Source: Candidatus Saccharimonadota bacterium (lineage in GTDB: Bacteria; Patescibacteriota; Saccharimonadia; Saccharimonadales; JAICHO01). Taken from it: 45,020 nt of DNA. The stretch spans positions 1 to 45,020 of the forward strand of contig JAICHO010000004.1 of assembly GCA_025924835.1 (NCBI GenBank), read 5' to 3'. The notes beneath the pieces were generated by a model that was not told where the DNA came from, did not search any database, and saw only the letters and a program-made list of their open reading frames with translations. Positions 1 through 45,020 of this stretch are shown piece by piece. The position numbers and the translations under genes were made by a program. Each line of letters starts with the position of its first letter. Positions within the stretch are counted from its first letter, which is position 1.

Positions 1-105
1 GTTATCGTAGAGACCCGCCCAATCAGCAAGCGCAAGAGCCACAAGCTTTCTCAAATCGTTGAGCGTGCCGGTGTTACCCACACCGAAAAGGAGACGGAAG
101 TATGA
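1..105 (+). CDS. rpsQ: 30S ribosomal protein S17, C-terminal part (5' truncated by window)
   Basis: Frame 1 reads [23 protein letters not shown]...*, with the S17 ETRPISKxK motif; lies directly upstream of rplN. Confidence 0.93.
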
Positions 106-470
106 TTCAACAAGAAACCCGTCTCGTAGTTTGTGACAACAGTGGTGCAAAAGAAATCCTTTGTATCCGTGTCCTTGGTGGTACGCGCCGTCGTTACGCG
201 CGCGTAGGGGATACAATAGTGGCTACAGTTAAAGAGGCCAGCCCGACAGGAAATGTTAAGAAAAAATCCGTGGTACGCGCTGTTGTTGTCCGCACTAGGG
301 ACGCCTTGCAACGCAAGGACGGGTCTGCAATCCGATTTGACGATAATGCGGCAGTTATTATTGGGGAAGATAAACTACCCAAAGCAACACGTATTTTTGG
401 CCCTGTTCCCCGCGAACTGCGCGATCAAGGTTATGCCAAGATCATTAGTTTAGCACCGGAGGTACTGTAA
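102..470 (+). CDS. rplN: 50S ribosomal protein L14
   Basis: [17 protein letters not shown]...[11 protein letters not shown]...IISLAPEVL, typical uL14. Confidence 0.99.
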
Positions 471-817
471 TGAATAACCTCCCCGCGGCTAAAACTATAA
501 GCAAAATTCGTCTTAAAAAAGGCGACACGGTCGTAGTGCTTTCGGGTAAGTATAAAGGCAAAACAGGCAAGGTCAGCGCCACGCATCCTAACCAGAATAA
601 AGTAACCATAGACGGTATAAATATCGTTAAACGTCACACTAAACCCAACCGTGCTTATCCGCAAGGCGGCATTATTGAAACGACCAAACCACTGTGGGCA
701 AGTAAGGTAGCTATCTATGAACCTACTACCAAAAAACCAACTAAAATCGGCTACAAGCTTGATAAAGATGGTAAAAAGATGCGGATCTATAAGTCCACTG
801 GCAAGGAGATGAAGTAA
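470..817 (+). CDS. rplX: 50S ribosomal protein L24
   Basis: KOW motif LKKGDTVVVLSGKYKGKTG; spc operon order. Confidence 0.98.
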   Translation: MNNLPAAKTISKIRLKKGDTVVVLSGKYKGKTGKVSATHPNQNKVTIDGINIVKRHTKPNRAYPQGGIIETTKPLWASKVAIYEPTTKKPTKIGYKLDKDGKKMRIYKSTGKEMK

Positions 818-1428
818 TGGTAGATACAGCCTTAAAGGCACGAAGTCCTAAAAAAGCTGCCATAACCAATCAAGGCAATGCTCGACTTAAGGTATTATAT
901 AACCAACAGTACGTCAAAGAATTGATAGATGAATTAGGGTTAATTAATCCTAATCAAGTACCGCGTCTTGAAAAAGTCGTCATAAACATTGGCTTGGGAA
1001 AGGCTAAAGACGATAAAAAAGTCATGGAAACGGCGGCCAATACACTAAAGAAAATTACCGGGCAACAACCAATTGATACCATCTCAAAACTGTCAATTGC
1101 AGGCTTCAAATTACGTGAAGGTACGAAGATTGGGCTTAAAGTCACACTACGCGGCGAAAAAATGTATGAATTTACCGATCGCTTAATAAATATCGTCCTG
1201 CCACGGCTACGCGACTTTCATGGTGTTAAGGCGAAGGCCTTTGATAAATCAGGTAATTACAGTATCGGGTTAACCGACCAATCAGTGTTCCCTGAGTTAA
1301 CATTTGAAGAAACAACTACGGCGCACGGATTGCAAGCAGTGTTTGTAATCCGGTGTCATGAGCAAAGCCACGCTAAAGCACTGCTGACCAAATTTGGAAT
1401 GCCATTTGATAAGAAGGAGACAAAATAA
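817..1428 (+). CDS. rplE: 50S ribosomal protein L5
   Basis: [33 protein letters not shown] motifs. Confidence 0.99.
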
Positions 1429-1697
1429 TGGCCAAGAAATCTATGATAGCTAGAGATGAAAAACGAAAACGGATGATCTTACAATATGCCGCTAAACGCG
1501 CCGAGCTCAAGGCTATGGGCGATCGGGTAGGTTTGCACCTGTTGCCACGCAATAGCTCCCCGACTCGTCATAAAAACCGCTGCTCCGAAACAGGCAGACC
1601 GCGTGCGTATATGCGACAATTCGGCTTGAACCGTTTATCATTCCGGGAACACGCTTCTAAAGGCGAAATCCCGGGCGTAACTAAGGCTAGTTGGTAG
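1428..1697 (+). CDS. rpsN: 30S ribosomal protein S14 (long, Zn-independent C- type)
   Basis: MAKKSMIAR...[21 protein letters not shown]...PGVTKASW; 89 aa with a single Cys. Confidence 0.98.
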
Positions 1698-1708
1698 AAA
1701 GGAGCATT

Positions 1709-2110
1709 ATGTCTGTAGTTTCAACTGATCCAATAGCCGATATGCTTACACGAATCCGAAACGCCCTTGCTGTTAATAAGCAGGAAATCGTATTGCCTCA
1801 CTCCAAAGCCAAAGAAGCAGTTGCGCGTTTGCTTAAATCGTGTCAGTACATTGACGCCGTCAAAGTAACCGATGCCAAGATCGGCAAATCACTCACGCTT
1901 GTTCTGTATAGCTCTGATTCAAATTCCCGAATAACTGAAATTGTACGGCTTAGTAAGCCAGGACGCCGCTTGTATAGTTCCGCCGATAAAATACCGAGCG
2001 TTAAGCAGGGCCGCGGTATTGTCATCGTAAGCACCAGCAAGGGCATCATGACCGGCTATGACGCACGCAAACAGAAGGTTGGCGGCGAATTAATTTGTAA
2101 GGTCTATTAA
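1709..2110 (+). CDS. rpsH: 30S ribosomal protein S8
   Basis: TDPIADMLTRIRNA...SKPGRRLY...GGELICKVY. Start moved to ATG 1709, which follows an AAGGAG SD. Confidence 0.98.
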   Translation: MSVVSTDPIADMLTRIRNALAVNKQEIVLPHSKAKEAVARLLKSCQYIDAVKVTDAKIGKSLTLVLYSSDSNSRITEIVRLSKPGRRLYSSADKIPSVKQGRGIVIVSTSKGIMTGYDARKQKVGGELICKVY

Positions 2111-2248
2111 ATGAATTTTCTTGTTACTCATCCTAGCGCAGTATATCTGGCAATTAATGCCATCCAACTGCTAACACAGGTAGCTATAGCAACGGCACTT
2201 ATACATATAGCGATGAGCCTCAGTAAATGTAATAAAAGAGAGAGTTAA
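2111..2248 (+). CDS. Putative 45-aa hydrophobic small protein (not in ORF track)
   Basis: ATG immediately after the rpsH stop; MNFLVTHPSAVYLAINAIQLLTQVAIATALIHIAMSLSKCNKRES*. Fills the rpsH-rplF gap, ending 2 nt before rplF. Hydrophobic segment plus basic tail. Confidence 0.55.
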   Translation: MNFLVTHPSAVYLAINAIQLLTQVAIATALIHIAMSLSKCNKRES

Positions 2249-2250
2249 TT

Positions 2251-2790
2251 ATGAGTCGTATAGGAAAACTACCGGTGGCAATACCGTCGGGCGTGACAAT
2301 CACTGTCGACCAAGACACTATAATTGTAAATGGCAGTAAAGGTTCTTTAACCCAGTTTACGATGCCAGGTCTCGGCGTAAAGATTGAAGACAATCAAATT
2401 GTAGTAAGTCGCGAGAACGATGAGCCTATGAACCGTGCCAAGCACGGACTCATGCGGGCCTTAATAAATAATATGGTAATCGGGGTTTCGACCGGTTTTA
2501 CCAAACAACTTGAGATTAATGGTGTTGGCTATCGTGTGGCCATGGCAGGGAATGGTCTTAAGTTGAACCTTGGCTTTTCACACGATGTAAACTATGCTCT
2601 GCCGGCCGGCATTACAGCCACCGTAGAACAGAATATAATCACGATTAGTGGTATAAGTAAGCAACAGGTTGGTCAAGCAGCAGCTGAAATTCGGGCGCTT
2701 AAGAAGCCTGAACCTTACAAAGGCAAAGGTATTAAGTATGTCGGTGAACGCATTATTCGTAAAAGCGGTAAATCAGGTAAGGACAAATAG
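2251..2790 (+). CDS. rplF: 50S ribosomal protein L6
   Basis: MSRIGKLPV...GVGYR...PEPYKGKGIKY. Confidence 0.99.
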   Translation: MSRIGKLPVAIPSGVTITVDQDTIIVNGSKGSLTQFTMPGLGVKIEDNQIVVSRENDEPMNRAKHGLMRALINNMVIGVSTGFTKQLEINGVGYRVAMAGNGLKLNLGFSHDVNYALPAGITATVEQNIITISGISKQQVGQAAAEIRALKKPEPYKGKGIKYVGERIIRKSGKSGKDK

Positions 2791-2793
2791 ACC

Positions 2794-3150
2794 ATGGAAA
2801 GACTTAAGCAAAAGGTACAAAATCTGGCGCGCCGAAAACACCGCGTACGTTCACGCGTTAGCGGAACGACTATACGCCCCCGTTTAACTGTATTCATAAG
2901 TAACTTGCATATTACCGCACAAATTATTGATGACGAAAAGCACAGCACATTGGTGTACGCTACGACGGTTGGCAATAAAACCGCAAGCGGCAACATGACT
3001 GAGCGGGCACAAGCAGTAGGGACAGATATAGCTAAGAAGGCAAAAACGGCAAAAATTTCGCGAGTTGTATTTGACCGAAATGGCCGCATTTATCATGGCC
3101 GCATTAAAGCTCTGGCTGAAGCAGCCCGAGCGGGAGGATTGGAGTTTTAA
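2794..3150 (+). CDS. rplR: 50S ribosomal protein L18
   Basis: RPRLTVFISN...VVFDRNGRIYHGRIKALAEAARAGGLEF. Confidence 0.98.
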   Translation: MERLKQKVQNLARRKHRVRSRVSGTTIRPRLTVFISNLHITAQIIDDEKHSTLVYATTVGNKTASGNMTERAQAVGTDIAKKAKTAKISRVVFDRNGRIYHGRIKALAEAARAGGLEF

Positions 3151-3151
3151 T

Positions 3152-3724
3152 ATGGCTGAATTTGGACAAAACCAGGGACGCGATAATCGCCGCGGACGCA
3201 ACGATATGCCGCCAGAAGAAAAGCAATTTGACGAACGAGTCGTCCATATTGACCGTGTCGCGCGAGTTGTTAAAGGCGGACGGCGCTTCCGTTTCCGAGC
3301 TCTTGTCGTAGTAGGAGATCACAAAGGTAAAGTTGGTATTGGTATTTCAAAAGGTGCTGACGTAACTACGGCGGTCACTAAAGCCGTTGAAGTTGCCAAG
3401 AAAAATTTTGTTCAGATCCACCTAGTGAATGACACTATTCCCCATGAAGCTGAAGTCAAGGTGGGCGGCGCACGTATATTTATTAAGCCGGCCTCAGTTG
3501 GTACTGGACTTATCGCCGGTGGTGTCGTTCGTACTGTACTGGAAGTGGCAGGAATCCATAATGTTCTATCTAAATCCTTAGGCTCAACCAATAAGATTAA
3601 TACGGCGTACGCCACACTAGCAGCCTTACAAGCTGTTGAACATCCTGATAAGTGGATAACCAAGCAACGGCGCGGCACAAAGAAGACAGAAAATGTTAAG
3701 CAAAAAGCTGAGGTCGTATCATGA
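3152..3724 (+). CDS. rpsE: 30S ribosomal protein S5
   Basis: RVARVVKGGRRFRFRALVVVGD...GTGLIAGG. Start moved to ATG 3152, which follows GGAG. Confidence 0.98.
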   Translation: MAEFGQNQGRDNRRGRNDMPPEEKQFDERVVHIDRVARVVKGGRRFRFRALVVVGDHKGKVGIGISKGADVTTAVTKAVEVAKKNFVQIHLVNDTIPHEAEVKVGGARIFIKPASVGTGLIAGGVVRTVLEVAGIHNVLSKSLGSTNKINTAYATLAALQAVEHPDKWITKQRRGTKKTENVKQKAEVVS

Positions 3725-4194
3725 AATATCACGAACTAATCATTACCGCCAATCATGGTGGTAAGCGAGTTGGACGCGGCATTTCTGCGGGGCAAGGGAA
3801 AACGGCGGGTCGCGGTACCAAAGGTCAAAAATCCCGTACCGGTAAAGGCCGTCGTCCAGGATTTGAAGGTGGGCAGAACCCACTCATGCAAAGATTGCCA
3901 AAGCTCAGGGGTTTCAGGGCGATCAACCCGGCAGCCGAAACTGTTTATACCGGTCAATTAAACGATCTTGGCGTCAACATAGATAACTTTACTTTAGCCG
4001 ACGCGGGTTTGGTATCGTCACCATATGTCCGGGTTAAGCTGATTGTTAAGGGTGACCTGAAAAAAAAGATGAATGTTAAATTACAGGCAGCGAGCATCAC
4101 GGCCACTGAAGCATTGCAAAAAGTCGGCGGTACATTTACTGCGACACCGCAGGTCAAACGTACTAGCCAAGAAAAGACCGACAAGCCACAATAG
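3721..4194 (+). CDS. rplO: 50S ribosomal protein L15
   Basis: RVGRGISAGQGKTAGRGTKGQKSR...GFEGGQNPLMQRLPK. Overlaps the rpsE stop, so there is no rpmD between them. Confidence 0.98.
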   Translation: MKYHELIITANHGGKRVGRGISAGQGKTAGRGTKGQKSRTGKGRRPGFEGGQNPLMQRLPKLRGFRAINPAAETVYTGQLNDLGVNIDNFTLADAGLVSSPYVRVKLIVKGDLKKKMNVKLQAASITATEALQKVGGTFTATPQVKRTSQEKTDKPQ

Positions 4195-4249
4195 TCTTTC
4201 TGCAATTACAAACCACCATTCTTGATAAACTACCAATGCGTAGGGAGCC

Positions 4250-6055
4250 ATGGCAGTTAACTTTATTCAGTCAAAACGTGATAAGCAATTAACCCGCGAA
4301 ATCCATCGTATATTTTGGCGCGGTCATTTGCTGGATAAACCACGTTTATTCATAGGGCTTGTAGCACGAGTAATTGCCTTTAGCATCTACCATGTTCTAT
4401 TGCCTCTGATCAGCGCTTTTGGCGTACAAGCGATTTTGACCGGCAATATTACCCGGGTACATTATTATGCGCTAGTATTATTGTTGTTGTCGGCAGCTTA
4501 CTGTTTGTTTTTTACGATCGGGCAAACCATGATAGCCCGCGACGGTATTACGGCCCTAAAATATGTACAACAATTGGTATATGGTAACTTCCTGGAAAAA
4601 GATTACGAATTTTATAGTAATTCGTACATTGGCTCTCTGGGAGCGCAGGCAGCCAGGTTACGTGATGCGTGTAGTGCCTACGGAGAAATGGTTACCTTGT
4701 CCATCCCCAAACAAGCCACTATTGTCATTAGCTCTATAGCTGTTATAGCCTGGCAATCATGGCTTTTAGCAGGCATAACACTTCTCGCTATGCTTGTCAT
4801 TCTCAGCTTTACGCTTGTAACAAGTACCTGGAGACTTAAATATAGGCGCCAAACCAGCGAAGCCAGCAGCCGAGTAGCTTCGCAAATCGGCGATGCCTTA
4901 ACGCACGCCCAGGCTGTTAAGAGCTTCGCGAATGAAGCTAAGGAAAAAGAAGGGCTTAAGCGGCCATTAGAGACCTTCGGCGAGGTTCAGTATAGGTCAT
5001 GGATGGCGGCTGTACCGGCTGATAATGGCAGAATGCTCTTAGCTTCTGCCACAACGGCGGTGTTGCTTATTGTTTCGGCGCGGCTGTATCAACAGCACGC
5101 TATAACAATTATAATCGTCGTTTTAATTCAGTTGTACGTCATTAAGCTGGTCGCTGCGACTATCGATATTGCTGAAATTATCAAGCGCTACGAGGAAATC
5201 ATGGGGATGGCATATGAGCCAGTAAAGACCATGTTGTTAAAACCAACAGTTAACGACCCTGTTAAATTTGCAAAATTGAACCTAAACGGCGACTACAAGC
5301 TGGAAATAAAAGACGTTACCTACCATTATCCGGACGCGGCGGTGGGTGATAATGCCATTAGTCAGCTATCGCTAATTGTAGAAAAAGGCGAAAAAATTGG
5401 TCTAGTGGGCTATTCCGGCAGTGGCAAAACCACACTAACCAAACTTATCTTACGCTTTATGGATGTAACGAATGGTTCCGTTGAGCTGGCCGGCACGGAT
5501 ATACGCAAACTTCGCCAACAAGAACTGCGTAATCTCATTGCGTACGTACCACAAGAGCCAATTTTGTTTCATCGAACAATAGCCGAGAACATACAGTATG
5601 GTAAACCGACAGCTACGCAGAAAATGATTTTAGATGCGGCGCAACAAGCCTATGTGGACGAGTTTGTAAGCACACTGCCAAAAAGGTATGAAACGCAGGT
5701 TGGCGAACGCGGCGTAAAATTGTCGGGCGGACAACGTCAACGCGTTGCGATTGCCAGAGCTCTTTTAAAAGACGCTCCCATTTTACTGCTCGATGAGGCC
5801 ACTAGCGCGCTGGACAGTAAAAGTGAGAAATTTATTCAAGACGCTCTCTGGAAACTTATGAAAAACAAGACCGCGCTTGTAATCGCTCATCGCCTCAGCA
5901 CCGTCCAGCGTATGGACCGAATTTTGGTAATGGACAAAGGTCGGATTGTCCAGTCTGGCACGCATGAAGAACTCAAAAGTCAGCCAGGTATATACGCCGA
6001 CCTCTGGGAGCATCAAAGCGGCGGTTATTTGGGCGGTAGTATACTTAATGCGTAA
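4250..6055 (+). CDS. ABC exporter, fused TMD + ATPase (MsbA/MdlB-like)
   Basis: N-terminal TM helices; Walker A GYSGSGKT, signature LSGGQRQR, Walker B LLLDEATSALD, AHRLST. Confidence 0.95.
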   Translation: MAVNFIQSKRDKQLTREIHRIFWRGHLLDKPRLFIGLVARVIAFSIYHVLLPLISAFGVQAILTGNITRVHYYALVLLLLSAAYCLFFTIGQTMIARDGITALKYVQQLVYGNFLEKDYEFYSNSYIGSLGAQAARLRDACSAYGEMVTLSIPKQATIVISSIAVIAWQSWLLAGITLLAMLVILSFTLVTSTWRLKYRRQTSEASSRVASQIGDALTHAQAVKSFANEAKEKEGLKRPLETFGEVQYRSWMAAVPADNGRMLLASATTAVLLIVSARLYQQHAITIIIVVLIQLYVIKLVAATIDIAEIIKRYEEIMGMAYEPVKTMLLKPTVNDPVKFAKLNLNGDYKLEIKDVTYHYPDAAVGDNAISQLSLIVEKGEKIGLVGYSGSGKTTLTKLILRFMDVTNGSVELAGTDIRKLRQQELRNLIAYVPQEPILFHRTIAENIQYGKPTATQKMILDAAQQAYVDEFVSTLPKRYETQVGERGVKLSGGQRQRVAIARALLKDAPILLLDEATSALDSKSEKFIQDALWKLMKNKTALVIAHRLSTVQRMDRILVMDKGRIVQSGTHEELKSQPGIYADLWEHQSGGYLGGSILNA

Positions 6056-6150
6056 CTTTTACATCACGTAAATGTTAGAAACTGTTAACCAAATCTTGTA
6101 TACTTAGTGACAGTTTTTACGGTTAACCATCAAAGAGAGATACTAAAGAT

Positions 6151-7641
6151 ATGAGTTGGAAAGTAATCTGGGCTTCCTTAAAGAGCAGTGATATGCGCAA
6201 GCGTATCTTAGCGGTGTTAGGCATGTTGCTAGTTTTCCGTATTCTGGCCCATATCCCCATTCCTTTGAGTAACCCGCAGACTCTGCGACAAGTTTTACAA
6301 AACTTGTTTACCAGTTCAAAGAATACTTCACTGCTGAGCTTTATAGACGTTCTATCTGGTGGTGCTTTAGCTAACTTTTCAATAATGTTGGTGGGGCTAG
6401 GGCCGTATATTAATGCTTCCATTATTATTCAACTATTGACCAAAGCTATACCGCAGCTGGAAAACCTTAATAACGAAGGCGAATACGGCCGGAAGAAAAT
6501 CAACCAATATACTCGTATGTTGACATTTCCGCTCGCACTTATACAGTCAGTCGGCGCTATATATTTGGTACGTGCCCAAGCCCAGCAAATTGGTGGCATC
6601 GGCGACATTACCGCCAACACCTCACTGTGGCAATGGGCGCTTATGGTGGCCGCGCTTACTGGTGGCGCCATGATTTTGATGTGGCTCGGCGAACTCATTA
6701 CGGAACAAAGTGTCGGCAATGGTATTTCACTTATTATTACCGTCGGTATTGTAAGCCGACTACCGGGTACTATAAGCAGTATAGTCACCTCAGTTGTTGA
6801 TAAGGGCAGTAAGCTGGTGGTATTTGGTAAAACGTTGCCCATTAATAAACAAGCCCTGATCTATGGTCTGATAATTGCAGCAGTCGTCATAGTGGTAACC
6901 ATACTTATAGTCAAACTGAATGAAGCAGCCCGCAATATAACCATACATTACGCCAAACGCGTTCAAGGTAATCGAACGTACGGCGGAGTAACAACCATAC
7001 TGCCGATAAAACTTATAACCGCCGGCGTTATCCCTATAATTTTTGCGGTCGCATTCCTGAGTGTTCCCAGTTTTGCGGGTCAGCTCTTCGCAGCGTCCCA
7101 CAGTATGCGCTTGCAGCATATAGGATCTACCTTAGTGCAGTGGTTTCAAACACCCAGTGCCAGCACGTTTGCGGCACCTGGTTGGACTCCATACATTTAT
7201 CCTATCGTTTATTTTGTGCTGGTATTTGTTTTTACATTCTTCTACACCAGTATTACATTTAATGCCAAGGAGATTGCCGAAAATCTGCAAAAGCAAGGTG
7301 GATTTATAGCTGACGTCCGCTCGGGGCTGCAAACTGAAAAGTACCTGTCAAAGATCGTAAACCGCCTAACACTGTTTGGTGCCATAAGTTTAGGCCTATT
7401 AGCATTGTTGCCCATCCTGGGCCAGGTATTCCTGAAAACCAATATTGCTATTGGCGGAACAAGTATATTGATTCTGGTATCAGTCGCATTAGAAACCCTC
7501 CGATCCATAGAATCACGTGCCCTGATGGTAACCTATGATCAATATGAGCAACCGGATTTCTTCTATGATAGCGATGCGCCCGCATTAGCTGCCACCGGCG
7601 CTAAACGCCTCCGGTTTTTGTCACGTAAAAAGCGAAAATAA
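6151..7641 (+). CDS. secY: Preprotein translocase subunit SecY
   Basis: GLGPYINASIIIQLL, WLGELITEQSVGNGISLII, AGVIPIIFA, IGGTSILILVSVALET. Confidence 0.99.
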   Translation: MSWKVIWASLKSSDMRKRILAVLGMLLVFRILAHIPIPLSNPQTLRQVLQNLFTSSKNTSLLSFIDVLSGGALANFSIMLVGLGPYINASIIIQLLTKAIPQLENLNNEGEYGRKKINQYTRMLTFPLALIQSVGAIYLVRAQAQQIGGIGDITANTSLWQWALMVAALTGGAMILMWLGELITEQSVGNGISLIITVGIVSRLPGTISSIVTSVVDKGSKLVVFGKTLPINKQALIYGLIIAAVVIVVTILIVKLNEAARNITIHYAKRVQGNRTYGGVTTILPIKLITAGVIPIIFAVAFLSVPSFAGQLFAASHSMRLQHIGSTLVQWFQTPSASTFAAPGWTPYIYPIVYFVLVFVFTFFYTSITFNAKEIAENLQKQGGFIADVRSGLQTEKYLSKIVNRLTLFGAISLGLLALLPILGQVFLKTNIAIGGTSILILVSVALETLRSIESRALMVTYDQYEQPDFFYDSDAPALAATGAKRLRFLSRKKRK

Positions 7642-7716
7642 CAACACCTGGTTTAATCTGAAAAACTCCTTTACAAGCTCTTGACTTGTCTGATATACTT
7701 ATACCTTGTTATATCT

Positions 7717-7935
7717 ATGGCGAATAAAGAGGTAATCGAACTTGCGGGAACGGTGGTCGAGGCCTTGCCTGGAACCCAATTTCGTGTAGAACTCGAAAAT
7801 GGCCATAAGATCATAGCTCATGTCGCCGGAAAGATGCGAAAACATTATATTCGCCTTGTACCCGGGGATAGCGTAACGGTTGAGTTGACCCCTTACGATC
7901 TTACTAAGGGCAGAATCACCTATCGCAAATCGTGA
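7717..7935 (+). CDS. infA: Translation initiation factor IF-1
   Basis: [30 protein letters not shown]...[12 protein letters not shown]; ATG at 7717. Confidence 0.98.
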
Positions 7936-8002
7936 ACATTTACACGGAATATAAATTTAAGCAGTGTGTCATTCACTGGGAACCCAAAGGAGAATGATCC
8001 GC

Positions 8003-8119
8003 ATGAAAGTGCGTGCTAGTGTCAAAAAGATTAGTCCTGACGATAAGATTGTGCGCCGCAAAGGGCGTATTTACGTTATAAACAAACTTAAGCCCAAGCA
8101 TAAGCAGCGGCAGGGATAA
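8003..8119 (+). CDS. rpmJ: 50S ribosomal protein L36 (Cys-free; not in ORF track)
   Basis: [38 protein letters not shown]; AAGGAG SD upstream; lies between infA and rpsM. Confidence 0.97.
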
Positions 8120-8124
8120 AGCAT

Positions 8125-8511
8125 ATGGCACGTATATCTGGTATAACCATTCCTGACAACAAGCAGATCAACGTATCGCTGACGTATGTGTACGGAATTG
8201 GACCAAAATCATCGTTTGATATATTAAAGAACGCTAACGTTGAACCAACTACGAGGGTCAAGAACTTGACCGATAGCGAGGTTGCTGCCATTCAGGATAT
8301 TATCAATGAAAAATACATGGTTGAAGGCGAGCTGCAACGAGTCGTGGCAACTAATGTGAAACGACTAAAGGATATCGGCAGTTACCGTGGTTTACGCCAC
8401 AAAAACAGCCTCCCCAGCCGTGGTCAGCGTACGCGTACAAATGCACGAACCCGCCGTGGCAAAAAGACAGCCGTAGGCGGCTCGCAACCTAAGTCAGCGT
8501 CGAAGACATAA
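8125..8511 (+). CDS. rpsM: 30S ribosomal protein S13
   Basis: MARISGI...LTYVYGIG...YRGLRH..LPSRGQRTRTNARTR. Confidence 0.99.
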   Translation: MARISGITIPDNKQINVSLTYVYGIGPKSSFDILKNANVEPTTRVKNLTDSEVAAIQDIINEKYMVEGELQRVVATNVKRLKDIGSYRGLRHKNSLPSRGQRTRTNARTRRGKKTAVGGSQPKSASKT

Positions 8512-8522
8512 GGAATAAATAT

Positions 8523-8936
8523 ATGGCAGAACCAACAACTACTACATCCCCATCCCCAGCTCCCAAGAAGAAGAAATCTAAGCGTTCAGTACCAACTGGC
8601 CAGGTACACATTTTGGCTACATTTAATAACACGATTATTACCTTTACCGACAACAATGGGGGCTCATTAGCCGCCTCGTCTGCTGGCGCCTGTGGATTTA
8701 GAGGCTCCAAAAAAGGCACCGCTTATGCCGCTCAGGTTGCTGCGGAAAAAGCCGGTCAAATCGTTAAACAAATGCACGGGCTGAATAAGGTTGACGTATA
8801 CATCAAAGGCATCGGGCTGGGCCGCGAAGCCGCTGTTCGCAGTTTGCAGAACCTAGACATTCACGTTGATTCTATTAAGGACGTAACTACCGTTCCGCAT
8901 GGTGGAGTACGCCCTAAGAAAGCTCGGAGGGTCTAG
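8523..8936 (+). CDS. rpsK: 30S ribosomal protein S11
   Basis: ATFNNTIITFTD...GFRGSKKGTAYAAQ...DVTTVPHGGVRPKKARRV. Confidence 0.99.
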   Translation: MAEPTTTTSPSPAPKKKKSKRSVPTGQVHILATFNNTIITFTDNNGGSLAASSAGACGFRGSKKGTAYAAQVAAEKAGQIVKQMHGLNKVDVYIKGIGLGREAAVRSLQNLDIHVDSIKDVTTVPHGGVRPKKARRV

Positions 8937-8939
8937 CAT

Positions 8940-9560
8940 ATGGCACGCGATACCGGATCAATTGTAAAAATGAGCCGCCGAGAAGGCTACGCTTTGCACC
9001 CCAAGGCTCATAAAGCACTCGTTAAACGCAGTACGATGCCGGGCCAAGTCACAACTGGGCGTGGCTCACGCAACAAGGCAAGCCAATATTCATTGCAGCT
9101 GCGCGAAAAGCAAAAGGTCAAAAGATTGTACGGACTACTGGAACGGCAATTCGCGAAGCTTATGGCCGAGGCCTCCCGTAAACAGGGGCAGTCAGGTGAA
9201 TCACTGCTGCAATTTCTAGAGCTTCGCGCTGATAATGCCGTGTACCGGGCCGGTTTGGCGACATCACGGCGTGCCGCCCGTCAGCTGGTTACCCATGGTC
9301 ATTTTATGCTTAATGATCGCCGGGTTGATATACCGTCTATTCGCTTAAGAACCGGTGATGTTTTAGTTGTGCGGACGCACAGTAAACAAACTGAATACTT
9401 TAAGAAAATTGAGGATGTAAGCCCCGCCCCAACAAGTTTACCCGGCTGGCTTAAAACTGATCGCAAGAAACTGGCTATCACTATCACTGGCGTTCCAACG
9501 CGGGAAGAAGCAGAACCAGATATCAATGAGCAACTAATTGTTGAGTACTACTCACGCTAA
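8940..9560 (+). CDS. rpsD: 30S ribosomal protein S4
   Basis: QLREKQKVKRLYGLLERQF...ARQLVTHGHF...EQLIVEYYSR. Confidence 0.99.
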   Translation: MARDTGSIVKMSRREGYALHPKAHKALVKRSTMPGQVTTGRGSRNKASQYSLQLREKQKVKRLYGLLERQFAKLMAEASRKQGQSGESLLQFLELRADNAVYRAGLATSRRAARQLVTHGHFMLNDRRVDIPSIRLRTGDVLVVRTHSKQTEYFKKIEDVSPAPTSLPGWLKTDRKKLAITITGVPTREEAEPDINEQLIVEYYSR

Positions 9561-9580
9561 CCCGAGGAGGGCAATAACTT

Positions 9581-10522
9581 ATGTCAAAAATCATTCACAC
9601 ACCTGGAGTCGTACACGTTGACGAGCACACCGCCAATAGCGCTACCTTTACCATCGAACCCCTGCACACCGGCTACGGTATGACACTAGGTAACAGCTTA
9701 CGGCGCGTTCTGTTGTCTTCTATATCAGGTGCTGCAGTTACCTCCTTTAAGATAGAGGGAGTGACACATGAATTTACTACTGTTAAGGGAGTGAAAGAAG
9801 ATGCTGTAGATATCATGCTTAATCTTAAGAGCATTCGCTTCCGTGTTTTTGGAAACGACGCTCAAAACCTGCGTATTGTAACCCAAGGCAAGGGCGTTGT
9901 TACTGCTGCGGACATACAAACCAATGCTGACGTAGAAATCGTTAACCCCGATCAAATCATTGCCACCATTGATGATGACAAAGCCAAATTTGTGATGGAC
10001 CTGGTGGTTGAAACCGGCCGTGGGTACCGCACTATAGAAGAAGGTACCGCTAAAAAAGCCAGTGATATGATTGCCCTTGACGCTATTTTCAGCCCGGTTG
10101 TACGCGTTCGCTACAAGGTTGAAAATACCCGTGTTGGCCAAATGACCGATTTGGACAAATTGCTGCTTACGGTAGATACCGATAACTCCATCACTCCCCG
10201 CGACGCTTTTGAAGAAGCGGCTGCTATCCTCGTAAATCAATACACGGCGCTAGCAGGTCAGACGCGCGTAGAAACATCGGCACCACTTACTGCTGGTTCG
10301 GACGCTACCGATACCAAAGACGGCGATGAACCAGCCGAACTCATGACTCCCATCGAGGACCTTAATCTATCGGCACGTACAACAAACGCGCTTATCAACA
10401 ATGATATTCACACCTTAAAGGACCTCTTCTCTTTAAGCGATATTGAGTTGCGCGAACTAAAAGGTTTTGGCAGCAAAGCCTTAGATGAAGTCAAAGAAAA
10501 AATGGCGGAGTTGGAGATTTAA
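9581..10522 (+). CDS. rpoA: RNA polymerase alpha subunit
   Basis: EPLHTGYGMTLGNSLRRVLLSS, RVGQMTDLDKL, CTD IEDLNLSARTTNAL. Confidence 0.99.
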   Translation: MSKIIHTPGVVHVDEHTANSATFTIEPLHTGYGMTLGNSLRRVLLSSISGAAVTSFKIEGVTHEFTTVKGVKEDAVDIMLNLKSIRFRVFGNDAQNLRIVTQGKGVVTAADIQTNADVEIVNPDQIIATIDDDKAKFVMDLVVETGRGYRTIEEGTAKKASDMIALDAIFSPVVRVRYKVENTRVGQMTDLDKLLLTVDTDNSITPRDAFEEAAAILVNQYTALAGQTRVETSAPLTAGSDATDTKDGDEPAELMTPIEDLNLSARTTNALINNDIHTLKDLFSLSDIELRELKGFGSKALDEVKEKMAELEI

Positions 10523-10524
10523 TT

Positions 10525-10968
10525 ATGCACCGCCACGGTTACAAAGGACGTAAGTTCAATAGAGAAAGCGACCAGCGTACGGCACTTGTCAAAGGCCTGG
10601 CGGATTCATTGATCATGCACGAGTCTATTGAGACGACTCTGCCAAAAGCCAAAGAAATCGTACCGTATGTTGAGAAGCTTATTACCAAAGCCAAAAAAGG
10701 CGATTTACATAATCGGCGGCAGATTATAGGCAGCCTGCAAACCACCAGTAGCGCCCACAAATTGGTTGACGATATCGCCCCCAAGCTTGGCGGCCGAAGT
10801 AGCGGCCATTTACGGGTTGTGCGAACACGGATGCGCCGCGGCGATAATGCTCAGTTGGCACGAGTAAGCTTTGTAGATGATTTGCAGGAAGCCCCTGTCG
10901 CCAAAGCGGTAACAAAACAACCTTCTGCCAAAAAGCCACGTCAAGCGGCCAAGGAGGACAAGCAATGA
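10525..10968 (+). CDS. rplQ: 50S ribosomal protein L17
   Basis: MHRHGYKGRKFNR...IETTLPKAKE...RRGDNA; Lys/Ala-rich C-terminal tail. Confidence 0.98.
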   Translation: MHRHGYKGRKFNRESDQRTALVKGLADSLIMHESIETTLPKAKEIVPYVEKLITKAKKGDLHNRRQIIGSLQTTSSAHKLVDDIAPKLGGRSSGHLRVVRTRMRRGDNAQLARVSFVDDLQEAPVAKAVTKQPSAKKPRQAAKEDKQ

Positions 10969-11405
10969 AAACCTACAGTGCAAAACCATCTGATGTAACT
11001 AGGAAGTGGTATATTATTGACGCCAGCGAAGTACCTATGGGACGTCTGGCCACCCGGGCAGCGACGCTGCTTACCGGTAAGGGCAAGCCCCAGTTTACGC
11101 ATCACATTGATACCGGCGACTATGTAATAGTTGTTAACGCCGCATCACTTGTGGCTACTGGTAACAAACTGAATGATAAAGTTTATCAGCGCCACAGTGG
11201 TTATCCGAGCGGTCTGACGACTACAACGCTGAAGGATCAAATTGCCAAAGATCCAACTGCTCCAATTTTTAAGGCGGTTCGGGGGATGCTACCAGTTAAC
11301 AAACTGAGGGCCGAACGCCTCAAGCGTCTCAAAATTTACGCTGATGAGAATCATCAGCACGAAGCTCAAAAACCAGAACAATTATCTATGAAAGCAGGTA
11401 AATAA
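10965..11405 (+). CDS. rplM: 50S ribosomal protein L13
   Basis: RKWYIIDA...GRLA...DTGDYVIVVNA...VRGMLP. Confidence 0.99.
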   Translation: MKTYSAKPSDVTRKWYIIDASEVPMGRLATRAATLLTGKGKPQFTHHIDTGDYVIVVNAASLVATGNKLNDKVYQRHSGYPSGLTTTTLKDQIAKDPTAPIFKAVRGMLPVNKLRAERLKRLKIYADENHQHEAQKPEQLSMKAGK

Positions 11406-11809
11406 TGGCTGATAAATCCAAAAATTATTTTTATGCGTTAGGTCGGCGCAAAAGTTCTACTGCCCGTGTTCGGCTTATGAGCGGCAAAGGTCTAATTAGC
11501 GTAAACCATAAACCTGCTGCCGAGTATTTTGCTGATAGTAAGGCTATCTTGCACGAGCTAGAACGACCTTTGATCGCACTGGAAATAGAAAACAAGTACG
11601 ACGTAAGCGCAGTGGTATCAGGTGGTGGCCACAGTAGTCAATCTGATGCGATACGCCTAGGTATCGCTAAAGCGCTCGCTGTCATGAACGAAGACCTGAA
11701 GGCAACTTTACGCCGTGCCGATATGTTAGGCAGAGACCCCCGCGAAAAAGAACGCAAGAAGTTCGGCCTTAAAGGCGCCCGTAAACAACGTCAATTCACA
11801 AAACGATAG
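11405..11809 (+). CDS. rpsI: 30S ribosomal protein S9
   Basis: GRRKSSTARV...GGG...RDPREKERKKFGLKGARKQRQFTKR. Confidence 0.99.
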   Translation: MADKSKNYFYALGRRKSSTARVRLMSGKGLISVNHKPAAEYFADSKAILHELERPLIALEIENKYDVSAVVSGGGHSSQSDAIRLGIAKALAVMNEDLKATLRRADMLGRDPREKERKKFGLKGARKQRQFTKR

Positions 11810-11826
11810 ACCTCCGCTGACAACTG

Positions 11827-11835
11827 TGTTAATAT
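11827..11835 (+). promoter_or_regulatory. Putative extended -10 promoter (TG-T-TAATAT) for the aromatic leader
   Basis: TGnTAATAT ends 7 nt before the leader ATG at 11843, consistent with a leaderless start. No strong -35 element. Confidence 0.45.
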
Positions 11836-11842
11836 ATTTGCG

Positions 11843-11908
11843 ATGTCAACAGCTAACCCAGTCGCTTCAGTCTATTGGTTTACCGACTTTATTAAGGCGG
11901 TTAGCTAG
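11843..11908 (+). CDS. Aromatic amino acid attenuator leader peptide (21 aa)
   Basis: MSTANPVASVYWFTDFIKAVS*, with consecutive Tyr-Trp-Phe plus another Phe. Protector helix AGCTAACC 11851-58 : GGTTAGCT 11899-906. Antiterminator AGGCGGTT 11895-902 : AACCGCCT 11932-39. Confidence 0.88.
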   Translation: MSTANPVASVYWFTDFIKAVS

Positions 11909-11931
11909 TTAAAGTGTGAACAATTTTAATC

Positions 11932-11955
11932 AACCGCCTCACCGGGCGGTTTTTT
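11932..11955 (+). terminator. Intrinsic terminator of the aromatic attenuator
   Basis: AACCGCC-tcaccg-GGCGGTT followed by a T run; 35 nt upstream of the DAHP synthase ATG. Confidence 0.9.
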
Positions 11956-11990
11956 AATACCAACCTAATGTATAAAGAGTAAGCAACCAA

Positions 11991-13172
11991 ATGAAAACAT
12001 TACTTTCGGGCAGAATTGGTAGCGCAGAAGAAATAGTTAGTGCGTTACCTGAACCAGATTACGAGCATAATTTTCAACCTACATACTCAAACCGTGATTA
12101 TTTGGTACAGACTGTTGGTGAACTACTTGTCACCGGAGCGGTAACTACACCTGCTCAAATCAACGCGATCACTAAGGATTTGGCTCTTGCCAGTCAACGG
12201 GGGCATGAACGTCCTATAATGATTACGGACAGTTGCTCAGAAAGCGTAAGCTTAAGAGCTGATTTTAATGCTATGGTTGGTAATGTGATTATGTCAAGAA
12301 GCCTGGTTTTAGGTATCTATGGGAACGCAATCTATTTTGGACGAAACCGCGGACAAAACACCAAGCCTAGGTCAAGTCAATTTCAGGTCTTGTCAAATGG
12401 TGTTATCGTGCCTTCATATTACGGAGACGCGGTAAACGGCTATGACCCATCGGATCGAGAACCCGATCCTAGCCGCATGGTGGCAGCGGCATCTCAGGCC
12501 AACGCCATAGAAGCCCATACACAACGCAGGCTTGGTATCCATGTGCCCGCAGCTCATGAAGCCCTGCTCTTGCCTTACGAGTTTAGCTTTGTTAGCGCCC
12601 GTGGAGGCAAACGATACCTCTTGTCTGCTGATTTACCGTGGTTAGGTAAACGAACAAATGACCCGAAAGGCCCTCATGTGCAGTTCCTGGCAACGGTTGA
12701 AAATCCGATTGGCGCTAAGATAGGTGATAATTCTGACGCCAATCATATCTCGGAACTTGCGCGCATACTTAATCCTAATAGGAGACCTGGCAGATTGCTC
12801 TTTATGCTTCGGCTTGGGAACAACGTGAAGGCTATGGACGAAATAGTCAAAGGTATCAATAAATATGCACCAGATTCTGATATTTTATATGACATGCACG
12901 GTACCACCGACCAATTACCAGACGGTACGAAAATACGGGCTGTACCTACTATTGTTGACGACATAGTACTGCTCGCGACGGTGTGTGCAAAGTATGGTCG
13001 CGCTTTGAAAGGGCTGCATCTGGAAACCCATACTGATAATTCTAGGTATGAGTGTGTTGACGAGGTAGGGCAACGACCTGCCCACAAGAGCATAGTTGAC
13101 CCCGGGCTTAACCCTAATCAGACACGACGGGTGCTACATAAGACAGCTCATTTATTCGCAGGTACTAACTGA
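11991..13172 (+). CDS. Class II DAHP (3-deoxy-7-phosphoheptulonate) synthase, divergent and short
   Basis: Motifs in order: DSCSE (cf. GDCAE), GQNTKPRS, PSYYGDAVNG, PDPSRM, HEALLLPYE, WLGKRT, NPIGAKIG, DMHGTT, GLHLET..ECV, DPGLNPNQ. Confidence 0.85.
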   Translation: MKTLLSGRIGSAEEIVSALPEPDYEHNFQPTYSNRDYLVQTVGELLVTGAVTTPAQINAITKDLALASQRGHERPIMITDSCSESVSLRADFNAMVGNVIMSRSLVLGIYGNAIYFGRNRGQNTKPRSSQFQVLSNGVIVPSYYGDAVNGYDPSDREPDPSRMVAAASQANAIEAHTQRRLGIHVPAAHEALLLPYEFSFVSARGGKRYLLSADLPWLGKRTNDPKGPHVQFLATVENPIGAKIGDNSDANHISELARILNPNRRPGRLLFMLRLGNNVKAMDEIVKGINKYAPDSDILYDMHGTTDQLPDGTKIRAVPTIVDDIVLLATVCAKYGRALKGLHLETHTDNSRYECVDEVGQRPAHKSIVDPGLNPNQTRRVLHKTAHLFAGTN

Positions 13173-13918
13173 TGGAGTTAGGTAGTTTTGGAATAGTTGG
13201 CTACGGTGTATTCGGGGAATTACTAACAGAATTATTAGCGCCACATGCTAAGGTCGTAATAAGCAGTCGCAGGGAAATTCCGGCCTATGATCTGCCCGCT
13301 AATGTAATGGTCGGCTCATTGGCCGAAGCCGCTAAGTGCGATGTGCTTATTTTGTGCAATGAACTCGCTGCATTGGAGGCAGACTGCAAAAAACTGGCGA
13401 CGTTAGTAAAACCGGCCACAGTTGTTATGGATGTATGCTCAGTTAAACTGTTGCCGGCACAAATTATGCGCGATAACCTTAGCGACAAGTGCAGAATATT
13501 AGCAACACATCCATTATTTGGTCCGCAAAGCGTTCCAAAAGGTGACGGCCACGGCAAAAAAATAGTCTGGCATGAGGTATCTGGCGGACCGTTTCCTAAC
13601 CTGGAGGACTTTTTTGGCAAAACCTTGGGTCTCAAAATCATCAAAATGCTCCCCGAAGAGCATGATAAACAAATGGCGTGGGTGCACAGTTTAACTTTTT
13701 TTATAGGCCGCGGTCTTTTGGAACTGAATCCACCAGAGTCCGAGCTTTCAACCAACTACTACGAACGCTTACTTAGTGCTGTTGACGTGGAAAAACATCA
13801 TAGCTATGAATTGTTCAGATCTATTCAATTGGGCAATATTTATTCTGGTCAAGTACGAAAGGACTTACTCCGAATACTGCAGTCGCTTGACGAGCAACTG
13901 CTTGAGGATCATATATGA
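13172..13918 (+). CDS. tyrA: Prephenate/arogenate dehydrogenase
   Basis: Rossmann GIVGYGVFG, DVCSVK, HPLFGP, EEHDKQMAWVHSLT. Confidence 0.9.
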   Translation: MELGSFGIVGYGVFGELLTELLAPHAKVVISSRREIPAYDLPANVMVGSLAEAAKCDVLILCNELAALEADCKKLATLVKPATVVMDVCSVKLLPAQIMRDNLSDKCRILATHPLFGPQSVPKGDGHGKKIVWHEVSGGPFPNLEDFFGKTLGLKIIKMLPEEHDKQMAWVHSLTFFIGRGLLELNPPESELSTNYYERLLSAVDVEKHHSYELFRSIQLGNIYSGQVRKDLLRILQSLDEQLLEDHI

Positions 13919-14976
13919 GTCAGTTAACCGAGCTTGAATCGACGCGTGAGAAAATAAATGGCATTGATGACGCGATCTTAGCGCTGCTAAAATCCCGTGG
14001 TGAATTGGCACTCCATGTCAAAAAGCTCAAAGCTGATGGAGTTATCTATAAACCCGACCGCGAGGCAGAAATTATCCGCCGCGTACTTGATGCCAATAAC
14101 GGGCCATTATCCGATAAAGCCATAGTGTCAATCTACAGGGAAATTATTAGCTCCTGCCGTAATCTTCAGAAAACACTTATGGCTGCTTATCTGGGTCCAG
14201 AAGGCACCTATAGCCACGAAGCAGCCTTGAAGCTGTTTGGTAATACGGCAGAATTAATCCCCGAACTGTCATTGTCGGAAGTCGTACAAGCAGCCGAGAA
14301 AGGGACGGCAGATATGGCGTTATTGCCCGTAGAAAATTCTACAGAAGGTGCGGTCATCGAAACCCACCGGTTATTATTAAAAAGTGATCTGAAGATATGC
14401 GCTGAATTTATACTACCCGTCAATCACTGCCTGCTCACCACAGCTAAAAATTTGTCGGATATTAGGTTTGTACATGCTCATCCGCAAGCGCTCGGACAAT
14501 GCCGCGAATGGCTGCAGCTCCATGTGCCAACAGCAGAATTAATAAACGAGGCTAGCAATGGCCAGGCTGTATTACACATAAAGAAAAAGCCTTCTCGCGC
14601 GGCGATCGCCAGCTCGCAAGCATCGGTCATATTTGATGTGCCGGTCTTTATGTCGGGTATTAGTGACTCCGGCAACAATCAAACACGTTTTATTGTTCTG
14701 GGACAAAGCGCCACAGCGCCGACCGGCAGGGATAAAACCAGCATCATTTGCAGCGTTCGTGATAAAGTAGGCGCTTTGCACGAACTGTTGTCAATTTTAG
14801 CTAAAAATAAAGTGAACTTGGTACGGCTGGAATCACAGCCTCACGCTGACCATGAATATGTATTTTATATGGACATAGAAGGCCACCAGGGTACGGCTAC
14901 TATTGCCAAGGCGCTTGATGAGTTAAATGTGGCCGCCAAAACATGTAAAATATTAGGGTCATACCCCAAAGGTTAA
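13915..14976 (+). CDS. pheA: Bifunctional chorismate mutase / prephenate dehydratase (P-protein)
   Basis: AroQ-type N-terminus (REKINGIDDAILALLKSR..YKPDRE), YLGPEGTYS, PVENSTEG, HPQALGQC, NQTRF, C-terminal ACT domain, LGSYP. Confidence 0.95.
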   Translation: MSQLTELESTREKINGIDDAILALLKSRGELALHVKKLKADGVIYKPDREAEIIRRVLDANNGPLSDKAIVSIYREIISSCRNLQKTLMAAYLGPEGTYSHEAALKLFGNTAELIPELSLSEVVQAAEKGTADMALLPVENSTEGAVIETHRLLLKSDLKICAEFILPVNHCLLTTAKNLSDIRFVHAHPQALGQCREWLQLHVPTAELINEASNGQAVLHIKKKPSRAAIASSQASVIFDVPVFMSGISDSGNNQTRFIVLGQSATAPTGRDKTSIICSVRDKVGALHELLSILAKNKVNLVRLESQPHADHEYVFYMDIEGHQGTATIAKALDELNVAAKTCKILGSYPKG

Positions 14977-14978
14977 AT

Positions 14979-15884
14979 ATGCCTGCGTTTAAGCCATACC
15001 CTTTTGCTTTTATACAAAATACGGTGAAGCCTATAGAGGAAGCCACCATATCTATCATGACCAACGCTCTGCATTATGGCGGCGGAATATTTGGTGGGCT
15101 TAAAGCATACGATACGCCCAAAGGCATGGGCATATTCAGACTTGACGATCACCTAGCTCGCATGCAGACTAGCGCCAAGATCTTACGATTCCCTTATACT
15201 TTTAATAACAAAGTAGTTAGTCAACAAATTATCGATCTTGCCACCAAAAATAAACTTACCGGGAAAACCTATATACGGCCTATCCTGTATCGCAGCGACA
15301 CCCAGCTCTCACCCGATATTTCTGGTGAATACGACTTGGCAATTTATATGCTAGAAATGACCGCGGATTATCTGGCTACTAGTGATGGGCTTTCGGTTTG
15401 TGTTTCATCCTGGCAGCGCAATAGTGATAACGCCTTGCCGCCACGTACCAAAGCCACGGGCGGATACTTAAATTCTGCACTTGCAATCCATGATGCCAAA
15501 CAAGGCGGTTACGATTCTGCCATTATGCTAAATCATCGTGGCGAAGTAAGTGAAGGCGCTGTTATGAATTTGTTCCTGGTAAAAAATGGCATGTTGGTTA
15601 CACCATCAATGGAAGCGGATATTTTAGAAGGCATAACCCGGCGTACGATTATGGAACTAGCAGTTGAACTGGGTATTTCTGTGCAGGAGCGTCCTGTCAG
15701 CCGCAGCGAACTTTATAGCGCAGACGAACTTTTCTTTTGCGGTACAGCTGTTGAGATATCGTGGTGCAAATCAGTAGACAATGTAGAAATCAGTGCCCAC
15801 ACAGGTCACATTACAGCCAAATTAACACAGGCCTTCGCCTCACTGCCCAAAACGCACCCTCATCTCTACACTTTATTGGGATAG
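14979..15884 (+). CDS. ilvE: Class IV PLP aminotransferase (IlvE-like), probably serving the Phe/Tyr transamination step
   Basis: ALHYGGGIFGGLKAY, FRLDDHLAR, KATGGYLNS, EGAVMNLF, ILEGITR, DELFFCGTA. Confidence 0.9.
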   Translation: MPAFKPYPFAFIQNTVKPIEEATISIMTNALHYGGGIFGGLKAYDTPKGMGIFRLDDHLARMQTSAKILRFPYTFNNKVVSQQIIDLATKNKLTGKTYIRPILYRSDTQLSPDISGEYDLAIYMLEMTADYLATSDGLSVCVSSWQRNSDNALPPRTKATGGYLNSALAIHDAKQGGYDSAIMLNHRGEVSEGAVMNLFLVKNGMLVTPSMEADILEGITRRTIMELAVELGISVQERPVSRSELYSADELFFCGTAVEISWCKSVDNVEISAHTGHITAKLTQAFASLPKTHPHLYTLLG

Positions 15885-15950
15885 GCTAACGCGCTTAGCG
15901 ATAACTAGCCGTAACGTATATAATAGTCGTAACAATGGGAGTAAAACAGT

Positions 15951-16970
15951 ATGGCTAAACAGGTAATCCTCACCGGTCTCCGAGCTAATAATGGATTGCA
16001 TATCGGCAACTATTTGGGCGCATTACTACCTATGGTTGATATGGCAAATAAACACGCTGCCGAATATCAAATTAATCTGTTTGTGCCTGATTTGCATAGC
16101 TTTACAACTCCGATTGACCATATGCAGTTGTATGAGCAGACCATTAACAACTTAAAGATATTTGTTGCCGCCGGACTTGATTTAAATAATCCTAATATAC
16201 ATATTTACCGACAAAGTTTCATACCAGCCCATAGTGAGCTGACGTGGATTCTGGACTGTTTCACTGGATTTGGTGAAATGTCTCGTATGACCCAATTTAA
16301 AGATAAATCAGATAAACTATCCGAGGACAGAATAAGCGTCGGTCTTTTTAATTATCCGGTGCTTATGGCGGCTGATATTTTGCTGTATGGTGCCAGTTAT
16401 GTACCGGTCGGCGACGATCAGTCGCAGCATATTGAATTTACTCGTGATATTGCTGAGCGGATGAATGCCAAGTTTGGCGAGCTTTTTGTGGTTCCTAAGC
16501 CCGTCAAAGAACAACATGCTTTTTTTGGCAAAGACCAAGGCTTGCGTATCCGCGATCTGACCGACCCACATAAAAAAATGAGTAAAAGCGACGAAACGGG
16601 CAAAGGTGTCGTTTTTTTGGGTGACAGCGCTGATACAGCCAAACGAAAGATTATAGGCGCCGCAACCGACTCACTGAATGAAGTCCGGCACGATTATACA
16701 GCGCAACCCGGCGTAAGCAATCTGCTGGACATTCTGACTTTGCTTGGGGGTAATGCACAAGATTTTGTAGGGCAGAACCAATATGGCCCCCTAAAATCAG
16801 CTGTGGCTGAAAAAGTCGCGGTATTTTTGGATCAGTTTCAGGGGAGCCTAAAACATGTGGATACATCGGCATTGACGCACAAACTAGAGACCAGCGAAGT
16901 GGCCATGAACGCTCAAGCGAGTCAGACACTCTATAGGGTGCAAAAAGCTGTTGGATTGAGAGTTGCATAA
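15951..16970 (+). CDS. trpS: Tryptophan--tRNA ligase
   Basis: HIGN (LHIGNYLG), YPVLMAADIL, VPVGDDQSQH, KMSKS. Confidence 0.97.
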   Translation: MAKQVILTGLRANNGLHIGNYLGALLPMVDMANKHAAEYQINLFVPDLHSFTTPIDHMQLYEQTINNLKIFVAAGLDLNNPNIHIYRQSFIPAHSELTWILDCFTGFGEMSRMTQFKDKSDKLSEDRISVGLFNYPVLMAADILLYGASYVPVGDDQSQHIEFTRDIAERMNAKFGELFVVPKPVKEQHAFFGKDQGLRIRDLTDPHKKMSKSDETGKGVVFLGDSADTAKRKIIGAATDSLNEVRHDYTAQPGVSNLLDILTLLGGNAQDFVGQNQYGPLKSAVAEKVAVFLDQFQGSLKHVDTSALTHKLETSEVAMNAQASQTLYRVQKAVGLRVA

Positions 16971-16974
16971 CGGT

Positions 16975-17133
16975 ATGCCAGCAGAAAAGGCACCACATGG
17001 ACTGGAAAGATTAACAGGGGCATTTGCCAATATCGTCATAATGCTAGGCGCACTGGCTGCCGGGGCCTTCTTTTTTAAGAAATCTTTAGGCTCTAAGTCG
17101 CCAGAGAGAAAAAAGCATGCACAGCAGCGATAG
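16975..17133 (+). CDS. Putative 52-aa single-TM small protein (not in ORF track)
   Basis: MPAEKAPHGLERLTGAFANIVIMLGALAAGAFFFKKSLGSKSPERKKHAQQR*. Starts 4 nt after the trpS stop and overlaps the next start. TM helix plus basic tail. Confidence 0.6.
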   Translation: MPAEKAPHGLERLTGAFANIVIMLGALAAGAFFFKKSLGSKSPERKKHAQQR

Positions 17134-17998
17134 TCAGGTACCTGCAGACTATTCAAAAACCCAAAGACTGGACCAGTATGTACTTGCGAACTATCCGGAA
17201 CTTAGCAGGTCTTATGCTGTGCGGCTTATTGAAGAAGCCAAAGTGTTGGTTAATGGGACAAAAAGTAAACCCGGTTACAAGCTGAGGGCAACAGACAATG
17301 TCACTATTAATTACAATCCGGCCGAAGAAAGGCAAATCCCGAATATTGACTTGCCCGTTTTATATCAAGATGATAACGTGCTGGTGATTAACAAGCCAAT
17401 AGGTGTTATTAGCCATGCGAGAGGTAAATATTGGGATGAGCCCTCTGTGGCTTCATTTGTGCGCCAAATAACAGGACAGGCCGGCGATAGGGCGGGAATT
17501 GTACATAGACTGGACAGAGCAACGAGCGGCGTTATGATTTGCGCCAAAAATCAGCAGACATTGGCGCTGTTGCAACGGCAGTTTTCTGACAGAAAAGTTA
17601 AAAAAACCTATACAGCCATCGTAAGCGGCCACCTACAACCAGCGCAAGCTATAATTGATATGCCCATAGAACGTAACCCTAAAGCACCATCAACTTTCAA
17701 AGTCGGTAGTAATGGCAAATCAGCTCAAACGAAGTATACGGTAATTACGAGCAATGATATGTATGATCAGGTCACATTAGAACCAGCTACCGGCCGCACC
17801 CATCAGTTACGCGTCCATTTGAGTTACCAGGGCCATCCTATTGTCGGCGATTCATTGTATCAAGGACAAACTGCGGATAGGCTATATTTGCATGCCCACC
17901 AGTTGATTATTGCTATCCCCGAAATAGGCTTAAAGTCCTTTACCGCACCTTTACCTGCGGAATTTGACCGCTTAATGAAAGCCGGGAGAAATGACTGA
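17117..17998 (+). CDS. RluA/RluD-family pseudouridine synthase
   Basis: S4 domain (RLDQY), INKPIG, GIVHRLDRATSG, TGRTHQLRVHL, HPIVGD. Confidence 0.96.
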   Translation: MHSSDSQVPADYSKTQRLDQYVLANYPELSRSYAVRLIEEAKVLVNGTKSKPGYKLRATDNVTINYNPAEERQIPNIDLPVLYQDDNVLVINKPIGVISHARGKYWDEPSVASFVRQITGQAGDRAGIVHRLDRATSGVMICAKNQQTLALLQRQFSDRKVKKTYTAIVSGHLQPAQAIIDMPIERNPKAPSTFKVGSNGKSAQTKYTVITSNDMYDQVTLEPATGRTHQLRVHLSYQGHPIVGDSLYQGQTADRLYLHAHQLIIAIPEIGLKSFTAPLPAEFDRLMKAGRND

Positions 17999-18848
17999 TT
18001 TTTTAATTCACCCCGCCACCAAGATGCAGCTGCAAACCATGCTGGAAGCACTACCGCATGCGGTGCTGATGAGCGGAGAAGAAGGGGCTGGCAAAAAAGC
18101 ACTGGCCCTCTACAGCGCATGTCACATTCTGGGTATTCAAAATTTAGACAATTACCCTTATTTTTTTCAAATAACGCCCGAGAAACAGACGATAGGGATT
18201 GAGGCCATTCGTGCCTTACGATCCTTTTTAAACCGTAGAACAACAGGCTCAAGTACGATCCGACGAATAGTGTTAATAGGCGATGCCCAGACTATGACTA
18301 ATGAGGCACAAAACGCATTGTTAAAGTCGCTGGAAGAACCTCCTGATGATACGATTATCATGTTGACCGCGTCTGATATAAATCTTTTAAAGCCAACTAT
18401 CGTTTCCCGCGCACAACATATTAATGTGCGGCTTCTCAGCCTTGACTACGCCCTAGCAACTATAAAGGACCATGACGAAAAGGCAATTACAAGCGCCTAT
18501 TATATGAGCGGTGGCCGTATTGGATTACTTGTGGCATTGTTGGAGCAAAAGGCCGATCATCGCCTGGTTCAAGCCATTGAACAGGCAAAAACAATACTAC
18601 GATTAAACACGTACCAACGACTGCTGCTTATTGATGGTCTCAGTAAGCAAAAGGCTGACATTGAACATATGCTGGCAGGGTTGCAATGTGTGGTTACCAG
18701 CGGATTGGCCCAAGCAGCGCTGAAAAATAATAAAGAATTAACCAACAAATTTCATTTATTGAGTCGCCAGTTATCAGATAGCGGCAACAGCTTACGCAAA
18801 ATGGGCAATCCGAAACTAGTTTTGTCTGATCTGTTTTTACAGATGTAG
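17991..18848 (+). CDS. holB: DNA polymerase III delta' subunit
   Basis: LPHAVLMSGEEGAGK, IGIEAIR, AQNALLKSLEEPP, LKPTIVSRA. Confidence 0.88.
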   Translation: MTDFLIHPATKMQLQTMLEALPHAVLMSGEEGAGKKALALYSACHILGIQNLDNYPYFFQITPEKQTIGIEAIRALRSFLNRRTTGSSTIRRIVLIGDAQTMTNEAQNALLKSLEEPPDDTIIMLTASDINLLKPTIVSRAQHINVRLLSLDYALATIKDHDEKAITSAYYMSGGRIGLLVALLEQKADHRLVQAIEQAKTILRLNTYQRLLLIDGLSKQKADIEHMLAGLQCVVTSGLAQAALKNNKELTNKFHLLSRQLSDSGNSLRKMGNPKLVLSDLFLQM

Positions 18849-18865
18849 TATAATGAGGCGAGATC

Positions 18866-19519
18866 ATGTATGAATTAGCCTTATTGCTTGGGTTTGGGGT
18901 TCTGGCTTACCGCGGCAGCCGCTTACGCGAAGAGGAATTGTCGCCACTACCACGTAAAATCAGCGATAGAATGGGGCAGTTGTGGGATATTGCCCACCAG
19001 GGTATGCGCGAAAACCGTTTCTTGCGTGCAGAGAAGGCATTGCTTACCATTCTGAAGATTGACCAGAAAAACGCCGCGGCATATAACCGCCTAGGCATTT
19101 TGTATGCGAAGCAAAAAGAATATAAGGACGCTATAGACTGTTTTGAGATTGCCAGCAGTATTGAACCAACTGCGTCATCGTTGCATAACTTGGGGCTGAT
19201 TTATTACGAGACCGAGAGCTATATGAAGGCTTCGGCGGCATTTGAGCAAGCCTTGAAACTGGAAGATGAGTTGGCCGCCCGACATATCGCGTATGCTAAG
19301 GTGCAAGAAAAATTAGGGAACGATAAATTAATGATTCAAGAGCTTGAGCGCGCAAATGAGCTGGAACCAAACAAGGAAAGCTATACACTGCTTATGCACG
19401 CCTACAGGGCTCTTGGCATGGCGAGCGAGGCGGATCAGATAGAACGTAAGCTGCAACAGCTGATCATTCCCTCCGGAAAGCCCAAAAGGATAGCTCGCCC
19501 TAAGCGCGCCGTGCTTTAA
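18866..19519 (+). CDS. Membrane-anchored TPR repeat protein
   Basis: N-terminal hydrophobic anchor; TPR motifs AYNRLGILY, LHNLGLIYY. Confidence 0.85.
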   Translation: MYELALLLGFGVLAYRGSRLREEELSPLPRKISDRMGQLWDIAHQGMRENRFLRAEKALLTILKIDQKNAAAYNRLGILYAKQKEYKDAIDCFEIASSIEPTASSLHNLGLIYYETESYMKASAAFEQALKLEDELAARHIAYAKVQEKLGNDKLMIQELERANELEPNKESYTLLMHAYRALGMASEADQIERKLQQLIIPSGKPKRIARPKRAVL

Positions 19520-19580
19520 CTACTACATATCAGTGGTAAAGTTAAGGGGTTTTTGGTACACTTTAGAACTGTTGCGGTTT

Positions 19581-19655
<75 letters not shown>

Positions 19656-19667
19656 TATACCAACCAT

Positions 19668-19752
19668 GCAGGGATACTCAAGCGGTCAACGAGGGCTGAC
19701 TGTAAATCAGCTGGCTTCGCCTTCGGGGGTTCGAATCCCTCTCCCTGCACCA
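19668..19752 (+). tRNA. tRNA-Tyr(GTA)
   Basis: GCAGGGA/TCCCTGC acceptor stem, GCTGA-CTGTAAA-TCAGC, long variable arm, GTTCGAATC, CCA. Confidence 0.96.
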
Positions 19753-19754
19753 GC

Positions 19755-19830
19755 GCCGACGTAGCTCAGTGGCTAGAGCGGCTGTTTTGTAAACAGCGGG
19801 TCGTGGGTTCGAATCCCTCCGTCGGCTCCA
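19755..19830 (+). tRNA. tRNA-Thr(TGT)
   Basis: GCCGACG/CGTCGGC acceptor stem, TGT anticodon in CTGTT-TTGTAA-ACAG, GTTCGAATC, CCA. Confidence 0.96.
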
Positions 19831-19837
19831 TATAATT

Positions 19838-20041
19838 ATGAATACAAGACAATCATTAGAAACTGGTGTCGCAATTGGTCTGGGTCTAATTGGCGCGCCT
19901 GAAATAGTCATGCCGACCACACGTGTTAATGTTGTTTTAGAAGTCATAGCTTGTTCGGCCGCCGCGAAACTGGCTCACAATCTGTATAGGTCTCTACATC
20001 AATCAACGCCTCCTCTTGAACAATTAAGCGATATCTGTTAA
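19838..20041 (+). CDS. Orphan 67-aa hypothetical protein between the tRNA cluster and rpmG
   Basis: ORF fills the gap and has two mildly hydrophobic segments; no recognisable motif. Confidence 0.45.
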   Translation: MNTRQSLETGVAIGLGLIGAPEIVMPTTRVNVVLEVIACSAAAKLAHNLYRSLHQSTPPLEQLSDIC

Positions 20042-20053
20042 ACTCGTGTAAAT

Positions 20054-20260
20054 ATGGCTAAAAAAGGCGACAAGCGAAAAGTTATAGGATTGGTGTCGGA
20101 AGAAAGCGGACACCGGCATTATTACACACGCAAGAATACCCAAAATACACCCGACAAACTAAGTCTGCGCAAATACGATCCTGTGCTGCGCAAACACGTA
20201 CTGTACGTTGAGACCAAAAAGAACCTCGGCCGCAACGAAGTCAAGCCCAAAAAACGCTAA
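20054..20260 (+). CDS. rpmG: 50S ribosomal protein L33 (Cys-free)
   Basis: KRKVIGLVSEESGHRHYYTRKNTQNTPDKLSLRKYDPVLRKHVLYVE. Confidence 0.96.
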   Translation: MAKKGDKRKVIGLVSEESGHRHYYTRKNTQNTPDKLSLRKYDPVLRKHVLYVETKKNLGRNEVKPKKR

Positions 20261-20264
20261 ATAT

Positions 20265-22202
20265 TTATTTTACTTTAGACAGATCTAGTACCGTGTTGAT
20301 TAGCTCAGCGTGGCTCCATACTAACGGCGTAACGGATACAGGGTCACCATTACTAGGGTTTACCTGTTCTGATAACATGCCACTGGGCAGAGCATGGCCA
20401 ATTGTCCAATCTACGTATTTGCGAGCCTTTTCGGCTTGGCCTGAACGTATATAATATTGAGCCAGCCACAGAGTGGTTACAAACCACGGATTTCCTAAAA
20501 ATGGTGGTGATGACGCAAAATAATTATCATTTTCGTAGCGCGGACACCCGCCGGCAGGGGTCTTATCAATCATCATGCGTTCAACCTCAACTACCGAGTC
20601 CTGCAGATAATCAGTGTCGTCTTTATGAAAGCCATAAATCATCACACCATACAGCGACGAAATATCCAATGTATTATCAAAATTAAGCGTACTGTCCGGC
20701 TGCAATAAAAAACCTTTACGCAAAATTTTGCGCTCCGGCTCAAAGAATATATCGCTACCGCCCAGAATTTTGTCGGCAGAGGCAGTCCATGTCACGACAT
20801 CATCAGGATATTCAAATTTCTCGGCGAATTCCGCGGCTACCAGCAACGCTTGGTAGACTACGGCAGAGGTGTATGTGGACGTAAGAAACTTTTCTTCCCA
20901 AAGATCATAGCTCGCATGAGGCAGGTTGGTTGTTTCGTCGGTAAATTTACATAGGAAGTTAGCGGCAGGTTGTATAAATGTAGTGTAAAGACTGCGCACA
21001 AAATCTTCGTCATGCGCGTATTCATAAAACTCACCCAGCATATACAGCACCACCGCGGTTTCGTCCTCTTGAATCGCCAGTTCCTTGCGTTCACCATGAA
21101 GCATAGGATGCCATGTGCTGCCGATCGCGCGGTCTGGCTGGTATTTGTGCATCAGATAGCCCTCAGGCGTCAGGATGTCACGGCAAAATTCAAAGAACTT
21201 TTTGGGTTCATCGGTGTACCCCAGCCTTATTAACGGCCAGATCGCATAGGCGCCGTCACGGGGCCATACGTAGCTGTAATAGTCCCTCCCATAGTTGTAT
21301 ATAGAGGAATCGCAACTGGCAATAATACCACCTCGGCGATCAATATGCGCCTTAATAACCAATAGCGATTTTTTGGTGTGTTCGAGGTACTCTTTGTCCA
21401 CTTCGTGCAAGGCGTTGGCACCGGTGGCTAGCCAATGTTTCCAATAATTACGCGTAGATTCCAGCCGGGTTTTTAAACCTTCTTTCTTAATCTGATCATG
21501 CAGTTTTTCGGCGCTGTACTGTGAGTCGGCCGCTACGATCCAGTATGAGATATCGGTGCTTTGGCGTGCCTCAAGAGAGCTATTAAACCGTATGACGGAA
21601 TCTACACCGCCATGCTCCACCGCGCTGCCCGACAGCTCACCATCTTCCGCGTCTTTAAATGTTCCTTCTTTACCTTCAATACCGTAATTACCGATCGCGA
21701 ACTGGTCATAGACCTGGCCATTATCATCCTGGCCATAAATAAGCAAGCTGCAGCGACCCTTATAATCCAAAATATAGCTTTCATCAGGTACAAACAGTGC
21801 AGTATCGGCGCGACCGCCACGCGAAATCTCGAATACTTGATGCATGAAGAGCCGGATTATTCGCGGTTTATCCGCCTGATTCGTTAGGGTGATTTGACGG
21901 CAGAAGGCATTCATATCGCTATCCACAAAGTCACTAAATAACAGTTCGGTTTGCAGTTCATCGTTCTGCATACGAATAGAGCTGATTAAGGCGTCGCTAT
22001 CAAAATTAATGCTGATATCCCAGCTCCCATCGTCAACCCATGAAAATGTGTCTTCAGTCCAGATCCCAATTTTATGGTGTACGCTACGGGCTGTCGTGAG
22101 GTTATCTAAACCTACGTATGGATAATAAAAATCATGGACTAGCCCATGTTCATTAAGCCCGACCGTCAGAGACCCATTTCCCAGCATTACCGGTCGGCCC
22201 AT
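20265..22202 (-). CDS. Glycoside hydrolase family 15 (glucoamylase-like)
   Basis: LGNG..DFYYPYVG N-terminal domain, YSYVWPRDG, QEDETA, YDLWEE, LSEQV..VTPLVWSHAE. Confidence 0.92.
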   Translation of the reverse strand: MGRPVMLGNGSLTVGLNEHGLVHDFYYPYVGLDNLTTARSVHHKIGIWTEDTFSWVDDGSWDISINFDSDALISSIRMQNDELQTELLFSDFVDSDMNAFCRQITLTNQADKPRIIRLFMHQVFEISRGGRADTALFVPDESYILDYKGRCSLLIYGQDDNGQVYDQFAIGNYGIEGKEGTFKDAEDGELSGSAVEHGGVDSVIRFNSSLEARQSTDISYWIVAADSQYSAEKLHDQIKKEGLKTRLESTRNYWKHWLATGANALHEVDKEYLEHTKKSLLVIKAHIDRRGGIIASCDSSIYNYGRDYYSYVWPRDGAYAIWPLIRLGYTDEPKKFFEFCRDILTPEGYLMHKYQPDRAIGSTWHPMLHGERKELAIQEDETAVVLYMLGEFYEYAHDEDFVRSLYTTFIQPAANFLCKFTDETTNLPHASYDLWEEKFLTSTYTSAVVYQALLVAAEFAEKFEYPDDVVTWTASADKILGGSDIFFEPERKILRKGFLLQPDSTLNFDNTLDISSLYGVMIYGFHKDDTDYLQDSVVEVERMMIDKTPAGGCPRYENDNYFASSPPFLGNPWFVTTLWLAQYYIRSGQAEKARKYVDWTIGHALPSGMLSEQVNPSNGDPVSVTPLVWSHAELINTVLDLSKVK

Positions 22203-22204
22203 AA

Positions 22205-23416
22205 TTAAACCTCAATTCCTTTTTCGCTGAGACGAAATTTTATATCATGCCAGGCGTTCATAAAGTTAGTAAAAGCTTCATAAGGTGTTTCATAAGGACT
22301 AAAGTACGCATGGATATCACCGTCATTGAACCACTTCGTACACATATAGTAGAGGTGGTCAGAGGTTTGCAGCTTGCGCCAATCTTCTATTAATGCCAGA
22401 TCACCGGACTTAATAATTGGGTCCTGCAAGCCGTAGAGCGCCTGAACTGCTTGCGTTTGCATTGGGTTCCCCAACCATGCCGATAGGTCACGCTCTGTAT
22501 CTGCCCACGTAATCGTAGTCGGTACGTCTATGCGGTCTACCGGATCGAAGCTGTCGATGGTTTCACTCACGGTCATAAATGTATGGTCGTCAGAAGCAAG
22601 CCAATGTTCTGGCAAATGATGCAGAAAATCAAAGATACCACTGTCACTCCATTGGTGTTCGCCAAACGTCTCATAATCCATGAATAAATTAAAGTTAGTA
22701 GCATCACCGGATTCGCTCAACCAATGAGAAAATTTATCGGCCGTGAGTGGCCAGCCCGCCCATTCACGGTCACCAAATCGGAAGGCTATATCGTCACTCA
22801 GCTTGTAATTTTTCATAAGCAGCCGGATATTGTTGGTGTACGTTGGACGGTATACAAAGTTTGGGCTGCGCCAGCCTAATACCGGGTCCCATCCTTCCGT
22901 TAAAATCCCTTTGTAGCCCGCCCGGTCTGCCCAGTATGCTAGGTCATTGTTATAGCTAAGTTCAGTATTCCTAAAGACATGCGGTGTTTGTCCAAACAAC
23001 TCCTGCACTTTGGCACGATGCATATCAACCTGCATCTCAAATTCGGCCAGCGAATAGAAAAAGGCCAGACTGTGATGATACGTTTCGCCGACTATTTCTA
23101 CCCGGCCTGTGGCCGTTAGTTCCTGAAAGGACCGCAAAACATTGGGCGCATAACGTTCAAACTGCTCCAGAACCGTACCAGTAATTGAAAGACTCAGCTT
23201 AAACTCGGGGTGGCGATGTAAAAGTTCCAATAACTTTTTGTTAGTAGGCAAATACGACTTTTCAGCTACCTTGTTCAGAATCTGCTCGTTACTAGTACGT
23301 GAATCATACGGCGCGTCAAAATAATCATGCTTATTGGCCGTGTCAAAAATAGTGTAGTGACGAACGCGAAACGGTTGATGCACATGCATGTACAATACGA
23401 TTGCTTTTTTGCTCAT
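22205..23416 (-). CDS. Glycoside hydrolase family 57 (alpha-amylase-like)
   Basis: HVHQP, ETYHHSL, FRNTEL, FMDYETFGEHQ, LQTSDHLYYM. Confidence 0.93.
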   Translation of the reverse strand: MSKKAIVLYMHVHQPFRVRHYTIFDTANKHDYFDAPYDSRTSNEQILNKVAEKSYLPTNKKLLELLHRHPEFKLSLSITGTVLEQFERYAPNVLRSFQELTATGRVEIVGETYHHSLAFFYSLAEFEMQVDMHRAKVQELFGQTPHVFRNTELSYNNDLAYWADRAGYKGILTEGWDPVLGWRSPNFVYRPTYTNNIRLLMKNYKLSDDIAFRFGDREWAGWPLTADKFSHWLSESGDATNFNLFMDYETFGEHQWSDSGIFDFLHHLPEHWLASDDHTFMTVSETIDSFDPVDRIDVPTTITWADTERDLSAWLGNPMQTQAVQALYGLQDPIIKSGDLALIEDWRKLQTSDHLYYMCTKWFNDGDIHAYFSPYETPYEAFTNFMNAWHDIKFRLSEKGIEV

Positions 23417-24621
23417 GCCGACACCGCCGACATGTGGTGTTTATACATAGTAACAAGCTTATCAGCGGCATTGTTCCAGCTTAACTGTTCATATTCACGC
23501 ATCGCGTTAGTTTGTAAGGTCTGTTGTAAACCGTCGTTCTGAACCACAGCCGTCATTTGATTGGCCATTTCATCCGTATCCCAGAAATCCGTCTTAAGAC
23601 AATTAACGAGCACCTCTGCCACACCAGATTGTTTGCTAATAAGTGCAGGCGTGCCATAACCGGCTGCTTCCAGCGGTGTCAGGCCAAAGGGTTCGGAAAT
23701 AGACGGCATGACAAACAGATCACCAACTGCAAAAGCATCTCGCCACTGCTTACCGCGTAAGAAACCAGTAAAAATAACATTACGGCTAATGCCGAGTTCC
23801 GCGGCCAGCAGCAACAATTCCCGTTCTTGTTCACCACTGCCAACTATTAGAAATAGCGTCTTGGGAGCACGCAGTATGACTTGTTTGGCAGCCTTTAATA
23901 AATTGGGTAAACCTTTTTGTATGGTAAGCCGACCAACGTTGACAATAACACGGTAGCCCTGGGATTTCATTTTTTCCAGATAACGATAGGTATTGTCAGC
24001 GTCCAATGGTGCCAAATCAGCAATGTCTAAGCTATTATGTACTACCTCTATTTTATCGGCCGGGATACCATATTCGCGTACAATGCTTTTTTTGGTATGA
24101 CCGCTGACCGCAATAACTTTATCGGCCAACATCATGGCAGTATATTCGATTTCGCGCACCATAGGATTCCCACCCATTTCCATACCGGCTCTATCCGATT
24201 CTATCGAGTGCACATGTACCACTAGGGGTTTGTTTGTTTTTTCTTTGGCGCGCAGAGCGGCCCGAAAGGTCAGCCAATCATGAGCGTGGATAATATCGTA
24301 TTCCTCTATAGAAACGATCCGTTCTACGGCCGTTTCATAGATAGCGCTCTGTCCAAACAAATCCACCCACTTTATATCGCCCGACTTACTTACGTACTTA
24401 AAACTATCATATGCTATACCTGCCTTCAGTACGCGCTCAACATCTTGCGGATGAGCTGAGTTGATCCGCATAAAATCAATATCGTGGTCAGCGGTGTAGG
24501 GCACCACGAACTCAATATCAACTTCTTTTTTGGAGAGAGCCTTACACAGCTGGTAGCATGCCACGCCAAGCCCACCACTGTTGTGCGGGGGAAGTTCCCA
24601 CCCCAACATCAATACTTTCAT
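23413..24621 (-). CDS. GT4 glycosyltransferase (glycogen/alpha-glucan synthase-like)
   Basis: MLGWELPPHNSGGLGVAC, IHAHDWLT, GRLTIQKG, MPSISEPFGLTPLEA. Confidence 0.92.
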   Translation of the reverse strand: MKVLMLGWELPPHNSGGLGVACYQLCKALSKKEVDIEFVVPYTADHDIDFMRINSAHPQDVERVLKAGIAYDSFKYVSKSGDIKWVDLFGQSAIYETAVERIVSIEEYDIIHAHDWLTFRAALRAKEKTNKPLVVHVHSIESDRAGMEMGGNPMVREIEYTAMMLADKVIAVSGHTKKSIVREYGIPADKIEVVHNSLDIADLAPLDADNTYRYLEKMKSQGYRVIVNVGRLTIQKGLPNLLKAAKQVILRAPKTLFLIVGSGEQERELLLLAAELGISRNVIFTGFLRGKQWRDAFAVGDLFVMPSISEPFGLTPLEAAGYGTPALISKQSGVAEVLVNCLKTDFWDTDEMANQMTAVVQNDGLQQTLQTNAMREYEQLSWNNAADKLVTMYKHHMSAVSA

Positions 24622-24812
24622 AGCCCTCTGTTTTTAATGTTTTTAAGTTTAGTTCGTTGGTATTATACCTAGTAACAGCGGTAAGCACAACCATATTGTG
24701 TGACTTTATCCACAAAATGGTAAAAATATCTATAATTAAGATTACACACATAGTAGTTACCCTTGTTACGGTGACAAACCAGCCAAGATTGAGTATCATA
24801 TCAGAGTTGTAT

Positions 24813-24887
24813 AGGGGCATAGTACAATGGTTAGTATAAGGGTCTCCAAAACCCTAGATCGTGGTTCGATCCCACGTGCCCCTGCCA
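24813..24887 (+). tRNA. tRNA-Trp(CCA)
   Basis: AGGGGCA/TGCCCCT acceptor stem, AGGGT-CTCCAAA-ACCCT, GTTCGATC, CCA end. Promoter-like GTGACA-N17-TATCAT upstream. Confidence 0.96.
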
Positions 24888-24927
24888 TTTTTGCAACTGA
24901 GGTACAAATGTTATACGATAGGAGTCA

Positions 24928-25590
24928 ATGGCCAAGCTTCAATTAAACCATCCTACTTTGTTCTTACTTTATGGGTTTCCGGGTGCAGGCAAAACCTATT
25001 TTGCCCGGCAGTTATGTGAAGAGGTGCAAGCAGCTCATGTGCAGGGTGATCGTATACGTGGTGAGCTATTTGATCAGCCCCGATATGATCGCCAGGAAAA
25101 TGACATTGTCAATCAACTTATGGCTTATATGACGGAGGAGTTTTTGCAGGCCGGTATAAGCGTAGTTTATGATACCAACGTGATGCGAGCCGCTCACCGG
25201 CGTAACTTACGCGAGATGGCACGGCGCATGAAGGCAAAAACAGTGTTAGTCTGGTTTCAAATTGACACCGAAAGTGCGTTTGTGAGGGTGGTTAAGCGGG
25301 ATCGCCGCAAGGCTGACGATAAATACGCGGCGCCCATGGACCGCACGACGTACGAATCGTTAGTAAGCGGCATGCAGAACCCTGAAGTGACAGAAGATTA
25401 CGTAGTGGTTAGTGGTAAACGGACTTTTCAGACGCAGCGTAGCGCGATTTTGAAAAAATTGTATGATTTACGGCTACTTTATGCAGAGCAGTCAACCACC
25501 GGCATTGGCAAGCCGGCGTTAGTTAATCTCGTCCCAAGTCATTTACCAGGTCGCGTCGACCCCACACGCCGCAATATTACCATCCGATAA
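24928..25590 (+). CDS. P-loop kinase (AAA_33-like)
   Basis: LYGFPGAGKTYFA, VVYDTN; substrate unknown. Confidence 0.8.
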   Translation: MAKLQLNHPTLFLLYGFPGAGKTYFARQLCEEVQAAHVQGDRIRGELFDQPRYDRQENDIVNQLMAYMTEEFLQAGISVVYDTNVMRAAHRRNLREMARRMKAKTVLVWFQIDTESAFVRVVKRDRRKADDKYAAPMDRTTYESLVSGMQNPEVTEDYVVVSGKRTFQTQRSAILKKLYDLRLLYAEQSTTGIGKPALVNLVPSHLPGRVDPTRRNITIR

Positions 25591-26300
25591 TGCCTCAAAA
25601 AAAGCTTCTTATTGCTGGAATTGGCGAAGTATTGCTGCAGAAGCGCAAAGGATCACGCAGTATTCGCTTGACCGTAGGACATGAAGGGCAAGTACGCGTA
25701 AGCATGCCGCTATGGTCGCCTTATAAAGCGGGCGAAACGTTCATATTAAGCAAGACCGCCTGGATCAAAAAACAACAGTCAGTGAAACAAATCAGGCCGT
25801 TTGGAGCCCATGATCGCATTGGCAAAGCTCATCGGTTGCGCTTTATCTCTGAACAACGCAGTACTATTACCAGCCGCGTTAGTGCCACTGAAATCGTCAT
25901 AAAATTACCCCTCACGCATAGTTCTTCCGACCCAGCAGTTCAAAAAGTGTTGCGGGCAGCTGGGACACGAGCATTAAAGCAAGAGGCAAAACAACTTTTG
26001 CCACGTCGTTTGCAGGCTTTAGCTGCTCAGCATGGTTTTGAGTATCGATCCGTTTCTATTAAGCAACTTAAGACCCGTTGGGGGAGTTGTAGCTCAACCG
26101 CGGACATAGCACTTAACTGTTACTTGATGCAGCTGCCCTGGGATTTGATAGATTATGTATTGCTGCACGAACTGCTGCATACGCAGATTATGGCCCACGG
26201 CAAACCGTTTTGGGATGAACTTGGACATTATGTTAAAGATTTGCCCACCAAACGATTAGCGATGCGTTCACACCAACCGGCGCTTATTGCGGCCATTTAA
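25590..26300 (+). CDS. YgjP/DUF45 zinc metallopeptidase-like protein
   Basis: KTRWGSCS, DYVLLHELLH...HGKPFW. Confidence 0.88.
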   Translation: MPQKKLLIAGIGEVLLQKRKGSRSIRLTVGHEGQVRVSMPLWSPYKAGETFILSKTAWIKKQQSVKQIRPFGAHDRIGKAHRLRFISEQRSTITSRVSATEIVIKLPLTHSSSDPAVQKVLRAAGTRALKQEAKQLLPRRLQALAAQHGFEYRSVSIKQLKTRWGSCSSTADIALNCYLMQLPWDLIDYVLLHELLHTQIMAHGKPFWDELGHYVKDLPTKRLAMRSHQPALIAAI

Positions 26301-26315
26301 GCTATAATTATCCTT

Positions 26316-27476
26316 ATGGCTAGCAATACAAACACCCATGCCACTCAAAAAGTCATGTCAACAGCCAAAAATCTTGCCAAAAATCTCAAGGCAAGCGTCG
26401 TGCCCAATGCCGAGCTGGAACGCGAACGCCTCATCAGTCTCATTAACAGCATGGCTGACGGCGTAATCGCGACGGATGAACACACCAAAATAGTATTATC
26501 TAACGGTGCCGCGCTAAATGTTCTTGACGTGAATGATACCCTAAACGGCAAACAAATTAATCATGTGTTGCAGTTAGTGGATAAGGACAACCAGCCCGTA
26601 GACATCCGCAAGATTATTTTGGATACCAAAACTCAGTTCAGCAACCGTGAATGGCGCTTAAAATATGCGGATGGCAGCACCGCCAATCTGTACATCAGCA
26701 TAGCGCCCGTCAGGCTTGGTTATGGTCAACGGGGTAGAAAGGGTTATGTTATTTTATTACGTGATATTACCCGTGAAAAGTCGCTAGAAGAAGAGCGGGA
26801 TGAATTTATTAGCGTGGTCAGTCATGAGCTGCGTACGCCAATTGCAATATCAGAGGGCAACATCAGCAATGCCCAGTTTATCGCTGATAAATCAGGTGAC
26901 ATGAAAGCCGTTAAAGAAGCGCTGAAACAGGCCCATGATCAGATTGAATTTTTGAGTGGCATGATTAATGACCTAGCCACGTTGTCGCGCGCCGAACGGG
27001 GCACACTGCAAGTAGAAATAGAGTCTATCAATGTCCACGAACTTATTCAGGATTTAGCGCACAATTACACACCGAGCGCAGAAGCTAAAAACCTGAAATT
27101 TACGACAGACGCCGATAGCCGACTGGAATTGTTGCAATCGTCCAAGTTATATGTGCGTGAAATACTCCAAAACTTCATAACAAATGCAATCAAATATACC
27201 GAAACCGGCAGCGTCATGTTGAGTGCCAGCCCCAAACCGCGTGGCGTAGAGTTTCAGGTGAGCGACACCGGAATTGGTATAAGCAAAGGCGACCAAGAAA
27301 AAATTTATGATAAATTTTTCAGATCAGAAGATTATCGTACCAGACAGAATAACGGCACTGGCTTAGGTTTATACGTGACCATGAAATTGGCACGGCTTAT
27401 CCATGCCGAGATTGATTTGCAAAGCGAACTTAACAAAGGCTCTAACTTCACAATTTTTATTCCCAACCTCCAGTAG
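26316..27476 (+). CDS. Cytoplasmic PAS-domain sensor histidine kinase
   Basis: PAS (SMADGVIATD...LRDITREK), H-box VSHELRTP, NFITNAIKYT, DTGIGI, GTGLGL; no TM segment. Confidence 0.93.
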   Translation: MASNTNTHATQKVMSTAKNLAKNLKASVVPNAELERERLISLINSMADGVIATDEHTKIVLSNGAALNVLDVNDTLNGKQINHVLQLVDKDNQPVDIRKIILDTKTQFSNREWRLKYADGSTANLYISIAPVRLGYGQRGRKGYVILLRDITREKSLEEERDEFISVVSHELRTPIAISEGNISNAQFIADKSGDMKAVKEALKQAHDQIEFLSGMINDLATLSRAERGTLQVEIESINVHELIQDLAHNYTPSAEAKNLKFTTDADSRLELLQSSKLYVREILQNFITNAIKYTETGSVMLSASPKPRGVEFQVSDTGIGISKGDQEKIYDKFFRSEDYRTRQNNGTGLGLYVTMKLARLIHAEIDLQSELNKGSNFTIFIPNLQ

Positions 27477-28989
27477 AAGAAGACCCCCTGTTTGTTAGGG
27501 TTGGCAACCCGGGGATAACATGCATAACAGGGATGCATATATTGCGATCCTTCCAGTCCACCCTGAAGAATTCATACTGTATCATTGAGACATAACTTAT
27601 GACCACTTCGGTAGCTACAACCAGGGGGAATGTGAATACAGCCAACAAACTATTAGCCGGATCGGTCACGCTCACTAGTAGTACGTGCGTAAGGATTAAA
27701 AAGATGACGCTACACAAAGGAATCCACAATGCCGTCACCGGCCACCAGTGGTGAGTTAACAACAAACCAAACGGCAATAACAAAAACATGCAGTTGAAAA
27801 CACCCATAAGCAAGACCCACTCTGGCCGACGGTGCAGGCGAGGATAGTGTGTCCGTACGGCGGTAGCATATTGTTCGTGAAAGTTTTTGGTGGTTTGTAC
27901 CTCAAGCTCGGCACTGCTACGAACAAAGCTATACTGGTCGGTTTTAATTAGTTCGCGCGCAAAGAAAGCTTCTGGGGTAATCGAGTGACTGACAGCAGAA
28001 AATCCCCCGAGAGCTTTTAAGTCTTGGCGACCAATCATCCAACACGTACTCAACACCGCGGGTCGATTAAATAAACGGCGGGGCCAAGCCAATTCCCACC
28101 AATATCTCATGGGCTGTATAAAAGCAGATATTGGTGAGTGTAAAAAGCGTATTGGCAATACGCTTAACATGGATTTCTTGCGTGCATATAACAGATTCAC
28201 CATGCTTCTTATCGCGAGAGGCCCAAAACGCGCGTCTACACCGCAAAACAATATAAGTTCGCCGGCTGATTCTTCGTATAGTTTTTGATAGGCTTGATTT
28301 TTGGCAAGCCAACGTTCGGCCGGTTCTTGACCGCGCACAAAACGGACACCTTCGTGCGCAAAACTCTTGATAACCTCAGCGGTTTGGCTTTGCGAGCAGT
28401 CATCCAAAACTATTATTTCCAGTTTGGGGTAATCACTGGCCAGCACCGAACGTAAGCAGCCTTGTAAATCATCAGTTTCATTGCGCGCCGGAATGGCAAC
28501 GGTAACCGTTGGTAACTCTCGATCGCTCAAAAATATTTCTGGCATTTTGAATCGCAGCTTCCTGATATTCTTGATGGTAATCAATGTTATGATCACGGCT
28601 ACAACGGCCTGGATCAGCGAAAGAATACGAATACCTGTGCGGGCAGTTACTATGATCGGTATTACAATACCTATTAAAAGCACTAGATGAATGATAAATA
28701 CCCATATAGAAGTGCGTAGTACGGCGTGTCGCAGATAAGTTTCGTTCATCCGTCCGGCCAATAGGCGTATCTGGTTGCCCAAACGATACATGGCCAAAAA
28801 TATAAGAACACCGGCCGGCAAGACATCAAGCTGCACGCTAAGACCCGCGGTTGTGACAACAATAAAACAACAAACAAGTATCGCCATGGCACGACGATAT
28901 CGCCACAGAAGTGGCAGCAATGGCACTAGAGCTTCTAAAACAAAGGCAAACAGCCATAGCGATAACATATTGTTACTATCATAACGCAT
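27457..28989 (-). CDS. Membrane-embedded GT2 family glycosyltransferase
   Basis: VAIPARNE, IIVLDDCS, WLAKNQA; multiple TM helices on both sides of the GT domain. Confidence 0.85.
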   Translation of the reverse strand: MRYDSNNMLSLWLFAFVLEALVPLLPLLWRYRRAMAILVCCFIVVTTAGLSVQLDVLPAGVLIFLAMYRLGNQIRLLAGRMNETYLRHAVLRTSIWVFIIHLVLLIGIVIPIIVTARTGIRILSLIQAVVAVIITLITIKNIRKLRFKMPEIFLSDRELPTVTVAIPARNETDDLQGCLRSVLASDYPKLEIIVLDDCSQSQTAEVIKSFAHEGVRFVRGQEPAERWLAKNQAYQKLYEESAGELILFCGVDARFGPLAIRSMVNLLYARKKSMLSVLPIRFLHSPISAFIQPMRYWWELAWPRRLFNRPAVLSTCWMIGRQDLKALGGFSAVSHSITPEAFFARELIKTDQYSFVRSSAELEVQTTKNFHEQYATAVRTHYPRLHRRPEWVLLMGVFNCMFLLLPFGLLLTHHWWPVTALWIPLCSVIFLILTHVLLVSVTDPANSLLAVFTFPLVVATEVVISYVSMIQYEFFRVDWKDRNICIPVMHVIPGLPTLTNRGSSSTGGWE

Positions 28990-29089
28990 ATGCTCTTGGT
29001 TTTAGACTTGCTAGTTTTTATAGATTAAGGTATATTGACTTCTGACGACCCTATCATATGGTAGGGTTTTTAATTTGAGGAGAGACGAC

Positions 29090-29494
29090 GTGGCCGACAA
29101 TAAAGAAACGCCAAAAAAACGCCTTATAAAAAAACCGGAGTCAGTTAGGGAACGAGCCGCTAAATCAGAGACAAAAAACAAACCACGCCGCATTCAAATG
29201 GCTGGCACTACAGCCATGAGACCGCTTAAAGCCGTTGGCAGAACTGCACGCAAGGAAGTTTACTTGCCGCTGCCCGACAATAAGGCGGGCCGGTTTTTAA
29301 ATAAAAGACGTCATATAATTCCGCGTTATTTCAGACTGGCATGGCAAGAACTAAAACAGGTGGTCTGGCCGGGACGTAAAGAAACCGCCAAACTTACTGT
29401 TGCAGTTTTTATATTTGCTATTTTCTTTGGACTCATTATCAGCTTGGCAGATTATGGTCTAGACAAATTATTTAAAAACCTGATTTTGAAATAG
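29090..29494 (+). CDS. secE: Preprotein translocase subunit SecE with basic N-terminal extension
   Basis: ELKQVVWPGRKET plus TM helix and D; directly upstream of nusG; GTG 29090 follows GAGGAG. Confidence 0.93.
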   Translation: MADNKETPKKRLIKKPESVRERAAKSETKNKPRRIQMAGTTAMRPLKAVGRTARKEVYLPLPDNKAGRFLNKRRHIIPRYFRLAWQELKQVVWPGRKETAKLTVAVFIFAIFFGLIISLADYGLDKLFKNLILK

Positions 29495-29504
29495 GAGGTA
29501 TTTG

Positions 29505-30047
29505 ATGGTTAAACGATACGACGCTACCAAACAATGGTATGCCATCCATACATACAGCGGTTACGAAGAAAAGGTTGCTGAAAGCATACGCCAACGTAGC
29601 GAAAGTCTGGATATGAAGGACAAAATTATCCAAGTACTGGTGCCCAAAGAGAAAATGATTGAGGTTAAAAACGGTAAGCGCAAAGTTGTAGAAAAGCGTA
29701 TATTCCAGGGTTATGTATTGGTTCAGATTAAAATGACGGAAGATGCCTGGTATATCGTACGCAACACACCGTCGGTAACAGGCTTTGTGGGTAGTGGCAC
29801 CGAGCCGACACCTATAAGTACAGATGAAATTGAAAAAATCATGAAGCGCATGGGCAGGGATGAACCCAAGCACAAGATTGATTACAAAATCGGGGAGGTG
29901 GTTAGCATCACTGATGGACCGTTTAAGGGCTTTGATGGCAGCATCAACGAAGTTGACCAAACTAAGGGCAAGCTAAAAGTATTGGTCAATATGTTCGGCC
30001 GCGAAACACCGGTGGAGCTTGACAGTCTCCAGGTAAAAAGAGTATAA
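29505..30047 (+). CDS. nusG: Transcription factor NusG
   Basis: WYAIHTYSGYE, VRNTPSVTGFVG, KOW DGPFKGFDG, MFGRETPVEL; ATG follows AGGAGG. Confidence 0.99.
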   Translation: MVKRYDATKQWYAIHTYSGYEEKVAESIRQRSESLDMKDKIIQVLVPKEKMIEVKNGKRKVVEKRIFQGYVLVQIKMTEDAWYIVRNTPSVTGFVGSGTEPTPISTDEIEKIMKRMGRDEPKHKIDYKIGEVVSITDGPFKGFDGSINEVDQTKGKLKVLVNMFGRETPVELDSLQVKRV

Positions 30048-30069
30048 CTTTTTTTAAGAACGGAGTTAA

Positions 30070-30375
30070 ATGATGCCGAGCATTGATGCTAGTGCTTTAA
30101 GACAAGAGCTTTATGCCGCACATAGAGGTGATATTACTCCCATTACCGTGGAGACATTCACGCAAATAGGTCAGAATGCCTTAGGTATGATGAGAGGTGG
30201 CGATGTCTACGGGGCTGTCTACTCTCTCCAAACGGCTATAATGGCCGGAAAAATGGCCGCAGTCTACCGTACTACCGGTTTCCATCCAGGATTAAGGCCG
30301 CTTGCGGTATATTTAGCCACCGATGAAGATCCGCCACTAAATCTTTTTGGATCAGTACTGTCGCACGTAGATTAG
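30070..30375 (+). CDS. Orphan 101-aa hypothetical protein between nusG and rplK
   Basis: GGAG SD; fills the junction; no recognisable motif. Confidence 0.55.
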   Translation: MMPSIDASALRQELYAAHRGDITPITVETFTQIGQNALGMMRGGDVYGAVYSLQTAIMAGKMAAVYRTTGFHPGLRPLAVYLATDEDPPLNLFGSVLSHVD

Positions 30376-30464
30376 ACAACAGGGGTAATTTGTAGTAGTA
30401 TTGATCAGTTACGCATGTGAGTGCCGATATGCTTCGTCGGCAAACTTCAAAGAGGAGAATACAG

Positions 30465-30893
30465 ATGGCAAATAAGCCTGTCAAAGCAAATTTAAAGATG
30501 AAAATACCGGCCGGCAAAGCTACAGCCGCACCGCCCGTGGGCAGCACGTTGGGTCAGCACGGTGTTAACATGATGGATTTTATTAATCCTTTCAACGAAC
30601 AGACCAAAGATCAAGGTAATGTGACCATAACGGCCCATATTACGATTTATCAGGACCGCACCATGGATTTTCGTTGGGTTGGCCAGCCAACTGACGATAT
30701 GATTCGCGGCAAACTAGGCATTCAGAAGGGGTCTGGCAAACCTAACAGTGAAAAAATCGCCAAAAAGCTAAGCCAAAGCGATCTAAGACAAATTGCCGAA
30801 ACAAAGGCAAAGGATACTAACACCGACGACATTGAGGCGGTCATGAAGCAAGTAGCCGGAACCGCCCGTTCTATGGGTGTTGAGGTAGGTTAG
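30465..30893 (+). CDS. rplK: 50S ribosomal protein L11
   Basis: IPAGKATAAPPVGSTLGQHGVNMMDF...AGTARSMGVEV; ATG 30465 follows GAGGAG. Confidence 0.98.
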   Translation: MANKPVKANLKMKIPAGKATAAPPVGSTLGQHGVNMMDFINPFNEQTKDQGNVTITAHITIYQDRTMDFRWVGQPTDDMIRGKLGIQKGSGKPNSEKIAKKLSQSDLRQIAETKAKDTNTDDIEAVMKQVAGTARSMGVEVG

Positions 30894-30899
30894 AAAACC

Positions 30900-31163
30900 G
30901 TGGCCCATGAGTATAATCCGTTGTCTGATGTTCGATCGCATATTATAGCCGTAAGCGAAACAATGGCTGGGTGGCAGTTTGGCATACTTTTTGCACTTGC
31001 CGCTGTATATGAGGGCGTAACCGCTGCCAAAACACAGGATATTACGCGACTGCGCAACGCAACTGTGCTAGCTAGTTTATCTTTGGCGAGTGCCCAGATT
31101 GCTGAACATGGCTGGAGACAGCTGGAAGATCCAACTAATGATGGTGTTATACCAACTGACTGA
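30900..31163 (+). CDS. Orphan 87-aa putative membrane protein between rplK and rplA
   Basis: GTG 6 nt after the rplK stop; two hydrophobic segments. Confidence 0.55.
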   Translation: MAHEYNPLSDVRSHIIAVSETMAGWQFGILFALAAVYEGVTAAKTQDITRLRNATVLASLSLASAQIAEHGWRQLEDPTNDGVIPTD

Positions 31164-31179
31164 TATAAATTAATACATT

Positions 31180-31214
31180 GTGGGACCATGTTATCAAACA
31201 TGGGCTTGGACCAC
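31180..31214 (+). promoter_or_regulatory. Putative L1-binding autoregulatory RNA upstream of rplA
   Basis: GTGG-GA-[CCATGTT atca AACATGG]-gcttgga-CCAC abutting the AAGGAG SD. Two helices with an asymmetric internal loop, as in known L1 mRNA sites. Confidence 0.7.
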
Positions 31215-31227
31215 GAAAGGAGCCAGT

Positions 31228-32250
31228 ATGGCAGAAGCAAAGAAAACAGCAACTAAAAAGGCTGTCAAGGCAAAAAAGACTGATGAAAAAGTTGAAAAGG
31301 TTAAGGCAGTAAAAGGCACGAAGGAGCAACTAGATGGGATTACTACGGAAACTAGTCAGGTATCGGTTGAAGCAAATCAAGAACCAAAAGTAGGCGACAG
31401 CGCTGCCCCTAAGGTCGCTAAGGCCGGCAAGCGCAGCGAAAAGGCACTAAAGGAAGCTGAAGAAAAACAGGCCAAAGAGGCGCGAAAAGCTCAGGCGGCA
31501 GACGCCAAAGCAGAAAGCGAAGCTAAACCTAAAGTTCAGCAAAAGCCTGCCCGCAGCAAGCTGGAACGAAAAAGTAAAGGCTTCCGTAAAGCCTCTGAAC
31601 TGATAGAAAAAAATAAGTCTTATAACATTAGCGAGGCTATGGAACTGGCTGCAAAGACAAATCCTGCAAAATTTGACGCTACCGTCGAGTTGCACATCAG
31701 ACTTGCGGTTGACCCCAGGCAGGCTGACCAGAATATTCGCGATATGGTGGTATTGCCCGCTGGTACTGGGAAGGCTATTCGCGTAGCGGTCCTGGCTGAT
31801 GCTGACGGTGTGACAGCTGCTAAAAAGGCCGGAGCTGACAGCGCCGGCAGTGACGAATTCCTGCAGGAGCTTGACAAGGGTAATCTCAATTTTGATATCC
31901 TAGTCGCTACCCCTGCATTCATGCCCAAACTTGGAAAATACGCCCGTGTTTTGGGGCCAAAAGGACTTATGCCAAACCCCAAGAGTGGCACCGTTACCAA
32001 CGACGTGGCCAAAGCGGTTACCGAAGCCAAAGCTGGTCGCGTAGAATACAGAGTTGATAGTACGGGTATTATCCATGTTGGCATTGGAAAAGTGAGTTTT
32101 GGAGGTGCCAAATTATCGCAGAACGCGCAGGCGATTTTAGCTAGTATCAAGCAGAACAAGCCAAGCAGTATTAAGGGCAACTATATACGTTCTATCTATG
32201 CCGCTAGCAGTATGGGTCCATCTATTCGCATTGCTACCAACGAAATTTAA
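31228..32250 (+). CDS. rplA: 50S ribosomal protein L1 with about 110-aa Lys/Ala/Glu-rich N-terminal extension
   Basis: KFDATVELHIRL, LPAGTGK, LGPKGLMPNPKSGTV, SSMGPS; ATG 31228 follows AAGGAG. Confidence 0.97.
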   Translation: MAEAKKTATKKAVKAKKTDEKVEKVKAVKGTKEQLDGITTETSQVSVEANQEPKVGDSAAPKVAKAGKRSEKALKEAEEKQAKEARKAQAADAKAESEAKPKVQQKPARSKLERKSKGFRKASELIEKNKSYNISEAMELAAKTNPAKFDATVELHIRLAVDPRQADQNIRDMVVLPAGTGKAIRVAVLADADGVTAAKKAGADSAGSDEFLQELDKGNLNFDILVATPAFMPKLGKYARVLGPKGLMPNPKSGTVTNDVAKAVTEAKAGRVEYRVDSTGIIHVGIGKVSFGGAKLSQNAQAILASIKQNKPSSIKGNYIRSIYAASSMGPSIRIATNEI

Positions 32251-32302
32251 TTTTGCTAAATAGCTATACCGCGGCGGTACGGTTTGCTATATAGTAACTG
32301 CA

Positions 32303-32743
32303 GTGACAGCGACCCGTAGCCGTAAACAAGTCAAGTCTTATGAGCGGCATCTTAAGTATGTTGAACCACCGGCTAAGGGCTGTGTATTTTGTACAATCAG
32401 CGACAAAGACCATCAGTTTATAAAGCAAACGGCATTTTTTAAAGTTATCCGCAATATTTTCCCCTATTCGGTCTGGGATAATCAGCCGGTAGAAAGTCAC
32501 CTACTGCTCATACCTAAGCTGCACACCGACACTCTGGCAGATCTGCCGTCATCTGCCGCCCAGGAATTTGTAAAACTAATAAGCGAATATGAATCCGTCG
32601 GGTATTCCGTGTATGCCCGCGCTCCCGGGTCGGCCATGAAATCCTTGATACATCAACATACACATTTGATAAAAACCAGAAATCGCAATATACGTGGTCT
32701 GTTTTATGTCCGCAAACCGTATGTACGTTTGGTAGTTAAGTAA
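32303..32743 (+). CDS. HIT family nucleotide hydrolase
   Basis: CVFC, NIFPY, HLLLIPKLH, HQHTH triad. Confidence 0.85.
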   Translation: MTATRSRKQVKSYERHLKYVEPPAKGCVFCTISDKDHQFIKQTAFFKVIRNIFPYSVWDNQPVESHLLLIPKLHTDTLADLPSSAAQEFVKLISEYESVGYSVYARAPGSAMKSLIHQHTHLIKTRNRNIRGLFYVRKPYVRLVVK

Positions 32744-32786
32744 ACATGCTTTTTGTCTTGCGGTGTTTTTTGGTTACAATGTGCTC

Positions 32787-33542
32787 ATGATTATTTTAGG
32801 TATGACCGGGCCGATTGGCCATGGCAAATCCACGTTCGCGGACGCATTAGCGGTACTGGAAGAATCCACTGTTCATTTTGAGTCATCATTGATCATTGCC
32901 GAGGTCGCTAATGCCATGCAAAACGCGCTTACTGATATTCCGGATCCATACAACGTTGAGCAACTGAATAATTGGCTTCGTTGCTTGCCACCCATTTTAG
33001 CAGAAATTATCCATGTGAATTGCGCGTATGAGCAACTAAAACTAGAACAAAAAGCCATGGAAGAACACCCGGTGGAATATCAAAAGCTGATACTGCATGT
33101 TGAGAACATGCAAAGAAAGCCGGAGCTGATGCATCAATTAATTACTAAGGAAAATAAAGAAAGCTACCGCCCGCTGCTGCAATGGTTAGGCGGGTATCTG
33201 GTACAGAAAATCGATAGTGGTGTGTGGTATAACGAGATTGTTCGGCGAATGCGCCAAGCGGCAGACGCAGGCTGTAAGCTCTGTATCGTCGGCGGATTAC
33301 GCTATCCAACTGACGCGGCTATTTTGCGCGGAGCCGGCGCCATAATAGTCAAGGTTTACCGGCCGGGACACTTACAAAGTGACATGCTTGACCCGACTGA
33401 ACGTGAACGACAAAACATACAAGTAGATTGCACCATCATGAGCAACGGTACCGTGGCAGACGTGCGTAAATTTGCCGAGTTATTTTACCAGGATTTAAAA
33501 GATAATAAGATCGAAAAAATTTACCATACAGCTACCGTATAA
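32787..33542 (+). CDS. P-loop nucleoside monophosphate kinase-like protein (dNMP kinase-like)
   Basis: IILGMTGPIGHGKST, RPLLQWLG, GLRYPTD (cf. R..LQ..G and DVRFPNE of dNMP kinases); ATG at 32787. Confidence 0.65.
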   Translation: MIILGMTGPIGHGKSTFADALAVLEESTVHFESSLIIAEVANAMQNALTDIPDPYNVEQLNNWLRCLPPILAEIIHVNCAYEQLKLEQKAMEEHPVEYQKLILHVENMQRKPELMHQLITKENKESYRPLLQWLGGYLVQKIDSGVWYNEIVRRMRQAADAGCKLCIVGGLRYPTDAAILRGAGAIIVKVYRPGHLQSDMLDPTERERQNIQVDCTIMSNGTVADVRKFAELFYQDLKDNKIEKIYHTATV

Positions 33543-33552
33543 ACCGCTGACA

Positions 33553-35232
33553 TTATCTTGTTTTACTCATAACCTTGTTAAGGGCATTTAGCGTACGACT
33601 AAAGCCTCGAATACCACCACGATAGGCAATATAGCGGCTGCTCCACTCGGGCTCATACTTGGACTTAAAACGCTTTAGGCCGCTAAAGGAATAGAAGCGA
33701 TCGCTATTGGCATATACAAAACGTAATGCATTGTCAAGAAGAGCACTGCTTTGATCATCATTGTCCAAGCCTGCCAAAGGACATAAGCCTAGGTTTAAGC
33801 GTGTAATTCCGGCACCCTGTAAGTAGCGGATAAACTCGGTTAGCAGAAAGTCATTGCTATTAGTCGGAGCGTCTTTCGTATGACGTAATAAGTCGTAACT
33901 GGCTTCTTGCCAACCTAAGGAAGGCATTTGATTCATGAAAGCCTGGATTTGGCCTGCCTCATCGCGTAATATCATAACTTTGCACTGCTGTATATATGAT
34001 ACCTTGAAATAGCCCATCATAAAGCCCCTCTCCGTACGGCCTGGCAATTGGAGCCATTCGTTAGACACTTGGCGTAATCGCTTGATGAGTGCCTCGCTGT
34101 GTGGTGGCGTCATAACTTCGGTCTTAAACCCGTGCTTTATAAACCGATTATTAATTTGACGAAAGTATTTATTATTCAAAGTGTTCGTAGCAAAATGTTC
34201 TAAGTTTAAGCAAGCTTCTTCACCAATTTTTTGCAGCGTAAAGTGGTGCGAGGTATAGAGCGCGTTATTGGGTGGTTCTGTATGTATGAATGACGGAAGC
34301 CAATCATTCACTCGGCAGAATTCCATGAATTGATCTATAAGTCTTGGAAACTGGCGAGGATCACCTGCCGGATCACGAACCGCTAATGCTACACCACTAT
34401 GAACACGGTAGGCCAGCGCTGCTGTGTGCTCTTCGTTAAAAAAATAGACTTTGTCGTGCGGCCAAATCTTAAAAAAGTCTTCACTACTTGACGGATATGA
34501 ATGTAGTAGTTCTTCTACTAGCCGGCGACTCCGTGTTTGATCAGTTAATCGTGCCCGAATTGGTTGGAATAATGACACAAATACATATCCCACCGCTACC
34601 GTACTTACCAGACTAAGGGAGTCCTGAAACAACCGAGAGCGCCGTGTGTAACCCATCAATTCATGGTCACTTGTTATATTAAACTGATCAATTGTTCGGT
34701 GGACGGCTTCTGGAAAACTTATTTCTTGCCTAAAATCATGAGAGTCAAGCAATATAAACCCAGACACACCGTACATAAGCGCTACAACCAACAAAAGAGC
34801 GCTTGTGCGAAGCGCTAATGTAAAGTTTTGTATGTCACTTTTAACCTGAAATTCCGCTCGGTAGTGAATTAACCCCAATGTTATGATGGCCGGCAATAGT
34901 ATGTTCCGCGCCAGAGACACAAGGCCTAGGTCATGATACGTCCTAAATATAAACACCTGAGCTAAACCAAATCCGAAGATACAGGCATACACAGGGAGTA
35001 TGACTAACCATGCAGCTCGTTTACGGCGCCTTAACAGCGTTGCTAAATAGATAAGCGTCAGACCAAGAAGCAGTGGTACATGGGGAAACAGTGCATCTGA
35101 ATGCTCGCCATGCGTAAATATGAGCTCTGCCAGTGAGGTCCCGACAATTATAAGTCCGTTAGCCAGCACGCTACCGGCAATTAACCACAGCATAAAATCA
35201 CCCCGAACGTACCTTGAGAGCAACCTATTCAT
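33553..35232 (-). CDS. MprF/LysX-type aminoacyl-phosphatidylglycerol synthase domain protein (DUF2156)
   Basis: About 6 TM helices, then DKVYFF, DPAG, KIGEEA, ERGFMMG, NLGLCPL, FYSFSGLKRFKSKYEPEWSSRY. Confidence 0.88.
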   Translation of the reverse strand: MNRLLSRYVRGDFMLWLIAGSVLANGLIIVGTSLAELIFTHGEHSDALFPHVPLLLGLTLIYLATLLRRRKRAAWLVILPVYACIFGFGLAQVFIFRTYHDLGLVSLARNILLPAIITLGLIHYRAEFQVKSDIQNFTLALRTSALLLVVALMYGVSGFILLDSHDFRQEISFPEAVHRTIDQFNITSDHELMGYTRRSRLFQDSLSLVSTVAVGYVFVSLFQPIRARLTDQTRSRRLVEELLHSYPSSSEDFFKIWPHDKVYFFNEEHTAALAYRVHSGVALAVRDPAGDPRQFPRLIDQFMEFCRVNDWLPSFIHTEPPNNALYTSHHFTLQKIGEEACLNLEHFATNTLNNKYFRQINNRFIKHGFKTEVMTPPHSEALIKRLRQVSNEWLQLPGRTERGFMMGYFKVSYIQQCKVMILRDEAGQIQAFMNQMPSLGWQEASYDLLRHTKDAPTNSNDFLLTEFIRYLQGAGITRLNLGLCPLAGLDNDDQSSALLDNALRFVYANSDRFYSFSGLKRFKSKYEPEWSSRYIAYRGGIRGFSRTLNALNKVMSKTR

Positions 35233-35393
35233 TCAATCTTATTGTATCGCTTTAACCTCCGCAACAACTATCAATGTGTTTATTCCATGTCCGTTCAAGC
35301 TGAAATGCAAACAATAATACAACAATAAGTCAGCATTTGGGCTTGCGTCACCCTTTTGACAAAACGTACAATAGGTTCAGATTGTGAGGACGA

Positions 35394-36095
35394 ATGGGTG
35401 TATATAGTAATACGCAGATCAAGCAGGCTATCAAAGAGGGCCATATTATCTTTTTCCCTTACATCGAGCAACATATCGCTGGTAGCAGTGTAGATGTAAC
35501 ACTAGGGGATTGGTATTACCGCACGGAACGGCCCAGCGAAGGCGGGTTTTATAACCCTTTTGACGAGGCGGCCGTAAAACAGTACTTTGGCTCACCACTC
35601 CGAGCCGAGATTCACCATGAATGGGCGGAGAAACATGGGCGCAAGCCGTTTGCAAATATACCGCTCGACCACCGTATCATAGTCCTGCGGCCGCAAGAAC
35701 GAATACTCGGTCATACGCATGAGTTTATCGGTATTAAGGCGCCCGGCACAAGTACCATGCAGGCCCGTAGCACATGGGGGAGAAACGGCGTGGCAGTTTG
35801 TCTAGACGCTGGGTGGGGAGACCCAGGATATATAAACCGTTGGACAATGGAAATTTATAATATGAACCAGCACGAAAGCGTGGTTCTGCCGGTGGGCGAG
35901 CGGGTGGCGCAGATGGTTTTTTATGAAACAGGTCCCGTGGACAGCGAGTACAAAAAGCTAAGCGGTAAATATCAGCCAGGCGAGAGTGATGACCTGGATA
36001 ACATCATAGCCAGCTGGAAGCCCGAACAAATGCTACCACGCGCCTATAAGGATAAACGCCGTGTTCCTGAGGTAATAAAAGGTTTAAAAGCATGA
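35394..36095 (+). CDS. dcd: dCTP deaminase
   Basis: SVDVTLG, ARSTWGRNG, AGWGDPGY..WTMEIYN, RVAQMVF, GKYQ. Confidence 0.9.
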   Translation: MGVYSNTQIKQAIKEGHIIFFPYIEQHIAGSSVDVTLGDWYYRTERPSEGGFYNPFDEAAVKQYFGSPLRAEIHHEWAEKHGRKPFANIPLDHRIIVLRPQERILGHTHEFIGIKAPGTSTMQARSTWGRNGVAVCLDAGWGDPGYINRWTMEIYNMNQHESVVLPVGERVAQMVFYETGPVDSEYKKLSGKYQPGESDDLDNIIASWKPEQMLPRAYKDKRRVPEVIKGLKA

Positions 36096-38443
36096 TTGAC
36101 GCCAAAGAAGCCGCCAGGGAACGCGGCACATTTATTGTAATTGAGGGAACAGATGGGTCAGGCAAGGGCACGCAGTTTGCCAAGCTTGTGCAGCGGTTGG
36201 AGTCCGAGGGTTACGATGTTGTGACGTTTGATTTTCCGCTTTATGATGATCCGTCGTCATATTTTATTCAGCAGTATCTAAATGGCAAATATGGTAGTAG
36301 CAAAGAAGTCGGCCCATATACAGGTTCTCTATTTTTTGCCCTGAATCGCTACGACGCATCCTTTGCCATCCGTGATGCCCTAGATGCCGGCAAGATAGTA
36401 GTCGCCAATCGTTTTACTGGCAGCAATATGGCCCACCAGGGTGGTAAATTTGAACATGCCGAGGAACGGCGTGGATATTTTATCTGGGTGGATAATTTGG
36501 AATTTGAAATGCTCAAGATTCCGCGACCCGACAGGTCAATTGTACTCCGCATGCCGGCGGATATGGCCCAAAAACTGGTGGACAAAAAGCCTGCCCGCAG
36601 CTACACGGAGCACAAACGAGATCTTCATGAGGCCGATTTACATCATATGGAACGATCTGTTGAAGTGTACGACGATTTGTGCCAACTGTTTCCGAAAGAT
36701 TTTGTAAGGCTGGACTGCGTACGGGATGGCAAACTGCTGGACATAGATACTATACATGCTCTGCTTTGGCAAAATATTGAGCCTTTATTACCCGCTAAAC
36801 CAAAAAAGTCTAGTACTGCCGAGCTTAAAGCTGAAAAATCAGTTAAGTCCATTGTGGCCGATAACCCCTATATTAAAAAAACAAAGGCAGGTTATGAGAT
36901 AACAAAGGCTGGCGAGGAGTTTTTGGCCGAATGTGTCACCGATATTAGTGATAACGTTTATGCCTTTAATAGCAAGCTTGGTCCATTGACAGTTGCGGCG
37001 GCCATGGCTCGCTTATCGCGCCGTGGCGATGATATGCGCATTACTATTTTGGATGAATTCGCCGGTAATTTGGGTAAAGATGAGAAATTGTTACAACGGG
37101 TCATCACGGCATACGGCGATGATTCGGTCCAACAACTTGCCGGCGTGCATGTAGTGGTAGAGGGCGCGTCAAACATTTTGACCAAAAAACTAGAATGGGG
37201 GCGTCTGGGGGCATATCTGGAGCAGTCAACCCGATACATTTATCTAGATAAAAAAGATTCGGATGGCAACTATAGATACTACACGCCAGAACGCCTAGAT
37301 GCTAAGGCCAATAAAATCTACAGAATTGCCATGGATGAAATTTTTGATGAGTACTCAGATATGGTCCATAAAGTTACGGATTACGTCCGCAGCAACGACA
37401 AAACCCCTAAAAGCGAACAAGACATAGCGTGGCAGGGTGCTACGCGGGCTCAAGCCTGTGACGCCGTACGGCCGGTGCTGCCCGTGGCCACTAAATTAAC
37501 CGTTGGGATTTTTGCGTCCGGCCAGGCACTGGAAAGCCTAATCATGCACTTGTTAAGTGATGAGCTACAAGAAGCCCGTGAAACGGGTCAAAAAATCCTG
37601 GATCAGGCACGCCACGTTATCCCAGCACTACTGGAACGTGCCGACAAGCCAGACCGCGGTGGAGCTCTCATCGCATATCGTGCCAATAAACACCGTGAGA
37701 TGCGTGAGCTAGCCCAAAAGTATTTACCAGACACACACAGCACTTCGACAGAAGCCATTAGCCTGAATTCCTTTTGGCCACGTAACGAAACTGATTTAGT
37801 CCCCGACATGCTTTATGAACACAGCACTCTATCCCTCAAAGAATTACAGGATACGGTCAGCAAATGGCCGATCGCCAAAAAAGAAGAAGTCTTTGTTGCC
37901 TATATGGGTGAGCGCTTAAACCGGCGTCACAGGCCCGGACGAGCTTTAGAAAAAGCTCATTATAGCTGGGATTTATTGTGTGATTATGGCATCTTCCGCG
38001 ATCTGCAACGTCACCGTATGGTTGACGATATGGAATGGCAAACACTTACACCACGTTACGGATATGAAATACCACAACTCATAGAAGATGCCGGCTTAAG
38101 TGAACAATATGAAAAATGCTTTGAGCTAAGCTTAAAGCTACACAGCCACTTGCAGTCAGCAGGATATGAAGCCGAGGCGCAGTATACTACGCTTCTGGGC
38201 CACCGTATGCGCTGGAAAGTTACCTACAACGCGCGGGAGGCCTTTCACCTGCATGAGCTCCGCACCAGTCCGCAAGGCCACCCAGGCTACCGCAAGCTAG
38301 TTCAGCAAATGCACGAAAAGCTGGCCGAGGTTCATCCTATGATGGCCGAAGCCATGAAATTTGTGAATCAAGGTGAGGACGAAGCCCTGACACGTTTAGC
38401 TGCCGAACGCTACACTCAATTCAAGCTGCAACAGCTAAGCTAG
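36092..38443 (+). CDS. Fusion of thymidylate kinase with flavin-dependent thymidylate synthase (tandem ThyX-like domains)
   Basis: N-terminal FIVIEGTDGSGKGTQ and NRFTGSNMAHQG (Tmk); then YGDDSVQQL, EQSTRY, RPVLP, RDLQRHR, HELRT..QGH (ThyX). Confidence 0.9.
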   Translation: MIDAKEAARERGTFIVIEGTDGSGKGTQFAKLVQRLESEGYDVVTFDFPLYDDPSSYFIQQYLNGKYGSSKEVGPYTGSLFFALNRYDASFAIRDALDAGKIVVANRFTGSNMAHQGGKFEHAEERRGYFIWVDNLEFEMLKIPRPDRSIVLRMPADMAQKLVDKKPARSYTEHKRDLHEADLHHMERSVEVYDDLCQLFPKDFVRLDCVRDGKLLDIDTIHALLWQNIEPLLPAKPKKSSTAELKAEKSVKSIVADNPYIKKTKAGYEITKAGEEFLAECVTDISDNVYAFNSKLGPLTVAAAMARLSRRGDDMRITILDEFAGNLGKDEKLLQRVITAYGDDSVQQLAGVHVVVEGASNILTKKLEWGRLGAYLEQSTRYIYLDKKDSDGNYRYYTPERLDAKANKIYRIAMDEIFDEYSDMVHKVTDYVRSNDKTPKSEQDIAWQGATRAQACDAVRPVLPVATKLTVGIFASGQALESLIMHLLSDELQEARETGQKILDQARHVIPALLERADKPDRGGALIAYRANKHREMRELAQKYLPDTHSTSTEAISLNSFWPRNETDLVPDMLYEHSTLSLKELQDTVSKWPIAKKEEVFVAYMGERLNRRHRPGRALEKAHYSWDLLCDYGIFRDLQRHRMVDDMEWQTLTPRYGYEIPQLIEDAGLSEQYEKCFELSLKLHSHLQSAGYEAEAQYTTLLGHRMRWKVTYNAREAFHLHELRTSPQGHPGYRKLVQQMHEKLAEVHPMMAEAMKFVNQGEDEALTRLAAERYTQFKLQQLS

Positions 38444-38840
38444 GTGCGACCGGATTTCTCTGAGCCCAATAGGAAACAAACGCGGCATTTCCAGGCAGGT
38501 CCTCAACGGTGATTACCTGCCGAAGAATATAGCCCAGGCTAGTCGTAAATACTGTTTCTGAATCAGAATCAACATATTCAACATCGTTTAAGCCTAAAGC
38601 GTCTAATAAACCGATGTGAGCAGTTTGGCTTTGAGCTTCGTTCGGATAATTAACCCTAAATGCGAACTGTAGCCCGTGATTGCCTTCAGTATTACCCGGT
38701 ATTTCTCCCTGCAGATACGCCAAGAAGTCACCGGCCTTTCTCATGCCTATTTCATAGGCGGCTCTTATTTCCTTTTCTTCACGCTGTGAATAATTCTGCC
38801 CGGGAATTTCCTGTAATCGTGTTTCGTATGTCAAGCTCAT
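38421..38840 (-). CDS. Orphan 139-aa acidic protein, first gene downstream of the minus-strand attenuator
   Basis: ATG 19 nt after the terminator U-tract; C-terminus ...SLAVAA; overlaps the tmk-thyX 3' end by 23 nt. Confidence 0.65.
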   Translation of the reverse strand: MSLTYETRLQEIPGQNYSQREEKEIRAAYEIGMRKAGDFLAYLQGEIPGNTEGNHGLQFAFRVNYPNEAQSQTAHIGLLDALGLNDVEYVDSDSETVFTTSLGYILRQVITVEDLPGNAAFVSYWAQRNPVAPSLAVAA

Positions 38841-38859
38841 GTTATTTACTCTTGTATTT

Positions 38860-38893
38860 AAAAAACCGGACTCCTTTGGTTGGAGTCCGGTTT
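38860..38893 (-). terminator. Intrinsic terminator of the minus-strand attenuator
   Basis: Minus strand reads AAACCGGACTCC-aaccaaa-GGAGTCCGG-TTTTTT. Confidence 0.9.
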
Positions 38894-38938
38894 GTTTGAT
38901 TTCTTGTTTTATTTAGTGTGTGATGCGGGACTCCAACC

Positions 38939-39004
38939 TCATTTAATAATCATCACAAAAGCCCACTTGCGGCTTTGGAGATGCATATAAACGGTTTGGA
39001 GCAT
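38939..39004 (-). CDS. Putative attenuator leader peptide (21 aa), specificity uncertain
   Basis: MLQTVYMHLQSRKWAFVMIIK*. The stop codon abuts an 11-nt antiterminator strand (38928-38) complementary to the terminator 5' arm and loop (38878-88). Confidence 0.7.
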   Translation of the reverse strand: MLQTVYMHLQSRKWAFVMIIK

Positions 39005-39020
39005 TTTTATCACGCATAAA

Positions 39021-39049
39021 ACTTTATGCTTTGTCGGCGGCCTTGTCAA
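39021..39049 (-). promoter_or_regulatory. Sigma70-type promoter TTGACA-N17-TAAAGT
   Basis: Reverse complement of 39021-39049; consensus -35 and 17-nt spacer. Confidence 0.8.
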
Positions 39050-39058
39050 GTGCTTTTA

Positions 39059-39087
39059 TTGACAACAAAAAAGCCATGGGTTATAAA
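39059..39087 (+). promoter_or_regulatory. Sigma70-type promoter TTGACA-N17-TATAAA
   Basis: Back-to-back with the minus-strand promoter; the two -35 boxes are 9 nt apart. Confidence 0.75.
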
Positions 39088-39088
39088 C

Positions 39089-39169
39089 ATGATTGTGAAT
39101 AGTTTCAACTTTCTGAAGCAGCTTCTTCTCAGCCTATACGGGCTGTGCTTCAGCATAGTTGAAGCCTAG
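39089..39169 (+). CDS. Leucine-rich attenuator leader peptide
   Basis: MIVNSFNFLKQLLLSLYGLCFSIVEA*, with 6 Leu (CTT-CTT-CTC-x-CTA). The in-frame GTG at 39095 may be the true leaderless start. Protector 39138-49 : 39189-200; antiterminator 39158-67 : 39206-15. Confidence 0.8.
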   Translation: MIVNSFNFLKQLLLSLYGLCFSIVEA

Positions 39170-39201
39170 CCCCGATTTATCGGGGCCCAGCACAGTCCGT
39201 C

Positions 39202-39230
39202 AATCAGGCTTCAACAGGGTCTGATTTTTT
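39202..39230 (+). terminator. Intrinsic terminator of the Leu attenuator
   Basis: AATCAGGC...GTCTGATT followed by TTTT. Confidence 0.8.
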
Positions 39231-39252
39231 AATTTAATCTAGGAAACTAATT

Positions 39253-39471
39253 ATGACAGATACGGAATTAGGTATTTTAAGTAAGAACTTGCCAGTTGTG
39301 AGTGCGGCAGAGGCCGCAACAGCGCGGTTTGAAGAAACTTTCGGACGTTTCTATGGAGCCCAGCCGAGATGCGGCGTTGCTGTGGTTTATTTTGCAGGAA
39401 CAGAAGGTATTATGGATACACCAGACGAGCGGCCGCCAGTAAACGATTTTATGGCCAATATGATACCTTGA
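39253..39471 (+). CDS. Orphan 72-aa protein downstream of the Leu attenuator
   Basis: AGGA SD; ATG 22 nt after the terminator; no recognisable motif. Confidence 0.6.
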   Translation: MTDTELGILSKNLPVVSAAEAATARFEETFGRFYGAQPRCGVAVVYFAGTEGIMDTPDERPPVNDFMANMIP

Positions 39472-39496
39472 CAAATAACAATACTAGGAGCACTAT
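39468..39496 (+). promoter_or_regulatory. Putative promoter TTGACA-N17-CACTAT
   Basis: Consensus -35 overlapping the upstream stop codon; the -10 ends 6 nt before the leader ATG. Confidence 0.6.
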
Positions 39497-39502
39497 CAAA
39501 AC

Positions 39503-39559
39503 ATGACTCGGAACATTATTCTCGTGGTGATTACGACCCCACGCGGCGCGCGGTTCTGA
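39503..39559 (+). CDS. ilv-type attenuator leader peptide (Ile/Leu/Val/Thr)
   Basis: MTRNIILVVITTPRGARF*. Protector CTCGGAAC 39507-14 : GTTCTGAG 39553-60. Antiterminator GTTCTG 39553-58 : CAGAAC 39576-81 plus CGCGG : CCGCG 39586-90. Confidence 0.9.
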   Translation: MTRNIILVVITTPRGARF

Positions 39560-39578
39560 GAACGCATACAAAAACCAG

Positions 39579-39610
39579 AACGGCCCCGCGAAATCGGGGT
39601 CGTTTTATTT
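39579..39610 (+). terminator. Intrinsic terminator of the ilv attenuator
   Basis: AACGGCCCCG-cgaaat-CGGGGTCGTT followed by TTATTT. Confidence 0.88.
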
Positions 39611-39639
39611 TGGCAACCAGTAACCACTAGGAGGAGACA

Positions 39640-39957
39640 ATGAGTAGCAACAATTCCAGGTCATCGTGGCGAGAAAGAGTTCCGGCCATCGTTCCTGAAG
39701 ACAACAGTTATCTAGCCCTATCATTTGAAGAACGGTTAACCACCACCATAGCAGGTGACCCGCTTGGTGGCTACCGTGGCCTGGGTTGTCACGCAATGCT
39801 GCTGACCGAAGAATTTGCCGCGCGGGAGCACGCCGCTATGCAAGCTCAAACAATCGGCGTCGCCGCGTCGCAAGAACCTGGAGGCGCCACATTAGTAGAT
39901 GGTTTGGTCGCGGAAGTGGAATCATACCTTGATCAACAAGGTGCTCGGGTTTCATGA
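39640..39957 (+). CDS. Orphan 105-aa protein, first gene of the ilv-attenuated unit
   Basis: Strong AGGAGGA SD; stop overlaps the ridA start (ATGA). Confidence 0.7.
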   Translation: MSSNNSRSSWRERVPAIVPEDNSYLALSFEERLTTTIAGDPLGGYRGLGCHAMLLTEEFAAREHAAMQAQTIGVAASQEPGGATLVDGLVAEVESYLDQQGARVS

Positions 39958-40313
39958 CAACCTACGGTCCTTACACTCCCCTGAGACAGGCTGGGAACAT
40001 CTACTTCGTTTCCGGGCAGGTAGGTATACATGCAGACACGCAGATAGCAGCCAAAGATATCAGCAGCCAAACCGCCCAAGCGCTGGATAATCTTAAAGAC
40101 CTGCTGGCTCAAAATGGTCTCGGTATGGAGAACGTAGTCAAAACTACGATTTATTTAAAAAATATGGCAGACTTTGATGATATGAATACGACATACCTGA
40201 CGTACTTTACAGAGCCCAGACCGGCACGGTCCAGCGTAGAAGTAGCTGGGCTCCCTCGGCTGGCAGAAAATGAACTGCTCATAGAAATAGAGGCCGTTGT
40301 CTACAGACCATGA
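39954..40313 (+). CDS. ridA: RidA/YjgF family enamine deaminase
   Basis: GPYTP, FVSGQV, VVKTTIYL, RPARSSVEV..LP...IEIEAV. Confidence 0.92.
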   Translation: MTTYGPYTPLRQAGNIYFVSGQVGIHADTQIAAKDISSQTAQALDNLKDLLAQNGLGMENVVKTTIYLKNMADFDDMNTTYLTYFTEPRPARSSVEVAGLPRLAENELLIEIEAVVYRP

Positions 40314-41809
40314 CTGATGCGCTAAGGCAAACATTATTAGCCAGGGTTTACGATGCAGCCGTTGAAACACCTTTAGAATTAGCCCGCCATATTAGCGCCG
40401 AAACCGGCAATAACATCTATTTAAAACGTGAGGATTTACAGCCAGTACATTCCTTTAAGCTTCGGGGAGCTTACAATAAAATTGCCCATTTGTCTGCGAA
40501 GGAACGATCAAAAGGCGTTATAGCTGCCAGTGCCGGTAACCATGCTCAAGGCGTAGCGCTTAGCGCCAAAAAATTAGGTATACCTGCTGTAATTGTTATG
40601 CCAAAAACCACTCCCGAGATCAAGACCAATGCCGTACTTAGCTATGGAGCAAAGGTTGTATTGTTTGGTGACAATTACACTGAAGCATATGATCATTGCC
40701 AATCACTTATTAAAAAAACCGGCATGGTTTTTATTCACCCCTTTGATGACGCACTGGTTATAGCTGGCCAGGGTACGGTCGGACGCGAAATTCTGGAACA
40801 ATTGCCTGATACTTCACATATATTTATCCCGGTTGGGGGTGGTGGATTGCTTGGAGGTATTGCCCAGTACGTTAAAGAGCTACGTCCAGACATAAAAATC
40901 ATAGGCGTTGAACCGGACGACAGTAACGCTATGCAAATGTCTTTAAAAGCTGGCAAACGAATAATTTTGCCACACGTCGGCATTTTTGCTGATGGCGTGG
41001 CCGTAAAGCAAGTCGGTGAACGCACCTTTAAGCTGGCCCAACAATATGTAGACGATGTCATAACCGTCAACAATGATCAGCTTTGCGCGGCTATTAAATC
41101 GATATTTGAGGAAACGCGCAGCATCACGGAACCGGCTGGAGCTTTGGCAGTAGCCGGAGCAATAGTTTATGCCAAAACCCATAAGCTGCAAGGCAAAAAT
41201 CTAGTCACCATTTGTTCTGGCGCTAACATGACCTTTGAAAAACTGCAGTTTATAGCCGAACGGACCCTACTTGGAAGTGGTAAGGAAGCCTTATTTGCTG
41301 TTACCCTGGCCGAACAGCCCGGTGCGTTGCAGCGCTTTTGCGACGAGGTAGTCAATGGGCACAGTATTACTGAATTTAGCTATCGTTTGCATGATAGAAA
41401 TCAGGCACGTATTTTTGTAGGAATTACGGTAAACGGGTCGCTGGATAGATTACAATTTATTAAAAAAATGACGAGACACGGCTACGAATACGAGGACTTG
41501 ACATACGATGAAACTGCCAAAGAGCATGTTCGTCATATGATTGGCGGTCCGAGTTCGCTGACGCGCCATGAGCATGTATATCAGATCAACTTTCCGGAAC
41601 GGCCTGGCGCCTTAGGTGTTTTTTTACAAACTGTCGGTGATCAATGGAATATTTGTCTGTTCCATTACCGGGGCCAGGGCGGTGACATTGGCAAAGTACT
41701 AATCGGCTTTGAAGCCACCAGCAAGACCGAGCTAGAAACGCGTCTAAAGAAAATAGGCTATGAATTTGAGCCCATAGTTTCAAAAGCTATGGATATATTT
41801 CTGCACTAG
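40310..41809 (+). CDS. ilvA: Biosynthetic threonine ammonia-lyase with two C-terminal regulatory domains
   Basis: LKREDLQPVHSFKLRGA, ASAGNHAQG, GGGGL, FADGVAV, FPERPGAL, LFHYR. Confidence 0.97.
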   Translation: MTDALRQTLLARVYDAAVETPLELARHISAETGNNIYLKREDLQPVHSFKLRGAYNKIAHLSAKERSKGVIAASAGNHAQGVALSAKKLGIPAVIVMPKTTPEIKTNAVLSYGAKVVLFGDNYTEAYDHCQSLIKKTGMVFIHPFDDALVIAGQGTVGREILEQLPDTSHIFIPVGGGGLLGGIAQYVKELRPDIKIIGVEPDDSNAMQMSLKAGKRIILPHVGIFADGVAVKQVGERTFKLAQQYVDDVITVNNDQLCAAIKSIFEETRSITEPAGALAVAGAIVYAKTHKLQGKNLVTICSGANMTFEKLQFIAERTLLGSGKEALFAVTLAEQPGALQRFCDEVVNGHSITEFSYRLHDRNQARIFVGITVNGSLDRLQFIKKMTRHGYEYEDLTYDETAKEHVRHMIGGPSSLTRHEHVYQINFPERPGALGVFLQTVGDQWNICLFHYRGQGGDIGKVLIGFEATSKTELETRLKKIGYEFEPIVSKAMDIFLH

Positions 41810-41838
41810 GACTTCAAAAAGGAACGCTAGCATTATGC

Positions 41839-41867
41839 TTGATTAACTGTAAGAGAACAGGTATACT
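41839..41867 (+). promoter_or_regulatory. rplJL promoter TTGATT-N17-TATACT
   Basis: Near-consensus elements immediately upstream of the L10 leader. Confidence 0.75.
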
Positions 41868-41876
41868 TACAGGGTT

Positions 41877-41989
41877 ACCAAAGACAGCGACGGCTATGAC
41901 AAGCTTGATAATGTCGCCTAGGTGCAAACTTACAGTTTATTTTTGTTTGTGAGCGCATAAGACCTTTGGATAACACCAAAGGTCTTTTT
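41877..41989 (+). promoter_or_regulatory. L10 leader (L10(L12)n-binding RNA) with terminator hairpin
   Basis: CCAAAGACAGCGAC...ATAATGTCGCCTAGG resembles the AAGACAG...UAA...AGG L10-leader core. Followed by AAGACCTTTGG-ataaca-CCAAAGGTCTT-TTT (41959-89). Confidence 0.75.
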
Positions 41990-42037
41990 GGTACCAAAAC
42001 CGGCATGGTCGATCGGTTTAAAAACTTAGGAGAAATT

Positions 42038-42571
42038 ATGGCTCTTACAAAAGAGAAAAAGAATGAAGTAGTGAAAGACGTCGCGGATTTAGTCACGACA
42101 TCTAAATTAACGGTGGTGGCCGAATATAAAGGTACGCCCGTTAAGGCAATGCAAGCCCTGCGTCGCCAAGCACGTGACAATGGCACAAAAGTGTTGGTTG
42201 TAAAAAACCGTTTGGTAATTAAGGCACTGCAAAATAACGAAGCAACTAAGCAAACGGATACTGCCGCACTTACTGGCATGCTGTTATATGCATTTAATGC
42301 CGAAGACGAAGTTGCGCCTGCGCAGGTTCTGGCTACGTTTGCAAAAACACAACCAACCCTACAGTTCGTGGGCGCTATCACCGCCGAAGGTACCTTTATT
42401 GGTGCTGACGACGTTAAGGCGTTAGCCGCACTGCCAAGCAAGGAACAGCTGCGAAGCATGTTGGTCGGCACTTTGGCCGCACCGCTGAGTGGATTTATAA
42501 ACGTAATGACCGGCAATGTTCGTGGCGTACTTAATGTATTGAGCGCCCGGGCGGATGCATTGGGACAATAA
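42038..42571 (+). CDS. rplJ: 50S ribosomal protein L10
   Basis: MALTKEKKNEVV...VVKNRL...LAALPSKEQL; ATG 42038 follows AGGAGA. Confidence 0.97.
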   Translation: MALTKEKKNEVVKDVADLVTTSKLTVVAEYKGTPVKAMQALRRQARDNGTKVLVVKNRLVIKALQNNEATKQTDTAALTGMLLYAFNAEDEVAPAQVLATFAKTQPTLQFVGAITAEGTFIGADDVKALAALPSKEQLRSMLVGTLAAPLSGFINVMTGNVRGVLNVLSARADALGQ

Positions 42572-42586
42572 GAAAGGTTAGTTAAA

Positions 42587-42997
42587 ATGGCTGATGAAGA
42601 TAAGAAGGTGGAAACACCAAAAGAATTTGAAAAGATCGTAGCAGAACTGGACAAAATGAGCGCGCTGGAAATCAGCAAATTCGTTAAGTTCCTAGAAGAA
42701 TATTGGGGCGTTAGCGCTGCTGCTCCGGCTGTCGCTGTTGCTGCTGCACCGGCTGGCGGTGAAGCTGCTCCGGCTGAAGAGGCAAAAGCTGAATATGACG
42801 TCGTCCTAAAAGACGCAGGCGCTCAAAAAGTAGCCGTCATTAAAGCAGTAAAAGACTTAACAGGCCTGGGATTAGGCGAAGCCAAAGCTATCGTTGATGG
42901 CGCTCCTAAGACGGTTTTGGAAAAAGCTAAAAAAGAAGATGCTGATAACGCCAAAAAAGCCTTGGAGGCTGCTGGCGCTACCGTAGAATTAGCTTAA
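42587..42997 (+). CDS. rplL: 50S ribosomal protein L7/L12
   Basis: WGVSAAAP hinge, [30 protein letters not shown]. Confidence 0.99.
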
Positions 42998-43018
42998 GTT
43001 AAGAAGCTTAAGTATAAT

Positions 43019-43048
43019 AAAACGTCCGGTTGACCCCGGACGTTTTTT
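43019..43048 (+). terminator. Intrinsic (possibly bidirectional) terminator after rplL
   Basis: AAAACGTCCGG-ttgacc-CCGGACGTTTTTT. Confidence 0.92.
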
Positions 43049-43156
43049 GATTTATCCACAGTTTTCATGCTGTTTTTTTGACTTGCTACTGTGGACGTGC
43101 TACGGTAAGGCCAGAAGTGTATCAAATAAACACTTATGTGAGAGACGATTAATAAA

Positions 43157-43666
43157 ATGGCAGAAGTACCAGAAAAACAAATCAAAAGGTTAAAATCCTT
43201 AATTCAGGAGGCAGAAACAAGCTTGGCGGCAGCCAAGGAGTTATTGCTAAGTTTGGTTGGGGAAGATCCAGCTGTAAGCGCTGCAATTGCCGAGGAACAA
43301 CTTGGCAAAATTATTGAAGGTGTGTTTGACGGCCAAAACATGGTGGGATCAGACGGCAAGAACTACCCGGTGCCTGCAAATTACGCCAGTAAGTCAAAAT
43401 TGGTGCAAGGCGATATCCTCAAACTCACTATTGCAGATGACGGCTCATTTTTATACAAGCAAATTGGTCCGGTTCCCCGCAAACAAGTCGTTGGACTTCT
43501 TAAGTTGGAAAATGGTCATTACTATGTAGACGTTAACGGTAAGATGTTCCGCGTTCTGTTAGCCAGTGTAACTTACTTTAAAGCTAAGCCAGGCGACCAA
43601 GTTAGCGTAAACGTTCCAGAAGACGATTCCCACACCGAGTGGGCCGCCCTAGAAGCCGCCCTGTAA
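43157..43666 (+). CDS. Conserved hypothetical protein (N-terminal coiled coil plus beta-rich domain)
   Basis: Long ORF; I recall IIEGVFDGQNM..GKNYPVPANYASKSKL as a family common in CPR genomes near rplL (from memory, not searched). Confidence 0.8.
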   Translation: MAEVPEKQIKRLKSLIQEAETSLAAAKELLLSLVGEDPAVSAAIAEEQLGKIIEGVFDGQNMVGSDGKNYPVPANYASKSKLVQGDILKLTIADDGSFLYKQIGPVPRKQVVGLLKLENGHYYVDVNGKMFRVLLASVTYFKAKPGDQVSVNVPEDDSHTEWAALEAAL

Positions 43667-43761
43667 CAACGCCCTTGGTTAAGCAGAGCAACTTTCATGT
43701 CCAAAACAGCTGCACAAAATACGCAGCGTTCATAGCATCGTAAGCGTATAATAGATAATCT

Positions 43762-45020
43762 ATGGGGAAAGCACTTTACCGGAAATACCGGTCTAAATCG
43801 CTCGCCGAAATTATTGGTCAAGAGCATATAACGGATACCTTGGGCAACGCCCTTAAGCAGGGCACTATCAGTCATGCGTACTTGTTTACCGGACCGCGCG
43901 GTGTTGGCAAAACTAGCATTGCCCGGATTCTGGCATATGAAGTGAATGGGCTACCATACAACGAAGAACAGTCCCATTTGGATATCATAGAAATTGACGC
44001 GGCCAGCAACCGCAGAATTGATGAAATCAGGGAACTGAAGGAACGCGTACATGTTGCGCCAACCAGCGCAAAATACAAGGTATACATCATAGACGAGGTG
44101 CATATGCTAACAAAAGAGGCCTTTAATGCACTGCTAAAAACTCTTGAGGAGCCACCAGACCATGTGATATTTGTGCTCGCCACGACTGAAGCCCATAAAG
44201 TGCCCGAGACCATCATAAGCCGAACGCAACGATTTACGTTTAAGCCGGTGCCAACTAATAAGGTCGTTGAACACCTTAAATACATCGCCAAACAAGAAAA
44301 AGTTAAGATTGATGATGAAGCTTTAGAGTTAATTGCGGCGCACGGCGAGGGTAGCTTCCGCGACAGCATCAGCCTATTAGATCAGGTACGACATATGGAC
44401 GCCCATATAACCTTGGAGCATGTACAACGGGCATTGGGACAAGCTCCCGATATTACCCTTAGCAAGATTATAGAAACTATCGGCACCGGCGATCTGCCAT
44501 CGGTAGCAGCTAGCCTAAGTCAACTTCGCGAGCAGGGCATCCAGCCTTCCCAGATAGCACGCCAACTGTCAGAATTACTACGACAGGATATATTGCAAGA
44601 GCAATCAAAACTGCCGCGAGAGCTGACCTTAGACCTACTACAGAAGCTGGCGAGTATTCCAGCCGCACATGAACCGGGAATTAGCTTGGAGCTCGCGCTT
44701 TATGGCACCGCGCTAACCAACACTTCTGATAAAAAATTGGAGTCAATAGTACAAACACCCGACTCCATACCGAAAAAAGACCGCAAAGCCCACATCACCC
44801 AACCACTGCCCAGTTCCAAACCGGAAACACCACCTCCCTCCCAGACCGTAGATACGGCTGCGACGGATCAACTAAACAGCCAGGCATGGCAAACCATATT
44901 GACAGCGGATAAGGCCCACCACAATACGCTTTACGGCATAACCCGCATGGCAGTTCCTCATTTTGAGCCAGGTAAGTTAACGTTGACTTTCGCATTTGCA
45001 TTTCATCAAAAACGTTTGAA
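43762..45020 (+). CDS. dnaX: DNA polymerase III gamma/tau subunit (3' truncated by window; not in ORF track)
   Basis: MGKALYRKYR..IIGQEH..AYLFTGPRGVGKTS..IEIDAASN..IIDEVHML..FNALLKTLEEPP..TIISR; reading frame stays open to the window end. Confidence 0.96.
   Translation, partial: MGKALYRKYRSKSLAEIIGQEHITDTLGNALKQGTISHAYLFTGPRGVGKTSIARILAYEVNGLPYNEEQSHLDIIEIDAASNRRIDEIRELKERVHVAPTSAKYKVYIIDEVHMLTKEAFNALLKTLEEPPDHVIFVLATTEAHKVPETIISRTQRFTFKPVPTNKVVEHLKYIAKQEKVKIDDEALELIAAHGEGSFRDSISLLDQVRHMDAHITLEHVQRALGQAPDITLSKIIETIGTGDLPSVAASLSQLREQGIQPSQIARQLSELLRQDILQEQSKLPRELTLDLLQKLASIPAAHEPGISLELALYGTALTNTSDKKLESIVQTPDSIPKKDRKAHITQPLPSSKPETPPPSQTVDTAATDQLNSQAWQTILTADKAHHNTLYGITRMAVPHFEPGKLTLTFAFAFHQKRL

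Follow-up and report, generated by a model that had tools for sequence, protein, structure and literature searches.

Genes and features of the locus

In this study, the region between rpsI and a set of aromatic genes was analysed within a window (the whole stretch of DNA under study, 45,020 nucleotides in length), and the features recognised there are collected in Table 1. In agreement with the original prediction for this DNA, rpsI was found upstream and genes of aromatic metabolism downstream (Pfam PF00380 and PF01474). The first of these genes encodes a class II DAHP-synthase-like protein, whose closest solved structure is 6bmc_A, a DAHP synthase of 405 aa (E 6e-32). The genes for prephenate dehydrogenase, chorismate mutase/prephenate dehydratase and aminotransferase that follow it (13172..15884) have touching or overlapping ends, and adjoin the DAHP synthase gene in this genus only. 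No terminator was noticed between the aromatic operon and trpS, so read-through from the operon may add to the transcription of trpS.

Table 1. Coordinates of the features recognised at the locus, given as positions in the window
Feature	Position	Strand	Details
rpsI (ribosomal protein S9)	11405..11809	+	PF00380, E 2.6e-41; upstream neighbour
Candidate leader promoter	11807..11835	+	-35-like TAGACC 11807-12; 17-nt spacer; TG 11827-28; -10 TAATAT 11830-35
Leader ORF	11843..11908	+	ATG 11843, TAG 11906-08; 21 codons and stop; predicted product MSTANPVASVYWFTDFIKAVS
Protector 5' strand	11851..11858	+	AGCTAACC; pairs with GGTTAGCT 11899-906, 8 perfect pairs; inner AGTCG 11860-64:CGACT 11884-88
Regulatory codons TAT-TGG-TTT (Tyr-Trp-Phe)	11873..11881	+	TAT 11873-75, TGG 11876-78, TTT 11879-81
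Local hairpin	11882..11901	+	ACCG 11882-85:CGGT 11898-901; CTT 11887-89:AAG 11894-96; -5.7 kcal/mol
Antiterminator 5' strand	11895..11902	+	AGGCGGTT; within last leader codons; 8/8 pairs with AACCGCCT 11932-39; -10.5 kcal/mol
Spacer hairpin (predicted)	11908..11930	+	11908-15:11923-30; between leader stop and terminator, nested in both folds
Intrinsic terminator	11932..11955	+	stem AACCGCCT/GGGCGGTT 11932-51; 4-nt loop CACC; T-run 11950-55; -12.2 kcal/mol
Class II DAHP-synthase-like protein, 393 aa	11991..13172	+	PF01474, E 1.7e-55; first gene under the proposed control
Prephenate dehydrogenase	13172..13918	+	Pfam
Chorismate mutase/prephenate dehydratase with ACT domain	13915..14976	+	Pfam
Class IV aminotransferase	14979..15884	+	Pfam
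trpS	15951..16970	+	own -10-like TATAAT 15919-24 and Shine-Dalgarno sequence (GGGAG)

The original prediction had also cast the DAHP synthase as the entry enzyme of its pathway, and this part was not supported, as no downstream pathway was found in the genome. None of the 5 genomes examined gave a match to the families of chorismate synthase, DHQ synthase or shikimate dehydrogenase, and 1 of them gave a match to shikimate kinase; neither a Trp pathway nor a shikimate core was found behind the orphan DAHP synthase. The physiological logic of the locus is incomplete in this respect, with a regulated DAHP synthase and no detectable downstream pathway.

The candidate leader promoter abuts rpsI: its -35 shares positions 11807-09 with the rpsI stop codon TAG, and its -10 ends 7 nt upstream of the leader ATG. 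The sister genome displays an equivalent layout of TAGACC-17-TACAAT-7 nt-GTG, the relatives exhibit the promoter pattern TTGACA-17-TANNNT, and a TANNNT ending 5-10 nt (mostly 7 nt) before the start was observed in 29/30 related leaders. When the 566 ORFs of this genome preceded by a gap of 50 nt or more were surveyed, strong -10 hexamers were concentrated 6-9 nt ahead of the start codon, with 77 occurrences there where the background is about 3 per position. A simple promoter scan did not call the candidate leader promoter. From this layout we infer that the leader ORF has a promoter of its own, with transcription starting at or near the ATG. Since a Shine-Dalgarno-like motif is absent from the window leader ORF, as from all of the related leaders (0/30), the ORF is probably translated from a leaderless transcript.

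The terminator and antiterminator proposed earlier were both recovered. The terminator was confirmed by a scan (range 8000-18000) and by its folding energy, with a GC-rich stem of 8 bp and six T after it, and the antiterminator forms 8 perfect base pairs, all of them canonical. It was also correct that no other terminator follows rpsI, for this is the sole plus-strand terminator-like site between the rpsI stop (11809) and 16466. The hairpin may therefore also end the rplM-rpsI transcript, as had been suggested, but the accompanying idea that the aromatic genes depend on ribosomal read-through is not needed, given the candidate promoter after rpsI and the TTGACA-17-TANNNT pattern of the relatives. 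As a separate observation, unrelated phyla also contain the AACCGCC...GGCGGTTTTTTAAT hairpin, whose sequence is that of a generic terminator.

Distribution and conservation in related genomes

Eleven orthologues of the class II DAHP-synthase-like protein (35-53% identical) were obtained from 401 order-sampled and 401 class-sampled genomes, about 800 in all. An ORF with an aromatic W-F pair and then a GGCGG-type strand was found upstream of 11/11 of them; the search of other class II DAHP synthase genes that had been suggested with the original prediction thus returned an aromatic cluster centred on W-F in every case. A covariance model, R1, with the terminator as its sole structure, was built from 24 training sequences including the window, and all 11 DAHP synthase loci hold a full match to it, irrespective of the upstream gene. 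R1 matched 87/151 genomes of the order (E <= 0.001) and 75/131 high-quality genomes, usually once per genome, and its matches extend to the largest family of the class (for instance G064); one genome (G034), counted as a single genome in the tallies, gave neither a DAHP synthase match nor an R1 match. The window itself scored 65.3 bits (E 5.4e-9 in its own genome), by construction, as it belongs to the training set.

Among the 30 best R1 matches, rpsI lies within 1.5 kb upstream in 27 and trpS within 1.5 kb downstream in 25. Most genomes harbor a small ORF or an aromatic-enzyme cassette between the attenuator and trpS, the first downstream ORF of related loci beginning 10-35 nt past the T-run. 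In other families, the leader stands immediately before a gene of the class I DAHP synthase family in L195 and L213, and before a prephenate dehydratase gene in L207 and L217 (identified by Pfam) and in L221 (by tblastn). Of the 66 records in the named collection that contain a 22-base motif of the element, 59 are titled Saccharibacteria, Saccharimonadales, Saccharimonadia or Microsaccharimonas.

Further searches added little. A single-protein scan of named genomes gave one distant relative only, and a family-level search around G337 gave no new orthologues. The metagenome scan with the 11-protein alignment disclosed no new close loci, with L076 repeating L008 and L075 ending 48 nt before the gene; its remaining matches were enzymes 26-37% identical from GC-rich organisms, with no leader in the 8/80 loci inspected. 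A pattern of TGGTTY plus a generic terminator was rejected as unspecific, as it gave 55 matches mostly from unrelated phyla, one of them with a DAHP synthase, and the gap that it allowed did not fit the longer spacing of most relatives. Scanning 11000-13000 against Rfam 15 with permissive filters gave four sub-threshold matches at chance level, the best being RNAI with 31.2 bits against a gathering score of 47. No description of the element was found in Rfam or in the literature searched, a body outside which most subscription journals lie; nor did that literature, judged by titles and abstracts, yield anything relevant on DAHP synthase, attenuation or leader peptides in Saccharibacteria, the papers on leaderless transcripts being on the same basis unrelated to attenuation.

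On re-reading the sequence, the leader ORF and its TAT-TGG-TTT codons were present exactly as originally described. The window therefore holds a short ORF, predicted to be translated, with aromatic-enzyme genes downstream, which is the arrangement of an attenuator. The leader statistics were taken from the 30 best R1 matches, 21 of which are outside the training set. In all of these (30/30) an in-frame start occurs 27-39 nt upstream of the W codon, which places W at codon 10-14, and the residue after W is F. The aromatic codons are accordingly retained in orthologous leaders, absence of which had been named as evidence against the prediction. Y and F each precede W in 14 leaders and some other residue does so in the remaining 2, so that one codon for each of the three end products, as originally described, applies to the window and not as a conserved rule. 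Residue W+2 is Thr in 27/30, and in the relatives whose sequences were inspected all four third bases occur in its codon; the residues N-terminal to the aromatic cluster are not conserved. Two side observations concern the codons themselves. The sensor consists of a single codon per amino acid, which is weaker than the codon runs of textbook leaders, and the conservation of Thr after W-F is unexplained by a plain codon-counting leader and hints at a peptide or local-RNA constraint.

The antiterminator strand is held at a nearly fixed distance from the Trp codon. In the window, the GGCGG core of the strand begins 20 nt downstream of that codon's first base, and across the 30 elements the spacing is 20 nt in 16, 21 nt in 9 and 22 nt in 5. 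The core is therefore read in all three reading frames, being decoded as ...AVCSVR, ...RGGLFR or ...AWR, and the strand is, to judge from this comparison, conserved as RNA and not as peptide.

Covariation was examined on two alignments, of which A4 was built without using the antiterminator helix. On A3 (24 elements), 79.8% of antiterminator cells were paired against 70.1 +/- 1.7 in shuffles, with double-sided changes in 31 cells against 13.3 and a score of 0.307 against 0.159. On A4 (50 elements), the corresponding values were 80.5% against 74.1 +/- 0.9, 49 cells against 22, and 0.224 against 0.138. For each of the three measures on both alignments 0/500 shuffles reached the observed value, and controls with a slid register paired in 29-47% (A3) and 35-51% (A4). 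Covarying examples are GGACGG:CCGTCC (L009), GAGACGG:CCGTCTC (L074) and GCGGG:CCCGC (L174). The terminator displays compensatory changes as well (5 pairs against 1.5 shuffled on A3; 1/500 shuffles), and its core, in the form CCGCC...GGCGG-T(n), is kept in 10/11 leader regions inspected beside a DAHP synthase gene, the eleventh (L006) having decayed. In the best nascent-RNA folds the antiterminator was missing from 7 of the 24 elements folded.

The third helix is far less consistent. The protector of the original prediction, with its inner AGTCG:CGACT, exists in the window with canonical pairs (-8.7 kcal/mol for 8 bp, -11.9 for 8+5 bp), but it is not conserved, being absent from relatives as close as the sister genome; shuffles of the upstream leader produced a perfect 8-bp complement to the antiterminator region by chance in 144/20000 cases. 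The role assigned to it does not fit either: if a ribosome has the standard footprint, reaching some 15 nt upstream and 12 nt downstream of the first base in the A site, then stalling at W or F would cover 11861-11891 and not the protector 5' strand at 11851-58. The local hairpin lies inside this W/F-stall footprint and is the better candidate for a third, anti-antiterminator helix; it is likewise predicted in several relatives. As a fixed-register helix across the family, ACCG:CGGT was no better than shuffles, with 57.3% paired against 56.3% (192/500 shuffles as high), and register-free sequestration of region 2 gave a weak trend (mean probability 0.70 against 0.61; 16/24 above the shuffle mean; Wilcoxon p 0.053).

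For the leader RNA at 11843-11962 the predicted folding energy is -30.5 kcal/mol, where dinucleotide shuffles average -22.4 +/- 3.4 (z -2.36; 2/200 as good), and its minimum-energy structure contains the protector, the spacer hairpin and the terminator. The wider slice 11810-11990 did not fold better than shuffles (z -0.92, 37/200). In folds that masked positions from 15 before to 12 after the A site, a ribosome placed at Y, W or F left the antiterminator as the best fold (-15.3 kcal/mol), and one placed at the stop codon, which in the window lies 4-6 nt beyond the antiterminator strand, prevented the antiterminator, as originally expected of a ribosome reaching the stop. It is the conservation in other genomes, rather than the folding of the window, that we take as the decisive support for the predicted switch.

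Proposed mechanism and competing explanations

With high probability, the element is a ribosome-mediated attenuator of transcription which responds to the supply of charged tRNA-Trp and tRNA-Phe and, in the window, of tRNA-Tyr too. Comparison of up to 50 related elements in their conservation, covariation and geometry supports the original reading of a leader-peptide attenuator with aromatic codons before aromatic genes. Transcription would begin at the rpsI-abutting promoter, at or a few bases from the leader ATG at 11843, and a 70S ribosome would load at the 5' end of the transcript and trail the polymerase closely. When aromatic aminoacyl-tRNAs are ample, the ribosome would reach the stop at 11906-08 and cover AGGCGGTT (11895-902), whereupon AACCGCCT (11932-39) could pair with GGGCGGTT (11944-51) and transcription would stop at the T-run. 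When Trp-, Phe- or Tyr-tRNA is scarce, the ribosome would stall with TAT, TGG or TTT in the A site. Its leading edge would then stop about 5-8 nt upstream of 11895, with the local hairpin melted. AGGCGGTT, left free, would then pair with 11932-39 upon emergence; as the antiterminator uses the 5' strand of the terminator, the two exclude each other and termination would be blocked. The polymerase would go on to read the genes for the DAHP-synthase-like protein, prephenate dehydrogenase, chorismate mutase/prephenate dehydratase and aminotransferase, and possibly trpS.

The competing explanation with the most in its favour keeps the RNA switch unchanged and replaces the codon sensor by a nascent regulatory peptide, in which [Y/F]-W-F-T would arrest the ribosome through a small molecule or a tunnel state, as in TnaC. 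TnaC reportedly arrests the ribosome in response to free tryptophan, and W-F-x-D may resemble its motif. The motif of the leader is unusually fixed (W-F 30/30, Thr 27/30, W at codon 10-14), and the Thr residue is kept while its third codon base varies. Against this, a stall induced by abundance would turn on biosynthesis when it is least needed, the residues before the aromatic cluster vary, the alternation of Y and F before W (14 and 14 of 30) suits interchangeable aromatic codons better, and the AC bases of the 'Thr' codon could be kept for pairing with the GU of the GGCGGU strand; we therefore consider such a peptide improbable.

It is hardly credible that the hairpin is a plain intrinsic terminator of the rplQ-rplM-rpsI transcript, with the ORF and the complementarity fortuitous and the aromatic genes transcribed from elsewhere. 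The absence of a further terminator after rpsI, the generic hairpin sequence and the presence of rpsI upstream in 27/30 related loci would fit it, but 30 to 50 elements preserve the ORF and its reading frame, W-F, the spacing of 20-22 nt and an antiterminator that covaries, and the DAHP synthase gene is still accompanied by the element in loci that lack rpsI as a neighbour (L005, L008, L011, L074). Conversely, no leader occurs in the three inspected loci where trpS directly follows rpsI, L177 and L193 having a plain terminator between the two genes and L186 a gap of 42 nt only. As far as sequence comparison goes, this explanation appears already contradicted. Equally slight is the chance that a T-box-like tRNA sensor, a riboswitch or a TRAP-like protein sets the choice of the terminator and that the ORF is irrelevant. 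In Firmicutes, T-boxes or TRAP control aminoacyl-tRNA synthetase and aromatic genes, according to the portion of PMC1262725 that deals with them, and the present element lies near trpS; yet no T-box or riboswitch appeared up to E 10 and no Rfam family at threshold in 11000-13000, the RNA before the antiterminator comprises about 50 nt conserved as a reading frame and not as structure, and arrays of GAG/UAG repeats are absent. Control of translation or RNA stability, with hairpins gating a downstream ribosome-binding site or nuclease access, is very improbable too: nothing specific speaks for it beyond the downstream ORF lying 10-35 nt past the T-run in related loci, and the 3' hairpin bears every hallmark of an intrinsic terminator, with a GC-rich stem and 5-7 T, ending 36 nt before the DAHP synthase ATG and leaving the Shine-Dalgarno region outside.

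Among known systems, the ribosome-mediated attenuator thus preferred is closest to the aroR leader of Corynebacterium glutamicum, which precedes the aroF (DAHP synthase) operon, encodes Phe-Tyr-Phe and, in the account of the review, responds effectively to Phe limitation only (PMC11802643). As there described, both stand before a DAHP synthase operon and carry a mixed aromatic cluster. The element differs from aroR in its phylum and unrelated leader, in Trp as the invariant centre ([Y/F]-W-F-T), in its single-copy and order-wide occurrence between rpsI and trpS, in a DAHP synthase without a shikimate pathway, and in that the response here is predicted.

The regulatory codons of E. coli trpL stand at a similar distance from region 2. 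The trpL, pheL (pheA) and pheST leaders of Escherichia coli are the textbook attenuators (PMC11802643). From what is set out there, the present element shares with them the codons in a leader ORF, an antiterminator sharing a terminator strand and a stop placed to mask the antiterminator strand, and with pheST the use of the same logic for an aminoacyl-tRNA synthetase. Unlike those leaders, which have a Shine-Dalgarno sequence, a 5' UTR and a conserved 1:2 pause hairpin, the window ORF is apparently leaderless and its 1:2 helix unconserved; unlike their tandem repeats, it carries single codons for two or three amino acids, and no Rfam leader family matched.

Classical attenuators have been predicted for trpS and leuS of Streptomyces (PMC1262725), and the trpS case, so far as that source presents it, likewise places leader-peptide attenuation near a tryptophanyl-tRNA synthetase gene outside Proteobacteria. 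The Streptomyces examples are computational, actinobacterial and Trp-only, whereas here a small ORF or cassette intervenes and trpS has its own -10 box. In mycobacteria, leaderless polycysteine short ORFs are reported as Cys-responsive attenuators (bioRxiv 10.1101/834739). Going by that report, they too have a short ORF at the 5' end of the transcript, no Shine-Dalgarno sequence and downstream control through stalling at one amino-acid class. They differ in amino acid and phylum, and the Mycobacterium cys leaders are described, in the section of PMC1262725 that covers them, as having no obvious terminators, whereas a canonical covarying terminator/antiterminator pair occurs here.

Significance for Saccharibacteria

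Minimal regulation and a lack of amino-acid biosynthesis are usually ascribed to Saccharibacteria and other Patescibacteria. A wider reading, which we regard as rather doubtful, is that the [Y/F]-W-F leader is a single aromatic-starvation switch gating a variable 'aromatic island' between rpsI and trpS, with a half-pathway shared with the host, and that a leaderless AUG and a ruler of about 30 nt replace the pause hairpin. If this were true, the orphan enzymes of the island would comprise class I/II DAHP synthase, prephenate dehydratase/dehydrogenase, aminotransferase and a small fast-evolving protein, and a starved episymbiont would make or convert shikimate-pathway intermediates exchanged with the host bacterium, because the steps from DAHP to chorismate are missing.

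Apart from that wider reading, a single-copy attenuator conserved across the order would mean that the supply of aromatic aminoacyl-tRNA is monitored in Saccharibacteria by the logic of E. coli trp, in an apparently leaderless form. The model R1, which matches 87/151 sampled genomes, could join RNA family libraries and improve annotation. The element would further serve as a functional label that is independent of the sequence of the genes behind it, genes which likely matter under aromatic shortage. Those so labelled include two unrelated DAHP synthase classes, prephenate dehydratases, an Asp/Glu-racemase-family protein, and small and large proteins of unknown function, and the puzzle of orphan DAHP synthases without a shikimate pathway now becomes directly testable.

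Leader, hairpins and proposed mechanism

The leader ORF MSTANPVASVYWFTDFIKAVS, its aromatic codons and the three helices between rpsI and the DAHP-synthase-like gene were re-read from the sequence and checked as helices, and all the coordinates of the original prediction were correct (see the table). The strand AACCGCCT is shared, being the 3' partner in the antiterminator and the 5' strand of the terminator hairpin, and the energies were -12.2 kcal/mol for the terminator, -10.5 for the antiterminator and -8.7 (8 pairs) or -11.9 (8+5 pairs) for the protector. The leader RNA (11843-11962) folds at -30.5 kcal/mol against -22.4 +/- 3.4 in shuffles (z -2.36; 2 of 200 as good), and a wider slice around it folds no better than shuffles (z -0.92). 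No Rfam family was matched in the region; the best hit, RNAI (11871-11958, spanning the attenuator stem-loops), reached 31.2 bits (E 0.0023) where the gathering score is 47, and was set aside as a chance likeness of hairpin-rich RNA.

Features of the attenuator region in the window and of related loci (L, loci from related genomes; G, genomes)
Feature	Location	Strand	Basis or remark
Candidate promoter TAGACC, 17-nt spacer, TG, TAATAT	window 11807-12; 11830-35	+	sequence reading
rpsI stop codon TAG	window 11807-09		sequence reading, 11400-12400
Leader ORF	window ATG 11843 to TAG 11906-08	+	21 codons; ORF listing
Aromatic codons TAT, TGG, TTT	window 11873-81	+	sequence reading
Protector AGCTAACC with GGTTAGCT	window 11851-58; 11899-906	+	perfectly complementary; inner AGTCG/CGACT pair
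Local hairpin ACCG with CGGT	window 11882-85; 11898-901		
Antiterminator AGGCGGTT with AACCGCCT	window 11895-902; 11932-39	+	perfectly complementary; sequence
Terminator hairpin AACCGCCT-CACC-GGGCGGTT	window 11932-51, T's to 11955	+	terminator scan
Class II DAHP synthase family protein, 393 aa	window 11991-13172	+	PF01474, E 1.7e-55
Prephenate dehydrogenase (PDH); chorismate mutase/prephenate dehydratase (CM-PDT) with ACT domain; class IV aminotransferase	window, next 3' of DAHP synthase		
trpS	window, 66-nt gap 3' of aminotransferase		
TATAAT of trpS	window 15919-24		
Class I DAHP synthase family, directly after W-F leader	L195 373-1323; L213 1627-2796		PF00793
Prephenate dehydratase, directly after W-F leader	L207 1626-2486		PF00800
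Prephenate dehydratase, directly after W-F leader	L217 645-1490	-	PF00800
Prephenate dehydratase, directly after W-F leader	L221 1628-2482		tblastn
Protein of 286-355 aa, first after leader	L198, L199, L201, L216		uncharacterised
Small ORF, examples	L196 1636-1833; L203 1640-1825		
Asp/Glu-racemase-family gene, leader-trpS island	L157 3679-4374	-	
Asp/Glu-racemase-family gene, after second element copy	L215 347-1042	-	
M15 D-Ala-D-Ala dipeptidase-like gene, leader-trpS island	L156 2718-3440		
Double-copy sites	G018:C10 2597-2861; G044:C62 2103-2594; G071:C29 18128-18617; G118:C2 28722-29220; L005 1303-1433 and 2682-2791		
Split trpS	G012:C7 45256-46338; G013:C37 5005-5817; G037:C1 21447-22535; G039:C2 19429-20523; L202 1875-3107; L212 1858-3095		

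If the ribosome is assumed to shield roughly 15 nt on the 5' side and 12 nt on the 3' side of the first A-site base, stalling at Y, W or F would mask 11858-11891, which would leave AGGCGGTT free and cover the 5' strand of the local hairpin; the nascent RNA so masked folds best as the antiterminator (-15.3 kcal/mol). With the ribosome at the stop codon, 11891-11918 would be masked and the antiterminator thereby blocked in masked folding, as originally proposed. The further proposal that the stalled ribosome masks the 5' strand of the protector is doubtful, since this strand sits behind a ribosome stalled at W or F. The protector belongs to the best fold of the leader RNA in the window and is unlikely to arise by chance (144 of 20000 shuffles); neither the sister genome nor L169, a related locus, shows a counterpart. 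The local hairpin, taken in a fixed register across the family, does no better than shuffles, and sequestration of the antiterminator strand by upstream RNA is a weak tendency (0.70 vs 0.61; 16 of 24 elements; p 0.053; in the window alone 0.87 vs 0.72, with 10% of shuffles as high). For naked nascent RNA ending at 11943, the antiterminator state (-20.7) has a slight advantage over the protector state (-18.3), so that the default without translation would depend on folding order. The mechanism itself is textbook, and we consider it quite probable that the element is a classical attenuator sensing Trp- and Phe-tRNA, plus Tyr-tRNA in this lineage.

Conservation of the element across the order

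The DAHP-synthase-like gene is rare: of 401 genomes drawn from the order 14 gave a match (E <= 0.001), and of 401 drawn from the class 4 did so at E <= 1e-30. There are 11 full-length orthologues including that of the window, 35-53% identical, and the remaining weak matches, being partial or distant, were left out. The aromatic codons, on whose presence in orthologous leaders the original prediction turned, recur upstream of all 11 as a short ORF with a cluster centred on W-F (YWF, FWF, YHWF, WFYFF or YYTWNFNYFF), followed by a GGCGG-type strand. A CCGCC...GGCGG-T(n) terminator comes next in 10 of the 11 loci; the eleventh, L006, has a decayed copy adjoining the gene and a good intact copy about 400 nt further upstream. 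The sister leader, MSRATPVVTNYWFTGYN, starts with GTG, and its stop codon overlaps AGGCGGTT. The gene 5' of the leader differs among these loci (rpsI, rpsI with other ORFs, an ABC transporter, others).

The region before trpS was examined in 27 genomes of other families without the DAHP synthase, and a rule-based scan found a leader and terminator of the same kind in 17 of them (reverse-complement controls: 1 match). From these, 14 clear ones were kept, the doubtful L184 and L189 being dropped, and a covariance model (R1) with the terminator as its sole structure was built from an alignment of 24 elements. Of 151 genomes scanned from the order, R1 matched 87 at E <= 0.001 (75 of 131 when high-quality genomes alone are counted), usually once. 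Two matches each were noticed in G007, G018, G044, G062, G071, G074 and G118; double copies stand in tandem or on both sides of the DAHP synthase. A 22-base element motif matched 66 records in a named collection, 59 of them titled Saccharibacteria, Saccharimonadales, Saccharimonadia or Microsaccharimonas, the others being 2 'Patescibacteria group', 4 plain 'bacterium' and 1 'Bacillota'; by these titles the family is placed in Saccharibacteria, in agreement with the Patescibacteria named originally.

Among the 30 best R1 loci, 21 of which lie outside the training set, an in-frame ATG or GTG stands 27-39 nt 5' of the W codon in all 30 (30 nt in 16, 33 nt in 9). W is followed by F in 30/30 and then by T in 27/30; the residue before W is Y or F in 14 loci each and something else in 2. 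Counted from the first base of W, the GGCGG core starts at 20 nt in 16 loci, 21 nt in 9 and 22 nt in 5, and its region is read in three frames (AVCSVR, RGGLFR, AWR), by which we judge it to be kept as RNA at a set spacing from the W codon and not as peptide. The element has rpsI no more than 1.5 kb upstream in 27 of these loci and trpS no more than 1.5 kb downstream in 25.

In the 24-element alignment, 79.8% of antiterminator cells are paired against 70.1 +/- 1.7 in shuffles, with both-side changes in 31 cells against 13.3 and a score of 0.307 against 0.159; none of 500 shuffles attained any measure, a count that is not a probability because the sequences are related, and slid controls, which retain this relatedness, were far lower (29-47%). 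Fifty elements whose alignment followed R1, and so took no account of the antiterminator helix, gave 80.5% against 74.1 +/- 0.9, 49 cells against 22 and a score of 0.224 against 0.138 (0/500 shuffles, again not a probability; slid controls 35-51%), with compensatory changes at 9 of 14 pairs. Clear compensation is seen as GGACGG:CCGTCC in L009, GCGGG:CCCGC in L174 and GAGACGG:CCGTCTC in L074, where the 3' strand of the terminator is altered too. In the terminator, both-side changes affect 5 pairs, where shuffles give 1.5 (1/500).

Candidate promoter and leaderless start

The TAATAT hexamer ends 7 nt before the leader ATG, with an identical layout in the sister genome, and most relatives display TTGACA-17-TANNNT at the same distance to the start. 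Of the 30 best R1 loci, 29 have a TANNNT hexamer whose end lies 5-10 nt 5' of the leader start (7 nt in 15), and none has an SD-like (Shine-Dalgarno) motif before that start. In the window's own genome, 566 ORFs have an upstream gap of 50 nt or more; among these, strong -10 hexamers sharply peak 6-9 nt 5' of start codons (33, 14, 14 and 16 at these distances, with other positions at about 3 each), and SD motifs have their peak 5-10 nt before starts. Leaderless mRNAs thus seem to be common in this organism, a class that the leader ORF would fit. Having its own candidate promoter, the element would need no ribosomal read-through, to which the original prediction tentatively tied the aromatic genes; the hairpin may still end the ribosomal operon as well, because nothing else terminator-like follows rpsI.

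Genes behind the leader and the orphan enzyme

PDH, CM-PDT and the aminotransferase stand beside DAHP synthase in this genus only. In 8 of the 10 other loci trpS follows DAHP synthase, directly or past one or two unrelated genes, and the rluD-holB-TPR run comes next in the 6 of those with long enough contigs; in the window, a pseudouridine synthase, holB and a TPR protein come after trpS. The gene that stands first behind the leader is not constant in other families, and one regulatory element is seen to front non-homologous enzymes of the same step. That the leader precedes DAHP synthases of two unrelated classes as well as prephenate dehydratases provides a tie to aromatic metabolism independent of the codons.

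The commonest first gene, in 19 loci (within L196-L224), is a small ORF (32-123 aa), poorly conserved and fast-evolving, that sits between the terminator and trpS and in 12 of the 19 has an SD-like motif; several share an A-R-x-L-L-R-E-H-x-V-like stretch. The window has no counterpart to this ORF. The racemase-family and M15 genes have no obvious connection to aromatic amino acids. Nearly all genomes inspected show a separate -10 box for trpS (TATAAT 7-11 nt before ATG in most relatives, 26 nt in the window, with an SD), so any attenuator control of trpS would be additive. In several genomes the trpS match is split in two pieces by a gap or stop; an insertion or a frameshift may explain this, or a split gene.

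The DAHP synthase of the window is a short form, nearest among solved structures to 6bmc_A (405 aa, E 6e-32); in the 11-protein alignment the KPRS motif is kept and C82, H303, E345 and D370 are invariant, all of them putative metal and PEP ligands. Pathway genes were sought in five DAHP-synthase holders, namely the window's own genome, its sister and three others (G000, G001, G337, G141, G520): chorismate synthase, DHQ synthase, shikimate dehydrogenase, TrpA and chorismate-binding (TrpE) families were detected in none and shikimate kinase in one, with the families detected in 11-14 of 14 reference genomes as controls. As the window's own genome (1.0 Mb, 51 contigs) is 95% complete, absence of shikimate and Trp pathway genes from it is likely, not proven.

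In the literature searched, the nearest described cases are the Corynebacterium glutamicum aroR leader (Phe-Tyr-Phe), which precedes aroF (PMC11802643), the predicted trpS attenuators of Streptomyces (PMC1262725) and the leaderless Cys short ORFs of mycobacteria (10.1101/834739). For Saccharibacteria, the same literature yielded no account of attenuators or of DAHP synthase. The element is notable for being order-wide, single-copy and apparently leaderless, and it flags a set of unexplained orphan aromatic enzymes in obligate symbionts.

What the first reader, a model, noticed from the sequence alone, without database searches (positions are those of the whole stretch)
38860..39957. Array of three leader-peptide attenuators, each gating a small orphan gene: a possible amino-acid sensing panel
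Seen in sequence: about 800 bp contains three separate cassettes, each of the form TTGACA-N17 promoter, 18-26 aa leader ORF, mutually exclusive helices, intrinsic terminator, then an ORF of unknown function (139, 72 and 105 aa). The leaders differ: W/F/V/M/I, Leu-rich, and Ile/Leu/Val/Thr-rich. Established: this architecture is classical ribosome-mediated attenuation (trpL, leuL, ilvL), which normally precedes biosynthetic operons in Proteobacteria, Actinobacteria and Bacteroidota. Inference: in a largely auxotrophic CPR epibiont these could read out charged-tRNA levels, i.e. host nutrient supply, and switch on uncharacterised small proteins. Alternatively they are relics of leu/ilv/met operons whose enzymes were lost or displaced. 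I am not aware of attenuators described in Saccharibacteria, but could not search the literature.
Basis: partly seen in the sequence, partly recalled or inferred. Interest (0 to 1): 0.9.

Follow-up and report, generated by a model that had tools for sequence, protein, structure and literature searches.

The report
Three amino-acid attenuators in Saccharibacteria
A tiny parasitic-type bacterium carries three classic "stalled-ribosome" switches for leucine, isoleucine and a third, less certain signal; relatives that have lost the matching biosynthetic genes still keep them, so they may act as nutrient sensors.

Summary
Window 38856-39613 holds three cassettes. Each has a TTGACA-17-nt promoter, a short ORF starting 6-7 nt after the -10 (so probably leaderless), mutually exclusive helices and an intrinsic terminator.

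- Cassette A lies on the minus strand, divergent from B.
- Cassette C (Ile/Val/Thr-rich leader) gates orf105, then RidA, then biosynthetic threonine deaminase IlvA.
- Cassette B (Leu-run leader) sits directly before a LeuA-like gene in 11 of 30 IlvA-positive relatives.

Evidence from relatives in the same order (Saccharimonadales by source labels):
- B occurs in 60 of 129 genomes examined, and in 0 outside the order.
- Both of B's alternative structures covary.
- C-type leaders are 24% Ile.
- B leaders carry about 4.5 Leu in 10 codons, mostly the rare codon CTC. They switch to Ile where B alone precedes ilvA.
- The array persists in genomes without ilvA or leuA. There it gates only small, fast-evolving ORFs that are poor in the sensed amino acid (Leu 4.9% against 9.8%).

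I read this as classical ribosome-mediated attenuation in a new lineage, partly re-used as a starvation sensor. No expression data were available.

The parts
39021..39049 (-). Cassette A promoter: -35 TTGACA (39049-39044), 17 nt spacer, -10 TAAAGT (39026-39021)
   Evidence: The same spacing recurs in 12 relatives, with a GTG start 7-8 nt after the -10.
38939..39013 (-). Cassette A leader ORF, GTG start, 24 codons plus stop (VIKMLQTVYMHLQSRKWAFVMIIK)
   Evidence: The reading frame is kept in 20 leaders. The stop lies 0-5 nt before the antiterminator strand in 10 of 12 (by eye). Ile is 11.9% against 6.6% background.
38926..38938 (-). Cassette A antiterminator strand (GGTTGGAGTCCCG). It pairs with the 5' half and loop of the terminator.
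   Evidence: RNAalifold predicts this helix. 11 pairs, 95.4% paired, 4 pairs with changes on both sides (that alignment was fitted to this helix).
38856..38893 (-). Cassette A intrinsic terminator (12-bp stem) and T-run
38421..38840 (-). orf139, cargo of A. It belongs to a small uncharacterised family.
   Evidence: No Pfam or NCBIfam match. pN 0.146 against pS 0.674 versus G001. Four distant homologues of 117-129 aa. AF2 pLDDT 77.7 with no significant fold match.
39059..39087 (+). Cassette B promoter: TTGACA, 17 nt, TATAAA
   Evidence: In all 30 aligned B elements the chosen start codon lies 6-10 nt after the best-scoring -10 (start chosen by that promoter score).
39095..39169 (+). Cassette B leader ORF (VNSFNFLKQLLLSLYGLCFSIVEA). 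Leu control codons are at 39122-39136.
   Evidence: G001 lacks the upstream ATG but keeps the GTG.
39140..39198 (+). Cassette B closed (terminating) fold: P1 (39140-39148 with 39190-39198), hairpin 1:2 (39149-39153 with 39159-39163) and a variable hairpin (39170-39185)
   Evidence: 17 pairs, 94.5% paired, 9 pairs with changes on both sides, 0 of 500 shuffles as high
39158..39215 (+). Cassette B antiterminator: GTTGAAGCCT (39158-39167) pairs with AGGCTTCAAC (39206-39215)
   Evidence: 10 pairs, 94.2% paired, 6 pairs with changes on both sides, 0 of 500 shuffles as high. This helix was not part of the search model.
39202..39233 (+). Cassette B intrinsic terminator and T-run
39253..39471 (+). orf72, cargo of B. 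It is a short member of a small protein family with a PY[SAT]GTE motif that is found after B in at least 9 genomes.
   Evidence: Leu is 4.2%.
39468..39496 (+). Cassette C promoter: TTGACA, 17 nt, CACTAT. It overlaps the end of orf72.
39503..39559 (+). Cassette C leader ORF (MTRNIILVVITTPRGARF). Control codons I-I-L-V-V-I-T-T are at 39515-39538.
39534..39613 (+). Cassette C antiterminator (39534-39602) overlapping the terminator (39578-39605) and T-run
   Evidence: Fold with a ribosome mask: stalling at Ile5-6 gives an antiterminator of -33.0 kcal/mol. With no ribosome, or with the ribosome at the stop, the terminator forms.
39640..39957 (+). orf105, first gene after C. It is restricted to this genus and its stop overlaps the ridA start.
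   Evidence: pN 0.386, pS 0.727
39954..40313 (+). ridA (Rid family imine deaminase)
   Evidence: PF01042 at 6.6e-30. TIGR00004 at 110 bits, cut-off 106.
40310..41809 (+). ilvA, biosynthetic threonine ammonia-lyase with two C-terminal regulatory domains
   Evidence: PALP plus 2 x Thr_dehydrat_C. TIGR01124 at 700.7 bits, cut-off 411.3.

Best explanation
The locus holds three ribosome-mediated (leader-peptide) transcription attenuators. Each appears to be transcribed from its own sigma-70-type promoter as a leaderless or nearly leaderless short ORF.

How each one is proposed to work: a ribosome that slows on the control codons leaves the antiterminator strand free to pair with the 5' half of the terminator, so RNA polymerase reads through. 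A ribosome that runs on to the stop codon covers that strand, so the terminator forms.

- C senses isoleucine and controls orf105-ridA-ilvA.
- B senses leucine. In relatives it controls a LeuA-like synthase. In this genome no leuA was found and B controls the small Leu-poor protein orf72, probably reading on into C.
- A is a divergent, possibly paralogous cassette with a conserved 23-34 codon peptide. Its sensed signal is uncertain, with Ile the best guess. It controls orf139.

The array is a conserved module of this order between thyX and rplJ. It is kept even where ilvA and leuA were not found. I therefore infer that it now also serves as a read-out of branched-chain aminoacyl-tRNA charging that switches on small lineage-specific proteins.

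Shown here: the sequence architecture, conservation, covariation, codon statistics and gene context. Inferred: transcription start sites, translation of the leaders, termination in vivo, and the function of the cargo proteins.
For: 1. Anatomy in the window.
- Promoter, start codon 6-7 nt after the -10, short ORF, alternative helices and terminator are present for all three cassettes.

2. Cassette C.
- 23 of 33 ilvA loci from relatives carry a short ORF plus terminator directly before ilvA, ridA-ilvA or orfX-ridA-ilvA.
- These leaders were picked by promoter score and terminator adjacency, not by composition. They hold 90 Ile in 382 codons against a 6.6% background, and 21 of 24 have two or more consecutive Ile.
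- In a co-transcriptional folding test, a ribosome placed on Ile codons allows the antiterminator at 78 of 90 codons. At the stop codon it does so in 3 of 24.

3. Cassette B.
- The covariance model finds it in 30 of 49 IlvA-positive and 30 of 80 IlvA-negative genomes of the order. In a phylum-wide sample of 151 it hits only 2, both from this order.
- The antiterminator and the competing closed fold both show compensatory changes, with 0 of 500 shuffles as high.
- All 30 aligned leaders have a start codon 6-10 nt after the best-scoring -10, the start having been chosen by that promoter score. They carry on average 4.5 Leu in the 10 codons before the first helix.
- Leu at positions -4 and -2 is kept in 29 of 30 through synonymous codons. 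The rare codon CTC (8% of Leu codons genome-wide) makes up 57 of 136.
- The first gene after B is LeuA-like in 11 of 30.
- In the four loci where B is the only attenuator before ilvA (G282, G376, G374, G003), the control region carries 2-3 Ile. Only 1 of the other 26 has 2 or more.

4. Cassette A.
- It always lies divergent from and next to B.
- The GTG start is fixed at the promoter. From the sequences I read the stop as abutting the antiterminator strand in 10 of 12.
- The antiterminator is conserved and covaries.

5. The cargo genes are real.
- Against G001, pN versus pS is 0.146/0.674 for orf139, 0.162/0.595 for orf72 and 0.386/0.727 for orf105. RidA is 0.147/0.752.

6. The cargo is poor in the sensed amino acid.
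- ORFs after B: Leu 132 of 2716 (4.9%) against 9.8% background, and odds ratio 0.50 against the A and C cargo.
- ORFs after C: Ile 63 of 1473 (4.3%) against 6.6%.

7. The array persists without the enzymes.
- Of 12 IlvA-negative loci, 11 have B followed by a small ORF, 7 have A and 6 have an Ile-rich C leader followed by a small ORF and then rplJ.
Against: - There are no expression data. No RNA run was listed, so start sites, leader translation and 3' ends at the terminators are untested.
- In an equilibrium (minimum free energy) version of the stalling test, the terminator stayed the most stable fold in most elements wherever the ribosome was placed. The support comes only from the co-transcriptional version.
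- In that version 17 of 24 C elements also form the antiterminator with no ribosome at all, unlike the classical trp 'superattenuation' picture.
- For B in the window, a ribosome stalled on the LLL triplet itself did not open the 1:2 hairpin in the fold. Only a stall one or two codons further on, at CTA, did.
- The A leader has no run of one amino acid. Its peptide and nucleotides are both conserved, so a peptide-specific or purely RNA-based mechanism is not excluded.
- KARI, DHAD, acetolactate-synthase-type and LeuA-type domains were not found in this 95%-complete genome. IlvA therefore cannot complete isoleucine synthesis here by the standard route, and the physiological sense of an Ile attenuator on it is unclear.
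- Genomes are related, so all p-values overstate independence.
- ORFs in relatives were called by a simple first-start rule.
Confidence: 0.75

Rival explanations
1. Relics. The cassettes are decaying leftovers of a lost leu/ilv operon, and the small ORFs after them are accidental open frames or genes that are not regulated by them.
For: - B precedes a LeuA-like gene in 11 of 30 relatives, and this genome has no HMGL-family hit.
- The small ORFs are mostly singletons by BLAST.
- orf105 evolves fast (pN 0.386).
Against: - B keeps its Leu run, both alternative folds and its terminator in 30 of 80 genomes without ilvA, with compensatory changes.
- C-type Ile leaders persist in 6 of 12 such loci.
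- orf139 and orf72 are as constrained as RidA.
- The cargo is specifically poor in the sensed amino acid.
- No leuA remnant was detectable between B and C.
Confidence: 0.08
2. Structured RNA switches that do not depend on translation, such as a riboswitch or a protein- or tRNA-binding leader. On this view the short ORFs are incidental.
For: - B's three-way junction (GGGCTGTGC...GCACAGCC) is nearly invariant across families, more than simple helices need.
- The A element shows strong nucleotide-level conservation around TTTGTGC.
- 17 of 24 C elements can form the antiterminator with no ribosome.
Against: - In all 30 B, 24 C and 20 A elements the frame is open from a start codon at a fixed distance from the promoter to a stop at or just before the antiterminator strand.
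- Leu positions vary synonymously.
- Control codons change from Leu to Ile exactly where the regulated gene is ilvA.
- Ile makes up 24% of the C leaders, although those leaders share little nucleotide sequence.
- No Rfam family matched at its gathering score.
Confidence: 0.1
3. For cassette A only: the conserved leader (consensus ending ...YGFV-x-I-x-K) acts through its amino-acid sequence, either as an arrest peptide or as a functional micropeptide, rather than by counting codons of one amino acid.
For: - The peptide is conserved across 20 genomes without a homopolymeric run. Ile is only 1.8-fold enriched, and Leu and Val are not enriched.
- In two genomes the Leu of V-L-I is replaced by Arg.
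Against: - The same codons are conserved at the nucleotide level (GTG CTC). Peptide-level selection is therefore not separable from RNA-level selection. The hairpin I proposed to explain this was not supported by covariation.
- The boundary at which a ribosome starts to block the antiterminator falls right after the V-L-I-V block, as in C.
- The A cargo is somewhat Ile-poor (5.1% against 6.6%).
Confidence: 0.15

Closest known systems
Classical leader-peptide attenuators of enterobacterial amino-acid operons (trpL, leuL, ilvL/ivbL, thrL, pheL, hisL). The model is recalled from textbook knowledge; the Rfam leader families were tested.
   Same: - Short ORF with clustered control codons for the pathway's end product.
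- Mutually exclusive antiterminator and terminator helices.
- Stop codon placed so that a finishing ribosome blocks the antiterminator.
- Use of a rare codon for the control positions (CTC here; rare CUA in E. coli leuL is recalled).
- C sits before ilvA, and B sits before a LeuA-like gene in relatives.
   Different: - There is no sequence-level membership. No Rfam leader family reaches its gathering score. The best is RF02744 at 26 bits against 88, then Phe_leader at 18.7 against 55.
- The leaders appear leaderless, with no Shine-Dalgarno site.
- Three separate single-specificity cassettes stand in tandem or divergent, instead of one multivalent ilv leader.
- The cassettes persist in genomes in which the cognate enzymes were not found.
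Leaderless attenuators of Actinobacteria: Corynebacterium glutamicum ilvBNC leader IlvL and the leader peptides before leuA, trpE and aroF (PMC11857589, passages read; PMC3890552, passages read; PMC1262725, abstract and passages read)
   Same: - The transcript starts at or one nucleotide before the leader start codon, with no ribosome-binding site. This is reported for C. glutamicum ilvBNC in PMC11857589, citing Morbach 2000.
- The leader is a 15-24 codon branched-chain-rich peptide followed by a terminator.
- A Leu-run upstream ORF stands before leuA.
   Different: - The start sites here are only inferred from promoter spacing.
- No sequence homology was tested or seen.
- The actinobacterial leuA 'LEU element' is described as a pseudoknot that sequesters the Shine-Dalgarno site, whereas B is a terminator/antiterminator switch.
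- The organism here is a roughly 1-Mb Saccharimonadales genome in which most of the pathway was not found.
Leucine-rich attenuator peptide of Staphylococcus aureus ilv-leu (PMC5794164, seen only in a search listing)
   Same: A Leu-codon leader controls branched-chain amino-acid genes.
   Different: Not examined beyond the title and the start of the abstract, so no comparison of structure was made.

Membership tests
Ribosome-mediated (leader-peptide) transcription attenuator | Short translatable leader ORF upstream of the regulated gene | tested here: met
   The frames are open with an ATG or GTG start at a fixed distance from a promoter in 30 B, 24 C and 20 A elements. Translation itself was not shown.
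Ribosome-mediated (leader-peptide) transcription attenuator | Cluster of control codons for one amino acid | tested here: met
   B has 136 Leu in 300 codons, and 23 of 30 leaders contain LLL. C has 90 Ile in 382 codons, and 21 of 24 leaders contain II. For A the test is inconclusive, with Ile at only 11.9%.
Ribosome-mediated (leader-peptide) transcription attenuator | Intrinsic terminator between the leader and the gene | tested here: met
Ribosome-mediated (leader-peptide) transcription attenuator | Antiterminator helix mutually exclusive with the terminator and supported by covariation | tested here: met
   B: (helix not in the search model). A: (alignment fitted to the helix). C: single-sequence folds only, because the C elements are too diverse to align.
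Ribosome-mediated (leader-peptide) transcription attenuator | Geometry: stalling at the control codons frees the antiterminator, and a ribosome at the stop blocks it | tested here: inconclusive
   The co-transcriptional fold test agrees, with 78 of 90 Ile codons permissive against 3 of 24 stop codons (for A). The equilibrium test does not discriminate. For B in the window the permissive stall site lies one or two codons after LLL.
Ribosome-mediated (leader-peptide) transcription attenuator | The regulated genes belong to the pathway of the sensed amino acid | tested here: inconclusive
   Met for C (ilvA). Met for B in 11 of 30 relatives, where the gene is LeuA-like. The best NCBIfam hits are 2-isopropylmalate synthase models, but all fall below their cut-offs, e.g. 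244 against 532 bits. Not met for B and A in this window, nor in IlvA-negative genomes.
Ribosome-mediated (leader-peptide) transcription attenuator | Read-through depends on leader translation and on amino-acid supply in vivo | not testable with these tools
Rfam amino-acid leader families (Leu_leader, Thr_leader, Trp_leader, His_leader, Phe_leader; the family names other than Phe_leader are recalled) | Score at or above the family's gathering threshold | tested here: not met
   There was no hit in 38780-39700 at gathering score. In E-value mode the best was RF02744 at 26.2 bits (threshold 88), then Phe_leader at 18.7 (threshold 55).
Leaderless attenuators of the C. glutamicum IlvL type | Transcription start at or within a few nucleotides of the leader start codon, with no ribosome-binding site | tested here: inconclusive
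   The spacing from the -10 to the start codon is 6-9 nt in the 24 C leaders (selected for a gap of 5-9 nt). It is 6-10 nt in 30 B (start chosen by promoter score) and 7-8 nt in A. The start sites are not mapped.
Biosynthetic threonine ammonia-lyase IlvA (TIGR01124) | Score above the curated cut-off, with a PLP domain plus two regulatory domains | tested here: met
   700.7 bits against a cut-off of 411.3. PALP plus 2 x Thr_dehydrat_C.

The most novel reading that the evidence does not exclude
Saccharimonadales carry a conserved sensor of branched-chain aminoacyl-tRNA charging, built from two or three classical attenuators. Leu and Ile are clear; the third channel is uncertain. In lineages where the biosynthetic genes were not found, the sensor has been kept and re-used. 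When host-derived Leu or Ile runs short it switches on small, fast-evolving proteins that are themselves poor in the limiting amino acid. That would be a starvation signal of an auxotrophic epibiont, possibly directed at the host interaction.
Probability: 0.4. Interest if true: 0.85.

Novelty: new variant of a known kind. Interest (0 to 1): 0.7.

Why it matters
Almost nothing is known about gene regulation in Saccharibacteria and the rest of the Candidate Phyla Radiation.

- This would be the first attenuation system I could find described for them. My full-text searches found none.
- It shows that a textbook mechanism, until now tied to biosynthetic operons, can outlive the pathway it served.
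- If the small Leu-poor and Ile-poor proteins are truly induced by low tRNA charging, the locus gives a direct handle on how an obligate epibiont perceives nutrient supply from its host. It also names the proteins it deploys in response.
- It gives annotators a covariance model for a widespread element, found in 60 of 129 genomes of the order examined here.

Tried and rejected
- **Equilibrium stalling simulation.** The terminator remained the minimum-energy fold for most stall positions, so this version does not discriminate. I replaced it with a co-transcriptional version.
- **A-element hairpin.** A hairpin (AAGCAC with GTGCTT) that I proposed to explain the conserved C-terminal codons of the A leader is mostly conserved rather than covarying, and it is poor in the window itself. 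I do not claim it.
- **Thr control for A.** Thr runs occur in only a few A leaders, and Thr is not enriched overall.
- **leuA remnant.** tblastn of the 67 downstream ORFs collected from the relatives' loci, 11 of them LeuA-like, against 38400-40000 found no LeuA-like match in the window.
- **orf139 function.**
  - No Pfam or NCBIfam match, and no usable hit in the ESM Atlas.
  - The word-index search found only the G001 orthologue.
  - The exhaustive profile search gave 10 hits. Four are small proteins that align along their length, and the long multi-stretch hits were not followed.
  - The first AF2 model was unusable (pLDDT 38.7). The second was usable (77.7), but Foldseek's best E-value was 0.07 and VIA-align's best Z was 4.4.
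  - The family profile was found in no other genome of the 401 sampled.
- **orf72 family.** 10 clusters in the 5.8-billion-sequence collection, none named and none with a Pfam domain.
- **orf105.** No homologue outside G001 among the local sets.
- **Expression.** The look-up of sequencing runs (kind rna) listed no RNA holder.
- **Supplements.** Supplementary files of papers were not consulted because they are closed. Lists of predicted attenuators in, for example, PMC2965389 (seen only as a listing) could bear on the novelty claim.


Full report
**What is in the sequence**

The window is contig C4 of a 1,008,761-bp, 51-contig genome that is 95% complete. Its nearest IlvA relatives are labelled by their sources as Candidatus Saccharimonadales or Patescibacteria and sit on contigs of about 0.85-1.1 Mb. 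One related locus is titled Candidatus Saccharibacteria. The contig of the same-genus genome G001 is titled Limnocylindrales, which I take to be a binning label.

The gene order around the finding is as follows:
- a thymidylate-kinase/ThyX fusion at 36092-38443 (+);
- orf139 at 38840-38421 (-);
- the 800-bp control region;
- orf72 at 39253-39471;
- orf105 at 39640-39957;
- ridA at 39954-40313;
- ilvA at 40310-41809;
- an Rfam L10 leader at 41860-41999, then rplJ and rplL.

ridA and ilvA pass curated cut-offs, TIGR00004 at 110 against 106 bits and TIGR01124 at 700.7 against 411.3. orf105, ridA and ilvA overlap by ATGA junctions, so they form one translational unit.

**The three cassettes** (coordinates fixed)

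A lies on the minus strand:
- TTGACA, 17 nt, TAAAGT, 7 nt, then GTG at 39013.
- A 24-codon ORF ending at 38939.
- The strand GGTTGGAGTCCCG (38938-38926) is complementary to the 5' half and loop of the terminator at 38893-38863.

B lies on the plus strand:
- TTGACA (39059), 17 nt, TATAAA, 7 nt, then GTG at 39095.
- A 24-codon ORF with L-L-L-S-L at 39122-39136.
- A closed three-helix fold at 39140-39198.
- GTTGAAGCCT (39158-39167) is complementary to AGGCTTCAAC (39206-39215), which lies inside the terminator at 39202-39226.

C lies on the plus strand:
- TTGACA (39468), 17 nt, CACTAT, 6 nt, then ATG at 39503.
- An 18-codon ORF, MTRNIILVVITTPRGARF.
- Terminator at 39578-39605.

For C I folded the RNA with ribosome masks:
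- The free RNA forms a 1:2 helix plus the terminator (-38.9 kcal/mol).
- A ribosome on Ile5-6 gives an antiterminator that consumes both terminator strands (-33.0).
- A ribosome at the stop restores the terminator.

For B, a stall at the CTA Leu codon opens the 1:2 hairpin and gives the antiterminator. A stall on the LLL triplet does not. Rfam has nothing here at gathering scores and only weak sub-threshold echoes of enterobacterial leaders.

**Cassette C is an isoleucine attenuator of ilvA**

IlvA was found in 49 of 401 sampled genomes of the order. I examined 1.5 kb upstream of ilvA in 33 of these loci.
- An automatic search used only promoter score (perfect or near-perfect TTGACA, 16-17 nt spacer, -10, then 5-9 nt to an ATG or GTG; 6-9 nt in those found) and adjacency to a terminator. 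It recovered 24 C-type leaders in 23 loci.
- They stand directly before ilvA (5), ridA (10) or a small ORF that precedes ridA or ilvA (9).
- They share little nucleotide sequence, yet they carry 90 Ile in 382 codons against a 6.6% proteome background. 21 of 24 have at least two consecutive Ile. Examples are MTCAIIIEIIEETPTRA and MTKSMIIDIIIRTPTRG.
- Ten loci lacked C. Three of these had only B, and seven had no attenuator-like element within 1.5 kb.
- In a co-transcriptional folding test the RNA was folded up to the terminator loop with a 29-nt ribosome footprint. The antiterminator could form with the ribosome on 78 of 90 Ile codons, on 178 of 316 other sense codons and on 3 of 24 stop codons. 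The permissive zone ends right after the Ile block.
- The equilibrium version of this test was uninformative.

**Cassette B is a leucine attenuator, ancestrally of a LeuA-like gene**

I built a covariance model from 10 sequences.
- It finds B in 30 of 49 IlvA-positive genomes and in 30 of 80 IlvA-negative genomes of the order.
- In a phylum-wide sample of 151 it hits only 2, both from this order.
- On the 30-sequence alignment, the antiterminator helix was not part of the model. It is paired in 94.2% of cells and has 6 of 10 pairs with changes on both sides.
- The competing closed fold (17 pairs) is 94.5% paired, with 9 such pairs.
- No shuffle of 500 reaches either value, and slid registers pair at 49% or less.
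- In all 30 aligned B leaders the start codon, picked as the in-frame start with the best promoter score, lies 6-10 nt after that -10.
- The 10 codons before the first helix hold on average 4.5 Leu.
- Leu at positions -4 and -2 is kept in 29 of 30 through CTC, CTA or CTT. CTC is 8% of Leu codons genome-wide but supplies 57 of the 136 Leu codons. Rare control codons are a known trait of attenuators (recalled).
- The first gene after B is a LeuA-like synthase in 11 of 30. Its best matches are 2-isopropylmalate synthase models, all below their curated cut-offs.
- In the four loci where B is the sole attenuator before ilvA (G282, G376, G374, G003; three lineages), the control region carries 2-3 Ile. 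Only 1 of the other 26 has 2 or more.

Control codons that track the regulated gene are hard to explain unless the ORF is read by ribosomes.

**Cassette A**

The A model finds 13 of 49 IlvA-positive genomes and 6 of the 12 fetched IlvA-negative loci. A seventh was found by the promoter, ORF and terminator script.
- A always lies 40-60 nt from B and is divergent from it.
- The A model also touches one B element weakly (E = 4.8e-4), so the two may be paralogues.
- All A elements have a start codon (GTG in 19 of 20) 7-8 nt after the -10. The conserved 23-34-codon peptide has a consensus ending ...YGFV-L-I-V-x-K.
- Reading the sequences, I place the stop 0-5 nt before the antiterminator strand in 10 of 12.
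- The antiterminator is 95.4% paired, with 4 pairs changed on both sides. That alignment was fitted to this helix.
- The ribosome-blocking boundary falls right after the V-L-I-V block.
- Composition is only mildly skewed. Ile is 11.9% and Met 5.1%, and Leu and Val are not enriched.

What A senses is therefore uncertain.

**The genes behind the switches**

- orf139, orf72 and orf105 have no Pfam or NCBIfam match.
- Against G001 (IlvA 81% identical) synonymous sites are saturated, but non-synonymous divergence is low. orf139 is at 0.146, orf72 at 0.162, orf105 at 0.386 and RidA at 0.147. They are real genes.
- orf72 belongs to a small family with a PY[S/A/T]GTE motif. This family follows B in at least 9 of 42 loci, in genomes both with and without ilvA. 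It has only 10 unnamed clusters in 5.8 billion proteins.
- orf139 has four distant small homologues, and a confident AF2 model (pLDDT 77.7) that matches no solved fold convincingly.
- Most other cargo ORFs are singletons.
- ORFs after B contain 4.9% Leu (132 of 2716) against 9.8% in the proteome and 9.3% in the A and C cargo (odds ratio 0.50).
- ORFs after C contain 4.3% Ile against 6.6%.
- The A cargo has 5.1% Ile with normal Leu and Val.

Depletion of the limiting amino acid is what one expects of proteins that must be made during that limitation. The precedent for biosynthetic enzymes is recalled.

**Relic or sensor?**

- This genome has IlvA, RidA and two class-IV transaminases, one of them a curated branched-chain transaminase at 14979-15884.
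- It has no match to KARI, DHAD, the TPP_enzyme_C domain (PF02775) of acetolactate-synthase-type enzymes, or HMGL/LeuA domains.
- KARI was found in only 14 of 401 genomes of the order, 11 of them IlvA-positive. So 38 of 49 IlvA-positive genomes lack a detectable KARI.
- In the 12 IlvA-negative loci examined, the layout is thyX, A, B, small ORF(s), often C plus another small ORF, then rplJ-rplL. 11 of 12 have B followed by a small ORF, and 6 of 12 keep an Ile-rich C leader such as MPQNQIIIVSIIAPDMRV.

Intact control codons, covarying helices and terminators across many genera without the enzymes argue against simple decay. I therefore favour retention for a present function. That function would be control of the small proteins, plus ilvA where present, by tRNA charging.

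**Literature**

- Full-text searches for Saccharibacteria with attenuation or leader peptide, and for Patescibacteria with transcription attenuation, returned nothing relevant.
- One 2026 preprint notes threonine dehydratase genes enriched in a Saccharimonadia genus, without discussing regulation (one passage).
- The closest described systems are the leaderless attenuators of Actinobacteria. For C. glutamicum ilvBNC the start site is one nucleotide from the leader start codon and there is no ribosome-binding site. Leader peptides are also reported before leuA, trpE and aroF.

**Limits**

- There are no transcript data.
- The genomes are related, so the statistics overstate independence.
- The background composition comes from this genome only.
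- ORFs in relatives were called by a simple rule.
- Counts that include the unpublished genome G034 are listed in the steps-to-tell paragraph.

**Verdict**

The 'orphan-only' description is wrong for C. The sensing-panel idea is strengthened by comparative data. I place it as a new variant of a known mechanism in an unexplored lineage, with interest 0.7.

Noticed in passing
G000 contig C33, minus strand, leader start 8998 (locus L165): A fourth cassette of the same build: TTGACA, 16 nt, TAGGCT, 6 nt, ATG. The 22-codon ORF contains K-L-V-I-V. A GGGGGAG stretch in the ORF is complementary to the terminator's 5' strand. It is followed by a 76-aa ORF with no Pfam match.
   Followed up: partly
G000 contig C1, minus strand, leader start 50714 (locus L164): A fifth cassette: TTGACA, 16 nt, TATAAT, 7 nt, ATG. 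The 24-codon ORF ends in C-P-C-N-C, and an antiterminator-like stretch is complementary to the terminator. It is followed by a 156-aa ORF with no Pfam match. This could be a cysteine-type attenuator.
   Followed up: partly
window 36092-38443 (+): A single 783-aa ORF fuses a thymidylate kinase domain to a duplicated ThyX (Thy1) domain. It converges on orf139 and overlaps its 3' end by 23 bp, so read-through from cassette A would be antisense to it.
   Followed up: no
window 41860-41999 (+): An Rfam L10 leader (53 bits, gathering score 44) lies directly after ilvA and before rplJ. In genomes without ilvA the attenuator array sits immediately upstream of this leader. Whether read-through reaches rplJL was not examined.
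   Followed up: no
window 14979-15884 (+) and G000 C21:10278-10928: Two class-IV aminotransferase genes. The one in the window passes the curated branched-chain transaminase model. KARI, DHAD, TPP_enzyme_C and HMGL domains were not found in the genome.
   Followed up: partly
L163 (G058 C8:24552-24719): The covariance model for cassette A weakly matches a cassette B element (E = 4.8e-4). The core motifs GTTGGAG and GTTGAAG are alike. A and B may be diverged duplicates.
   Followed up: no
L012 (contig titled Candidatus Limnocylindrales bacterium): The same-genus relative of this genome (IlvA 81% identical, identical locus layout) carries a Chloroflexota-type label in its public title. This is probably a binning or labelling error.
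   Followed up: no
L013-L061: The nearest IlvA sequences outside the order are about 55-58% identical. They come from Desulfuromonadaceae, Desulfobulbaceae and Acidithiobacillus, not from Actinobacteria. The origin of the gene was not analysed by a tree.
   Followed up: no
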